From the NCBI GenBank assembly GCA_964016885.1, contig OZ024743.1, forward strand, positions 300,824,001-300,888,000: a stretch of DNA of 64,000 nt, given 5' to 3'. The notes below the pieces were generated by a model. That model did not search any database, was not told the DNA's origin, and saw nothing but the letters and a program-made list of their open reading frames with translations. Below are positions 1 to 64,000 of this stretch, in pieces. This DNA comes from Eledone cirrhosa. Taxonomy: Eukaryota. A program made the translations under genes and the position numbers. How positions within the stretch are numbered: the first letter of the stretch is position 1; each line of letters begins with the position of its first letter.

Positions 1-177
1 CTGCAATGCTTGAGCAAGGCATGCCGTGCAATCGGACAGCATTTGGAGCCTTTTCGAAGGAGTGTACCACACCTTAGTAAGTAAACGCAACTGGACAAAC
101 GTTTACGAAACTGTGGGTGCTTCTCGAGTTTTAAGCATTCAAACTCTCACACATACACAGACAGACATCCTCAGTTT

Positions 178-221
<44 letters not shown>

Positions 222-556
222 TATATATATTATAATAATAATTTGTCCTAAAGGTAAAAATATATCGTTGCAAATACAAATGAGAAATTATGCTGGGTGC
301 TTCAATTTCATTCCGAGCTATTTCATCAGGATTGTTGTTATAAATGGTTTGAAAGTTGGAGACAGTGAAGATTACTGTGATGAAATCAAAGGAGATATAT
401 AGAAACAATAAAAAAAGAATAGTGACGAAATGGTTACAGTCACATAAATGCTGAGAATGAAATGGATTTGGGGCACTCAATAGCTCATTAACAGTGTGGT
501 GAAACACCAGCACAAACCTGGATTATGACTAACAATATCTGTATACTTATCTATAC

Positions 557-608
<52 letters not shown>

Positions 609-803
609 CCCCAGATTCCCTTACGTACGCACATGCACGTACCACCGCACAGAAACATCACACAGATTGAACCCCTCCCCGCAAATATATATATATATAT
701 ATTTTAAAGTTGCGACGGTAAACAGAAAGCAGAAAATCGTGGAAGCGAAAAAGCAGTACAAAAGTTATTATTAGTTTCACGCTTGAGAGTGGGGGTGGGG
801 GAC

Positions 804-831
804 GACGTTTCGGGTATAAGCCCTTCATCAG
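804..831 (-). ncRNA. Hammerhead core typical of PLE pLTRs
   Basis: CUGAUGA-a-GGG-cuuaua-CCC-GAAA-CG-UC. Stem I is poorly preserved. Confidence 0.55.
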
Positions 832-2962
832 GAGAAAAGTGGGGAGGAAGGGAGTTCTGAGGATGTGTGGTGGAGTGGTAGAGAGACATTACAAAAAAAA
901 TTAGTTTAAAAAGGGGGGGGGGTACGGGAGGAAAAGGAAGTGTTTGGAGAGTTAAACAATTAAAATTAAAAGAAACAAGTGGTGAAAGGGTGTGAGGCGG
1001 GTAGGGGTAGTGGTGGCTGAAGGGGTGTCGAGGGGAGAGGGAGACGGGGGAGGGCTGAAAGTGGTGTGTGTATATGTGTGTAGGTATACGTGTGTGTATG
1101 TGTATGTGGAAGTGAATGCGTGAGTTTGGGGAAAAAAAACCATGTAACATGTTCGGATAATAGGGAAACCGGTGTATACATGGGGTGGGGTGTGAGTATG
1201 TGTGTGTGCGTGTGGATGGAGAGGGGTCAGAGGTGGTGTCAGTTGTGGAGTGCGGAGGCTGAGCGTGTGTATGTAGAGATACGCACTTGTGCGTGTGCGT
1301 TTATATGTGGTGTGGGTGTATGGTGGGGTGATGCGAAAATAGTGTAAGTGTTTGTGTGTGTGTGTGTTGCTGGGGTTTTTCCGCTGATTGTGTGATCAGA
1401 TGTTGGAGATTCGGGTTGTTGCAGGATGGATGGCTCGAGCGTTGGGACAGTGGTATAAAATCCTGGCATGGTACTATAGAAGTGGAGAGCTGTGGGGTGG
1501 GCGCGCAACAGGAAGTGGTCAGAGGGTCAGGCAGGGCGCAGGAGGCGGGAGGAGCAGCGGCAGTAGTGTGGAGGCTGACAGGTAAAGAGAGGTCTGTATG
1601 TGGCGGGGAATGTGTGTATGTGTGTACGGTGAACAGGGGAGGGATGGGTAGGTGTGAAAATGGAGGCAAAGGCTGGCAGTGTGGGGGGTCGGTGTGTATA
1701 TTAGTGGAGGTGTTAGTAGGAGTGGGGGTGCTAGTAGAGCGTGGATAGAGAGGGGAGAGAAGGTATTGGGGACGTTAGGAGAGAGTGTAGTGTACTGGTG
1801 TGTGTATGTGTGTGTGGTAGCGTGGGTGTTGCTATTACTGGTGCTGGGGGAGGGGTTGAATGCGGGTTGCGAGTGGGTGTTAGTGGTGGTAGTGTGTGGT
1901 GGAGTGGGTGGTGTATAGGTGAGTACGTAGATGTGGGTGTGTGCTCCCACCTAGAATAGTGACTTCTAGGAGATGGTTCATCTTCTACCTGACTGTAAAA
2001 CGTGTATCATTGCATATACGTGGTTGTTCCACGTTTCTCAAAAGGATGATGGAAGTTCCAATATTTTATATTATATGTAGATATAGATATAGATAATTAA
2101 TATGAAAGATGTCCGTCAATGTAAAAAAGGTCCTTATTTACTTGAAATTGTCTGTACAAATGCCAAATAAATATGGTTACCGATAACATGCGTATCTATA
2201 AGTGGTCAGCTATAATAATAAAACAACAAATTATATGACACAAAAATGTATTCAGTAATTTCCATGCTCTTAGCCACTGAGTAATAGACTGGCAATGTTG
2301 TCCAGAGTTCAACTCGGGGAGGTGGCCTGGTTTGAAATCCAAATGGCAGATCCTTCTACTTGGAAAATAGAATCGTTTTTCAATATAACTCTAGCTCTCA
2401 CCGGCAATAAGATCCAACCTTTTTGCCAGACTCAGCATATGATGAGGTTTTATTACAAACGCAATCAGAAGCGACGCACGCAAACTTACACACGCACCCG
2501 TGCACTTACATACACGCACACACTCACACATGTTGATAGTTTTTACTTTCTGTGGAATGCTGCATGCACGCACAAACACATAAACATACTCACATGTTAA
2601 TAGTTATTATTTTCCTTCCCCTCTTATTTCCACACACATCACACACACACACATGTCTCTACACTGACACATATACATAGTGTATCCAAACGCATCGTTC
2701 ACTTTGCCTCTCTGTTTCTTACTCTCCCATCTCCCTCCGTCATTGGCATTATGCATATTAATTTAAGTTTGGCGTCGTTGAGGTGGGCGTAGTCGTTTGA
2801 AACCTATGAACCATGATAATCGAGAATTATGACACACGGAATACTGAAATTGTTGAAATTAATATATAGAGATTTAGGATGGTTATCGAACGTATATACA
2901 GAGTAATTACTGGTTCTATACACACACACACTCACACACACACACACATATATATATGTATA

Positions 2963-3006
<44 letters not shown>

Positions 3007-3007
3007 C

Positions 3008-3039
<32 letters not shown>

Positions 3040-3043
3040 GTAA

Positions 3044-3095
<52 letters not shown>

Positions 3096-3165
3096 GCGTG
3101 TATATATATATATATGGATATATATGGTGTAGATATTATCATAGAACGGCAGGACACATAGTAAT

Positions 3166-3349
3166 TGTTTCTACTTTAGGCACAAGGCCAGCAAATACCC
3201 AGTTCATTACTGGTACTTTATTTTATCGACCCCGTAACGATGAAAGGCAAAGTCAACCTCGGCGGGATTTGAACTCAGATCGTAAAGGGACGTAACTATG
3301 CTGGAAAGCATGGCGTCCGACCCTCTACCGATACTGCCAATCCACCCCC
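3166..3349 (-). mobile_element. tRNA-derived SINE with 19-bp TSD
   Basis: Head GGTGGATTGGCAGTATCGG (A-box-like) and GAGTTCAAATCC (B-box). TSD cggcaggacacatagtaat at 3147-3165 and 3350-3368. Multiple copies in the window. Confidence 0.88.
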
Positions 3350-3639
3350 CGGCAGGACACATAGTAATGCCACTGATGATGGGTACAGATGTGTGACGAG
3401 ACAATGTTGATAGAATATATATGAATATAATTATATCTTTATTTTTAACCGTTGGTCAATCAATGATAAACATTGATTGCCAGATAAAATTAACTATGGA
3501 GATATAAAAGATACAGAAGCGAAAACCAATCCAAAGCAAGTAGCGAGTGTGTTATATTATCATTTCTGGCAATATTATAACATTAAACCCCTCCCCAAAT
3601 ATAACAATATATATTTATATATATATATATATACATATG

Positions 3640-3676
<37 letters not shown>

Positions 3677-4999
3677 GCACATGGAATGGATGCATAAGTG
3701 GAATATACCAACGGCTTGTGTTGCAGGCATGTATATAGCAACGGCAGGCATAGTTAGAATTAAACGCAACATTAACCTGAAGTCAGCATCCAGTCCAACA
3801 TCAAAGTTGCAAATCAAAAATTCAATATTCCAATTCCAATTCAAAACCACATATAAGGTTGTAACCAAAATCAGACTTATATTGAGACGGCGTCCCCAAG
3901 TTGGTGGGACGGTGTTATCCAAGGTACATTACGAACTAGGTATCGTTGGATCTGACGTTGATTTCAGCTTATTCCGCCTTACATTCATTGGTTGCCATAA
4001 CATGGCATTGTCTTGCCGGTAGGGCCTTAGATAGACCCATCCGGTATCACTAAAGCAGAGAGGATGCATTTACGTCGGTGTCTGCAGGCCATTCATTTTC
4101 GATTCTTGATGTTTAATTTGCAAGTTTGATGTTGGACTTAATGTATGTATTCATCAAGTATGTCCTTTGTGAGATGTATAAGCATGCCCATGTGCATGCC
4201 CATGTGCATGCCCATGCGCGAGTACATGTTTGTATGAGTGTACATGCATATATGCATGCATGCATGTGTATGCATATATGTGTGTATGTATTTGTATGAA
4301 CATGTATGTGTAGGTGTATGCATATGTATGTGTAGATTTTCCATTTTTTCATCTGTATATATGTGCAGAATATTAAGCATATATGCTTTCCTGATTACAG
4401 TGCGCGTGTGTAAATATGTGCACATTCATCAAAAATACTTTTGAAATAACTTTTTTGAAAGGCCCTTTAAAGCATTCTTTTTATAAATGTTCTACTATAG
4501 TGTTTTTTTTTTTAAAATGTGTGTTTTTTAAGGTATTTTGAGGGTGAGTTTTTCTGAAACTTTTTTTAAAAGGTTTTTTTAAATGTTTTTCATAAAAAAA
4601 AAAAAAATATTTTTAAGTGTTCGCTGCACATTCAATATTTACTGTGAGTGTCGCATATAATAAAGGTGCGGGTGTGTAGGTGATTGTTGTGGGTCTATAA
4701 GTGCCCATATGTATCACGCCTGTGCTAAACAGGGACATGGGTGTGGGTGCTTACAGGCCGGGAAGGCTGCGACAGGGCGCGAGCGTTTCTATCATACAAC
4801 CCCTCACCTCCTACAATAGTAATTCCGATATAAGAAACAGCTTTGTTTGACAGGTAGCATATGAAAGGAACCAGATAAATTACGGCCATGTGTGGCCAAA
4901 AATCCCGTGTACTATGTTTTACCACTCAGCGACAAACAACTACAGGATGAAACCGCAGCTGTAACTGGACATTTGGAAACTCTGCTTCAAATAATCGAA

Positions 5000-5092
5000 A
5001 CGTATCTGAGGACCTTGCGATTTCAGAGTCAGGTTCGATCATTGCATCGATCATGTCTCGAGCTGGTCGCCAGAGAAACGATTGTAATGTGT
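5000..5092 (+). ncRNA. Hammerhead-like motif with long stem II
   Basis: ACGUAU-CUGAGGA-...-GAAA-CGAUUG-UA-AUGUGU. The 3' half is homologous to the arms of the 26769-26945 inverted repeat (GAAA-CAAUUG-UA). Confidence 0.55.
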
Positions 5093-5239
5093 CTAATAAA
5101 CTTTATTCGTCGCACCACTGATTCTCCGTTTCTTATGTGATATTATTCTCTGCTCTGTAAAAGCATCGAGTGATCAAACGGCCTACCGCATATGGACGGT
5201 TTAAGCATCCCACACCAATTATATATATATATATATAAT

Positions 5240-6963
5240 ATATTTATAAAATAACAGAAAGCTGGACTGGTGTAAATCATTGACAGGTTTATTATACAAT
5301 GATCATTTCAATGACCGGGTTCAGTATGAATCCGGTGCTATCATCCTGTATTCAAAATATAACAAAGGAATATAACAGACAAAATCCATGGCGCTGAAAA
5401 TCAGAGACAAGAGGACGACCGACTATTTACCAGCTTCTAGCTCAGTCGGCCGCCCTCGAGTGTTGATTATTAAGTCCACTTATGACCATCTGGTGAGGGG
5501 CGCAAGCTTACAAAGGTCATGCCTCAATCAGGCTGATCAGGCGTGCTAGAAATTGCCGCTAAAAATGTTTTTTCCAAAGAAGATATATCTTCAACAAAGG
5601 CATATATAGTGGGCGTCTCTATGGTATAATGTGTGGACAGAAATGTCGGTTAACAATTAGAAACGTTAAACTTATGTTTAGAGTTATAGGATGAAATTAG
5701 AAAAATAAGGTTTAATGTTTGGGTTGTGAGATTTAGTTAAAGACTTTACAGAAAGTGGCTTTTATGAAAATGTTTAAGTGTATTATAGATATTCACGATA
5801 AGTTTTCAGGTTAGGATATAGAGTAAATATTAAGTACCTTTAAATTCAAGTTTAATCATAACTATTAGCTGTATCATGCCTCCCTCTACTAGCACGTAAC
5901 TAAATCCCCTTTCTGTGTGAATTACTAGTAATCGTTTGGTATATACGATGGCCAGACGGGCTTAGGATCGCCGCGCCGCCGGCATTGGCCGCCAAATAGT
6001 ATCTTTAATTTCTAGGCTTAGTCATAACCATTAGCTGTATCATGCCTCTTCCTTCACGCACTTAACTAAATCCCCACCCTCTGTGATCTAATAGCAACCG
6101 TTTGGTATATATGATGGCCAGCCGGTGCCGGGGGACTTCCCGCTAACGCACCCGATCACAAAGACAGTTACATTCCTGGAGTGCTCGGAAACTTTAATTT
6201 CCATTTCTTTCGCTAGATGATACTACTTGGAACAGCTGGCACGTGGGTGCGGGTGGTTGGCGGGGTGCCCGCAGTCGTCGCTGTTTTTTAACCGCTACGC
6301 AAGGGCGTAATATTTACTCTATATACTACCCTGAACATTTATTGTGACTATTTATATTACACTTAAACTGTTTCATAAAAGCTTCCTTCGTAAATATTCA
6401 CCTCTCTATATCACTTACACACACTCTCTCTTTCTCAGTCTCTCTGTCAATCTCTCTCTCTCTTTTTCATTCTCGCACACTCTCTCAAAGTTTTACTCTC
6501 TCTCTCTCTGTCACTCTCTATATCTCTCTCATTCACACACACTCTCTCCCTTTTTAATCTCTATGTGTGTCTCTGTTGAAGGTATTTGTTTTTTGAAAAA
6601 ACATTTTTTTAGGCAATTTCGTGCATGTGTCACAAGCCTGATTGACGCGACCTCAGTGCTGACATTTCCATCTGACGGGATGGTAGTAGTGCATTATAAG
6701 CTTGCGCCCCACACCAGATGGTCATAAGTAGACTTAATAATCAACACTTCGGTGCGGCCGACAGAGGTAGAAGATGCAAAATTGTCGGTCGTCCTCCTGT
6801 CTCTGATTTTCAGCACCATGGATTTTATCTGTTATATTCCTTCGTTATATTTTGAATTACCTGTGGATGTCACCGGATCATACTGAACCCGGTCATTGAA
6901 ATGATCATAGTATAATAAACCTTTCAAGGATTTACACCAGTATATCCTCCTGTTATTTTATAA
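5240..6963. repeat. Long diverged inverted repeat (~5240-5560 / ~6610-6963), each arm with a decayed hammerhead; internal ~165-bp-period direct repeat (5858-5956 / 6023-6121)
   Basis: The arms are reverse complements. The right arm reads CUGUGGA..ACCGG..CCGGU..GAAA-UGAUCA-UA-GUAU at 6856-6913. Confidence 0.7.
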
Positions 6964-8160
6964 TAATTAACTGCGTACTCGCACCACCAACAACACAAAC
7001 GAAACGGGTGAGTTGCACTACGTTGAGTGTTCTCCATAATATTACATCGAGGTTGACCACACGGAATGACCAGTTCTATCCAGTGGTGGACCAACAAACC
7101 TAAATAAATAAATATATATATATATATATTTGTGTGTGTGTGTTTGTGTTTCTGAGTGTGCATGCATTTATGTGTGTGGGAAGTGTATGTGTCTGTGTGT
7201 GTATGTCTGTATATTCTCTTATATTACATAACATAATATCCAATATATCCACTCGTACGTAAACGTTTAATTCAGCTGCACGAAACATGCTTGACCATGT
7301 TTTTTCCAATAACACCACACCTTGAACACAATTCTTCTACTACACCTCGCATCAGTTTAAGCATGAACAGCGTGATGTGGCAGATAGAATTCATAGGGAA
7401 ATCCCGTCTGGCTCTCTCCACTTCAGTAGTAAAATTAACTGATGTAATATCAGAAATTAGTATCCTGGAGTTCACTACAAATTGCACTTCATTTTGAACA
7501 GTACTGTCAATTTTATACTGATTTTTACTACGCTCAATACGACAAGAAATAGATGACTTGCAAAATGGTTTCCGGCGGTCCTCATCTTTATATAAGGGAC
7601 AATGTATAAGAAACATATAATAAAACATTAAATATTCTGCAAGAAATTGCAGACTATGCAGTTTATTCCTATAATTATTATTACTGTTGAATCATTCATA
7701 AAAATAAAATACACTATTCTCTATTTCCAGTCTTATATTGTATGATCCTTCCACCAATATATATATATATCTTAAACTTCCCGGTCATAAAATTGCGAAG
7801 GGCAATATATATATATAATGTAATTCTAGATGCCTTACCAAAGCGAGATAACAGTCGCTGGAATACGATCTATTATAAATTTACTCAAATGAACCATAAT
7901 ATCAACAAATACTAATATACCACCTAGAGCGCGGAGGCACTGCGTTATATTTCCTGGTTATAATTGGAAGAAAAATATGCAAACATAAGAGTATGCCTAC
8001 ATAAAATGTACGGTTATATGGGATGATGTAATCGAAGTTAGATTATGGTGGTAAAAAGAAAGGATTGTTGAGACTTGAGAGTAAAAATACGTTTGACTGG
8101 GACGTAAAAGGATCTGCATCTAATATATAAGTGTAAATTCGTATTACAATGCATTATTAT

Positions 8161-8345
8161 GGTGGATTGGCAGTATCGCTCGAGGGTCGGACGCCATGCT
8201 TTCCAGCATAGTTACGTCCCTTTACGATCTGAGTTCATATCCCGCCGAGGTTGACTTTGCCTTTCATCCTTACGGGGTCGATAAAATAAAGTACCAGTAA
8301 TGCATTGAGTAATTGCTGGCCTTGTGCCAAATGTAGAATCAATTA
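8161..8345 (+). mobile_element. tRNA-derived SINE (same family)
   Basis: Reverse complement of 3166-3349 with few differences. Confidence 0.88.
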
Positions 8346-9828
8346 TTGTATGGCTTTTTATTTCCATTTCAAAACTAAATTCTTCATTACTAGCCATCGA
8401 AAGGATATCAATGTTGTCGCACCCATTGCTAGAAACTACAGTTAAATCTTGTTCATATCACACTCATTCTTCTTCGAGAAAAGGCATGGACAGAGTGGTT
8501 AATGAAATACTTTTAGAAGACAAGTTTGTGATAATTGACATTCATGTGATCATCATACTGTTCAAACTGTTTTGACGTTAGTTTGAACAACACCACAACA
8601 AAATTTAAAATTTCATTTTACCTCCAAACTACAGAAATCTACATTTAATTAATTTTAATTAATTGTAATTATTATATTTTCCGCCAATTCCTATATATTT
8701 GCTTGTATTTTCCAGTTACATGGCGTGTGTTATTACCAATATGATATATATTTCTTTAATTAAAATTCCTCAACCTAATGCATTCATTGTTAATATTTCA
8801 TTTAGCATTCATCCTAGTGATATATTCTAGAGATGTTTTTCGGTTATAATGTATCTCCTTATTCATCTACTAAACAATTATATGACCTTTATCATTTTCC
8901 ACATTTATAAACTCAGGTTGATCAGATTTTGCTGATGGGGCTCAATACGAATGAATATGTTCGCAGTTTTTGGCGCATTATTAAATGTAAGTCTTTCCCA
9001 AAAATGTATTCACTACTTAATAAAGTTAAATTAATTATTATTTCACATTATATTTCTGTATTTTAAAGCAGAAGTAGCCATTTCCATAATATTCTTATCA
9101 CTAAGGATGTTGTATCGCCAACAGAGTGTTTTTCCATTACCACATGAAATATTGTAGCACCGACTCTCTCGTTAAGGTTTCACCTACACTAACCTGTAAT
9201 GTTCTAAGAATACTCCACAACAAACATTTCAGGGCCACAACAGCTCATTATTTAAGCTAACTCGTTTTCTCTATAGATTCTTTGTAACAAAACAAACACA
9301 ATTGCTATAAAACCATGAATAACTGAAGCATTAACGATATTTGTTAGCTTTATCGAGTAAAGGCGTGATAAATGCTGACATAATTTATAGTTTCGACATC
9401 ATAATAAATAAGTCCACCGAAACAAGATACGCTCTCATAATCGTGACAATCTATTTTGGAGATTATATAGGGACATACGATTCGGCTGAAAACAAGTGCT
9501 GAACGAGATATACCAAACTGTTCAAAGTTTGAGGGATATATTGCCTGTATCTAAAATATTATAGACTACCACTGAGATATGTTATAATTCAAGGAAACGC
9601 TAACCCATAAAGATTAATGATTAAATAATGTATATGAATAAGGAAACATCGTTGGATGTTTTTGATGAAGTTTTCATTACAATATAACTTGGTTTTCATG
9701 TGGCATTTAAACAAGAATGAAGTGAAGGGCCTTTTGAAACATGGCAATAAAACTTCAAGTGGTAAATTAACAGTAAGTAGACGCGCAAACACATAGACAT
9801 GCAGTCACTTGCATAAATCAAAAGAAAA

Positions 9829-9859
<31 letters not shown>

Positions 9860-10090
9860 TACATAAACACACGCGCACGCACATACAACCCCCCGCCCAC
9901 ACACATATATATATTGAATTAGGAGCTATCAACATATGTTGGCTACAGAAAAGAGCCAATAAGACCTTATATATATATATATATATATAAATATTTGAAT
10001 TCTTGTCTCTATGTGCGTGCGGGCACACGGGTGTATGTGGATCTTTGTGACCGTGTGTCGGGTATACAAATTTATCTATATATATATATA

Positions 10091-10635
10091 TCGGGAATTT
10101 TATATTCTCCGAGCGAGAAGAGCCTTCTGACGAGAATCCCCATCTCAATGGTGGTCCGCCTGGATTATCCATTTATTTTGGGATTTGAAACCGCGCGGTT
10201 TCAAATGAGGGTACATATAGTAAGTACAGCGAACTTTTTGAAATTTATTTTAAAACTTGTTTCTCTATTTACTAAAGCTTGATGTTATATGTTCTGGCTC
10301 GTTAATTTATTAACCTGCCATAGAACCACATTGGCATACGGTTGGATAATACTTGTATCCCTATATGTATTCTTTACACGTAGGAACACATACTTTATTA
10401 TTATTAATCTCCCCTAAGGTAGAGATAACATTTTGGTGGTTTGAACTGCTGCTATTTCTAATGGACATTGACCTGACCTGGACATTGACCTGTCCACCCT
10501 TGCCTTCTGTCGTTACACACGGCACTAGACAGAATTGGTCCCTTCCTCATTCACTCTCATATGGGAACAGTTGTGTATGGTGCCAGTTCGTGATTTGAAC
10601 TCGGGAATTTTATATTCTCCGAGCGAGAAGAACCT

Positions 10636-10640
<5 letters not shown>
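10091..10640 (+). mobile_element. 510-bp-period non-coding element with 40-bp terminal direct repeats and an HHR-like motif
   Basis: 10091-10130 matches 10601-10640 (39/40). CUGACGA-GAAUCCC...GGGAUUU-GAAA-CCGCGCGG-U at 10127-10199. TA arrays on both sides. Confidence 0.7.
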
Positions 10641-10703
<63 letters not shown>

Positions 10704-10874
10704 ATTTTTATGTATCTATTTCCTTATTTTTATAAAATAATTGTTGACCCCCTTTCGATTTACCTATTCTTTTAACACCCGGCCGAGTAACCCACTCGAT
10801 ATGCAAATTGGGCTACTCAGTCGTTAATATACATAAGGTAAGTATATACGTTCAACAATCTGGCAGGAAGGTAT

Positions 10875-10917
10875 ACGTTGCTGACGATAGCTGATAAGCT
10901 TGAAACTAGTACAGCGT
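10875..10917 (+). ncRNA. Minimal type I hammerhead ribozyme
   Basis: ACGUUG-CUGACGA-u-AGC-ugauaa-GCU-u-GAAA-CUAG-UA-CAGCGU. Confidence 0.85.
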
Positions 10918-11187
10918 TCCTTTGTCAGTGTTGAACAAACGAGCAAAGATGGTTGCTAGACACTACGGCTTAATACGGGATGTTTGTTTACAAACACACC
11001 GAGCATTATAATAACTGTTCGGTGAATCCATACGTACATGTATATATGTGTGCATGTATGTATATATATATAGACATAATGTATATATATATATATACAT
11101 ACTACTGTACGCCTGTATACATGTATGCATGTACGTGTACATACTTATATATATATATATATACATGTATGCATATACGTGTACATA

Positions 11188-11245
<58 letters not shown>

Positions 11246-11252
<7 letters not shown>

Positions 11253-12280
11253 GATCGAGTATCGAAAAATCGGCGCACGAGTTCACGAAAACAATTCGAG
11301 GGAATGTGGAAATACACATATCGAATAAGAGTGCTCAATAGACATGTTAAGATAAAACAAAAGCTATTCATCACTCAATAGAATCGACAAAAAATGAGCA
11401 ATAAAATTAACTGGTGGATAGCTATGTCCAGAGCTAAAAATATTAGAAAGATCGAGTATCGAAAAATCGGCGCACGAGTTCACGATAAACAAAATTCGAA
11501 ATGAGCGGCAGAGGGCTCAATAATTCAGATGAATCAGAGCTATAACTATCGTTAAAATACCGTCACATATAGAACAAGTCTACAATCAACCATACGATAA
11601 AAAATCGATAATAGAAGATTCGGGACAAACAGATAAAAAATATCAATAAAACAATACGTCAATAATTTAAATGAAAGTAAAATCATACCCGGACCCACTA
11701 GACAGGTGTTAAATCTAGCTTCATGGGTTTCTGTAAATCCTTAGACTGTACTCTATCAGCTCACATATAAATATAAAAGCCTACTAGAGTAAGCGGAACG
11801 GAGTTTACTTTCTCAACGAGCTTTTTTCCTGGCGGGAGAGGGGCTAACTACCAGTGAAAAACGCACATGGCATTAGACAAGGGAGATAACCTCTATATCC
11901 GCGAAAACAATTCGAGGGAATGTGGAAATACACATATCGAATAAGAGTGCTCAATAGACATGTTAAAATAAAACAAAAGCTATTCATCACTCAATAGAAT
12001 CGACAAAAAATGAGCAATAAAATTAACTGGAGGATAGCTATGTCCAGAGCTAAAAATATTAGAAAGATCGAGTATCGAAAAATCGGCGCACGAGTTCACG
12101 ATAAACAAAATTCGAAATGAGCGGCAGAGGGCTCAATAATTCAGATGAATCAGAGCTATAACTATCGTTAAAATACCGTCACATATAGAACAAGTCTACA
12201 ATCAACCATACGATAAAAAATCGATAATAGAAGATTCGGGACAAACAGATAAAAAATATCAATAAAACAATACGTCAATA

Positions 12281-12285
<5 letters not shown>
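11246..12285. repeat. Partial-tandem non-coding element, ~617-bp period, inserted in (TA)n
   Basis: ~11286-11668 is repeated at ~11903-12285. The motif tagaaagatcgagtatcgaaaaatcggcgcacgagttcacg occurs at 11247, 11443 and 12060, and a near copy at 48361. Confidence 0.8.
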
Positions 12286-12345
<60 letters not shown>

Positions 12346-12548
12346 TATGTACACATACTTGCATACATGTATACAGACTTACAGTAGTATGTATATATAT
12401 ATATACATACATGCACACATATATACATGTACGTATGGATTCACCGAACAGTTATTATAATGCTCGGTGTGTTTGTAAACAAACATCCCGTATTAAGCCG
12501 TAGTGTCTAGCAACCATCTTTGCTCGTTTGTTCAACACTGACAAAGGA

Positions 12549-12591
12549 ACGCTGTACTAGTTTCAAGCGTATTAGCTATCGTCAGCAACGT
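12549..12591 (-). ncRNA. Minimal hammerhead, inverted copy of 10875-10917
   Basis: Reverse complement with the same core and stem I. Confidence 0.8.
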
Positions 12592-13399
12592 ATACCTTCC
12601 TGCCAGATTGTTGAACTTATATACTTACCTTATGCATATTAACGACTGAGTAGCCCGATTTGCATATCGAGTGGGTTAATCGGCATGGTTTTAAAAGAAT
12701 AGGTAAATCGAAAGGGGGTAAAACATTTTTTTTATAAAAATAAGGAAATAAATATATAAAAATCAATTTCTGGTTACTACTCCATTTCCACAATCACCAA
12801 ACTTCTCATTGGTATTGCTAAGGTATAGAAACGTTTAATAGGTGGAGAATGGAAAAAAAGTACTAAATACGAGATTGTAGTGAAAGAATTTTGTAAAGCC
12901 GGCTTTACAGGGGGTCTTACACCACTGCTATAGATAGTTAGTAATCAGCCAATGCTATGTTACCATGACAAGTTAATAAGTCGAGAACAAAAATACTAAA
13001 ATACTACTACAAACATACTACAACAAAATATTAATACAAAAATACTAATACAAAAATACTAATACAACAATATTAATACAAAAACACCACTAAGAAATTT
13101 ACAAACCACAGAAATGTAGCAGCAACCAGAACGAAAAAAAATTACTGGGGTCTAACACATCTGCTATAAAAAACGTAATCGGCCAATTCTATCTTTAAAA
13201 TAGGGGGAGGGGATACTGAGGCTACAGAGGACCGATGGGCTGCATCGGGGTATGCGACAGGTGAGAAAAAGACGATGAAGGAGATCTGGGGTGGAAGGAC
13301 TAGTAAGAGATGGGGGAAGGAGGGACACAGAGGAAAAGGTAAACAAGTTACGTTTAACTTTGTAAGCAGGGGTTATCCCTTACAAAATCGGCAAGTGGG

Positions 13400-14243
13400 G
13401 GATATCAGCTCTTATCTACCCCCCGGTCATTATGGGATTTTAGGACAAGGTAGGTTATGCAATCTGTGTTTGCATTCGGTTAACATTTCGTCTTTCTTGT
13501 TTAGGAGTTGATCCTTCGAAAACAACATTTGTAATGTTTCCTCCGAGCATAAGTTACACGGACGGCGTCTTCCCGTGTAAGCGTTAGCACTGGACAGTAA
13601 GCTCCAAGTGAGATTATAGGTTATATTATTATCTTTAATGTCCCGAAAGTGTAGTGGCACGTCACCGGGCCGGGTCTCGGAAAGTATATCGGTGTTGGTA
13701 GAGCCGGGTCTTGAAGTCACAAACGGTTAATCCTATATAAGATTTGTTGGAGGTGTCCGTCCACACGTTGCAACGGTAGATCACATTACGATCTCGGCAT
13801 CTGTTGTTGAGGGGGCAGATGGATCTATCAGGACAGTTACACCTCCTGGTCGGCTCTCCATTGGTGTCTAGGTTATTTCTTCCATAGGGGTTGAGTTTTG
13901 TGTTGTTAGAGAAGACGATGGTTTGTGCGAAGTTAGGTGTGGTGCTGTAGGAGAGTTTCATGGTGTTTTTGTTGATTATGTTGTGGTAGCGGTGTTGTAG
14001 TGGGAAGTGTTTTTCGGTGAGCCTAAAGAAGGTTTTCCCGATAGTTGTTGTCACCTCAGCATTATGGGGAGGATTGAACCACGTTACGTTGCGTGAGGAG
14101 CGGAGTCGGCTGCTTGTTCCGCTAATGGAATCTGGATAATAGGATATTTCCTCACTGAACCCACTCCGCTTGAGGGCCTGGTTGTAATAAGGCGCATGTT
14201 CTTCGAATATCTGGTCATTAGCGGACAAACGAGATAGATTCAT
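13400..14243 (-). pseudogene. PLE fragment of a second group (RT thumb, WFNPP, CNC-CPL-C linker, GIY-YIG, CxLC tail)
   Basis: ORF 13662..14243: LSRLSAN..YNQALKRSGF..WFNPP..KLSYS..CNCPDRSICPLNNRC..NVIY..YIGLT..FKTRLYQH. It continues frameshifted in 13430..13720: CNLCSEE..LLNKKDE..CKH. Confidence 0.85.
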
Positions 14244-14249
14244 CTGTCT

Positions 14250-14493
14250 TTATAACACATGTTTGACCAATCCCCTTGACAATTATTAACTTCGCATATG
14301 AGGAAATATCCCCTGAGAAGTTCGGCTATTTATTTACCAGGCAACAAATTCTATTTAGTCCAGAAATAGCCATCGAAACAGCTTGAGCTCTGCCGTCGGG
14401 GTCATACTTTTTCCTATTACCCACTCTACTACCCTAAGTATTGAATACTTTGGCGCGTTATGGCCCATCAGGTTCATTACCACAAGTCCTTCG

Positions 14494-14497
<4 letters not shown>
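14250..14497 (-). repeat. Terminal segment associated with the second PLE group; dispersed copies at 20500-20620, 24270-24437, 25535-25810, 26310-26370, 42850-43050
   Basis: Shared sequence ...ggaaaaagtatgaccccgacggcagagctcaagccgtttcgacggctatttctggactaa. It adjoins the GIY-YIG fragments at 14243 and 25520 and starts at TA arrays. Confidence 0.75.
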
Positions 14498-14557
<60 letters not shown>

Positions 14558-14589
14558 ATATATATATATATGAATAAATTTTGCAAGGT

Positions 14590-15290
14590 TTCTGATATGA
14601 AATCGTGTGTCGAAACAAATATTGTTAAACTTGGGGAGGGTCATATTGTTGTAATAATATTGCCAGAAATAATTGTTTCTACTTTAGGCACAAGGCCAGC
14701 AATTACCCAGTGCATTACTGGTACTTCATTTTATCGACCCCGTAAGGATGAAGGCAAAGTCAACCTCGGCGGGATTTGAACTGAGATCGTGAAGAGACGT
14801 ATATATGCTGGAAAGCATGGCGTCCGACCCTCTACCGATACTGCCAATCCACCGCCCAATATTACCAGAAATAATAACAGGACACATTCACTCTTTTGTT
14901 GGTTTCGCCTATGTATCTTTTCTAGTTCCACAGTTAATTTATTTGGCTACCAACGTTTATCATTGATTGACCAATGGTTAAAAATACAGATATAAATATA
15001 TATATATATAGTCTATCAAAGTTCTTTCGTTGCACATCTGTAACATCATCAATGGTACTATAAAAATGGGGTAGACATAAAATACAACACGAGGAAACAT
15101 AATAGTACCACTGATGATGTTGCAAATATGCAACAAAAGAACTTTGATAATATTTATATCTGTATTTTTAACCGTTGGTCAATCTATGAGAAACTTTGAT
15201 TGACAAATAAATTAACTATGGAGATATATAAAATACAGAAGCGAAAACCAACCAAACACTGAGTATATTCTGTTTTTATTTCTGGCAATA
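14590..15290. repeat. Old relative of the main PLE pLTR, folded back (14859-15061 / 15102-15290); homologue at 3369-3610
   Basis: aaatcgtgtgtcgaaac..tattgttaaacttggggagggtcat matches the ORF start of the main PLE. Decayed HHRs at ~15015-15056 (-) and ~15107-15148 (+). Confidence 0.65.
14674..14857 (-). mobile_element. tRNA-derived SINE inserted into an old PLE pLTR, with TSD
   Basis: Same family. Flanked by aatattgccagaaataat (14656-14673) and aatattaccagaaataat (14858-14875). Confidence 0.88.
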
Positions 15291-16270
15291 AAACACGACG
15301 TTTTCATGTGTTTTATCAATAAAACAGAGACAATGGAAGAAGGAAATATATACTATGCTCTAAGAGTTTAATAAAAGACAATACGGTTTCTTCATAGGAT
15401 TATATTTTGTAATACATAATATTGTGTGATTCAGCAGTAAATCCTGCAATTAAAAAAACAATATGTAGAAGGTTAAGACTAAAATATAGTTATTCTTAAA
15501 GCTGAAATTCACAGTGACTTTGCCAAGCACAATTTTATGGTGGTTAGTTTCCAATAAAATATCTGAAATGGTACAGCAGGTATCGTTTAATGTAAGTCCA
15601 TCTTAGACCATACTTTGTAAATATCATTGATTTTTTAATAAAATCTCACCAATATATAAGATGTGGTTTAGATTGAGGAAAGTCCACATTCTAAGAAGGC
15701 CTCGATTAATCGTTTTCTGTCAGCTGTCAAACTACTATATTCAAAAACTGCATACCTAAAATATTTATATTTCTTTCTTCATCGCCCCTCTCTCTTACAA
15801 TTTCTCTCTCTCAAACACTTTCTCTTACACTCAAACACACTTCGCTCTCCCTCTGTGTGTCTACCTACCTATCTATGGTTCTATCAATACATAGTGCCGT
15901 TATTGTTCGATTTTCTGAAATTGCAAAATAATCACTCTGTGGTGAGAGTTGTGATATATGACTGTATTAGATATTTCACCAAAACGGCGTATCTTTTACA
16001 CATGGTACATATATACGTCCATTGAAGTTTTAGTTTTTAGATTATCAAGACTAACACTGTCCCTGAAACTCTTACATAACATAGTGAGTGGGAGAGATAA
16101 TCAGAACTAAAGTGGCTGAAAGAGGGAGATAAATTATTCTATTTCATGATTACATTAATATTTCGTCTTCGAAGCGACTTTGAAAATATACACAATGGCA
16201 TGTTGATTCCCATTGGCCTGTTTGTAAGAAGCACGTGCACAATACAAACACACACACACACACACGCACT

Positions 16271-16368
<98 letters not shown>

Positions 16369-16397
16369 AATATATATATATATATTATATATATATA

Positions 16398-16472
<75 letters not shown>

Positions 16473-17819
16473 AATATATATATATAATATATATATATAG
16501 AATATAACTCGTCCCATGGACTGAGTGCACTACCACTACGGATATTACCTTCCTGTGTTCCACTAATATATATATATATATATGTGTGTGTATGTGTGGG
16601 TTTAGTGACATCAGCTTCATATATAATGATTCATGTCTTTGCTATTGTCAAATATTTGTGGTAGGTTTTGAAGGTGTTCCACGAAATATATCAAATTATA
16701 ATCGGTTTTAACAGGGTAATTTTGAATTGTCAGTCTAGTATAGCTAATAAAAAATATTGGAAAAATAAGAATATTATTTCCATCGGTTTGTTTTGGGCTG
16801 TCTGTGTAGGTTATTTACTTGACCCTAAGAGAACATAATCTTATAACTACTGTTGGCCATAGCATTATAGTAATATGAACAAACGGATTTGTTTTTAGAA
16901 ATGGAGGAGATAATCTTACAATAGATACTAAATTTCTGAAGGATAAGTTTCCTTTGAGTGTGTTTCATATCTTTGATAGGTTTATTGCATGGTTCTTGCG
17001 TGAGTAACACTAAGTGTGAATGTAACATCGATGAAATTCAGAATATAAAACAATTGTGAATAGTTAATCCTATTTTAAAGATATATATAAGAATATTCAT
17101 GAAAGAATCACAGTCCTGGTTGTTAATATGTCTAGATACGTACACGTCGCACTGAATTACAGTTCTTTTTTCTTCGTTCTTAGGTTCTTGCGCACCTTTC
17201 GGCGCATCGAGCAGAAAGTAGTCACAAACGATCACGATCAGCGTCGGGTTTTTCGCGTCCGTGCCAAGTGACGATAGCAGACGTCACGTATTTTTGAAAC
17301 GTTCGTCGCCAGGTGAACCAGTGGCAAAACCCCTTCCGTTTGTGGGAACATATAATTTAAGAGATATAAAGTATATAACTCACAAGAGAACAAACATCTC
17401 ACCATGCACTGGATTCACCCTTAATTAGTGGTCTCCGTGGTCTCACCACCACAGTCTATATATATATATTATACCTACAAGTTTATGTGTATAGAAATTC
17501 ATGTGAAGCAAGCATATAGTAGTATATATATATCACAAAAAAGTTCATGAAACTCCATATGAGAGAAATCTAGGATCATTGTTGTGATTTTTCCCCATTC
17601 ACTCTGCTATGAATTTTTATTTTCCTTACTCACGAGCTCTTCAACTGGAAGACACAAAGACTGCATTTACTAAATAAATGTCTAACGAAAAAAAAAAAAA
17701 CTAGATTGTGTTGTGTTTTTTTAATCTGAAAACTATAAACTACTTATATGCACTGAAAAACGTGGTTAATATGCCGCTTTTTAGAAACCTCATATATATA
17801 TACATATGTGGTGTTTATC

Positions 17820-18303
<484 letters not shown>

Positions 18304-18493
18304 AAATTTGACACGGTTTGCCTCCATTTTATACAAGTGACTTCAAATGATCATAATAGTGACAGAATGAACACCTCATTTTTTGAAGCCCTTTTCTACA
18401 TTAGTTTTACCAAGAAATTTACCAAATGTTCGAATTATGTAGAAGTCATATTGATAATTATTTACATTTGAAAGCAAACATACACACACACAT

Positions 18494-18550
<57 letters not shown>

Positions 18551-18999
18551 TAGATAATACATGTACATATACATATAATTGCAGATGAGACTCCAAACCA
18601 ACACTCTTTAAACATAATAAAAGAATATTTAAACTCTACTTTGGTATTGAGTATTTATTGTTACGTCCGTCAATATTTCAAGTACTCTCAGGTCTTGAAT
18701 AATCAACCCCACACCCGCCTATTAATTTGTCAGATGCCTCCGCCGGATTTCATTCCCCCAAAGCCCCGAGCCGCTTATTGAGTCTTGCCTATCTATCTCC
18801 GGCGAAATTTAATATAAATGATTCATATTGATACAGCACCTGGAGAATCCAATAATGATTTTAATTTACATAAAAAAAGCATTATATAGGAGAAAAGAAC
18901 ATTACATAAAATACCATATTTAAGCTCGTACACTATACAATTACATATTTTTAAAGTCCTCGCCCCTTATTGCCATCCCTCCTATTATTCTAGACACGT

Positions 19000-20010
19000 G
19001 AGTGCCTGCAAAATCTTCTCTCTATGTCTATCACACAAAACTCGCTTCTCTGTATCTATTAAAACCAAAGTGTAACCCTCGTTAAATCTCCCACGACACA
19101 GTGTCTCTTATCCCACTCTCTATATCTAAGACTCATGCACTACCTCACTCTCTATAAATATCTACACATATCTCTCCTGATACCCCTCTGTATATCAATC
19201 ACCAGTAAACTCTCACACTATTTACATCTTACTACATGGCACACTCTCATTATCCCGCTCTGTATATCTACAGCCACCAAATTCTCCCCCTTTATATATC
19301 TAATATAAAACAGTCTCTCCCTAAACCCCTTATTATATCACTTACCACCAAACTACACCCTTTATATATCTACCGTTCAATACTCTCTCTCATTCCCTAT
19401 CACTCTATCCATCACTACCAAACTCTCCCCCTCCCTATATACACCATACAACACACGCTCCACAACGCCTTCTCTATATCAATTATCACCAAACTATGCT
19501 CCTCCCTGTATCTACCATACAACACCATCTCTCATTCCCTCTCATTCTATCCATCAGTAACTAACTCTCCCTCACTCTATATCTGTCAATCCCTATCGCT
19601 ATCAATCCTCTCACTCTATTCATTACCATCAAATTCTCCTCCCCTCTACACCAATCATTCAACGTTTTCCCAAGCCCCCTCTATATCAATTAACAGCAAA
19701 CTCTCTCCCTCTCTATATCTACTACACGGAAATCTCTTCTAATATCCATCTCTATATCAATTAACGCCAAACTCTCTCTCTCTATATATATATATATATA
19801 CAATACGGTCTCTCTTCCAATCCGTCTATCTATAACAAATAACGCCAAATCTCCTCCTCTGTATACTGACTCTCTGCAAATTCCTCTCCTTATGTCAATA
19901 AATAACACTCCCACTCCCTCTTTATATATAATATACAACTCACTCTCCCAACCTTCCTCTCTATATCAATTAAAACCAAACTATCCAGCTCTCTTTATAT
20001 ATATCTATCT
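19000..20010. repeat. Degenerate CT-rich minisatellite (~70-bp period)
   Basis: Recurrent ctctatatcaattaac(a/g)ccaaactctc motif, e.g. at ~19470, 19679, 19750, 19960. Confidence 0.6.
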
Positions 20011-20466
20011 TTCCCATCTCTATATATCATGTACATAGATTGTAGCGCATATACAAATAGATGTGTGTTTTGGTAGTTTGGGGAGAAAATTATAATTATT
20101 GGGGGGCATTAGCCACCACCTAGTTTTACCACCCTTGTTAGTAGTTAGCGACTCGTCAACTGACCATTAGACTCTTAGTTCATCATTAATGACTATCGTA
20201 ATATTCATTTTTGTCTTACTTTTGCAAATAAAATAGTATCAAGTAGTGCTTTTGGAGGGGTCAGCGGACATTTGGAAAGAGAGGGGTCATTTAAAAAAAA
20301 ATACCTCTGGTGTGAGATCAAATGTTTAAAATATGTTTTACAAGTTTGTTGTTTATACACTTTGAAATTGATATTTTCTGATGTGGGGGGAAGGGTGCCA
20401 GAATCTAACCTTGCCTAGGGTGCCAGTTAGTCTGAAATTGGTCCTGAATATATATATATCTATATA

Positions 20467-20501
<35 letters not shown>

Positions 20502-20613
20502 CAATGGAATTGTGGTAAGGAACCAGATGGACCATAACGCACCAGACTACTCAATACTTAGGGTAGTAAAGTGGGAAATAGGAAAAAGTATGACCCCCGG
20601 GGTCATACATTTT

Positions 20614-20667
<54 letters not shown>

Positions 20668-20734
20668 AAGTAATCCCGTCGGGTGGGTCCAGGAATAAAG
20701 AGTGCTCTATGTAGGTTACAGAGCTTAATAGTTA

Positions 20735-24145
<3,411 letters not shown>

Positions 24146-24198
24146 TATATATATGTTTCTTATTACATAATTATATATATATATATATAATTATATAT

Positions 24199-24271
<73 letters not shown>

Positions 24272-25044
24272 AAAATGTATAACTCCAACGGCAGAGCTCA
24301 AGCCGTTTTGACGGCTATTTCTGAACTAAATTAGTATTTTTAGCCGAACTTGTCAAAGGGGTACTTCCTTATATGGGAAGATTGTAGTTGTCAAGAGGAT
24401 TGGTTAAAATTTGTTGTAAACACAAATAAGTCTATCATGGCATTTGGTGGGAGGTAGGGTTGGCTGAAATTGCCTGTAGAATAATAGGGGTGTGAGTGGA
24501 GCGGTCAAGCGTTGAAAGTGATATGTATACAGCAGATTCTAAGAATGTTGTATGAAGTGGAGGATGGATGTTACAGAATAGGTAAATCGAGTGAGAGTAG
24601 GAGACAATAAAAGATAATATTAAAAAAAATATATATATATAGTGTGAAATGAATAAAAAAAATCACAATGCTATCTTACAATTACAGGTTAATAAGTTGA
24701 GAATAGAAAACACTTGTAGAACTTGAGTAGTACCAGAACTGATACAAAATTAAAGGGGTTTAACACGTATGCTATAAGTAGTTAGTAAAACGTATTCGGC
24801 CAATTCTATCTTAAAATTACAGGGGTGATGGAACTGAGGCTAAAGAGGCCCGATGGGCTGCATCGGTGTTGACGAAAGCAGCCAAGGAAGAAAATAGGGG
24901 GTGGTAGGAAGTGATAGGATGAGACAGGAGGAAGAAGAATACAATGAGGAATAGAAAAGAAAAGAGATACATCTACCTAAGTAAGCTGGTGTTCCCCTAA
25001 CTTATTCGGCAAGTGTGTTTGTGGGCGGGGTGTATCAGCCTTGT

Positions 25045-25520
25045 CTACCCACACGGGTCGTTATGGGGTTTGAGGGCGAGGTAGGGCCCACGCAATCTGT
25101 GTTTGCATGCGGTTACCAGTTCGTCTTTCTTGTTTAGGAGTTGGTCCTTCGAAAACAGAATTTGTAATGTTTCCTCTGAGCATAAGTTACACGGACGTCG
25201 TCCTCCCGTGTAAGAGTTAGTTCTGGACAGTAAGCTCCAAGTGAGATTGCAGGTTATATTATTATCTTGGAGGTCCCAGATGTGGCCCGAATGCGTAGTG
25301 CCATGTCGCCGGACCGGGTTTCGGAATGTATGACGGTGTTGGTAGAGCCGGGTCTTGGAGTCACACGCGGTTAATCCTATATAAACTTTGTTGGAGGTGT
25401 CCGTCATCACGTTGCACTGGCAGATCCCGCTACGTTCTCGGCATTTGTTGATGAGAGGGCACGTAGATCTATCAGGACAGTTACACCTCCTGGTCGGCTC
25501 TCCACTGGTGTCTTGGTCAT
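25045..25520 (-). pseudogene. PLE GIY-YIG fragment, same family as 13400-14243
   Basis: CNCPDRSTCPL..YIGLT..KTRLYQH..CNLCSEE..LLNKKDE..CKH. Nucleotide similarity to 13.4-13.9 kb extends into the flanking UTR. Confidence 0.85.
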
Positions 25521-25805
25521 TTCTTCCAACCCCTATGGAAGAAATAGACTTATTTGTGTTTACAACAAATTTTAACCAATCCTCTTGACAACTACAATCT
25601 TCCCATATAACGAAGTACCGCCTTGGCAAGTTCGGCTATTTATTCACCAAGCTAAATAATCTAATTTAGTCCAGAAATAGCCGTCGAAACGGCTTGAGTT
25701 CTGCCGCCGGGGTCATATTTTTTCCTATTTCTCACTCTACTACCTTAAGTATTGAGTAGTCTGGTGCGTTATGGTCCATCTGGTTCCTTACCACAATTCC
25801 TTTGT

Positions 25806-26015
<210 letters not shown>

Positions 26016-26409
26016 TGCTTGCTCTTATCTAATCTCTCATAATTTGTATCCTCCAGATGTTCCTGAAATAAAGTTTAGAACCTATTTAGATCCTATTTAA
26101 ACGCTATAATAACTCTGAAGAAATCTGCTTTCTGCTAGGATGAAGCGGTCGGTAGGAATTAAATGTGTCAAACATTAAATGTTCTTTGATTATTATTTAC
26201 ATTGTATTTCGTCTCTGTATTAAACTTGACATATTACATCGATCTATATTCATACTTGTTACAATGTAATATTTAATATTACTCAACACACACACATATA
26301 AATATATATAACTCCAACGGCAGAGCTCAAGCCGTTCTGACGGCTATTTCTGGACTGAATTAGTATTTTTATTTATTAAATAACAGATTATATATATTTA
26401 TTAAATAAG

Positions 26410-26525
26410 AGATTAAAGTTTAAGCAAAGAATCGCTGCTTTCACCCTTAACGGGATCTTCTGAAACAGTTTCAGAAGATCCTGTTAAGGGTGAAAGCACC
26501 AATTCTTTGCTTAAACTTTAATCTG
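26410..26525. repeat. Near-perfect palindrome; homologue at 49270-49380 with HHR-like core
   Basis: The arms are complementary around ~26468. 49311-49334 reads CUGAAGA-uCCC-guuaa-GGGu-GAAA. Confidence 0.7.
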
Positions 26526-26617
26526 TTATTTTAATAAATATTTGCTCTACGGTTCTTATATATTTGATATATATTTATCCTTATCGTGCCCTCTTTGGAT
26601 TTTAGTCTTCAAATTTA

Positions 26618-26666
<49 letters not shown>

Positions 26667-26768
26667 GTGTGTATAATGGTAGCTATGGTGCTTCCATAAG
26701 CGGTATGCCAAAATCAGCACTCAATATTCTTACAGAGCAGAGTGTGAATAGTATAGAAAAACGAAAAA

Positions 26769-27055
<287 letters not shown>

Positions 27056-27735
27056 TCACATACGTGTGTAGCTCGAATCCAGAGCAGAGTATAAATATTT
27101 AATATATAATTTAGAAATAACTTCTACAGGACTATAATTGTTTCATTCGAAGACAATTATCAGGAAAGCCGACTGTCAATGTGATATGGTGGTATTTATA
27201 CATTTTTTTGCCGTAGGGGAAGATGGTGATTGGGATGGGTGTAGGTCATTGGTTGACCGATGTAAGGAAAGGGGATTCTTTGAAAAAAACTATACTTAGA
27301 GAAAAATACATAGTAAGAGAGAATAATACAAATGCAGGCACTCCTAATTTTCAAGGTCCATTTATCCTGAGCGAACAAAGTTTTCATTAAGTGCCTGTAT
27401 TAACTTCGTCAGTTAAGTTTTTCACACACACGCACACACAAACACATTCACCCCCACCCCCACCCCCCACATACACATATACATATATATGCACGTGCTT
27501 CGCTGTTGTTGTTTGGGTGATATACTCGATTGCTGATGGGGAGCCAACTATGTCTAGATATCGACGAAATGTATTCATTTTTTCAACATACATGGAAATT
27601 CAGTTTTTCCGTCATATTTACACCCCTACATATGACAAATGTGTAGATTTATATATACATTTGATCTCTCGGTTAAACACTCTCTTATATATACAAAAGC
27701 ACACACACACGCTCACACACATATATATATAGAGA

Positions 27736-27822
<87 letters not shown>

Positions 27823-27842
27823 GCATATGTATATATGTATAT

Positions 27843-28113
27843 ATATAAAGAAAAAGAGATGAAATCGAATATGCAACTGGAGTCTTATTTTTTTTTTAAA
27901 TATATATATTTATTTGGTTCCTTTACCGGTTTCGCAGTTCTTCTGCTTTTCAAAAGGTGAGTTAAGATGGAGGGTCTGTGGTTTTTCTCACATCTCAGAT
28001 GTTTTGAAAAGTAGAAGAACTGCGAAACCGGTAAAGGAACCAAATAAATATATATATTTAAAAAAAAAATAAGACTCCAGTTGCATTTTCGATTTCATCT
28101 CTTTTTCTTTATA
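27843..28113. repeat. Inverted repeat with ~112-bp arms carrying hammerheads
   Basis: 27843-27955 is the reverse complement of 28002-28113. Confidence 0.85.
27920..27957 (-). ncRNA. Hammerhead with U3-A8 core variant
   Basis: CCUU-UUGAAAA-GCAG-aagaa-CUGC-GAAA-CCGG-UA-AAGG. A second copy is in the opposite arm at 28002-28037. Confidence 0.7.
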
Positions 28114-28218
28114 CTTTCACTCGTGTAGGACACCTCGGTTATTTTTCCTTTTGTAAAAAAAACCTCACTTTCTAATGTATATATATATATATACATATAT
28201 ATGTATATCTATATATAC

Positions 28219-28249
<31 letters not shown>

Positions 28250-28272
28250 CATACATACATACATATATATCC

Positions 28273-28378
<106 letters not shown>

Positions 28379-29546
28379 ACATTGGGTACTGTTATCTAAG
28401 TTTATTAATCAGCTAGAAATTAAAACAACATTTTGACCATCATAAATAAATGATTTTGAAAAATGACAATGAAGACATTAATGCAAATAACACTGAAAAC
28501 AACGTACTCGTTAATATTTATATTTTAAATTTTCCAGGATCAATATTTATCTTGTGTTGGTTTATTTTAATAAACTTTAGCTCATCACACCTTATTAATT
28601 TCTGGTTGCTAATATTGTAATTAATAAATTCTCTAATGAATATTTTAATGATTATTCTATAAGAATAGAAATATGTAAATAGGAAAATGAGGAAAAGACC
28701 ATGAATCCTGTATTAATATTTCAGTGTATATTTTAATTAAATTTACCAATTAAGCAACTCATCAAATTAAATGAAGAACAAAATGTATTTCCCCAAAATA
28801 GAAATATTTTGTATCTTTTGTTTTACTAGTAAACCAAAATGGTAAATAATACCTAAATGTACACAAATAGCCATAACCGTCTACCCTCTTACCCAAACCT
28901 AGGGCAAAGTAGATTGAGTAAAAGTAAAATATTGTTAAACATATTATCTTTATAAATATATATCATTGATTTCGGTCTCCGCATTCTCTAAAACACTGTA
29001 ACCTGGAAGGCGAATGATGCAATGCGCAATGCAAAATTTGTGGCGATGTTTGTCGATTTTGAAAATATTTCTGGCCTGGCGATTCCATAGTTCACCAGGC
29101 ATGTTGACTGACATAATTCCAATATATACCTAACTGAAAATTCACGCCAATATAATGGCATTAATATGCATTCTTCGAAGGGGTAGGGCTTTATTCAGAT
29201 ATTCATATTCAGTACACTAAACAGTGTCTGTACTTTATTGCCAAGTAACAGCGATAGCGTAAATTATGTCTTCAATAGTAATAGTATTACTTCTATAAGC
29301 TCTATAATATTTCGGAAACACGTTGCATTTTTTCACTAATCCATTAGTGTGAGACCCTGGCTTCTTTCACATTGTTCAATATGTGCATCATTTTACGCAC
29401 CCTTTGATAAAAACTGGAAAGCTCGATTACTTCTTTGGAATATTGCAGAAGGCATTTAATAACTGCTGGAGCCTATCTAAATTTCAGATCTAAACATATG
29501 CAATTTCTTCACGAGGAGGATAGAGGGAATTGAAGAAATGAAATAA

Positions 29547-29705
29547 GAATAAGGATGAACCGAAGTCGACTGGTAATATTTCATCGAGTTCAAAATGATG
29601 AAAGGCAATGTTGATCTAAGTGGGGTTTGATTTCAGAGAAAAATTCCCAAAACGACTATCGCAAGGCATTATATCCCACATTCTAATCACCCTGCAAATA
29701 CGCCA
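29547..29705 (-). mobile_element. Older, diverged SINE copy
   Basis: actggtaatatttcatcga...gatgaaaggcaatgttgatct...ggtttga resembles the SINE core. Confidence 0.55.
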
Positions 29706-31149
29706 GATTTTGGAATTCCAGCTTACACATAAATGTCGGCCACACCAGCTAGCCTAGCAACTAACCAACCAACCACCAATTTTAGTAACCTGTCTTCATC
29801 AGTTTCACACTACAAGGAATTTCTGATCATATTACATCCCTTGCAAATAGTTACATCGTCTCTAACAGAGAAAAATAACGTTATATATTTCATGAAAGTT
29901 ATATTGCTTTTTAGTAGTACTACTACTTTTAATGTAGTGTAGACACAAGTATTGTGGGAGAAAATGTTTCTGCCATATGTTTAATCTTATGAATCGGAAA
30001 TGAAGTGCTTCGTTTTGTACCAAATTATTGACAGAGGAGGTCAAATTTGTTTAAGACTAATTATATAAACACAGAGGCCCATATAAACATCGTTACCGGA
30101 GGCAAATATATATGCACATATGCGCGTGTGCACACATTTATATTCTACATGAAGTAGAATCCCGTCTAAATGAAACTTCATGTAACTTTTAATTTCAGGT
30201 CCACTCTGTTAAAGTATACAAAATGTCCACATGAACTTCATATTACATTATATTTCCATGCCCATCTTGTATTTCAGAAAGATATATTACGTGTATAGTT
30301 CTACGCTATCAGTGTGTTTATGGAGTGATTTTAGAAATAAATTTTGATTGAGTATATAACATGACAAGTTAAATATCCGTGTGGTTATTGACTACGATTT
30401 GTTAAACCACGTGATGTCTCTGATATTGATCATATTTGATTTTCTTCACGTAATGTCATTTGCTAAATTGTCCAAGCAGAATGATTTGCTGCAAACAAAT
30501 TCCTGAGCAAGTATTTGAAACTTAAACTTGCCATCTTTTACCGATTGCTTTTATCGATTGCTTTAATATACTTGTTTTGTATTGACATCCAATCAAATCT
30601 CCTTTAGTATTTCGCTTTTCGTATGTTTTGAGGATATGATTATTTTGAATGGCAGTCAAACAAACAATTCTGCCAATTACATTCAATTTATTAAATACTA
30701 ATTAACAATACTCTCTTCAAACTAGTATAAGTGCTTTCTAATGTAATTTTATTGGCATTTTAATTTATTTAATGAGTGTATGTTGTCATTTTGCGCAACA
30801 TCGAAACGCTAGTGATATATACAATAAATGGGAAAATAGTTTCAGAAGCATAACTTGGTGTTATCTTTACTAATTAACAATCATTCAGTATATTTTATAT
30901 AGACCTTTGACACATTTCACACCCCGAAACGGAAAACCTTCTTAACCCCTGAAAATCTCTCTAAGTATGATTGGCTGGGATTTAGGGAGATTTGAAGAAA
31001 AAGGTGTCAATATTGTCAAACTTAGTAGAATATGTTTTTTGATGAAATTATCGGTTTGTGTATTTTTACATTTAGCTGAGTTATAATCAAAGGCGTTTCA
31101 TCTACGACAGACTTTACTTTCTTGTCATAGGTTGTCAACAATATATAAT

Positions 31150-31331
31150 TGTTTATACTTTTTGTCACAAGGCCAGTAATTACCCAGTACATTACTGGTT
31201 CTTTATTTTATCGACCCCGTAAGGATGAAAGTCAAAGTTAACCTCGACGGGATTTGAACTCAGACCGCAAAGGGACGTAACTATGCTAGAAAGCATACCG
31301 TCCAACCCTCTACCGATACTGCCAATTCACC
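31150..31331 (-). mobile_element. tRNA-derived SINE (same family)
   Basis: Matches 3166-3349. Confidence 0.85.
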
Positions 31332-33088
31332 ATATAATGCTATCTCATGTGCCTTCACTTCTATGCTATTCCAATGATATTTAAATGTTTTTTTAACTAG
31401 CAAAGTAAATTACGTTGCGGCTCACTTGCTTTTTTCACTTTCACAGCAACAAATTAGTCGTGCTTGAATAACACTTTTATAATTTAGGAATAAATTGCTG
31501 ATGTGACGTGTGTTGGGAGGGATTTAGGAAAATGCTTGCTTGTACAGATATAGGAAACTGCTTTTTAAAGATTGACGTTCTTGCTATTGTTGTTTTGCTT
31601 CATGGCAGCCATGATCATATCAGCATTGACTCCCAATCATTCATTCTTTCATAGTACATCTATAAAGTATTGTCAACGATGACATTCATTGTCCACGACT
31701 GAAGTGTGTCATCATATGGATTATTGATAGAACTACACGACAGAGTCGTTCTTGTTGGCTTGAATATCACATATGCCATTTAAGTCCACAATGATATATC
31801 GGTCGGGTATACACATAGATGAAAGTATTAGCATTAGTGAGTCATAAATATGAGATTGACAAGCTTTCCCTTTTTACGTGAATATCATTAAAGAAGGCAT
31901 CCTAAAGAATGTTGACTTGTGACATATGTCTAAAATGTAGGCTGGCGTTGATCGAAGAATTACTGGACTCTGTAGAATTTCGCATAATGTCAGATGTATA
32001 CAACAAAAATATTGACAAACATTACATGTAGCTATATATAGAGTTAATGCAATTATGATTGCTTTAGAGAATGGATTGTATGAGGCAAATGAATGCTTTT
32101 GAATAATGATGTAATGGAGAGTAGTGAATGTAACGTATGTGACTAACAGCGTATTATTGTTGTGGGTGCCCTGTATAGCACGATAATGTCGTAACATGCT
32201 GGGTGTCAGAATATGAATGTACTGTTTTAATACACACAACACTTCCAAGTGTCTATGTATTAAAAGGAATTAGATAGATGGTAAGTGACTACTACTTTAT
32301 AACTCAAAAAATTACAACGCAATCCTTGTATTTCTGCACGAAACACGTTTTAAAACTAACATTAGTTGTTTTATATAAGTGATTGTATTATTCTAGCACA
32401 CATACACGCATATATATACATGCACACATATGCCTATATGTATGTGTGTAATATGCATACTTAATATAAACACTTTACTACAAGTCTCCCTTCCATAGTA
32501 TTCACCTAATTATTTATTTTTATATACTTTAAATTTCATATCATGTTATGATATTCACTCATTTACTTTCTAAGTCATATAACTATTTAATCATTTACTT
32601 CTTTATAATAGAAATTATATTTTCTTAAAATGAGTATTTACCTTCTAAACCCTGTGTATGCCTGTATATAGATTGTGTTAACCCTCACCCCATCAACATT
32701 TTAATTCTATGATTAATCTTCATCTCCTTCTCTTACTCCACACCTACAAATATACAACCCAAAGCAACACACCCAACACCCACTCATCCCTTCACCTGAT
32801 CCCTGGCCTGTCTAGACACCACAACCGTTCATTCTCCACACCAACCTTTCCCTGAACCCAGTGGGAAATCATCCTGCTAGGTTATTGCAATGACAAATTT
32901 GACAACAGTACAATTGAGTCATTAGTGTCCTATTTCTACACACCCCAAAGCGTGAAAATATTCTTCTTAAAGCCCTATACATTTTTGTGAGGCTTACTGA
33001 ACACACAATCCAAAACTGTCCTGCCATCGCGCGCGGGTTTATACATCTCTTTCTCTCACTTTCTCTCTCTCTCTCCTCTCTCTCCCTC

Positions 33089-33149
<61 letters not shown>

Positions 33150-34141
33150 GGAGAGAGAGAGAATGAGAAAGTGAGAGAGAGAGACAGATAGACAGAGATA
33201 GAGAGAGATTAGCTCATGAAAGTTAAATAGCACGATCATCTATCATATGATTATCAATGTGTAATATTCATGCCAATGTATATCTTTGAGACGAAACGCT
33301 AGCAAATCACCATCATCTAAGCTAAATATCGCAGATATGAAAAACACCAAGCATTACCAATCGTATTTATGTTTGTAGTATAACATAAATACAAACCTTA
33401 TCAATTTATTACCAAGGTAACCTTTCTAAGTTCATTTACAAACCAGGAAACTTCAAATAGCTGAGGTCATGTCAATAGATTATAAAATTTCAATATTTAT
33501 ATGTAATAGTCATTATGAGTGCAGTTAGTGGTTTTATACTTCAGAATGCTGTTCTTTTGATAGAATTTCATAATTGGAATAATTACATGTTATAGACATT
33601 AAGGATATCATTAATTGATAATTGCACTTCGATCACTTAACTATATTTGGACCAATTGTTATAGTCAATAAGCACGTTACTGTGGACTCGCTTAGAATAG
33701 GGAATTTGTAACTGATTTCTTCAAATCTAAGTATACAATATGTTTTCAAATGTTAGTAGTGTTTGGGGTTTTGTACTTATAATGTAATATATAATCCTTT
33801 AGAATGACAACTACTAAGATAAAGTGATACGAATAATCCCTGTCTAGGTTATTATGATAATAGGTGTTATTTGGAGACAGTAAAGTCATATAAGTAAAGA
33901 AATTGTAGAAGAGATTTATACTATAGTATAAATTTTAAATATTTCCAGAACAAAAGACAACGAGAAAATGAAGTTGGCTCCTTATTTAATATATCCGTTG
34001 CGCATAGGTAATCGGGGATAGGGGGAGTGTGCTTAATTTATGTCAATACAGTTTGGAGTAATTCATAATTAGGGCATTCTCGGTTACCCATTCTTTATAT
34101 ATACAAATACAACTGTATGCACACACACAAACGCGGCGAGC

Positions 34142-34204
<63 letters not shown>

Positions 34205-37200
34205 TATTATATGATCATATACTGTTTATATTTTATTGAAAAGTATGGTAATTAAAATGTAGGTATTTAGTACTCGAAAACATATAATACACATGAACAT
34301 TTGAACTAGTATAATTCCACTGATGTGTTTTACCATCACCCATTAAACATAAATTTATTCAAGATATAAACCATTAAATTTATATTATATTGTGAAACGT
34401 TCGCACATAATTAGCTGAGAGTGTGAAGAGTTTTCAATTAAAAGTTGAAAACATCTAATTTATACACCTCCGTGAAATCCAATACCTCGAAATTTCACGA
34501 ATTCTCATAAAAATGCTTGCGAGTAATACTACACTCGAATATATATAACATATAAAATAGAATTAAGAAACGGTAATGTTTATTTGCTGTTACACATATA
34601 CACCAATTTCATAGCTTCATAGCTTCCCCTTTGCATAACATATTTTACTATAAGTGTGATGAAAAAGAATCATATATGGTATCATGCAGAAGAGGGGGCA
34701 CTAGTACATTAAAATAATAGTATGATGCCCAGAGTACATTTCACTTAGAGTTAAACTGATGGAACATTGCTTCAAGGCAATAAAGTGTAAGGTGTTTTAT
34801 TCAATTACTAGCAATTAACTATGTTGTTTACTGAAAATGTTACTGGCCAGGTTCTTTACACAATTGTGAACCAGCTATGTTTCAATAGATGTGAACGAAT
34901 TTTAATACAGTTGTCCCCTGCGGTTTCGTACAATATAACCGCTTTAAAGAAAGCCAAGTGAAAATTGAGATATCATGTATCCCTATAATCTGAAACAGTA
35001 ATACTTCCTCATAAAATGCCACACACAAACGCACACATTCAGAAACAGAGAATATAAATACACAAATACACCAAATGCTTCAACATTTCAGAAAGTTACC
35101 CATTCATATACAAGTATTTGCGCTTATTTAGACACCCAAGCATACAGTCAAAATTGGGGTTTTTCAAGTATGGATATAGTGAAAGCAATTAGTGGTCTGG
35201 TGTGTGCACATTTACATATTTACCTGTAAAAAAGAAGAAAATTGATCATTCATTACGGAACATAACGATACAAAATTTGTTTTTTGAAGCTGCCGTTACA
35301 ATGACGGTATTCCAAGTCACACACGTCAGATTCTCGCAAATGTATCAAAAAATGAATCATATATAATCTATAAAATATACGCAGTGAGTATATCTGAAAA
35401 TGACAGCATGCTTTGGTTGAAAATTATGGAACAAATATACAACAGTTATTTGCAAAATATGGATGTGGTAACGATTAAGTGTAGAATAGAATTGTAATTT
35501 GATGAACCACTATTATAATAAATATGAAAGATATCGAAACTAGGGATCATACGTTAAATAGGAAGGCAACGGTTAAACCTGAATTTACAATAGCCACTTT
35601 GAAATAAAGAACCAAATCTAAACGGGAAATATCTACATATATATGTGGCATTGCTCCAAAATGCAGCAGAGGCAAATCACATTGTTTTATTTTAATTTTG
35701 CACTTAGATTCAAACCATCTTTGTGGTGCATTTTTCAAGATCGGAATGAGAAGAACATTGCCTTTGTTATGTCCATCCTCGAGTATTAGTTTCCTATGTA
35801 TTTACCCATCCTCACGTACTTGTATGAGGCACCATCTTTGCGTCCAAGAATCACAAGAGTAAAATACATGTAGTAAAACATTCTATTTTAGTTGAAAGTC
35901 AATTCGACACATTTCTTAAAAACAGACACAGAAACAAATCAGACCACATCTTTACTGCCCATGAAGAGAAGCGAACGCAAATCGTAATCCTACAATCAGC
36001 CATAGACATAAACTAATACCATGCCAGCATTAACATAACTTTAAACACGTCCTATAACAACATAATCCGGTCATCTAAGTTAAACCACAATCAACCCGCA
36101 GATGGCGTTCTATGTAGAATATATATCATATTAATATGCACAACACGTTTATATTATAATTAATTTTGTACATCAAGAGTAATTATGTATAACGTTGTTT
36201 TTTGTATATGTTATGTAGTATTTATTTTCTGAGCTTGAGAGAAATAGTGATGCATTAATATAATTGGAGGATGCGTCAAAACATTACCCGTTGGCACATC
36301 TTCTGTGCATGAAACCAAAAATAAATTATGGACTTAACAGCTATGAATATATTATGAAAGTATAAAAGCATCAGGTACGCGTTCTTGTCTTCCGATAAAC
36401 ACCTGGTAGATTTTTTTTTATTGGGATGCAGAGTTGTCCATCTAATATATCGATAATATCCTGCTGAACGCCTATTAACGATTTTAAAACTTTCCCAATT
36501 ATACACATATTTAGACAAGTGCATATGTTATTGATTTCTGAAAGTTACGTTCCTAGGCGTCAAGATATTACTTTCAGGACATTGTCTTCTTTTATTTGAA
36601 AAAGTATCGTAGAATGTTGGTAATATTTTTTTCCTTTTCCATGGCGTTGAAACGACAAAAGTGACACAATTTGCTGGCTGCTAGGCAAACAACATGCATG
36701 TTATGTCCTATAATATCTTAAATACAATCTATTTTGATTTTCAATGTTTCGGCTTTTACTTTAAATTCGATAGTTGAAATGAACCAAATAAATGTATTCA
36801 ACACATAACACACAACATTAAGATGTATCATTGAATTGTTTTCCAAAATTTCCATTAAGAATTACATCTTGTTGATTATTTTCGCCCCACTCTACTCAAC
36901 GTTAAGAAATCGAAAATCGACGCATTGCTTCGTTCTTGATTGTGAAACATTTTTACTCGTATGACTAAACCAGTAATTGCAATAACATCTAAATAGTTTC
37001 ACTGAATGAATGAATACTTTTTATCGTTCTCATCATTATCGACAAGTTAGTTGCATATTCATATGTTACATCTACAGATATATCTACTTACATAACGATA
37101 ACTAATATATATACATACATTCATATATACTGACGTCTATTTCATGAGCATATAAATCCATATATATATAAACATATATATATATTTACGTATGTATATA

Positions 37201-37274
37201 TATATATGTATATATATACGTAAATATATTTGTATATATATATACGTAAATATATATGTATATATATTTGTAGG

Positions 37275-37307
<33 letters not shown>

Positions 37308-37313
<6 letters not shown>

Positions 37314-38278
37314 CGTTTCTGAATTTGTTTAGCAAGATTCTTTATCTGAAATCGTGTGTTGAAACCGATATTGTTATACTTTGGGAGGGTCATGTTGCCA
37401 ATAAGAAACACACGCACCAGTTGCTTTCACTTCAATTTAATTTAATATATATTTATAAATTTACAAATTTATAAATTTCTGGTTGGTTGGTTGGTTCCAC
37501 AACCAGATAGTTGTTTATATATATATAGTCATAGTTCTTTCGTCACACACTCTGTGACCTCTTCCGTGACTGGGGATTTCTTTCTTCGTTTCTGTGCCTT
37601 TCCTTTCTTCTATCCTACGCCATTTTGTTTGTGTGTGGGTTGCGTGCTCAGTTTGCGCATGCGCCACATCCGGGTGTCTGTGTGTGTTTGTGTTCATTTT
37701 TCTATTTTTCTATTTATATTTGTTTGTTTATTTATTTATTTATTGTTGGTTGGTTGTTTGTTCTATGTGTGTGTGTGTTTTCATTTTGTCTTGTGTGTGT
37801 TTTCATTTTGTGTGTGTTTTCAATTGTAAGTTGTTTATATATGTGTGTGTGTGTTTTCATTTTCATCCTTAATTGTAAGTTGTGATGTTGCTGTTCCACT
37901 CATATTTTCTATTTAATTTTGGTTTTAATTCTTTTATGCTTACTGCCTCTGTAATTTGCCTAAACATTGCGTCTTTCTTGTGTGTGGATTCTATTTTTAT
38001 TTCTATGCTCTCTAATTTACCCCTGTGTTCTATCTTAGCATGTTGGTAGAGCACAGATGATTCTTTACTATCTTGGAGGTCTCGCCAGTGTTCATTTATT
38101 CGTTCCCCTATACTACGAGCTGTCTCACCTATGTACACTATATTTTTGTTTCTACATTGTCCCTCAGTACATCTTATGCTATATACTACATTTCTAGTTT
38201 TACAGTTAATATGGGGGCTTATTTTACAGGTTATACATTTCTTATCTATACATGAGGGTCTTTGGAACAGGTATGTCT
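37308..38278 (-). repeat. Downstream pseudo-LTR (end of endonuclease, UTR, restart of ORF)
   Basis: Direct repeat of 41590-42559 at offset ~4282. ORF track 37142..37417 repeats the N-terminus [29 protein letters not shown]. Confidence 0.92.
37527..37571 (-). ncRNA. Hammerhead copy in downstream pLTR with core mutation (CGGAAGA)
   Basis: Identical to 41809-41853 except at 37565 (+ strand c instead of a), which changes CUGA to CGGA. Confidence 0.65.
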
Positions 38279-41200
38279 TGCTAATAAGTGTTTTTACGGA
38301 GGTACCAGGTCTTTCTACTATCTTAATATTGAGATTATGTTTCTTTAGGGCCCTTCTAAATTTGTAGGCTAGTTCGCCTCTAGGGGTTGTATTGATGAAC
38401 ATTACACTCTGGTATTTATTGCTATCATACCATGAGTTTATTCTATTGGCCTTGTTCTTAGTTCTTTCTATTCTATTCCAAAATTTGCTCCTATACAAGG
38501 GGCAGGTCCCATTTATGTCATTATTTACCATTTTTTCCCATTTGGTTCTGGCTCCTTTATACACTCTGATTCTATCTCTCTGATTGTAGCCAGAGAACTG
38601 CATACGGTGGATGAAGTGTTGTATGTGTCTCTCTAGTTCTTCGGGGTTGCACATGCGGGACACATTTCTCATCACCCGTATCAAATCCGCAATCAGTATG
38701 TTGATTTTGGTATGGTCCGAAATGGCCGAGTTTCGGTGGATCAGATGTTTGGAAGTCATGGGTTTGGCATAATGGGAATGGAGGATTTGTTTTTGGTTGT
38801 TAATAGTATCTAACCAGAGCTCTGTGTCTAGTACAGGTAATCGATGGTTGGGGTGTCTACTTGGGTAGTCTATAGTAACTCTAATGCTCTGGTGGATGGA
38901 GTTTGCTATTTGCTGGATGCTTTCCATTGTGTTTTTCTCAGGTTCCTGACTGTTCTTTAGTGGGGGTGTCTTAACTACGATGTTTATATCATCTACGTAG
39001 CGGGAGTACATTATCAGGGTTAAGCTGTCTTCTAATTGTTCTTTAAGTTTTTGTTTAAGTCTACTGTCCCACCATACCATGAACAAGTTAGCTATGTCGC
39101 CTGCAATGCTAACACCAATGGCTGCTCCTTCCTCTTGGGCATATGTTTTACCATTAGATTTGAACATATGTTCCTTAAGGGTTAATTTTATGCTGGCCCC
39201 TACCGCATGTGCAATCATTTTCTTCAGTTCATCGTGGTTTTCGGGTGTCCGTATGGCTCTGGTCCACCCGTTCCATCTATCTGTGTGGGTTTTCTTGGCC
39301 ATTGAGGTAATGGTAGGTGGTCTGCCTCTTGCTGGTCTTGTAGGGCACAGGTTGCTAAGGTCATAAGTGTCTAGGTAACTATTACTATGGGTAAGCTTAA
39401 GTAGAAGTCCCAGCTCACTGGTATCAATCCCACGGAACTCAACCTTGCTCTCGCTGATCATTTCGACGCATTTCTCCACAGCAAAATCCACGTCAATAGA
39501 TGGATACAGGGACACAACATCCATACTGCCTATTATGCAGTTTGTTAGGTCCCCAGATCGGTTACCCGCGTCGATTCTGCTGAGGAGGTCCTCCGTGCTG
39601 TCACACACATCTGGGGACATCTCAATGATGGGGCGTATGATCAGGGAGAGGAAGTAGGACAGTCTGTAGTTACTAGCAATGTTAGCCCCACAGACTGGCC
39701 GTGTTGGTGGTCCCGCGACAGGGTCCCAGCCCGTTTTATGGTCTTTTCGAAGCCCATACAACGCCGGCACGTCATTGTTCCAGGCCTGGAAGTTGTTGGC
39801 AGTCCTTTTGTTGGGCTGCATTATATTTGTCCACATCACCATATGGGCATTGAGGGTTTTTTCTCTATCCTCATGCTCCTGTGGTGTTACCTCTCTTGTG
39901 TTAGTGATGTGGGGTTGCATTGCCTGGATGTAGTTTGGCAGGCTGTCAACCGACATTCTGCCAGACTTGTCTGTTGGAAAGCATGCTATCTCTCCATTAC
40001 GCGAGCGCTGCATGAGCTTACGCAAGCCATTTGCAGATTCTTCTCCCAGTTGCTGGGCCTCTATTCTATTATGCTTCTTGCTATACTGTTCTATAATATT
40101 TCTAAGTTCGGATTTAGCTATACTAAATTGTGCTTCTGTTTGTTCATCGACCTGCGACGGCAACTGCGTGCGTTTGTTAAATGGCAAAGTCGTGGCGTGG
40201 ACTCGTCGTAGGTCGAATGATTTATCGGAGGGGTTATAAAACGGAGAGTTCCAGGCTCCTGCTTTATGTGTACTTGCGCTATTGTTAGTTGTGTTGTTTC
40301 TATTTCCACCAACAGCAGCAGCCTCAGCTTCATGGTTGTTTCTATGTCTCTCATAATTACTCCTGTCTCTTTCCACTGGCTCAATGTTGTTATCTACCCT
40401 ATTTTGTGTGTCTGTGTGTTCGTCTTGGTTATTCTCTTTGTCCTTAGTCTCCCTACTCCTTTTAATCCTATTACTTTCTCTTATTTCTCTGATTTCTGTG
40501 CTACTGTCATTACTTGTTTTCTGTGTCTGTGTGTTTGTTAAGATTGTAGTGGTGGTGAGAGGCATTGAATGTGTGTGTGTTGTTGTTGTTGATGTGTGTT
40601 GTTGTTGATGTGTGTTGTTGTCTCCGTGTGTGTGTGTGTTATCGTTGTTGTGTGTGTTGTTATTGTTGTTTGTGTTTGCGTGTCTGTTGTTGTTGTATCT
40701 GGGTATGTTGCTGTTGTTGTTGTTGTTGATGTGTGTGTTGTTGTTATTGTTGTCTCCGTGTGTGTTGTTATTGTTGTTTGTGTCTGCGTGTCTGTTGTAT
40801 CTGGGTATGTTGCTATTGTTGGTATTGTATCTGGGTATGTTGCTATTGTTGTTGTTATTGTTGTTTGTGTCTGTGTGTCTGTTGTTGTTGGGATGTGTGT
40901 TGTATATGTGTGTGCGTATATTGTTGCTTTTGTTTTTGTTTTTGATGCTCCAGCGTAGTTTCGTAAATGATTTTTCTATTTCTGACAGACAACTAATCAT
41001 ATTTACCTTCTTGAATGTCGCAAATTTGGGTGGCAGACGTAACACAGACATTTCATTATTATCTATTTTCGTGTTTCCATAAATGTTGGTATTTTCATTG
41101 TTGAACTCTTCAGATAATGAGGTGTCGGCCATGTTGATACCGTCAATTTTGTCGGGATATCTATTGGTATACTCTATAGTATCCCGATTTAGCTTTGCCT

Positions 41201-41675
41201 GTTTAAGCCACTTTAATTTTCTGTTAAAGTGCTTATTACATTCTTGAGTAATGTACTGTTCTTCGGGGCGTATAAGGCTTATAAATGTTAGTTTTTCTGC
41301 TGGTGTGGTGATTTTAGATATTTCATCTATTAGGTTACGCTTTAGTTTTTCTTGATGACTTAATTCTCTATAGATCTTCTTTTTTATGTTTAGAATTAAA
41401 GTTCGTTTTAGCCTATCTGCTTGTTTTTTGGTGAGTTGTAATCTTCTAACGTCGGTATTGATGGTGTTGGTGTAGATTCTAGAAGTGGTGCACAGTTTTA
41501 TGAAGTGTAGTTGTCGAGATGTTATGGTTTTTCGTAGACAACAGAACATGGTGGTTTTCAGTATCTTGTTAGCCTGGCTAAGGCTTACGATATTTCGTTT
41601 CTGAATTTGTTTAGCAAGATTCTTTATCTGAAATCGTGTGTTGAAACCGATATTGTTATACTTTGGGAGGGTCAT
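37869..41675 (-). CDS. Penelope-like element polyprotein: N-terminal region, reverse transcriptase, Cys-rich linker, C-terminal GIY-YIG endonuclease
   Basis: Uninterrupted ORF. The track starts it at GTG 41699; the first ATG is at 41675. RT motifs: PTDKSG, LYGLRKDHK, PTRPV, GSMDVVSLYPSI, YAQEEGAAIG, YSRYVDD, LPVLD. Linker CIDKKCITC...C. Endonuclease: NVVYSIRC...C...YIGETARSIGERINEH...HAKIEH...RQITEAVSIKELKPKLN. Confidence 0.95.
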   Translation of the reverse strand: MTLPKYNNIGFNTRFQIKNLAKQIQKRNIVSLSQANKILKTTMFCCLRKTITSRQLHFIKLCTTSRIYTNTINTDVRRLQLTKKQADRLKRTLILNIKKKIYRELSHQEKLKRNLIDEISKITTPAEKLTFISLIRPEEQYITQECNKHFNRKLKWLKQAKLNRDTIEYTNRYPDKIDGINMADTSLSEEFNNENTNIYGNTKIDNNEMSVLRLPPKFATFKKVNMISCLSEIEKSFTKLRWSIKNKNKSNNIRTHIYNTHPNNNRHTDTNNNNNNNSNIPRYNTNNSNIPRYNRHADTNNNNNTHGDNNNNNTHINNNNNSNIPRYNNNRHANTNNNNNTHNNDNTHTHGDNNTHQQQHTSTTTTHTHSMPLTTTTILTNTQTQKTSNDSSTEIREIRESNRIKRSRETKDKENNQDEHTDTQNRVDNNIEPVERDRSNYERHRNNHEAEAAAVGGNRNNTTNNSASTHKAGAWNSPFYNPSDKSFDLRRVHATTLPFNKRTQLPSQVDEQTEAQFSIAKSELRNIIEQYSKKHNRIEAQQLGEESANGLRKLMQRSRNGEIACFPTDKSGRMSVDSLPNYIQAMQPHITNTREVTPQEHEDREKTLNAHMVMWTNIMQPNKRTANNFQAWNNDVPALYGLRKDHKTGWDPVAGPPTRPVCGANIASNYRLSYFLSLIIRPIIEMSPDVCDSTEDLLSRIDAGNRSGDLTNCIIGSMDVVSLYPSIDVDFAVEKCVEMISESKVEFRGIDTSELGLLLKLTHSNSYLDTYDLSNLCPTRPARGRPPTITSMAKKTHTDRWNGWTRAIRTPENHDELKKMIAHAVGASIKLTLKEHMFKSNGKTYAQEEGAAIGVSIAGDIANLFMVWWDSRLKQKLKEQLEDSLTLIMYSRYVDDINIVVKTPPLKNSQEPEKNTMESIQQIANSIHQSIRVTIDYPSRHPNHRLPVLDTELWLDTINNQKQILHSHYAKPMTSKHLIHRNSAISDHTKINILIADLIRVMRNVSRMCNPEELERHIQHFIHRMQFSGYNQRDRIRVYKGARTKWEKMVNNDINGTCPLYRSKFWNRIERTKNKANRINSWYDSNKYQSVMFINTTPRGELAYKFRRALKKHNLNIKIVERPGTSVKTLISKTYLFQRPSCIDKKCITCKISPHINCKTRNVVYSIRCTEGQCRNKNIVYIGETARSIGERINEHWRDLQDSKESSVLYQHAKIEHRGKLESIEIKIESTHKKDAMFRQITEAVSIKELKPKLNRKYEWNSNITTYN

Positions 41676-42559
41676 GTTGCCAATAAGAAACACACGCACC
41701 AGTTGCTTTCACTTCAATTTAATTAAATATATATTTATAAATTTACAAATTTATAAATTTCTGGTTGGTTGGTTGGTTCCACAACCAGATAGTTGTTTAT
41801 ATATATATAGTCATAGTTCTTTCGTCACACACTCTGTGACCTCTTCAGTGACTGGGGATTTCTTTCTTCGTTTCTGTGCCTTTCCTTTCTTCTATCCTAC
41901 GCCATTTTGTTTGTGTGTGGGTTGCGTGCTCAGTTTGCGCATGCGCCACATCCGGGTGTCTGTGTGTGTTTGTGTTCATTTTTCTATTTTTCTATTTATA
42001 TTTGTTTGTTTATTTATTTATTTATTGTTGGTTGGTTGTTTGTTCTATGTGTGTGTGTGTTTTCATTTTGTCTTGTGTGTGTTTTCATTTTGTGTGTGTT
42101 TTCAATTGTAAGTTGTTTATATATGTGTGTGTGTGTTTTCATTTTGTCCTTAATTGTAAGTTGTGATGTTGCTGTTCCACTCATATTTTCTATTTAATTT
42201 TGGTTTTAATTCTTTTATGCTTACTGCCTCTGTAATTTGCCTAAACATTGCGTCTTTCTTGTGTGTGGATTCTATTTTTATTTCTATGCTCTCTAATTTA
42301 CCCCTGTGTTCTATCTTAGCATGTTGGTAGAGCACAGATGATTCTTTACTATCTTGGAGGTCTCGCCAGTGTTCATTTATTCGTTCCCCTATACTACGAG
42401 CTGTCTCACCTATGTACACTATATTTTTGTTTCTACATTGTCCCTCAGTACATCTTATGCTATATACTACATTTCTAGTTTTACAGTTAATATGGGGGCT
42501 TATTTTACAGGTTATACATTTCTTATCTATACATGAGGGTCTTTGGGACGGGTATGTCT
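41590..42559 (-). repeat. Upstream pseudo-LTR
   Basis: ORF track 42150..42419 duplicates the GIY-YIG C-terminus. The sequence matches 37308-38278. Confidence 0.92.
41809..41853 (-). ncRNA. Minimal type I hammerhead ribozyme in upstream pLTR
   Basis: Minus strand reads AGUCA-CUGAAGA-G-GUCAC-agagugu-GUGAC-GAAA-gaac-UA-UGACU. Stems I and II pair; stem III is very short. Confidence 0.75.
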
Positions 42560-42655
42560 AGAAGGGCCCTAAAGAAACATAATCTCAATATTAAGATAGT
42601 AGAAAGACCTGGTACCTCCGTAAAAACACTTATTAGCAAGACCCTCCCAAAGTAT

Positions 42656-42784
<129 letters not shown>

Positions 42785-43053
42785 CATATATATATATATA
42801 TATCATAGTATACATATATATATAGATTATATATATATATATATTATACATAACAAAGGAATTGTAGTAAGGAACCAGATGGACCATAACGCACCAGAGT
42901 AATCGATATTTAGGGTAGTAGAGTGGGAAATAGGAAAAAGTATAACCCCGACGGAAGAGCTCAAGCCGTTTCGACGGATATTTCTAGAGTCCAGAAATAG
43001 CCGTCGAAACGGCTTGAGCTCTGCCGTCGGGGTCATACTTTTCCTATATACTA

Positions 43054-43190
<137 letters not shown>

Positions 43191-43487
43191 TAATATATAG
43201 GTATTGTATACCCGTGTCCCATTAAGGTATTGGCCACATAATAATTAGCTCTATGCTTTGGAGCAGAGCCGTATATATAACCCCCGATTGAGCTAAATCC
43301 TTATAACCTGTCCACATTGTTGTGTGTATGATTATAATTGATTGGCACCATGCTAACTAAAGACTACCTGCCTATATCACCCAAGAACATCCCAACCCCA
43401 TCCAGGACTACTTCTTTCCTCTCTTTACTCTTTGTTCTTGAATATTTGGTTGGTAGAGTCCATAACACCAATCAAACCCCTTTTATA

Positions 43488-43532
43488 GCTCTGACGAATC
43501 CTACGGTTACGTAAGGAAGAAACATTGTAAGC
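43488..43532 (+). ncRNA. Minimal type I hammerhead within a ~390-bp TA-flanked insert (43188-43580)
   Basis: GCU-CUGACGA-a-UCCUACG-guua-CGUAaGGA-a-GAAA-CAUUG-UA-AGC. Confidence 0.72.
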
Positions 43533-43579
43533 CAATAAAAATCTGTTGATGTTGTAGACGCTCTTGTGTTCTTTATCAT

Positions 43580-43675
43580 ATATATTTATATATATACACA
43601 TATATATACATATATATATATATAAATATATATACATATATATATTTACAAATATATATACATATATATATACAA

Positions 43676-43720
<45 letters not shown>

Positions 43721-43753
43721 TATGTATACAAATATATATACATGTATATATAA

Positions 43754-43798
<45 letters not shown>

Positions 43799-43825
43799 AA
43801 TATATATACATATATATATATACAA

Positions 43826-43874
<49 letters not shown>

Positions 43875-43959
43875 AATATATATACATATATATATATATA
43901 CATATACACATATATATATATATATACAAATATATATACATATATATATATACATATAC

Positions 43960-44008
<49 letters not shown>

Positions 44009-44025
44009 TATTTATATATATATAA

Positions 44026-44096
<71 letters not shown>

Positions 44097-44136
44097 AATA
44101 TATATACATATATATATATATATATACATATATGGC

Positions 44137-44202
<66 letters not shown>

Positions 44203-44204
44203 TA

Positions 44205-44265
<61 letters not shown>

Positions 44266-44266
44266 T

Positions 44267-44311
<45 letters not shown>

Positions 44312-44344
44312 TTATATATATACATATATATATATATATATGCT

Positions 44345-44379
<35 letters not shown>

Positions 44380-44440
44380 GCTTATATATATACACATATA
44401 TATATATATATATATACATATATATGCATATATATTTATA
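43580..44440. repeat. Interrupted (TA)n array (tacaaa / tgctta variants)
   Basis: Direct reading. Confidence 0.95.
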
Positions 44441-45028
44441 TATCACCACACACCATTTGTCACAACGATATTTGCATACATATATATTACTGTTTTAATT
44501 TAGAAATAAAAATAAAAAGAGAAAGAATATCGTTGTTTCGATTTTAGTACCCAGCAGACATATTTTAATACAATGATTTGCTCGCTTATTCAGGCGCATA
44601 CATTGTTTTTAAATTGTACTACTTAAATAAATATTTCTTCTTCATACAATGACAATGCTAATATATTTTATGGAAATGAAGCCAAACGAATTGAATTGAA
44701 TGTGATGATACTTTAGTTCCGGAATGTAAATGTGTTTATTTAAATATATTTCATGAAACTAATACTGTAAGTAATGAAATCTTCATTTCTGTCGATCATG
44801 GTTTCTTCGTTGTCATCAACATTTTCACTAAGTTCTTTAGTTAACTTATCAATCATTCAGAACAACTTAGGCATTCGGCAACATTTATCAGTTGTATTAG
44901 GTGTCTATATAGTTGCACCGCTATAGCTATAATATCATTAATAGAGATGTTGGATTACTTAATTTCGGTTGTAAATTATGAATTGAAATCTACAAAATAA
45001 TGTTCATTATTATTATAAATCATTATAC

Positions 45029-45210
45029 TTGGCAGTATCGGTAGAGAGTCGGACGCCATGCTTTGCAGCACTGAGTTTCGGCCCTTTATGCTATGAGTTC
45101 AAATCCCGCCGAGGTTAACTTTGCCTTTCATCCTTACGAGATCAATAACATAAAGTACCAGTAATACACTGCGACATTTGCTGGTCTTGCGCCAAAAGTA
45201 AAAATAATTA
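45029..45210 (+). mobile_element. tRNA-derived SINE (same family)
   Basis: ttggcagtatcggtagag...gagttcaaatcccgccgaggttaactttgcctttcatcc...aagtaccag. Confidence 0.85.
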
Positions 45211-45708
45211 TTATTATGCTTGAATTACAAAAACGTAGACATTACATAAATAACTACAAATCACTACATTCTACATTAAAGTATTGTTGGATACCACGCT
45301 ACGATATTCTACACTACACATTACTTTTTATATAACAACATTTAAAGTATTCTACATTTCAACATTCCAGACAGAAAATATAAAATGTGCATCCAATCAA
45401 GAATAAGGCGAACAATGTTTCATAGAAAGTAAATGTTCTTTAAATTTCCTCTGGTATTTGATGATCAAGAATAGGTCAAACATATTAATCGCCACTCACA
45501 AATTAGAATATGTCAAAAACATACAGATTCTCTGTTATTTCATTGTTGAGAAAATCTTAGAATGAACGCAACTGGTATTAAATGAATTTATAGAGAGTGG
45601 GACAGAAAAAGATGTATACACATTTTGATTAACCTGTACAGGCAATATTTATTAGAACGTTATTGAAGTGTGTATACATATATTGGAACATCCTGTATGT
45701 AAATAAAT

Positions 45709-45791
<83 letters not shown>

Positions 45792-46138
45792 AATATATAT
45801 ATATGTGTTTAGTTAATAAGAACATTGTGAGATATGTAATAAAATACCAATTACTTTCGTACAGCCGGTACAATGTGGTAGAAATAGAGGAAGGGCAGAT
45901 GTTGATAAATAAAACAAAATAAAATAATGTTTTACCCAGTGTATTTCAACATGGTATTTTCCAATGTGGAACGGTAATATTTAAAATCAAGCGAAGGGTT
46001 GATATGTTGTTCCTTAACAGGCCGTCCGTTTTGTTTTAAACTGCATCAACTCCACATTTGCAATAAAAGTAATAGACCTGAAATTTATCATTTCCCAATT
46101 GCCACATTGAACCTGTTTTTCTTTAATTATCGGTCTTT

Positions 46139-46199
<61 letters not shown>

Positions 46200-46247
46200 T
46201 ATGTATGTATACGTACATACATATATGTATACAGACGTACAGTAGCA

Positions 46248-46336
<89 letters not shown>

Positions 46337-46487
46337 GTACACATACATATATGCACGCATCAGTTTAGCCGACGTTTATTATAACGCAGCTTTGTTCGTT
46401 TGTTTGTCAACAAACCGAACAGCCTGAATTTATGCCATACGGTGTTAAGGCAACCACGTCACCATTTTGTTCAACACTGACACAGGA

Positions 46488-46530
46488 ACGATGTACTAGT
46501 TTCAAGCTTGTTAGCTATCATCAGCACCGT
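46488..46530 (-). ncRNA. Minimal hammerhead, diverged member of the 10875 family
   Basis: ACGGUG-CUGAUGA-u-AGC-uaacaa-GCU-u-GAAA-CUAG-UA-CAUCGU. Stem I pairing is kept through a U-G to G-U swap. Confidence 0.85.
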
Positions 46531-46765
46531 TTACCCATCTGCCAGATAGTTGAACGTTCGAAAGTATATACTTTCCTTATGAAAATTAACGGCTGAGCAG
46601 CCTAATTTGCATATTGAGTGAGTTAAATCGGTCAGGCATACCGAAAACGATAAGCTGAAAAAAATGAAAACGAAATTTCATTTCTCACTCTTAGTATGGC
46701 ACTTACTTAAATGTAAGTATGTATGTATACGTACATACATATATGTATACAAACATACAGTAGCA

Positions 46766-46815
<50 letters not shown>

Positions 46816-46909
46816 TGCACACAGGTACACATACATATATGCACGCACCAGTTTAGCCGACGTTTATTATAACGCAGCTTTAACGAACAAAGCTGCGTTA
46901 TAATAAACG

Positions 46910-47925
46910 AAGAAACAGAAGAAACCTTCTTCCAAAAGATGCTATATTTAATATTTTTGTCTTTCAAGACCATATGAGTTCTGAGAGAGCCGTGTTGGTT
47001 CTTTTAAGTTTGTATTTAAAATACGAATGATGGTTATAAAGACGAGCTTTAAAAGAGGTGGAAGTGGAGCCAAAATAGGTGAAGGAATTGGTGTCAGTTA
47101 TAACTTTACATTCGTAAATTAAGTTTTTATCAAGACAATGGTTGTTGAGAGGACATTTATTTTTAATAGGGCAATTGCAATTGTGATTAGAGAGATTATT
47201 AATTAGTGACCTAGTGTTATCTATAGAAGGAATTGGATTGGAGAAGTTATTTGCGATAGGAATAATAGTTTCTTGATTTAGAATGTGATTAAGAACATTT
47301 AGCGAAGTTGTGTTTGACGTTGTATTTGGGTTTGTAGAAATTAGCCTAGGGTTTACAATGACGTCGGGATTACTATTATTATGATATTCAGTGTTGGAAG
47401 GAAGAGATTTAGTATTTAGTATTTTATTGTTGTGTTTAGAGATAATGTTGGAAATGTTGGAGGATGTAGAATAGAAACATTTTATAGTTTTTTTGTTAAA
47501 TATTGTCTATAGATATGTGAGGGAGGGAAGCATTTATTTAAGGCACTAAAGAATAATTTAGGAATATTGTTATTAATAGAGATGGAGAAAGGAGCATTAT
47601 ACCAGATTATGTTTTTGTATCTAGGTCTTTTATTAAAGTTATTGGAATGATCATGATTAATTATTCTACTGTAATTTCTTCTAGAATTTGTTTCTTTAAT
47701 ATATTTGATTTTATCAGGATAGCCGGCTTTAGAAAGCGCGTTATTATAGTAATTGGCGTTAGCATCAAATATGTTTTTATTAGAAGATAGGTTAGATATT
47801 ATTTTTCCAATATTACTAACTATAGCATTCTTGATATTAGTAGGAAGGTCAGATTTAAAGTTAACATAATTTAGGTTCTCATTGTTTTTATGGTAACGGT
47901 AATATAGGCCAGAAAAGGAGTTCCA
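46910..47925 (-). pseudogene. Decayed PLE fragment (second-group architecture, divergent lineage)
   Basis: Manual minus-strand translation gives KNIIW..PFS, YSTSSNISNIISKHNNKILN, CNCPIKNKCPLNNHCLDKNLIYEC, YFGSTSTSFKARLYNH, and TALSELIW..LKDKNIKYSIFWK, with stops and frameshifts. Confidence 0.75.
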
Positions 47926-48226
47926 TGTATTTTATTATGCGCATTTCAAAAACAAACATCATCATGCAATAATATTTGTGTTTTCATCAGATAAAACAGG
48001 AGGACATGATATGAAGGCTAAAAAACACTTGTGGATAGAGCAGTTTTGAATCAACATATGGGAAGTAATTTTAGATTGATGTGTGATATTGGGAAAAATA
48101 TTTTATTTAGAGAGGGGGGGTGGAAAGGATGAAAAAAGGGGAGGAGATGAGAGTGAAGGTGGTGAGGGAGAGATGGGTGATAGAGAGAAAGAGATAGTTT
48201 TTATAACTATATATATATATATATAC

Positions 48227-48336
<110 letters not shown>

Positions 48337-48437
48337 GTATATATATATATATATATATAGTAGAATAATCGAGTATCGAAAAATCGGCGCACGAGTTCAC
48401 GATAAACAAAATTATATATATATATATACGTATATAT

Positions 48438-49237
48438 ATAAAAACAAATAACGAAACGAAATTAAATTTCGTTTCGTTTGTAACTCACTTTTGTATGACT
48501 GACGCTTAAACAATTAAGTTAAAAGTGTACATCCACATATGTATACTGAAATACTAGTATGCATATGAATACACACACGTGTACATATGTAGATGTACAA
48601 AACACACGTGTACAAAACCGGTTTGTCTGTGTGTTTACATACAGACTAGCTGAACACTCACAGTAAAGTGTCCAGTGAAAAACTCGGTACATCTACATGT
48701 GTACACGTGTGTGTATTCATATGCATACTAGTATTTCAGTATACATATGTGGATGTACACTTTTAACTTAATTGTTTAAGCGTCAGTCATACAAAAGTGA
48801 GTTACAAACGAAACGAAATTTAATTTCGTTTCGTTATTTGTTTTTATCGTCTCCGCTGAACCGGTACGTACTCACGCTCTATGCAAATTAGTCTGCCCAC
48901 TACTAATTTTCATAGAAAAAGCATATAACGATATGTGCTTTTACGATTCTCTAGAAAGGCCGGAGGATAGGTAAATATTGCTGATGAGATGTAACAACAT
49001 CGAAACTAGTCCAATATTCCTGTCTGGCTTTCTGGAGAATAGAGGAAAGGTGTTTCCTCGAAAACCAGTATCACTCTAAAAACCGGTTTGTCTGTGTGTT
49101 TACACACAGACTAGCTGAACACTCACAGTAAAGTGTCCAGTGAAAAACTCGGTACATCTACATATGTACACGTGTGTGTATTCATATGCATACTAGTATT
49201 TCAGTATACATATGTGGATGTACACTTTTAACTTAAT
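48438..49237 (+). mobile_element. Non-coding HHR-bearing element (retrozyme-like / non-autonomous PLE), 465-bp period
   Basis: Direct repeat 48614-48772 = 49079-49237. 48438-48598 is an inverted copy of 48687-48847. Flanked by (TA)n; no ORF. Confidence 0.8.
48974..49018 (+). ncRNA. Canonical minimal type I hammerhead ribozyme
   Basis: AAUAUUG-CUGAUGA-GAUGU-aaca-ACAUC-GAAA-CUAG-UC-CAAUAUU. Perfect 7-bp stem I, 5-bp stem II, palindromic stem III (ACUAGU), GUC cleavage triplet. Confidence 0.92.
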
Positions 49238-49238
49238 C

Positions 49239-49275
<37 letters not shown>

Positions 49276-49372
49276 TAATAATAAAATTGAAGACTAAAAT
49301 CCAGAGAGGGCTGAAGATCCCGTTAAGGGTGAAAGCAGCGATTTTTTGCTTAAACTTTAATCTGTTATTTTA

Positions 49373-53145
<3,773 letters not shown>

Positions 53146-54331
53146 CGATTAAAATATACGTAAGATTAATTTCTATACTAAATATATTAAACATATTATT
53201 TTAACTTTAAATATTCTATAATATTTTGGGATATTTTTGTATCTTGATATTTTTAGAATTCGTTTGCTTTTTAAGTTATATTGATATAATTATTTTTCAA
53301 AAATATAATTCTTTTGTATTTTATATACTCAATTGTAATATGTTATATGTTGATGTATACGTATATCTATATACGGCTAATGTATCTATATGTGTGTGTT
53401 GACATACATATACATGTGTTATATGCTTTTGTATGATTATATGTCTGTCTGTATGTATGCATGAGAGACGCGTGTATACAAATTGAAGATGCACACACAT
53501 ATCTATTCATGTATAGCTAAGAATTATGGATGTGAATGTACAGGCTTACACATGCAGTTTTTGATTGCAGATATGCATAACTTATCAGCCATAAATGCAT
53601 GGAAGTTAATCCTATATATTTATATATATATACTAAAAACTTTTAATTTTTAATTAATAACACAGCGAATGCATGGCAATAAATAAAAAATCACTTATGC
53701 TTTGTATATATATATTATGTGCGGGAGTAGATATAACGTGTATTTTCTGAGTGAGTGTGTATATATATATATTTATATACCTTTGCCTACGTGTATGTAA
53801 TATGCGATAGATAATCTCTCTAGCAATATATATATTTTATAATGCTTAAATTCCAATTTTTAATATATTGATCTCAATTTTAAACTAAATATCTAATCAT
53901 TATTAAACAATGTGTAATTTCTCATATTATATTTGTATATTCCATTCATGAATATTAATATTTCTAATTTTATTTATGCTTTTCATCCCAATTGTTAACT
54001 CAACTTTAATATGACATAACTTAAGGTTTTGTTCTCTCCCCCCTCTCTCTATCTCTATATATCTCTCTCTGGATTTTTTTCTCTGTCTGATGGTTTGATA
54101 TCTCCCCATTATTTTTCCTCTGTTCTCTTTTCTTTTTGCTTTCTTCTTTTTCTTTATCTATCTCTCCCTTTCTTTTCTCCACGTTTCTCTCTATCTCTCG
54201 ATCTGTTTACTTACTCTTAACACTATGACTTACTAAAGTAAACAAATCACTATCGTGATGGCCTCCAAAAGCAACGGTCAATTTTTAAAGGGGTACGTCA
54301 ATGTCTATTTATAAAACTGTTATATATTGTA

Positions 54332-54392
54332 TTTTGTCTGATGAAGGCATACCATAATGTAACTTGGTATCCTTGAAATATATATAATGAAA
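54332..54392 (+). ncRNA. Minimal type I hammerhead
   Basis: UUUUGU-CUGAUGA-AGGcAUACCA-loop-UGGUAUCCU-u-GAAA-UAUAUA-UA-AUGAAA. Confidence 0.68.
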
Positions 54393-54524
54393 CAAATATG
54401 GTTTTATAAATATAGTTTCCATTTATTAATATCGTATATCTACTCCAAATATTTGTCGAGTGCTTTATATCAGTTATACAAATATTTGTTTGTTGTATCC
54501 CAACAATTTAAATAAAACTTTTGC

Positions 54525-55420
<896 letters not shown>

Positions 55421-55699
55421 TTCGCTCATTTAGTAAAACTATTAAAAGAAAATTGAGAAAACAAAGCCCCCCAAAATGTAATTTGTAATTAAAACAATAC
55501 AAAAATTACATCCTATCAATAAATAATATAATAAGAAATGACAAGTTGCTATACAAATTCGAAATCAGACACGTAATATTATTGTGCGATAATGCGATCT
55601 ATATACGTGGGGAGAAATGCATATATATTTATATGTATGGGTGTATTCTCCGTGTTCGTGTTAAAAGAAAATCTATTAAGCGATCGCAGGGGTTGGTTA

Positions 55700-58600
55700 G
55701 TACGGTATGAACAAATCTTTCCATATTTCCATTAAGAAATATGAGAAAGTTAATTCATGCTGCAACTTAAAAAAAAATACTCCTCTGGTCCTCCATTGCA
55801 TCTTGTCATTTTCACGGAGGAAGCCTCAACGATCTTGAACTTACCATCGCTGCCCACAACATGCATGCAATTTAATGTTCGACTCTACCCAGTAGCATCT
55901 GGAAAAATCCACTAGTTAGTCGCTGGCTTCAGTTACCATACAACAATTAACCTTAAAAGGAGGTTCTTTCCGAGACGTTTGAAACCAATTTGGACAGAAA
56001 ACATGAATCAGCTCTGGTATTTTAGGATGATGATGGTATTAGCCATCTCGCGTATTGAGGAGATCATTTGCAGTTCATTCTGCACAGGGATAGAACCTTG
56101 ATTCTATCACTACCACCGCATCTCCCTTCGGTGACAAACAACGGCAAGTCGCTCAATTTATTGTCCGCTTCAACAGCCGGTACAGGTGTTTTATGATGAG
56201 TGCTACAACATCAGATCAGGCCTACAATTTGACCTTTATATGTGTGACTCTCGCAAATGCTCAGCCCACTTGTAATTCACCAGAGGAATATTGAGTTCAT
56301 AGTAAATATCAGACAGTTTGGCTCCATCTTGGAACTGTTCAAAACCGATGACCTGAATGTAACACTCATTGGACTCCATAAATGAGCCATATTATTATGG
56401 ATCCGTTCCACTTGATTAGAAGAAGTTCCGCATTCCCAGGATGCCACAAGGACTGAAATTAGGCTGATCCTGGATGGATTTGTAGATTATTCTCCCAATC
56501 AGACCTGGCAAACTTCAAAACATCCCGGATCATGTTCGCCTTCAGGACAGTCCGATATACAAGTCCTCATTGAATGCAGAAGGACACACTGATTCGTCAT
56601 CGGTGAAGCGACACAACTGCGAGCCTTTTGCGCTCAACTGAAAAATATCGTTGATACCACAAGCAGTGTCGGGACACAAGCACGTCAGCAGTAGTAGAAG
56701 AAATAGAAGCAGCAGCAGTAACTAAACCACAATCACCAACATCTCTGGCAGAAACAAACCAAGCGGAAGATGAAGTTTACTGCCCTACTCACTCACCCAC
56801 TCACCACACAATAAATTCACACATAAACACCCACACAAACACGAACACACAAGCATCTGAAACAGACAACAAGATTTCGTCTCCGTCACGAGAAGATGAG
56901 AGGCAACTACTAAGAGGGGAAAAAACAAAAATGGAAACACAAGAACAAAAAAAACCCCCAAAAAATCAAACATCACACACGCCCAAACAGGAAACAAAGA
57001 TACAATAAACACATCCACAACAACATCACACCACAACCAACCAAACGAAAACATGCACTGCCGCAGCAACAAATCAGACCGACAGAAAACGTCGTACTAC
57101 TAAGGACCAACGAAAAACAGACAGCCCCCACATAGCATGAATCAAAGAAATCGAGAAGGAGATGGATATTTTTGGCACCACCACATGTAGTGAACCGCAA
57201 GACCTTATGATGTTATGTATATCGCTGGATGCCTAAAAGAACACCAGGGCAAGCTACGAATAGGTTCTAACAGTGCTACCAGAAAGGAAACCCACCAAAA
57301 ATGTAGGTGAACAATCCTGATCTTCACGAATATCCGGAGTGTAAGCAAACTATATTTCCCTTAATTAACCAGCCAAAGAGAGAGTCATAAAAATAAGTTA
57401 CATAAATATTCGTGGCGTAGGTGTCATTGTTGAAGCAGGATCGCTTACTGAATGACCTGATGTCTCTAGTTATGTATGCGACTGCCATACCTGAGACAAT
57501 GATTTCCGATTACTATCAGCATTTCTCATTTCTTATTTGGGGGTTGGGTGGCAGTGTTGAATATGAAAGGCTTTGATCTCGATGTGACGAACTTCCTGGA
57601 ACCGGACGATAAGTGGAGGTCCTGGAGGTAAGTAAGAGTGATGATGGTTTTTTCTTGTATGACGTCTGTCTACGCCTCGACCGGGTTCGGACCGCGGATA
57701 ACTTTGAGCACCTGGAAACCTTTCTGTGAACGTCTCACCTTTTACTATTAGCTGGAGACTGGAACGGCCTTTGAAACATACGCTGGTATTGTGAGGAAGT
57801 AGCTGATAGACGCGGGGGAGTGCGATAGACTCAAATACCTGATAAGCCAGTTCCAACACGCATCGAGAAGATTTCCTCAAGGCGCCAGTGTAGACCGGGA
57901 GGAAACACACACGGTCATTTAGGTCGAATATAAATACGTTTTTCGTTAGATCAGCAAATAAAGATAGTATAGGTTGTCCATATTTCCGAACAGCCGACTA
58001 TTCAGATCACAGATTTGGACTTACATGGTCGACCTAGAAATAGCATGTTCACCAGGACCTGGTTACTGGAAGCATAACACTTTTCTCCCGGTGCATAAAT
58101 CCTAGAGAATCCAAGTTACAAATTCAGTTAAGTGTAAGTTGACAGGAGGCCTCCTCAACATTAGCCGGTGCTCTCAATAGATAGATTAGAGTAAATGTCA
58201 TAGGTTTTAGTAAATAAGTGGTATTGCAACTGATGTGCTAGCAGTGATAAGGGTATCATACCATGTACTCAACGCAAAACAGGTATGTTGCATCTTCAGA
58301 GATTAGCCGCGTGCTCTATAAAACGTGGGAATAAAATATGTTTGATGGGCCCGAATGGTAAAGGCAGAGTTTGTAACAAAGCCATAATTCTGTTTTTGAA
58401 GGAGCGAGACGAACGTGTGATGAACTTTACCAGGCAGATGTGTGCAGCCATTCACACCACTTTGCTGGAGCGGGGAGATTGGAGTGGTTGACGGATTTAG
58501 GTTCCTCTCTCGACGCCCCCCTACGACGATGAGTGCTGCAAAACACGTTAATATAAGCTGAAAGTCGTGATTTCCTGGTCGTATGCATGAACTCCAGGTT

Positions 58601-59985
58601 TGGATTGTCTGTCCTACGTGTTTACGTAGTCATGGCAGACATGTTTTCAATTCTCTTCGAACCAGTAAACTGCAACTGGCAGCAGAACGGGAGTATTTAC
58701 AGTACTGTAAAGTGGGGTGTAGTAACGCTGATGAGGAAAGACGAAAACAAGTAAAACGCTTTAGAAATATTCAGACCCTTAAATCTGCTCAATATAGATG
58801 TTGACCTAGGGTGTTAGAGAAGAGGTTGATATTTGTTGTCGAGACGCAAACCTTCGCAATCCCGACCATGTCCATACATTATTACTTCCCCCCTCATGCG
58901 ATACATGATAGGGAGGAAAGGGAGTAAATCTGGCATCGGTGGGACTATGATAAACTTAGATCAATCGAAAGCTTCGATATTTACAGACTTTCCTCAAGGT
59001 CACTGATTCCGGTCCCGTTCTCTGAGGCTGGATATCAGCAATGCACAGCGTCAAGTGCTCGGTCGTAAATGGCCACCAGTTAGAACCATTTGAGATCACG
59101 TCCTTGGTGCTCAACGGCACCATCTCTGTTACCTTCTGTACGTATTTAATCTTGAGTCGTTACTGAGGAAGATGGACTTATTGCAGTGGGTATACAGCGA
59201 ATTAGTGGTGGGCAGGTGCAACGACGCATTCGGAGAGGCTTTGAGAATCCGCGAAATCAAACTGAGCAGCCTGTTCCGGAGGACTTTTAAACAAATGACT
59301 AAGGCGACTTTCAGAAAGCCATCACCTGGCAGCGTTACTGATGGGGACTGCTGGTTGAGATAAACTCAAAAGGCACTGAAATTTGGTCACATGAATGTCC
59401 GAAATGTACATAGAGTGACGAAAGAGTTCTGCCCACATTCATCCAGTGTCCGGGCAATATTCACTTGTGGAGTTATGTCGAACTGGTGTTATCACCTGTG
59501 AGACGGATATGATGATCGTTCTAGGTCATCGTGAAGATCATGCCACCACCATATTATGGGCAGAAAGAGCAGGCAGTTTTTCTCAGCCTGGTGGCTGCGG
59601 TAAAAGTGGCTGTAGCCAATCCATCATCAACGTTTTTGAGTTTCATTTCGAAAGAAACATGAAGGTGCAGAGAGAGGTGCTTCCCAACCCCAGGATATTT
59701 GCTAAAGGTTAGGTGAATGTAGCAAGAATGACCCGTGCGAATGAGCCTACTTAGTTTGCTTTAAGAGGGAGATGACTGTCTCTCCCGTGTGCCCTGAAAG
59801 CGTCGGGTGGTTCAGAATTGGTAGGTTATCTGAGTCGCCGCTATTGGAGAATATTATTGTTGTAATTGTTATTGTTAATTGTTTTGCATAATTTGTTTTT
59901 CCTCTATGATTTTGTAAACCACCACTGCACCGTCTATTTTATTGAGCCTATATATAAGCCTTCTGGTCGATAAAAAAAAAAAAAA
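55700..59985 (+). mobile_element. Decayed non-LTR retrotransposon, L1/Tx1-like
   Basis: APE motifs: KISYINIRG (~57390), LLAGDWN (~57745), SDH (~58002), PGPGYWK (~58054). RT remnants: RPL..LLNID (~58775), NLDQSKA (~58952), LLYVFNLESLLRK (~59130). The 3' poly(A) is at 59972-59985. Many stops and frameshifts; the 5' boundary is approximate. Confidence 0.8.
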
Positions 59986-60309
59986 TATTATACTAGTTTA
60001 TTATTCTTTCTCATATATGGCAAAGGTAAACAGTTGCAGTCAGTAAATCTTCCTCTGGGTGAAAGCACAGGATGTTTGTATGTTTTTCACAATTTCTAAT
60101 TCATGTTGGTTGAAGCATGTGTTTGAAAAAATCGTCATCATTGGGAGGAGGATGGCTGTGGGAATAACATTTATATTCTATGAAAATTTGTAGACCTTTC
60201 TCTTATAGAATAAAACATATTTATTAATTTAATAAGCACTTTTAAATAAACACATATATGTATATATGCATATGTAACATAACTACGTATATGTGTTTAT
60301 ACATTTATA

Positions 60310-60434
<125 letters not shown>

Positions 60435-60900
60435 ATTGGAAGGTAATATCCGTAGTGTAGAGCACCCAGTTCATTGGAGTGTTTGATAGAAGTAGTAACA
60501 CAACAGTTAGTTCACCATACCGAGACCAATTGTTTCATCTTAGCGGATCTTCAGCTGGGACTGGTCATGGTTAAACGGAGCAGGAAAAACAACCGTATTA
60601 ACGCGTATGCGCAGAAACGTTCACTTCACCCAAGCGATACGAAGCCACGGGCGAAAGGTTTAAGGGAGATAACTGCTAGAGTCCAGAAACGATGTTCGAG
60701 TTGATTAGAAAGTTAGAATGTTGTTGTTATTCAATACGGAGCGTTGTAGTTATTCAAGAGGTGTTTCCAGACATGTGGACAACGTAAGAAGAAATCGTTC
60801 CTTTAATTTAGGCAATCGCTATTTGCGTAATCTCCTTAGAGGAGGTGAAACAATTGTACTCGGTATGGTGAAGTAACTGGTGAATTGGTGTGTTACTACT

Positions 60901-60934
<34 letters not shown>

Positions 60935-60952
60935 TGTATGTATGCATGTATG

Positions 60953-61044
<92 letters not shown>

Positions 61045-61492
61045 CATACATGAAGTACGTTTTTACAACAATAAAATAAAGCATGAGCAGTGCAGGTGTT
61101 TCAAGGTTCCTACCTTCAAAGGGTGCCACACGTAAGGATTCAACTCCTAAGAAAGGAACAAACCAAATGGTTAATGGTGAATTATTGAAATATTAAAGAG
61201 GGTAGTAGCCTGGATTCATACAATATGATCGAACTGTAGTATAAAATATGAGATTACTGTATTTAATAACTAAAGTAAAAACTGACGTTACATTAAAATA
61301 TAATAGAATGTACTATATATAACAAAATATCTAAGATGTGTAATGGTTTTGCAAATAATCCATATTTATTCATATCATACTAATTTTATTGATAGTGTCT
61401 CACAAGTTACCAAACAGATTTTGTTAGTATTCTTTCAACTGGACTTAATAATAAATAATATCGATAACCAGCGATATTGTATGCATACAATT

Positions 61493-61539
<47 letters not shown>

Positions 61540-61745
61540 AGTGGAAGCTTAGTAAAATCGATGGTTTGACCGTGGCCAACCCAACGACCTACAATTCGGA
61601 ATGAGCAGCAAAGCACTCAATAAGGTTGCATGCCTTACGTTCATAACATACGTTTAGACAGCTTGACACATTGGAAATTGCGGTAGGTAAACCTATCCAC
61701 ACATTACGAAAACAACGAAAAAACTAATCAGGATAGACCTCTTAT

Positions 61746-61905
<160 letters not shown>

Positions 61906-63764
61906 TTATAATGACTACAATACTAAATTTTCATCTCATAGATATAGAAAATGTAACATAAAACCGATCCATTACATACCCACCAACCAGATTATTTCCA
62001 TAAGGAGTTTCATTGCTGCTATTACTGTACAGATCATATTGCAACTAATTATAGTGTTGCTGTAATTTGTATTTATTATGACGCCAGAACAATTAAAAAA
62101 CGCCATATGTAACAAAAAGATATTAAACAGAGTTGTTTCTATGCTATTTGGACTCCGGGTGTAAACTGCTGTACCGCATATTCTCCACTCTAAAACAGAA
62201 TTTAAAATAAATTGATGTTGTCTATTTATGGATTAGTCAAGACTAAGGTTTGGAGATCTGAGACATCAAAGAGAGGTGAGAAAGGTGCGGATGATTGCAT
62301 TATTATTCATATTAAACATTTGAAAATCGATGAATCCTGGAAATCGCAAGGAATAAAGAATATTTACCACGGTTTTGTTTTTTCTGTAGATTTAAGTTTT
62401 GTATTATGTAGAAGATAATGTATGACTAACCAAAGTGGATAGAATAATAAATCGGAAATCATATGAGAATACACATGTTTGTGGGACTACTTCAATAGGT
62501 GTTGGAAGGAAAGTTGGGAGAGACACTACGTCTCCGTGACAGTATTTAAATTCTAATATTGAGCGACTCCATGACATATATATCGGCTGTGTTTACTGGA
62601 TGCAAACCTGAATTTGCAACATTACCGTCTCAGGTACTGAAAATGTATTCCATTGCAGATTTGACGCGAGAGGTGATGTATATTCTGTAGCGGAATATGC
62701 GTTCCTGAATCAAGATAAATACCTGATGTAGTGTGAACATTTTGACGAGAGAATGAGCACTGGATAGGGCACCGTATCGTTTAGGTTAATGGAAGAGATG
62801 TGGTCAGAAATGCTACAAACCATAATTGTATGTGAATATAAACCCATTCCGTTTCGTGACTTCAAACATTTTATATAAAGGACGGCTTGGATACAAGATT
62901 TAGTGTTCATGGTTTGGTCGTGGAAAAATCGGGATGCCTTGCAATGCGAATAATCATTGACCATTACGTGTAAAGAAGATTGAAAATGTTTCTGTGTCTC
63001 GTCTCAGATGTGTATTTGTATGTGTCGCGTGTGTGTTTTGCGAGTATGTGGTTGTGACCGTGAGAAAATGTCTGTGAATTGTATTTTGAAATCTCTATAA
63101 ATATTAACATATAGTCTATGGTGATATATACTACGAATAAATGCTTAGGTTGCTGTAATATATGTGCTGTTAAAGATCTAAGCTTACAGAAATTATAATT
63201 TTCTCACCAAATTTTGAAATCGAGATACCATTGATTATATGTTTTAAAACTAAAGTATAAAGTAATAACAGGAAACCTACAACAAATAACGAATTATTTA
63301 TACTGAGAGTTAGGAAGATTAACCACTAGGAATCGTCAATTAGTCATTTTCGTTTTATTCTATGATAGGCGTATTGCAAGATCTCAATGTACAAATAGTA
63401 ACAAGCAACACAAATAATATTACGTTCACCATCCTCATATACCTTTAAATGGACAACGCGCTTTTCAATGTTTGAGATCTAAGATTATATGGAATTGCGT
63501 GTCACGAAAATTACACCTTTGTGTAAGCCAGAAATAGTACATTTAAAACGTCAGCGTTTTCTTAGTGTTCGTAGAGGAGCTAATGAATTTTATCACTCCA
63601 AGGCAAAACGAATTCGAGACAATATACACACGTGACAAAAATGTTGATAGTCATTTCACACCTTATCTTTTTAGCATGCTGCACGAAAGATCACTTTTTA
63701 CCAGAACAGAAAGATAGTGTTGGTATTTGCGGATCCAGTAATTATATATACATACATACACAGA

Positions 63765-63813
<49 letters not shown>

Positions 63814-64000
63814 AATGAATAATAACAGGTAGACACCATAAAAAGGTAATTTATTCCGTGTGCTTACAAATGTTTCCACGGTGGTAATACAGCCTAGTTA
63901 TGCTATGTGCAAATTTACAACTAAATCCCAAAATAAACTACTTAACGATAGAATCGAACGATCATTATACTGCAACCACAAACTAAAAGCTAAATTCTCT

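What the first reader, a model, noticed from the sequence alone, without database searches (positions are those of the whole stretch)
39139..39494. Telomerase-IFD-like insertion in the RT fingers of a C-terminal-endonuclease PLE
Seen: ~120 aa separate motif A (DVVSLYPSI) from motif B' (QEEGAAIG), including ELGLLLKL..LCPTRPARGRPPTITS..RWNGW. Known: canonical Penelope RTs have a much shorter spacer here (roughly half, from memory). Telomerase RTs and PLEs with an N-terminal endonuclease carry an insertion-in-fingers domain at this position, linked in telomerase to repeat-addition processivity. Inference: this intact element may belong to a distinct PLE lineage combining an IFD-like insert with a C-terminal GIY-YIG.
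Basis: partly seen in the sequence, partly recalled or inferred. Interest (0 to 1): 0.72.

Follow-up and report, generated by a model that had tools for sequence, protein, structure and literature searches.

The report
Penelope clade with new fingers insert
This young, high-copy jumping gene and its many relatives carry an extra, conserved piece of about 70 amino acids in their reverse transcriptase at the spot where telomerase has its own insertion; the piece is predicted to fold differently from the telomerase one, so it likely arose independently, likely helps grip the RNA template, and likely marks a branch of Penelope-like elements that our searches did not find described.

Summary
An unbroken 1,268-aa Penelope-like ORF (minus strand, 37869-41675) has 128 aa from motif A to motif B'. 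Poseidon- and Nematis-like controls have 55-60 and Naiad-like ones 78-87. [quoted passage not shown] With the insert removed, these RTs still form one long-stemmed group (100/100), closest to Nematis-like elements. AlphaFold models the insert as ordered (pLDDT 92-98 in the full model): helices plus a basic loop, no beta sheet. Telomerases with an IFD align no more residues to it than RTs without one. So it sits at the IFD site but is likely not an IFD homologue. Its function is inferred only: a template or duplex clamp. I found no description in ten literature searches, but Repbase, Dfam and several key papers were out of reach. The scan reported the same thing once before, on another piece of this genome (e1-9508900).

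The parts
37869..41675 (-). Single ORF, 1,268 aa: N-terminal region, Asn-rich tract, telomerase-like RT, thumb, Zn-finger-like linker, GIY-YIG endonuclease
   Evidence: ATG at 41675, no stop until 37869; fold most like TERTs, Z 15.5, rmsd 3.6, 372 aligned
39237..39449 (-). The insert proper, about 71 aa (ORF aa 743-813; P0002 218-288): helix, short helix, basic CP.R...G..P..T loop, short helices, conserved R and W
   Evidence: edges are approximate
39495..39521 (-). RT motif A (DVVSLYPSI)
39114..39137 (-). RT motif B' (QEEGAAIG; family form Q..GG(A/P)IG)
38988..39002 (-). RT motif C (RYVDD)
   Evidence: translation; position computed from the frame
39963..39974 (-). TDKS, the family's form of the PLE 'DKG' motif (DKS in 64 of 67 scored)
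38226..38252 (-). CX4CX2C Zn-finger-like linker with Nematis-like short spacing to the GIY core
   Evidence: against Fig. S2 of PMC8557442
37896..38195 (-). GIY-YIG endonuclease core with CCHH-type residues
   Evidence: weak match to 1mk0_A, intron-associated endonuclease 1, E 0.16
40251..40940 (-). In-frame Asn/Thr/His-rich low-complexity tract of about 230 aa (67 Asn in 225 aa) upstream of the RT
   Evidence: only about 20 aa at this place in homologue P0143
37308..38278 (-). 3' pseudo-LTR (ORF end, 3' UTR, first codons of the ORF)
   Evidence: 965 of 970 bases identical to 41590-42559
41590..42559 (-). 5' pseudo-LTR, the 5'-truncated upstream tandem copy; holds the ORF's start codon
42559..42642 (+). 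Inverted 84-nt piece, reverse complement of 38275-38358
42643..42662 (+). Short 'tail' matching the first codons of the ORF, running into (TA)n
   Evidence: sequence
41809..41853 (-). Type I minimal hammerhead motif with intact core (CTGAAGA ... GAAA)
   Evidence: read by motif and base pairing, not matched by Rfam
37527..37571 (-). Second hammerhead copy, core changed to CGGAAGA
   Evidence: 19 of 19 other genomic copies have CTGAAGA here
37140..37310 (.). (TA)n-rich target, left flank
42660..42790 (.). (TA)n target, right flank

Best explanation
[quoted passage not shown] Shown: spacer length, conservation over 173 distinct spacers, C-terminal endonuclease, pLTR, tail, hammerhead motif and (TA)n anatomy, and one long-stemmed RT group. 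Predicted: the fold. Inferred: (1) the element moves like other EN+ PLEs, by nicking AT-rich DNA and priming reverse transcription inside a tandem transcript (shown for a Poseidon element in PMC11167929); (2) the lineage is a sister or derived offshoot of Nematis; (3) the basic loop with conserved Arg, Gly, Pro and Trp touches nucleic acid next to the active site. Step (3), at about 0.45, is the weakest.
For: Length: 128 aa against 55-60 in canonical controls. Conservation: 100 of 102 measurable rows at 122-134 aa down to 27% identity, the two short ones being apparently chimeric gene models; 82 of 82 measurable among 150 representatives at 117-159; E229, P253, R255, G259, P262 and W279 in 82-87% of 173 spacers. 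Order: pLDDT 92-98 over the insert in the 743-aa model; 79-97 in the 160-aa model. Top covariation pairs inside the insert (257-277, 233-264, 234-243, 255-279) fit a compact unit (weak). Not TRAP-like: no beta strand of 3 or more residues in the insert in either model. Of the 160-aa model, VIA aligns 79-80 residues to Tribolium TERT (82-residue range), 79 to LINE-1 (84) and 79 to R2 (85), and no more to IFD-bearing TERTs: human 76-78 of 146, Tetrahymena 74 of 180, yeast 79 of 127, Candida 80 of 150; Z 3.0-5.4, rmsd 3.0-3.7. Insert against Naiad insert: hhalign probability 1%. Clade: SH-aLRT 100 for 48 rows and 100/100 for 16 rows, spacer middle removed. Nearest profile is Nematis-like for RT (score 393 against 298 Poseidon, 159 Neptune-like, 129 Naiad) and for endonuclease (155, 109 Poseidon, 70 Naiad). 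Endonuclease: 107 of 124 long-enough members match the motif; of 14 of the 17 others that I inspected, 13 have a variant GIY-YIG and one ends early. Charge: loop 252-270 has mean net charge +4.2, and +2 or more in 96% of 173. Recent activity: 1,748 first-look candidates, all 41 listed matches at 100% rounded identity; 19 copies 99.0-99.8% identical; two further full-length ORFs among 4 stretches taken.
Against: No nucleic-acid contact was modelled or measured, and I had no access to model coordinates. VIA Z values for the small model are low, and the tool warns that a weak match does not show that folds differ; a hinge or a wrong model could hide likeness. A grouping of this family with Naiads is not rejected (p-AU 0.31). 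The full-spacer profile alignment lines up the family's Trp with a Naiad Trp before the shared helix, which could be a vestige of common origin. Placement is unstable: beside the Nematis-like group in one tree, inside it with 38/64 support in the other. The trees hold one Neptune-like row and no Hydra, Athena, Coprina, Chlamys or TERT, and clade labels were assigned by motif, not from reference sequences. Homologues were found with an insert-bearing query, so short-spacer sisters may be under-sampled. Profile scores depend on alignment depth, which differs between groups. A profile of canonical PLE RTs finds all 175 members at E < 1e-5, so curators may already hold such families.
Confidence: 0.62

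Rival explanations
1. The lineage is already in the curated record (Repbase or Dfam Penelope, Neptune-like or Nematis entries, or papers I could not read), and the long spacer is ordinary for that subgroup, though little remarked.
For: Members occur in well-studied genomes: Octopus vulgaris, Holothuria leucospilota, Sanderia malayensis, and a Stylophora pistillata gene-model fragment. A canonical-PLE profile detects 175 of 175. Neptune is paraphyletic in the published tree. One tree nests the group in the Nematis-like set.
Against: PMC8557442 states that canonical C-terminal EN+ clades lack an IFD and lists only Naiad, Chlamys and sporadic Coprina cases. Every canonical row in its Fig. S1 has 57-60 aa. 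The family's motif B and A forms were not found in its supplement text (long rows are cut at 400 characters). A 2026 preprint still lists eight clades.
Confidence: 0.25
2. The insert is a divergent true homologue of the TERT and Naiad/Chlamys IFD, kept from the common ancestor of PLEs and telomerase and lost in the other canonical clades.
For: Same position between two bracing helices; a length like TERT's (128 against 115-149); TERTs are the best whole-RT structural matches; family plus Naiad is not rejected (p-AU 0.31); one aligned Trp and a predicted beta bridge 254-280 roughly where Naiad has its insert.
Against: Predicted helices and loop against TERT's beta-sheet TRAP; no gain in aligned residues with IFD-bearing TERTs; insert-to-insert profile probability 1%; RT and endonuclease are both closest to short-spacer Nematis-like elements. 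TERT likeness is expected for any PLE RT.
Confidence: 0.12
3. The lineage and the independent origin are right, but the insert is a protein-contact or scaffold module (dimer surface, contact with the N-terminal domain, or binding of the element's own pLTR or hammerhead RNA away from the active site), not a template clamp.
For: A Poseidon protein is predicted to dimerise (PMC11167929). Covariation shows the insert packing on itself and on the following helix (231-295), with no reliable pair to palm or thumb. The net charge of the whole insert is only +1.4.
Against: The most conserved residues lie in a basic Arg/Gly/Pro loop, and at this site in TERT the insertion handles template and primer (PMC10055720, title and passage).
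Confidence: 0.3

Closest known systems
Nematis clade of C-terminal EN+ Penelope-like elements (as shown in PMC8557442 Figs S1, S2)
   Same: RT then C-terminal GIY-YIG with CCHH; short CX2-5CxxC linker; closest RT and endonuclease profile among the groups tested; pLTRs and hammerhead motif
   Different: A-B' spacer 117-159 against about 60; DKS for DKG; motif B GG(A/P)IG; L(R/L)KDHK; stem of 1.3 (LG+G4) to 2.3 (mixture model) substitutions per column
Neptune clade
   Same: C-terminal endonuclease with a cysteine linker; microsatellite targeting linked to that linker (PMC8557442)
   Different: Neptune's linker is about 30 aa longer and its spacer is 57; lower RT profile score (only one Neptune-like row available)
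Naiad/Chlamys (N-terminal EN+ PLEs with IFD)
   Same: Extra sequence at the same RT site; (TA)n targets in Naiads
   Different: Endonuclease at the other end; Naiad insert about 20 aa against about 70; DKA; canonical hammerheads absent there, present here; no insert profile similarity
TERT insertion-in-fingers domain (IFDa, TRAP, IFDc)
   Same: Position between motifs A and B', flanked by two helices; similar length
   Different: TRAP is largely an extended beta sheet (PMC10055720); this insert is predicted as helices and a basic loop and adds no aligned residues
Adineta vaga Pen3_Av and Pen5a_Av (Penelope/Poseidon group; PMC3846280)
   Same: Precedent for an insert between RT motifs 3 and 4 in a C-terminal EN+ PLE, and for long Asn-rich inserts in PLE ORFs
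   Different: That insert is short, Cys-rich and limited to two families; their Asn-rich tracts lie after the RT core, whereas here the tract lies before it
Hydra clade
   Same: C-terminal endonuclease, Nematis-like linker, (TA)n targets, aquatic invertebrates
   Different: Hydra has no IFD, DKT, a divergent motif B and no CCHH, and is under 3 kb

Membership tests
EN+ Penelope-like elements | Telomerase-like RT in a single ORF | tested here: met
   TERTs fill the top structural ranks, best Z 15.5, rmsd 3.6, 372 aligned
EN+ Penelope-like elements | GIY-YIG endonuclease with CCHH motif | tested here: met
   hhalign probability 99.7% to the endonuclease of the Nematis-like set
EN+ Penelope-like elements | Partial tandem pLTRs, inverted 5' piece and tail | tested here: met
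EN+ Penelope-like elements | Hammerhead motif in the pLTR | tested here: met
   core and stems read at 41809-41853; cleavage untested
Nematis | Short CX2-5CxxC linker before a C-terminal GIY-YIG | tested here: met
   against Fig. S2
Nematis | No IFD (A-B' about 60 aa) | tested here: not met
   128 aa against 55-60
Nematis | DKG motif | tested here: not met
   DKS in 64 of 67 scored
Nematis | RT nests within the clade | tested here: inconclusive
   outside the Nematis-like group, inside with 38/64; group labelled by motif, not by reference sequences
Neptune | Long cysteine linker and A-B' about 57 aa | tested here: not met
   short linker and 128 aa
Neptune | RT groups with Neptune | tested here: inconclusive
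   only one Neptune-like row (L033), flagged as a long branch
Penelope/Poseidon | No cysteine linker; short spacer; RT in the Poseidon group | tested here: not met
   linker present; separate from the Poseidon-like group, 100/99
Hydra | DKT, no CCHH, divergent motif B, no IFD | tested here: not met
Naiad/Chlamys | N-terminal endonuclease | tested here: not met
   endonuclease is C-terminal
Naiad/Chlamys | DKA motif (Naiad) and lack of a canonical hammerhead | tested here: not met
   DKS; hammerhead motif present
Naiad/Chlamys | CxC motif between endonuclease and RT | not tested
   not looked for
Naiad/Chlamys | Insert homologous to the Naiad IFD | tested here: inconclusive
   insert-to-insert probability 1%, one aligned Trp in the full-spacer alignment; family plus Naiad p-AU 0.31
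TERT IFD | Lies between motifs A and B', braced by two helices | tested here: met
   helices 204-217 and 289-309 in the model
TERT IFD | Middle part (TRAP) is largely an extended beta sheet | tested here: not met
   in predicted models only: no strand of 3 or more residues in 218-288; definition from PMC10055720
TERT IFD | Superposes on solved IFDs | tested here: inconclusive
   74-80 residues aligned to IFD-bearing TERTs against 79-80 to IFD-less RTs; Z 3.0-5.4, rmsd 3.0-3.7; leans negative, but weak matches do not prove different folds
TERT IFD | Needed for processivity and template handling | not testable with these tools
   needs biochemistry

The most novel reading that the evidence does not exclude
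A ninth major PLE clade, widespread in marine invertebrates and missed by Pfam RVT_1, that evolved on its own a TRAP-analogous template clamp of a new fold at the telomerase IFD site. It would show that this site of telomerase-like RTs is a repeated hotspot for processivity modules, and it offers a young, unbroken element for testing what such an insert does outside telomerase.
Probability: 0.35. Interest if true: 0.72.

Novelty: new variant of a known kind. Interest (0 to 1): 0.52.

Why it matters
The current scheme says that C-terminal-endonuclease PLEs lack an insertion in the fingers, and uses the IFD of N-terminal-endonuclease PLEs as a link to telomerase (PMC8557442), while leaving open what it does and whether it arose more than once. 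A large lineage with a TERT-sized insert of a predicted different fold argues for repeated, independent gains at this site. It also points to an under-classified group of repeats in invertebrate genomes: Pfam found nothing in this ORF, and precomputed RVT_1 hits appear on 1 of 120 homologues, a chimeric model. Because unbroken, near-identical copies exist, the published in vitro PLE assay (PMC11167929) can test the insert's role directly.

Tried and rejected
Single-copy oddity, frameshift or assembly artefact: rejected by near-identical copies and conserved homologues. Disordered insert: rejected in both models. Pfam: only a chance COMMD9 hit, E 0.19; the scan of the whole alignment was too large and was not repeated; PF26215 is not in the library. 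Rfam: only AT-repeat miRNA chance hits and no hammerhead family. PDB by sequence: a weak endonuclease hit and bacterial defence or retron RT motif matches. Foldseek with the 160-aa model: no match at E <= 0.001; VIA-wide best Z 5.4 and no chain clearly matching the insert alone, which does not show that the fold is new. ESM Atlas: unnamed eukaryotic clusters at 0.93-0.94 for the region, 0.79 or less for the insert among named clusters. No RNA holder listed. The RVT_1 search of the genome gave no PLE that I used; no outgroup ORF was recovered from the 2 of 5 loci tried. The Naiad motif pattern gave 0 matches in this genome, so Naiad-like controls came from metagenome contigs. dN/dS of the insert against 12 genomic relatives was 0.15-0.43 in the 9 with any synonymous change, like the RT core, but rests on few, non-independent changes. 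Covariation (217 rows, Neff 148) gave no trustworthy insert-to-other-domain pair; the pairs with D425 look like noise. The careful mixture-model tree did not finish, so the quick tree was used; 5 of 91 rows were dropped as too short or without motifs. The look-up of earlier findings by sequence returned nothing. Papers not held: PMC5850863, PMC5995583, PMC1890498. Arkhipova 2006, Koyama 2013 and Lue 2003 were not read.

Full report
What is there. The finding lies in a minus-strand reading frame of 1,279 codons between stops (37869-41708), which gives 1,268 aa from the ATG at 41675. It is flanked by 970-bp direct repeats, 37308-38278 and 41590-42559, with 965 identical bases. An 84-nt inverted piece (42559-42642) and a short tail matching the ORF's first codons follow, and both ends run into (TA)n. 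A minimal type I hammerhead motif lies in each repeat. Its core is intact at 41809-41853 and changed in the 3' copy, whereas 19 of 19 other copies have the intact core. This is the anatomy described for EN+ Penelope-like elements (PMC8557442, PMC3846280, PMC4209133). The family is young and abundant: a 701-bp probe gave 1,748 first-look candidates, with all 41 listed matches at 100% rounded identity; 19 copies are 99.0-99.8% identical; two of four stretches taken hold full-length ORFs; a subfamily about 95% identical in protein also exists.

The observation. 39138-39494 encodes 119 aa between the two quoted motifs; from the motif A Asp to the motif B' Gln is 128 aa. The same measure gives 57-60 in Poseidon-like proteins (91 measurable of 119), 55-60 in the Nematis-like set (111 of 120), 78-87 in Naiad-like ORFs, and 56 and 58 in two other PLE families of this genome. 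Counted by hand from Fig. S1 of PMC8557442, canonical clades have 57-60, Naiad-Amil 81, two Chlamys 102 and 119, human TERT 115 and Tetrahymena TERT 149. Alignment to the canonical controls puts the extra part at about 71 aa, 39237-39449.

It marks a lineage. A protein search gave 131 relatives, 120 listed, from 69% (Octopus vulgaris) down to 26% identity. Of 102 rows with both motifs, the query included, 100 have 122-134 aa; the two short ones look like chimeric gene models. A profile search of 50%-cluster representatives gave 3,384 hits at E <= 1e-30, which may include canonical PLEs; of the best 150, 82 have both motifs and all 82 have 117-159 aa. These sets were found with an insert-bearing query, which favours such hits. 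Named hosts are a mollusc, an echinoderm and two cnidarians; most hits are unnamed contigs. One labelled as a bacterium is probably a eukaryotic contaminant (inference). A C-terminal GIY-YIG motif is present in 107 of 124 long-enough members, and in variant form in 13 of the 14 others that I inspected. Other shared marks are DKS for DKG, L(R/L)KDHK, GG(A/P)IG and RYVDD.

With the middle of the spacer removed, the family is one side of a branch in both trees: SH-aLRT 100 for 48 of 86 rows under a mixture model, and 100/100 for 16 of 37 rows under LG+G4, on a stem of 2.3 and 1.3 substitutions per column. Its place is unsure. It lies beside the Nematis-like group in the first tree and weakly inside it in the second, and a grouping with Naiads is not rejected (p-AU 0.31). 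Profile scores favour Nematis-like elements for both RT and endonuclease, and the short cysteine linker matches Nematis in Fig. S2. The trees lack Hydra, Athena, Coprina, Chlamys and TERT, hold one Neptune-like row, and use labels that I assigned by motif.

Is it an IFD? By position yes, by predicted fold likely not. AlphaFold on a 101-row alignment gave mean pLDDT 93.2 and pTM 0.90, with 92-98 over the insert: helix 227-237, helix 240-245, an extended loop, and two short helices before the long helix 289-309. A second model of the 160-aa motif A to B' region agrees on the two helices and the loop (pLDDT 88.7, dipping to 79-82 in the loop). The TERT IFD has two bracing helices joined by TRAP, largely an extended beta sheet (PMC10055720). 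The whole RT matches TERTs best, as expected for a PLE. For the 160-aa model the number of aligned residues is the same whether or not the target has an IFD: 79-80 for Tribolium TERT, LINE-1 and R2 (82-85-residue ranges), and 74-80 for human, Tetrahymena, yeast and Candida TERT (127-180-residue ranges), at Z 3.0-5.4. About 80 residues, roughly the insert, stay unmatched. The aligner gives ranges only and warns that weak matches do not prove different folds, so this leans against homology without closing the question. The insert shows no profile similarity to the Naiad insert (1%), though one Trp lines up.

How it likely works. The element would move like other EN+ PLEs: a tandem transcript, an endonuclease nick in AT-rich DNA, and reverse transcription begun inside the RNA, which leaves the tail (shown for a Poseidon element, PMC11167929; inferred here). 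The insert's most conserved residues (P253, R255, G259, P262, W279 and E229; 82-87% of 173 spacers) cluster on a loop with mean net charge +4.2, and covariation ties that loop into a compact unit (weak). At the same site the telomerase insertion handles template and primer. I therefore take a template or duplex clamp as the most likely role (about 0.45), ahead of a protein-contact or RNA-recognition module. Nothing here shows a contact.

Novelty. PMC8557442 (abstract, passages, sections 11, 12 and 22, supplement parts 1, 53 and 54 of 59, and a motif search of the supplement whose long rows are cut) says that canonical C-terminal EN+ clades lack an IFD, and notes sporadic IFD-like regions in Coprina. 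PMC3846280 (first fifth of the text, passages, one supplement searched) reports a short Cys-rich insert at this site in two rotifer families, and Asn-rich ORF inserts. A 2026 preprint (10.64898/2026.07.22.740005, passages only; supplements not seen) lists eight clades. PMC11167929 was read as abstract and first part of the main text, PMC10055720 and PMC4209133 as passages. Ten searches (one search was on the telomerase IFD) found no description of this lineage. Three papers were not held, three more were not read, and Repbase and Dfam cannot be searched here. A canonical-PLE profile finds all 175 members, so curated entries may exist.

Verdict. The feature is real. It is a new variant of a known kind: likely an undescribed deep lineage of C-terminal-endonuclease PLEs, near Nematis, with its own conserved fingers insert. 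Interest 0.52.

Noticed in passing
window 37527-37571 (-): The 3' pLTR hammerhead core of this copy differs by one base from the 5' pLTR copy and from 19 of 19 other copies, so this ORF-intact copy may have a dead 3' ribozyme.
   Followed up: partly
window 40251-40940 (-): A ~230-aa in-frame Asn/Thr/His-rich tract upstream of the RT, kept in two other full-length copies; it recalls the Asn-rich inserts of Adineta vaga Penelopes but lies at another position. The Octopus vulgaris relative P0003 has an Asn/Ser-rich stretch there too.
   Followed up: partly
window about 49660-52300: An older, 91%-identical 3' half of the same family (ORF piece 50961-51872, intact hammerhead core) with further pLTR fragments and tails in (TA)n.
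   Followed up: partly
L029-L055 (own genome): Two other PLE families with long open frames and canonical spacers: a Neptune-like one (L033, 56 aa) and a Nematis-like one (L037, 58 aa, 887-aa frame); also a decayed Poseidon-like copy (L026).
   Followed up: partly
window about 56000-60000: A GC-richer stretch (0.43-0.44) with broken reading frames that may be a decayed retroelement; not identified.
   Followed up: no
P0076 and P0484, P0487, P0536: PLE proteins filed under bacterial metagenome-assembled genomes, probably eukaryotic contamination.
   Followed up: no
P0352, P0353, P0375, P0383, P0301: Family members with further expansions inside the insert (spacer 141-159 aa), mostly just before the conserved Trp, which suggests a tolerant surface loop there.
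   Followed up: no
P0111, P0106, P0088, P0121: Host gene models (such as an Octopus vulgaris leucine-rich-repeat protein) that include pieces of this family's RT; annotation chimeras or exonisation.
   Followed up: no
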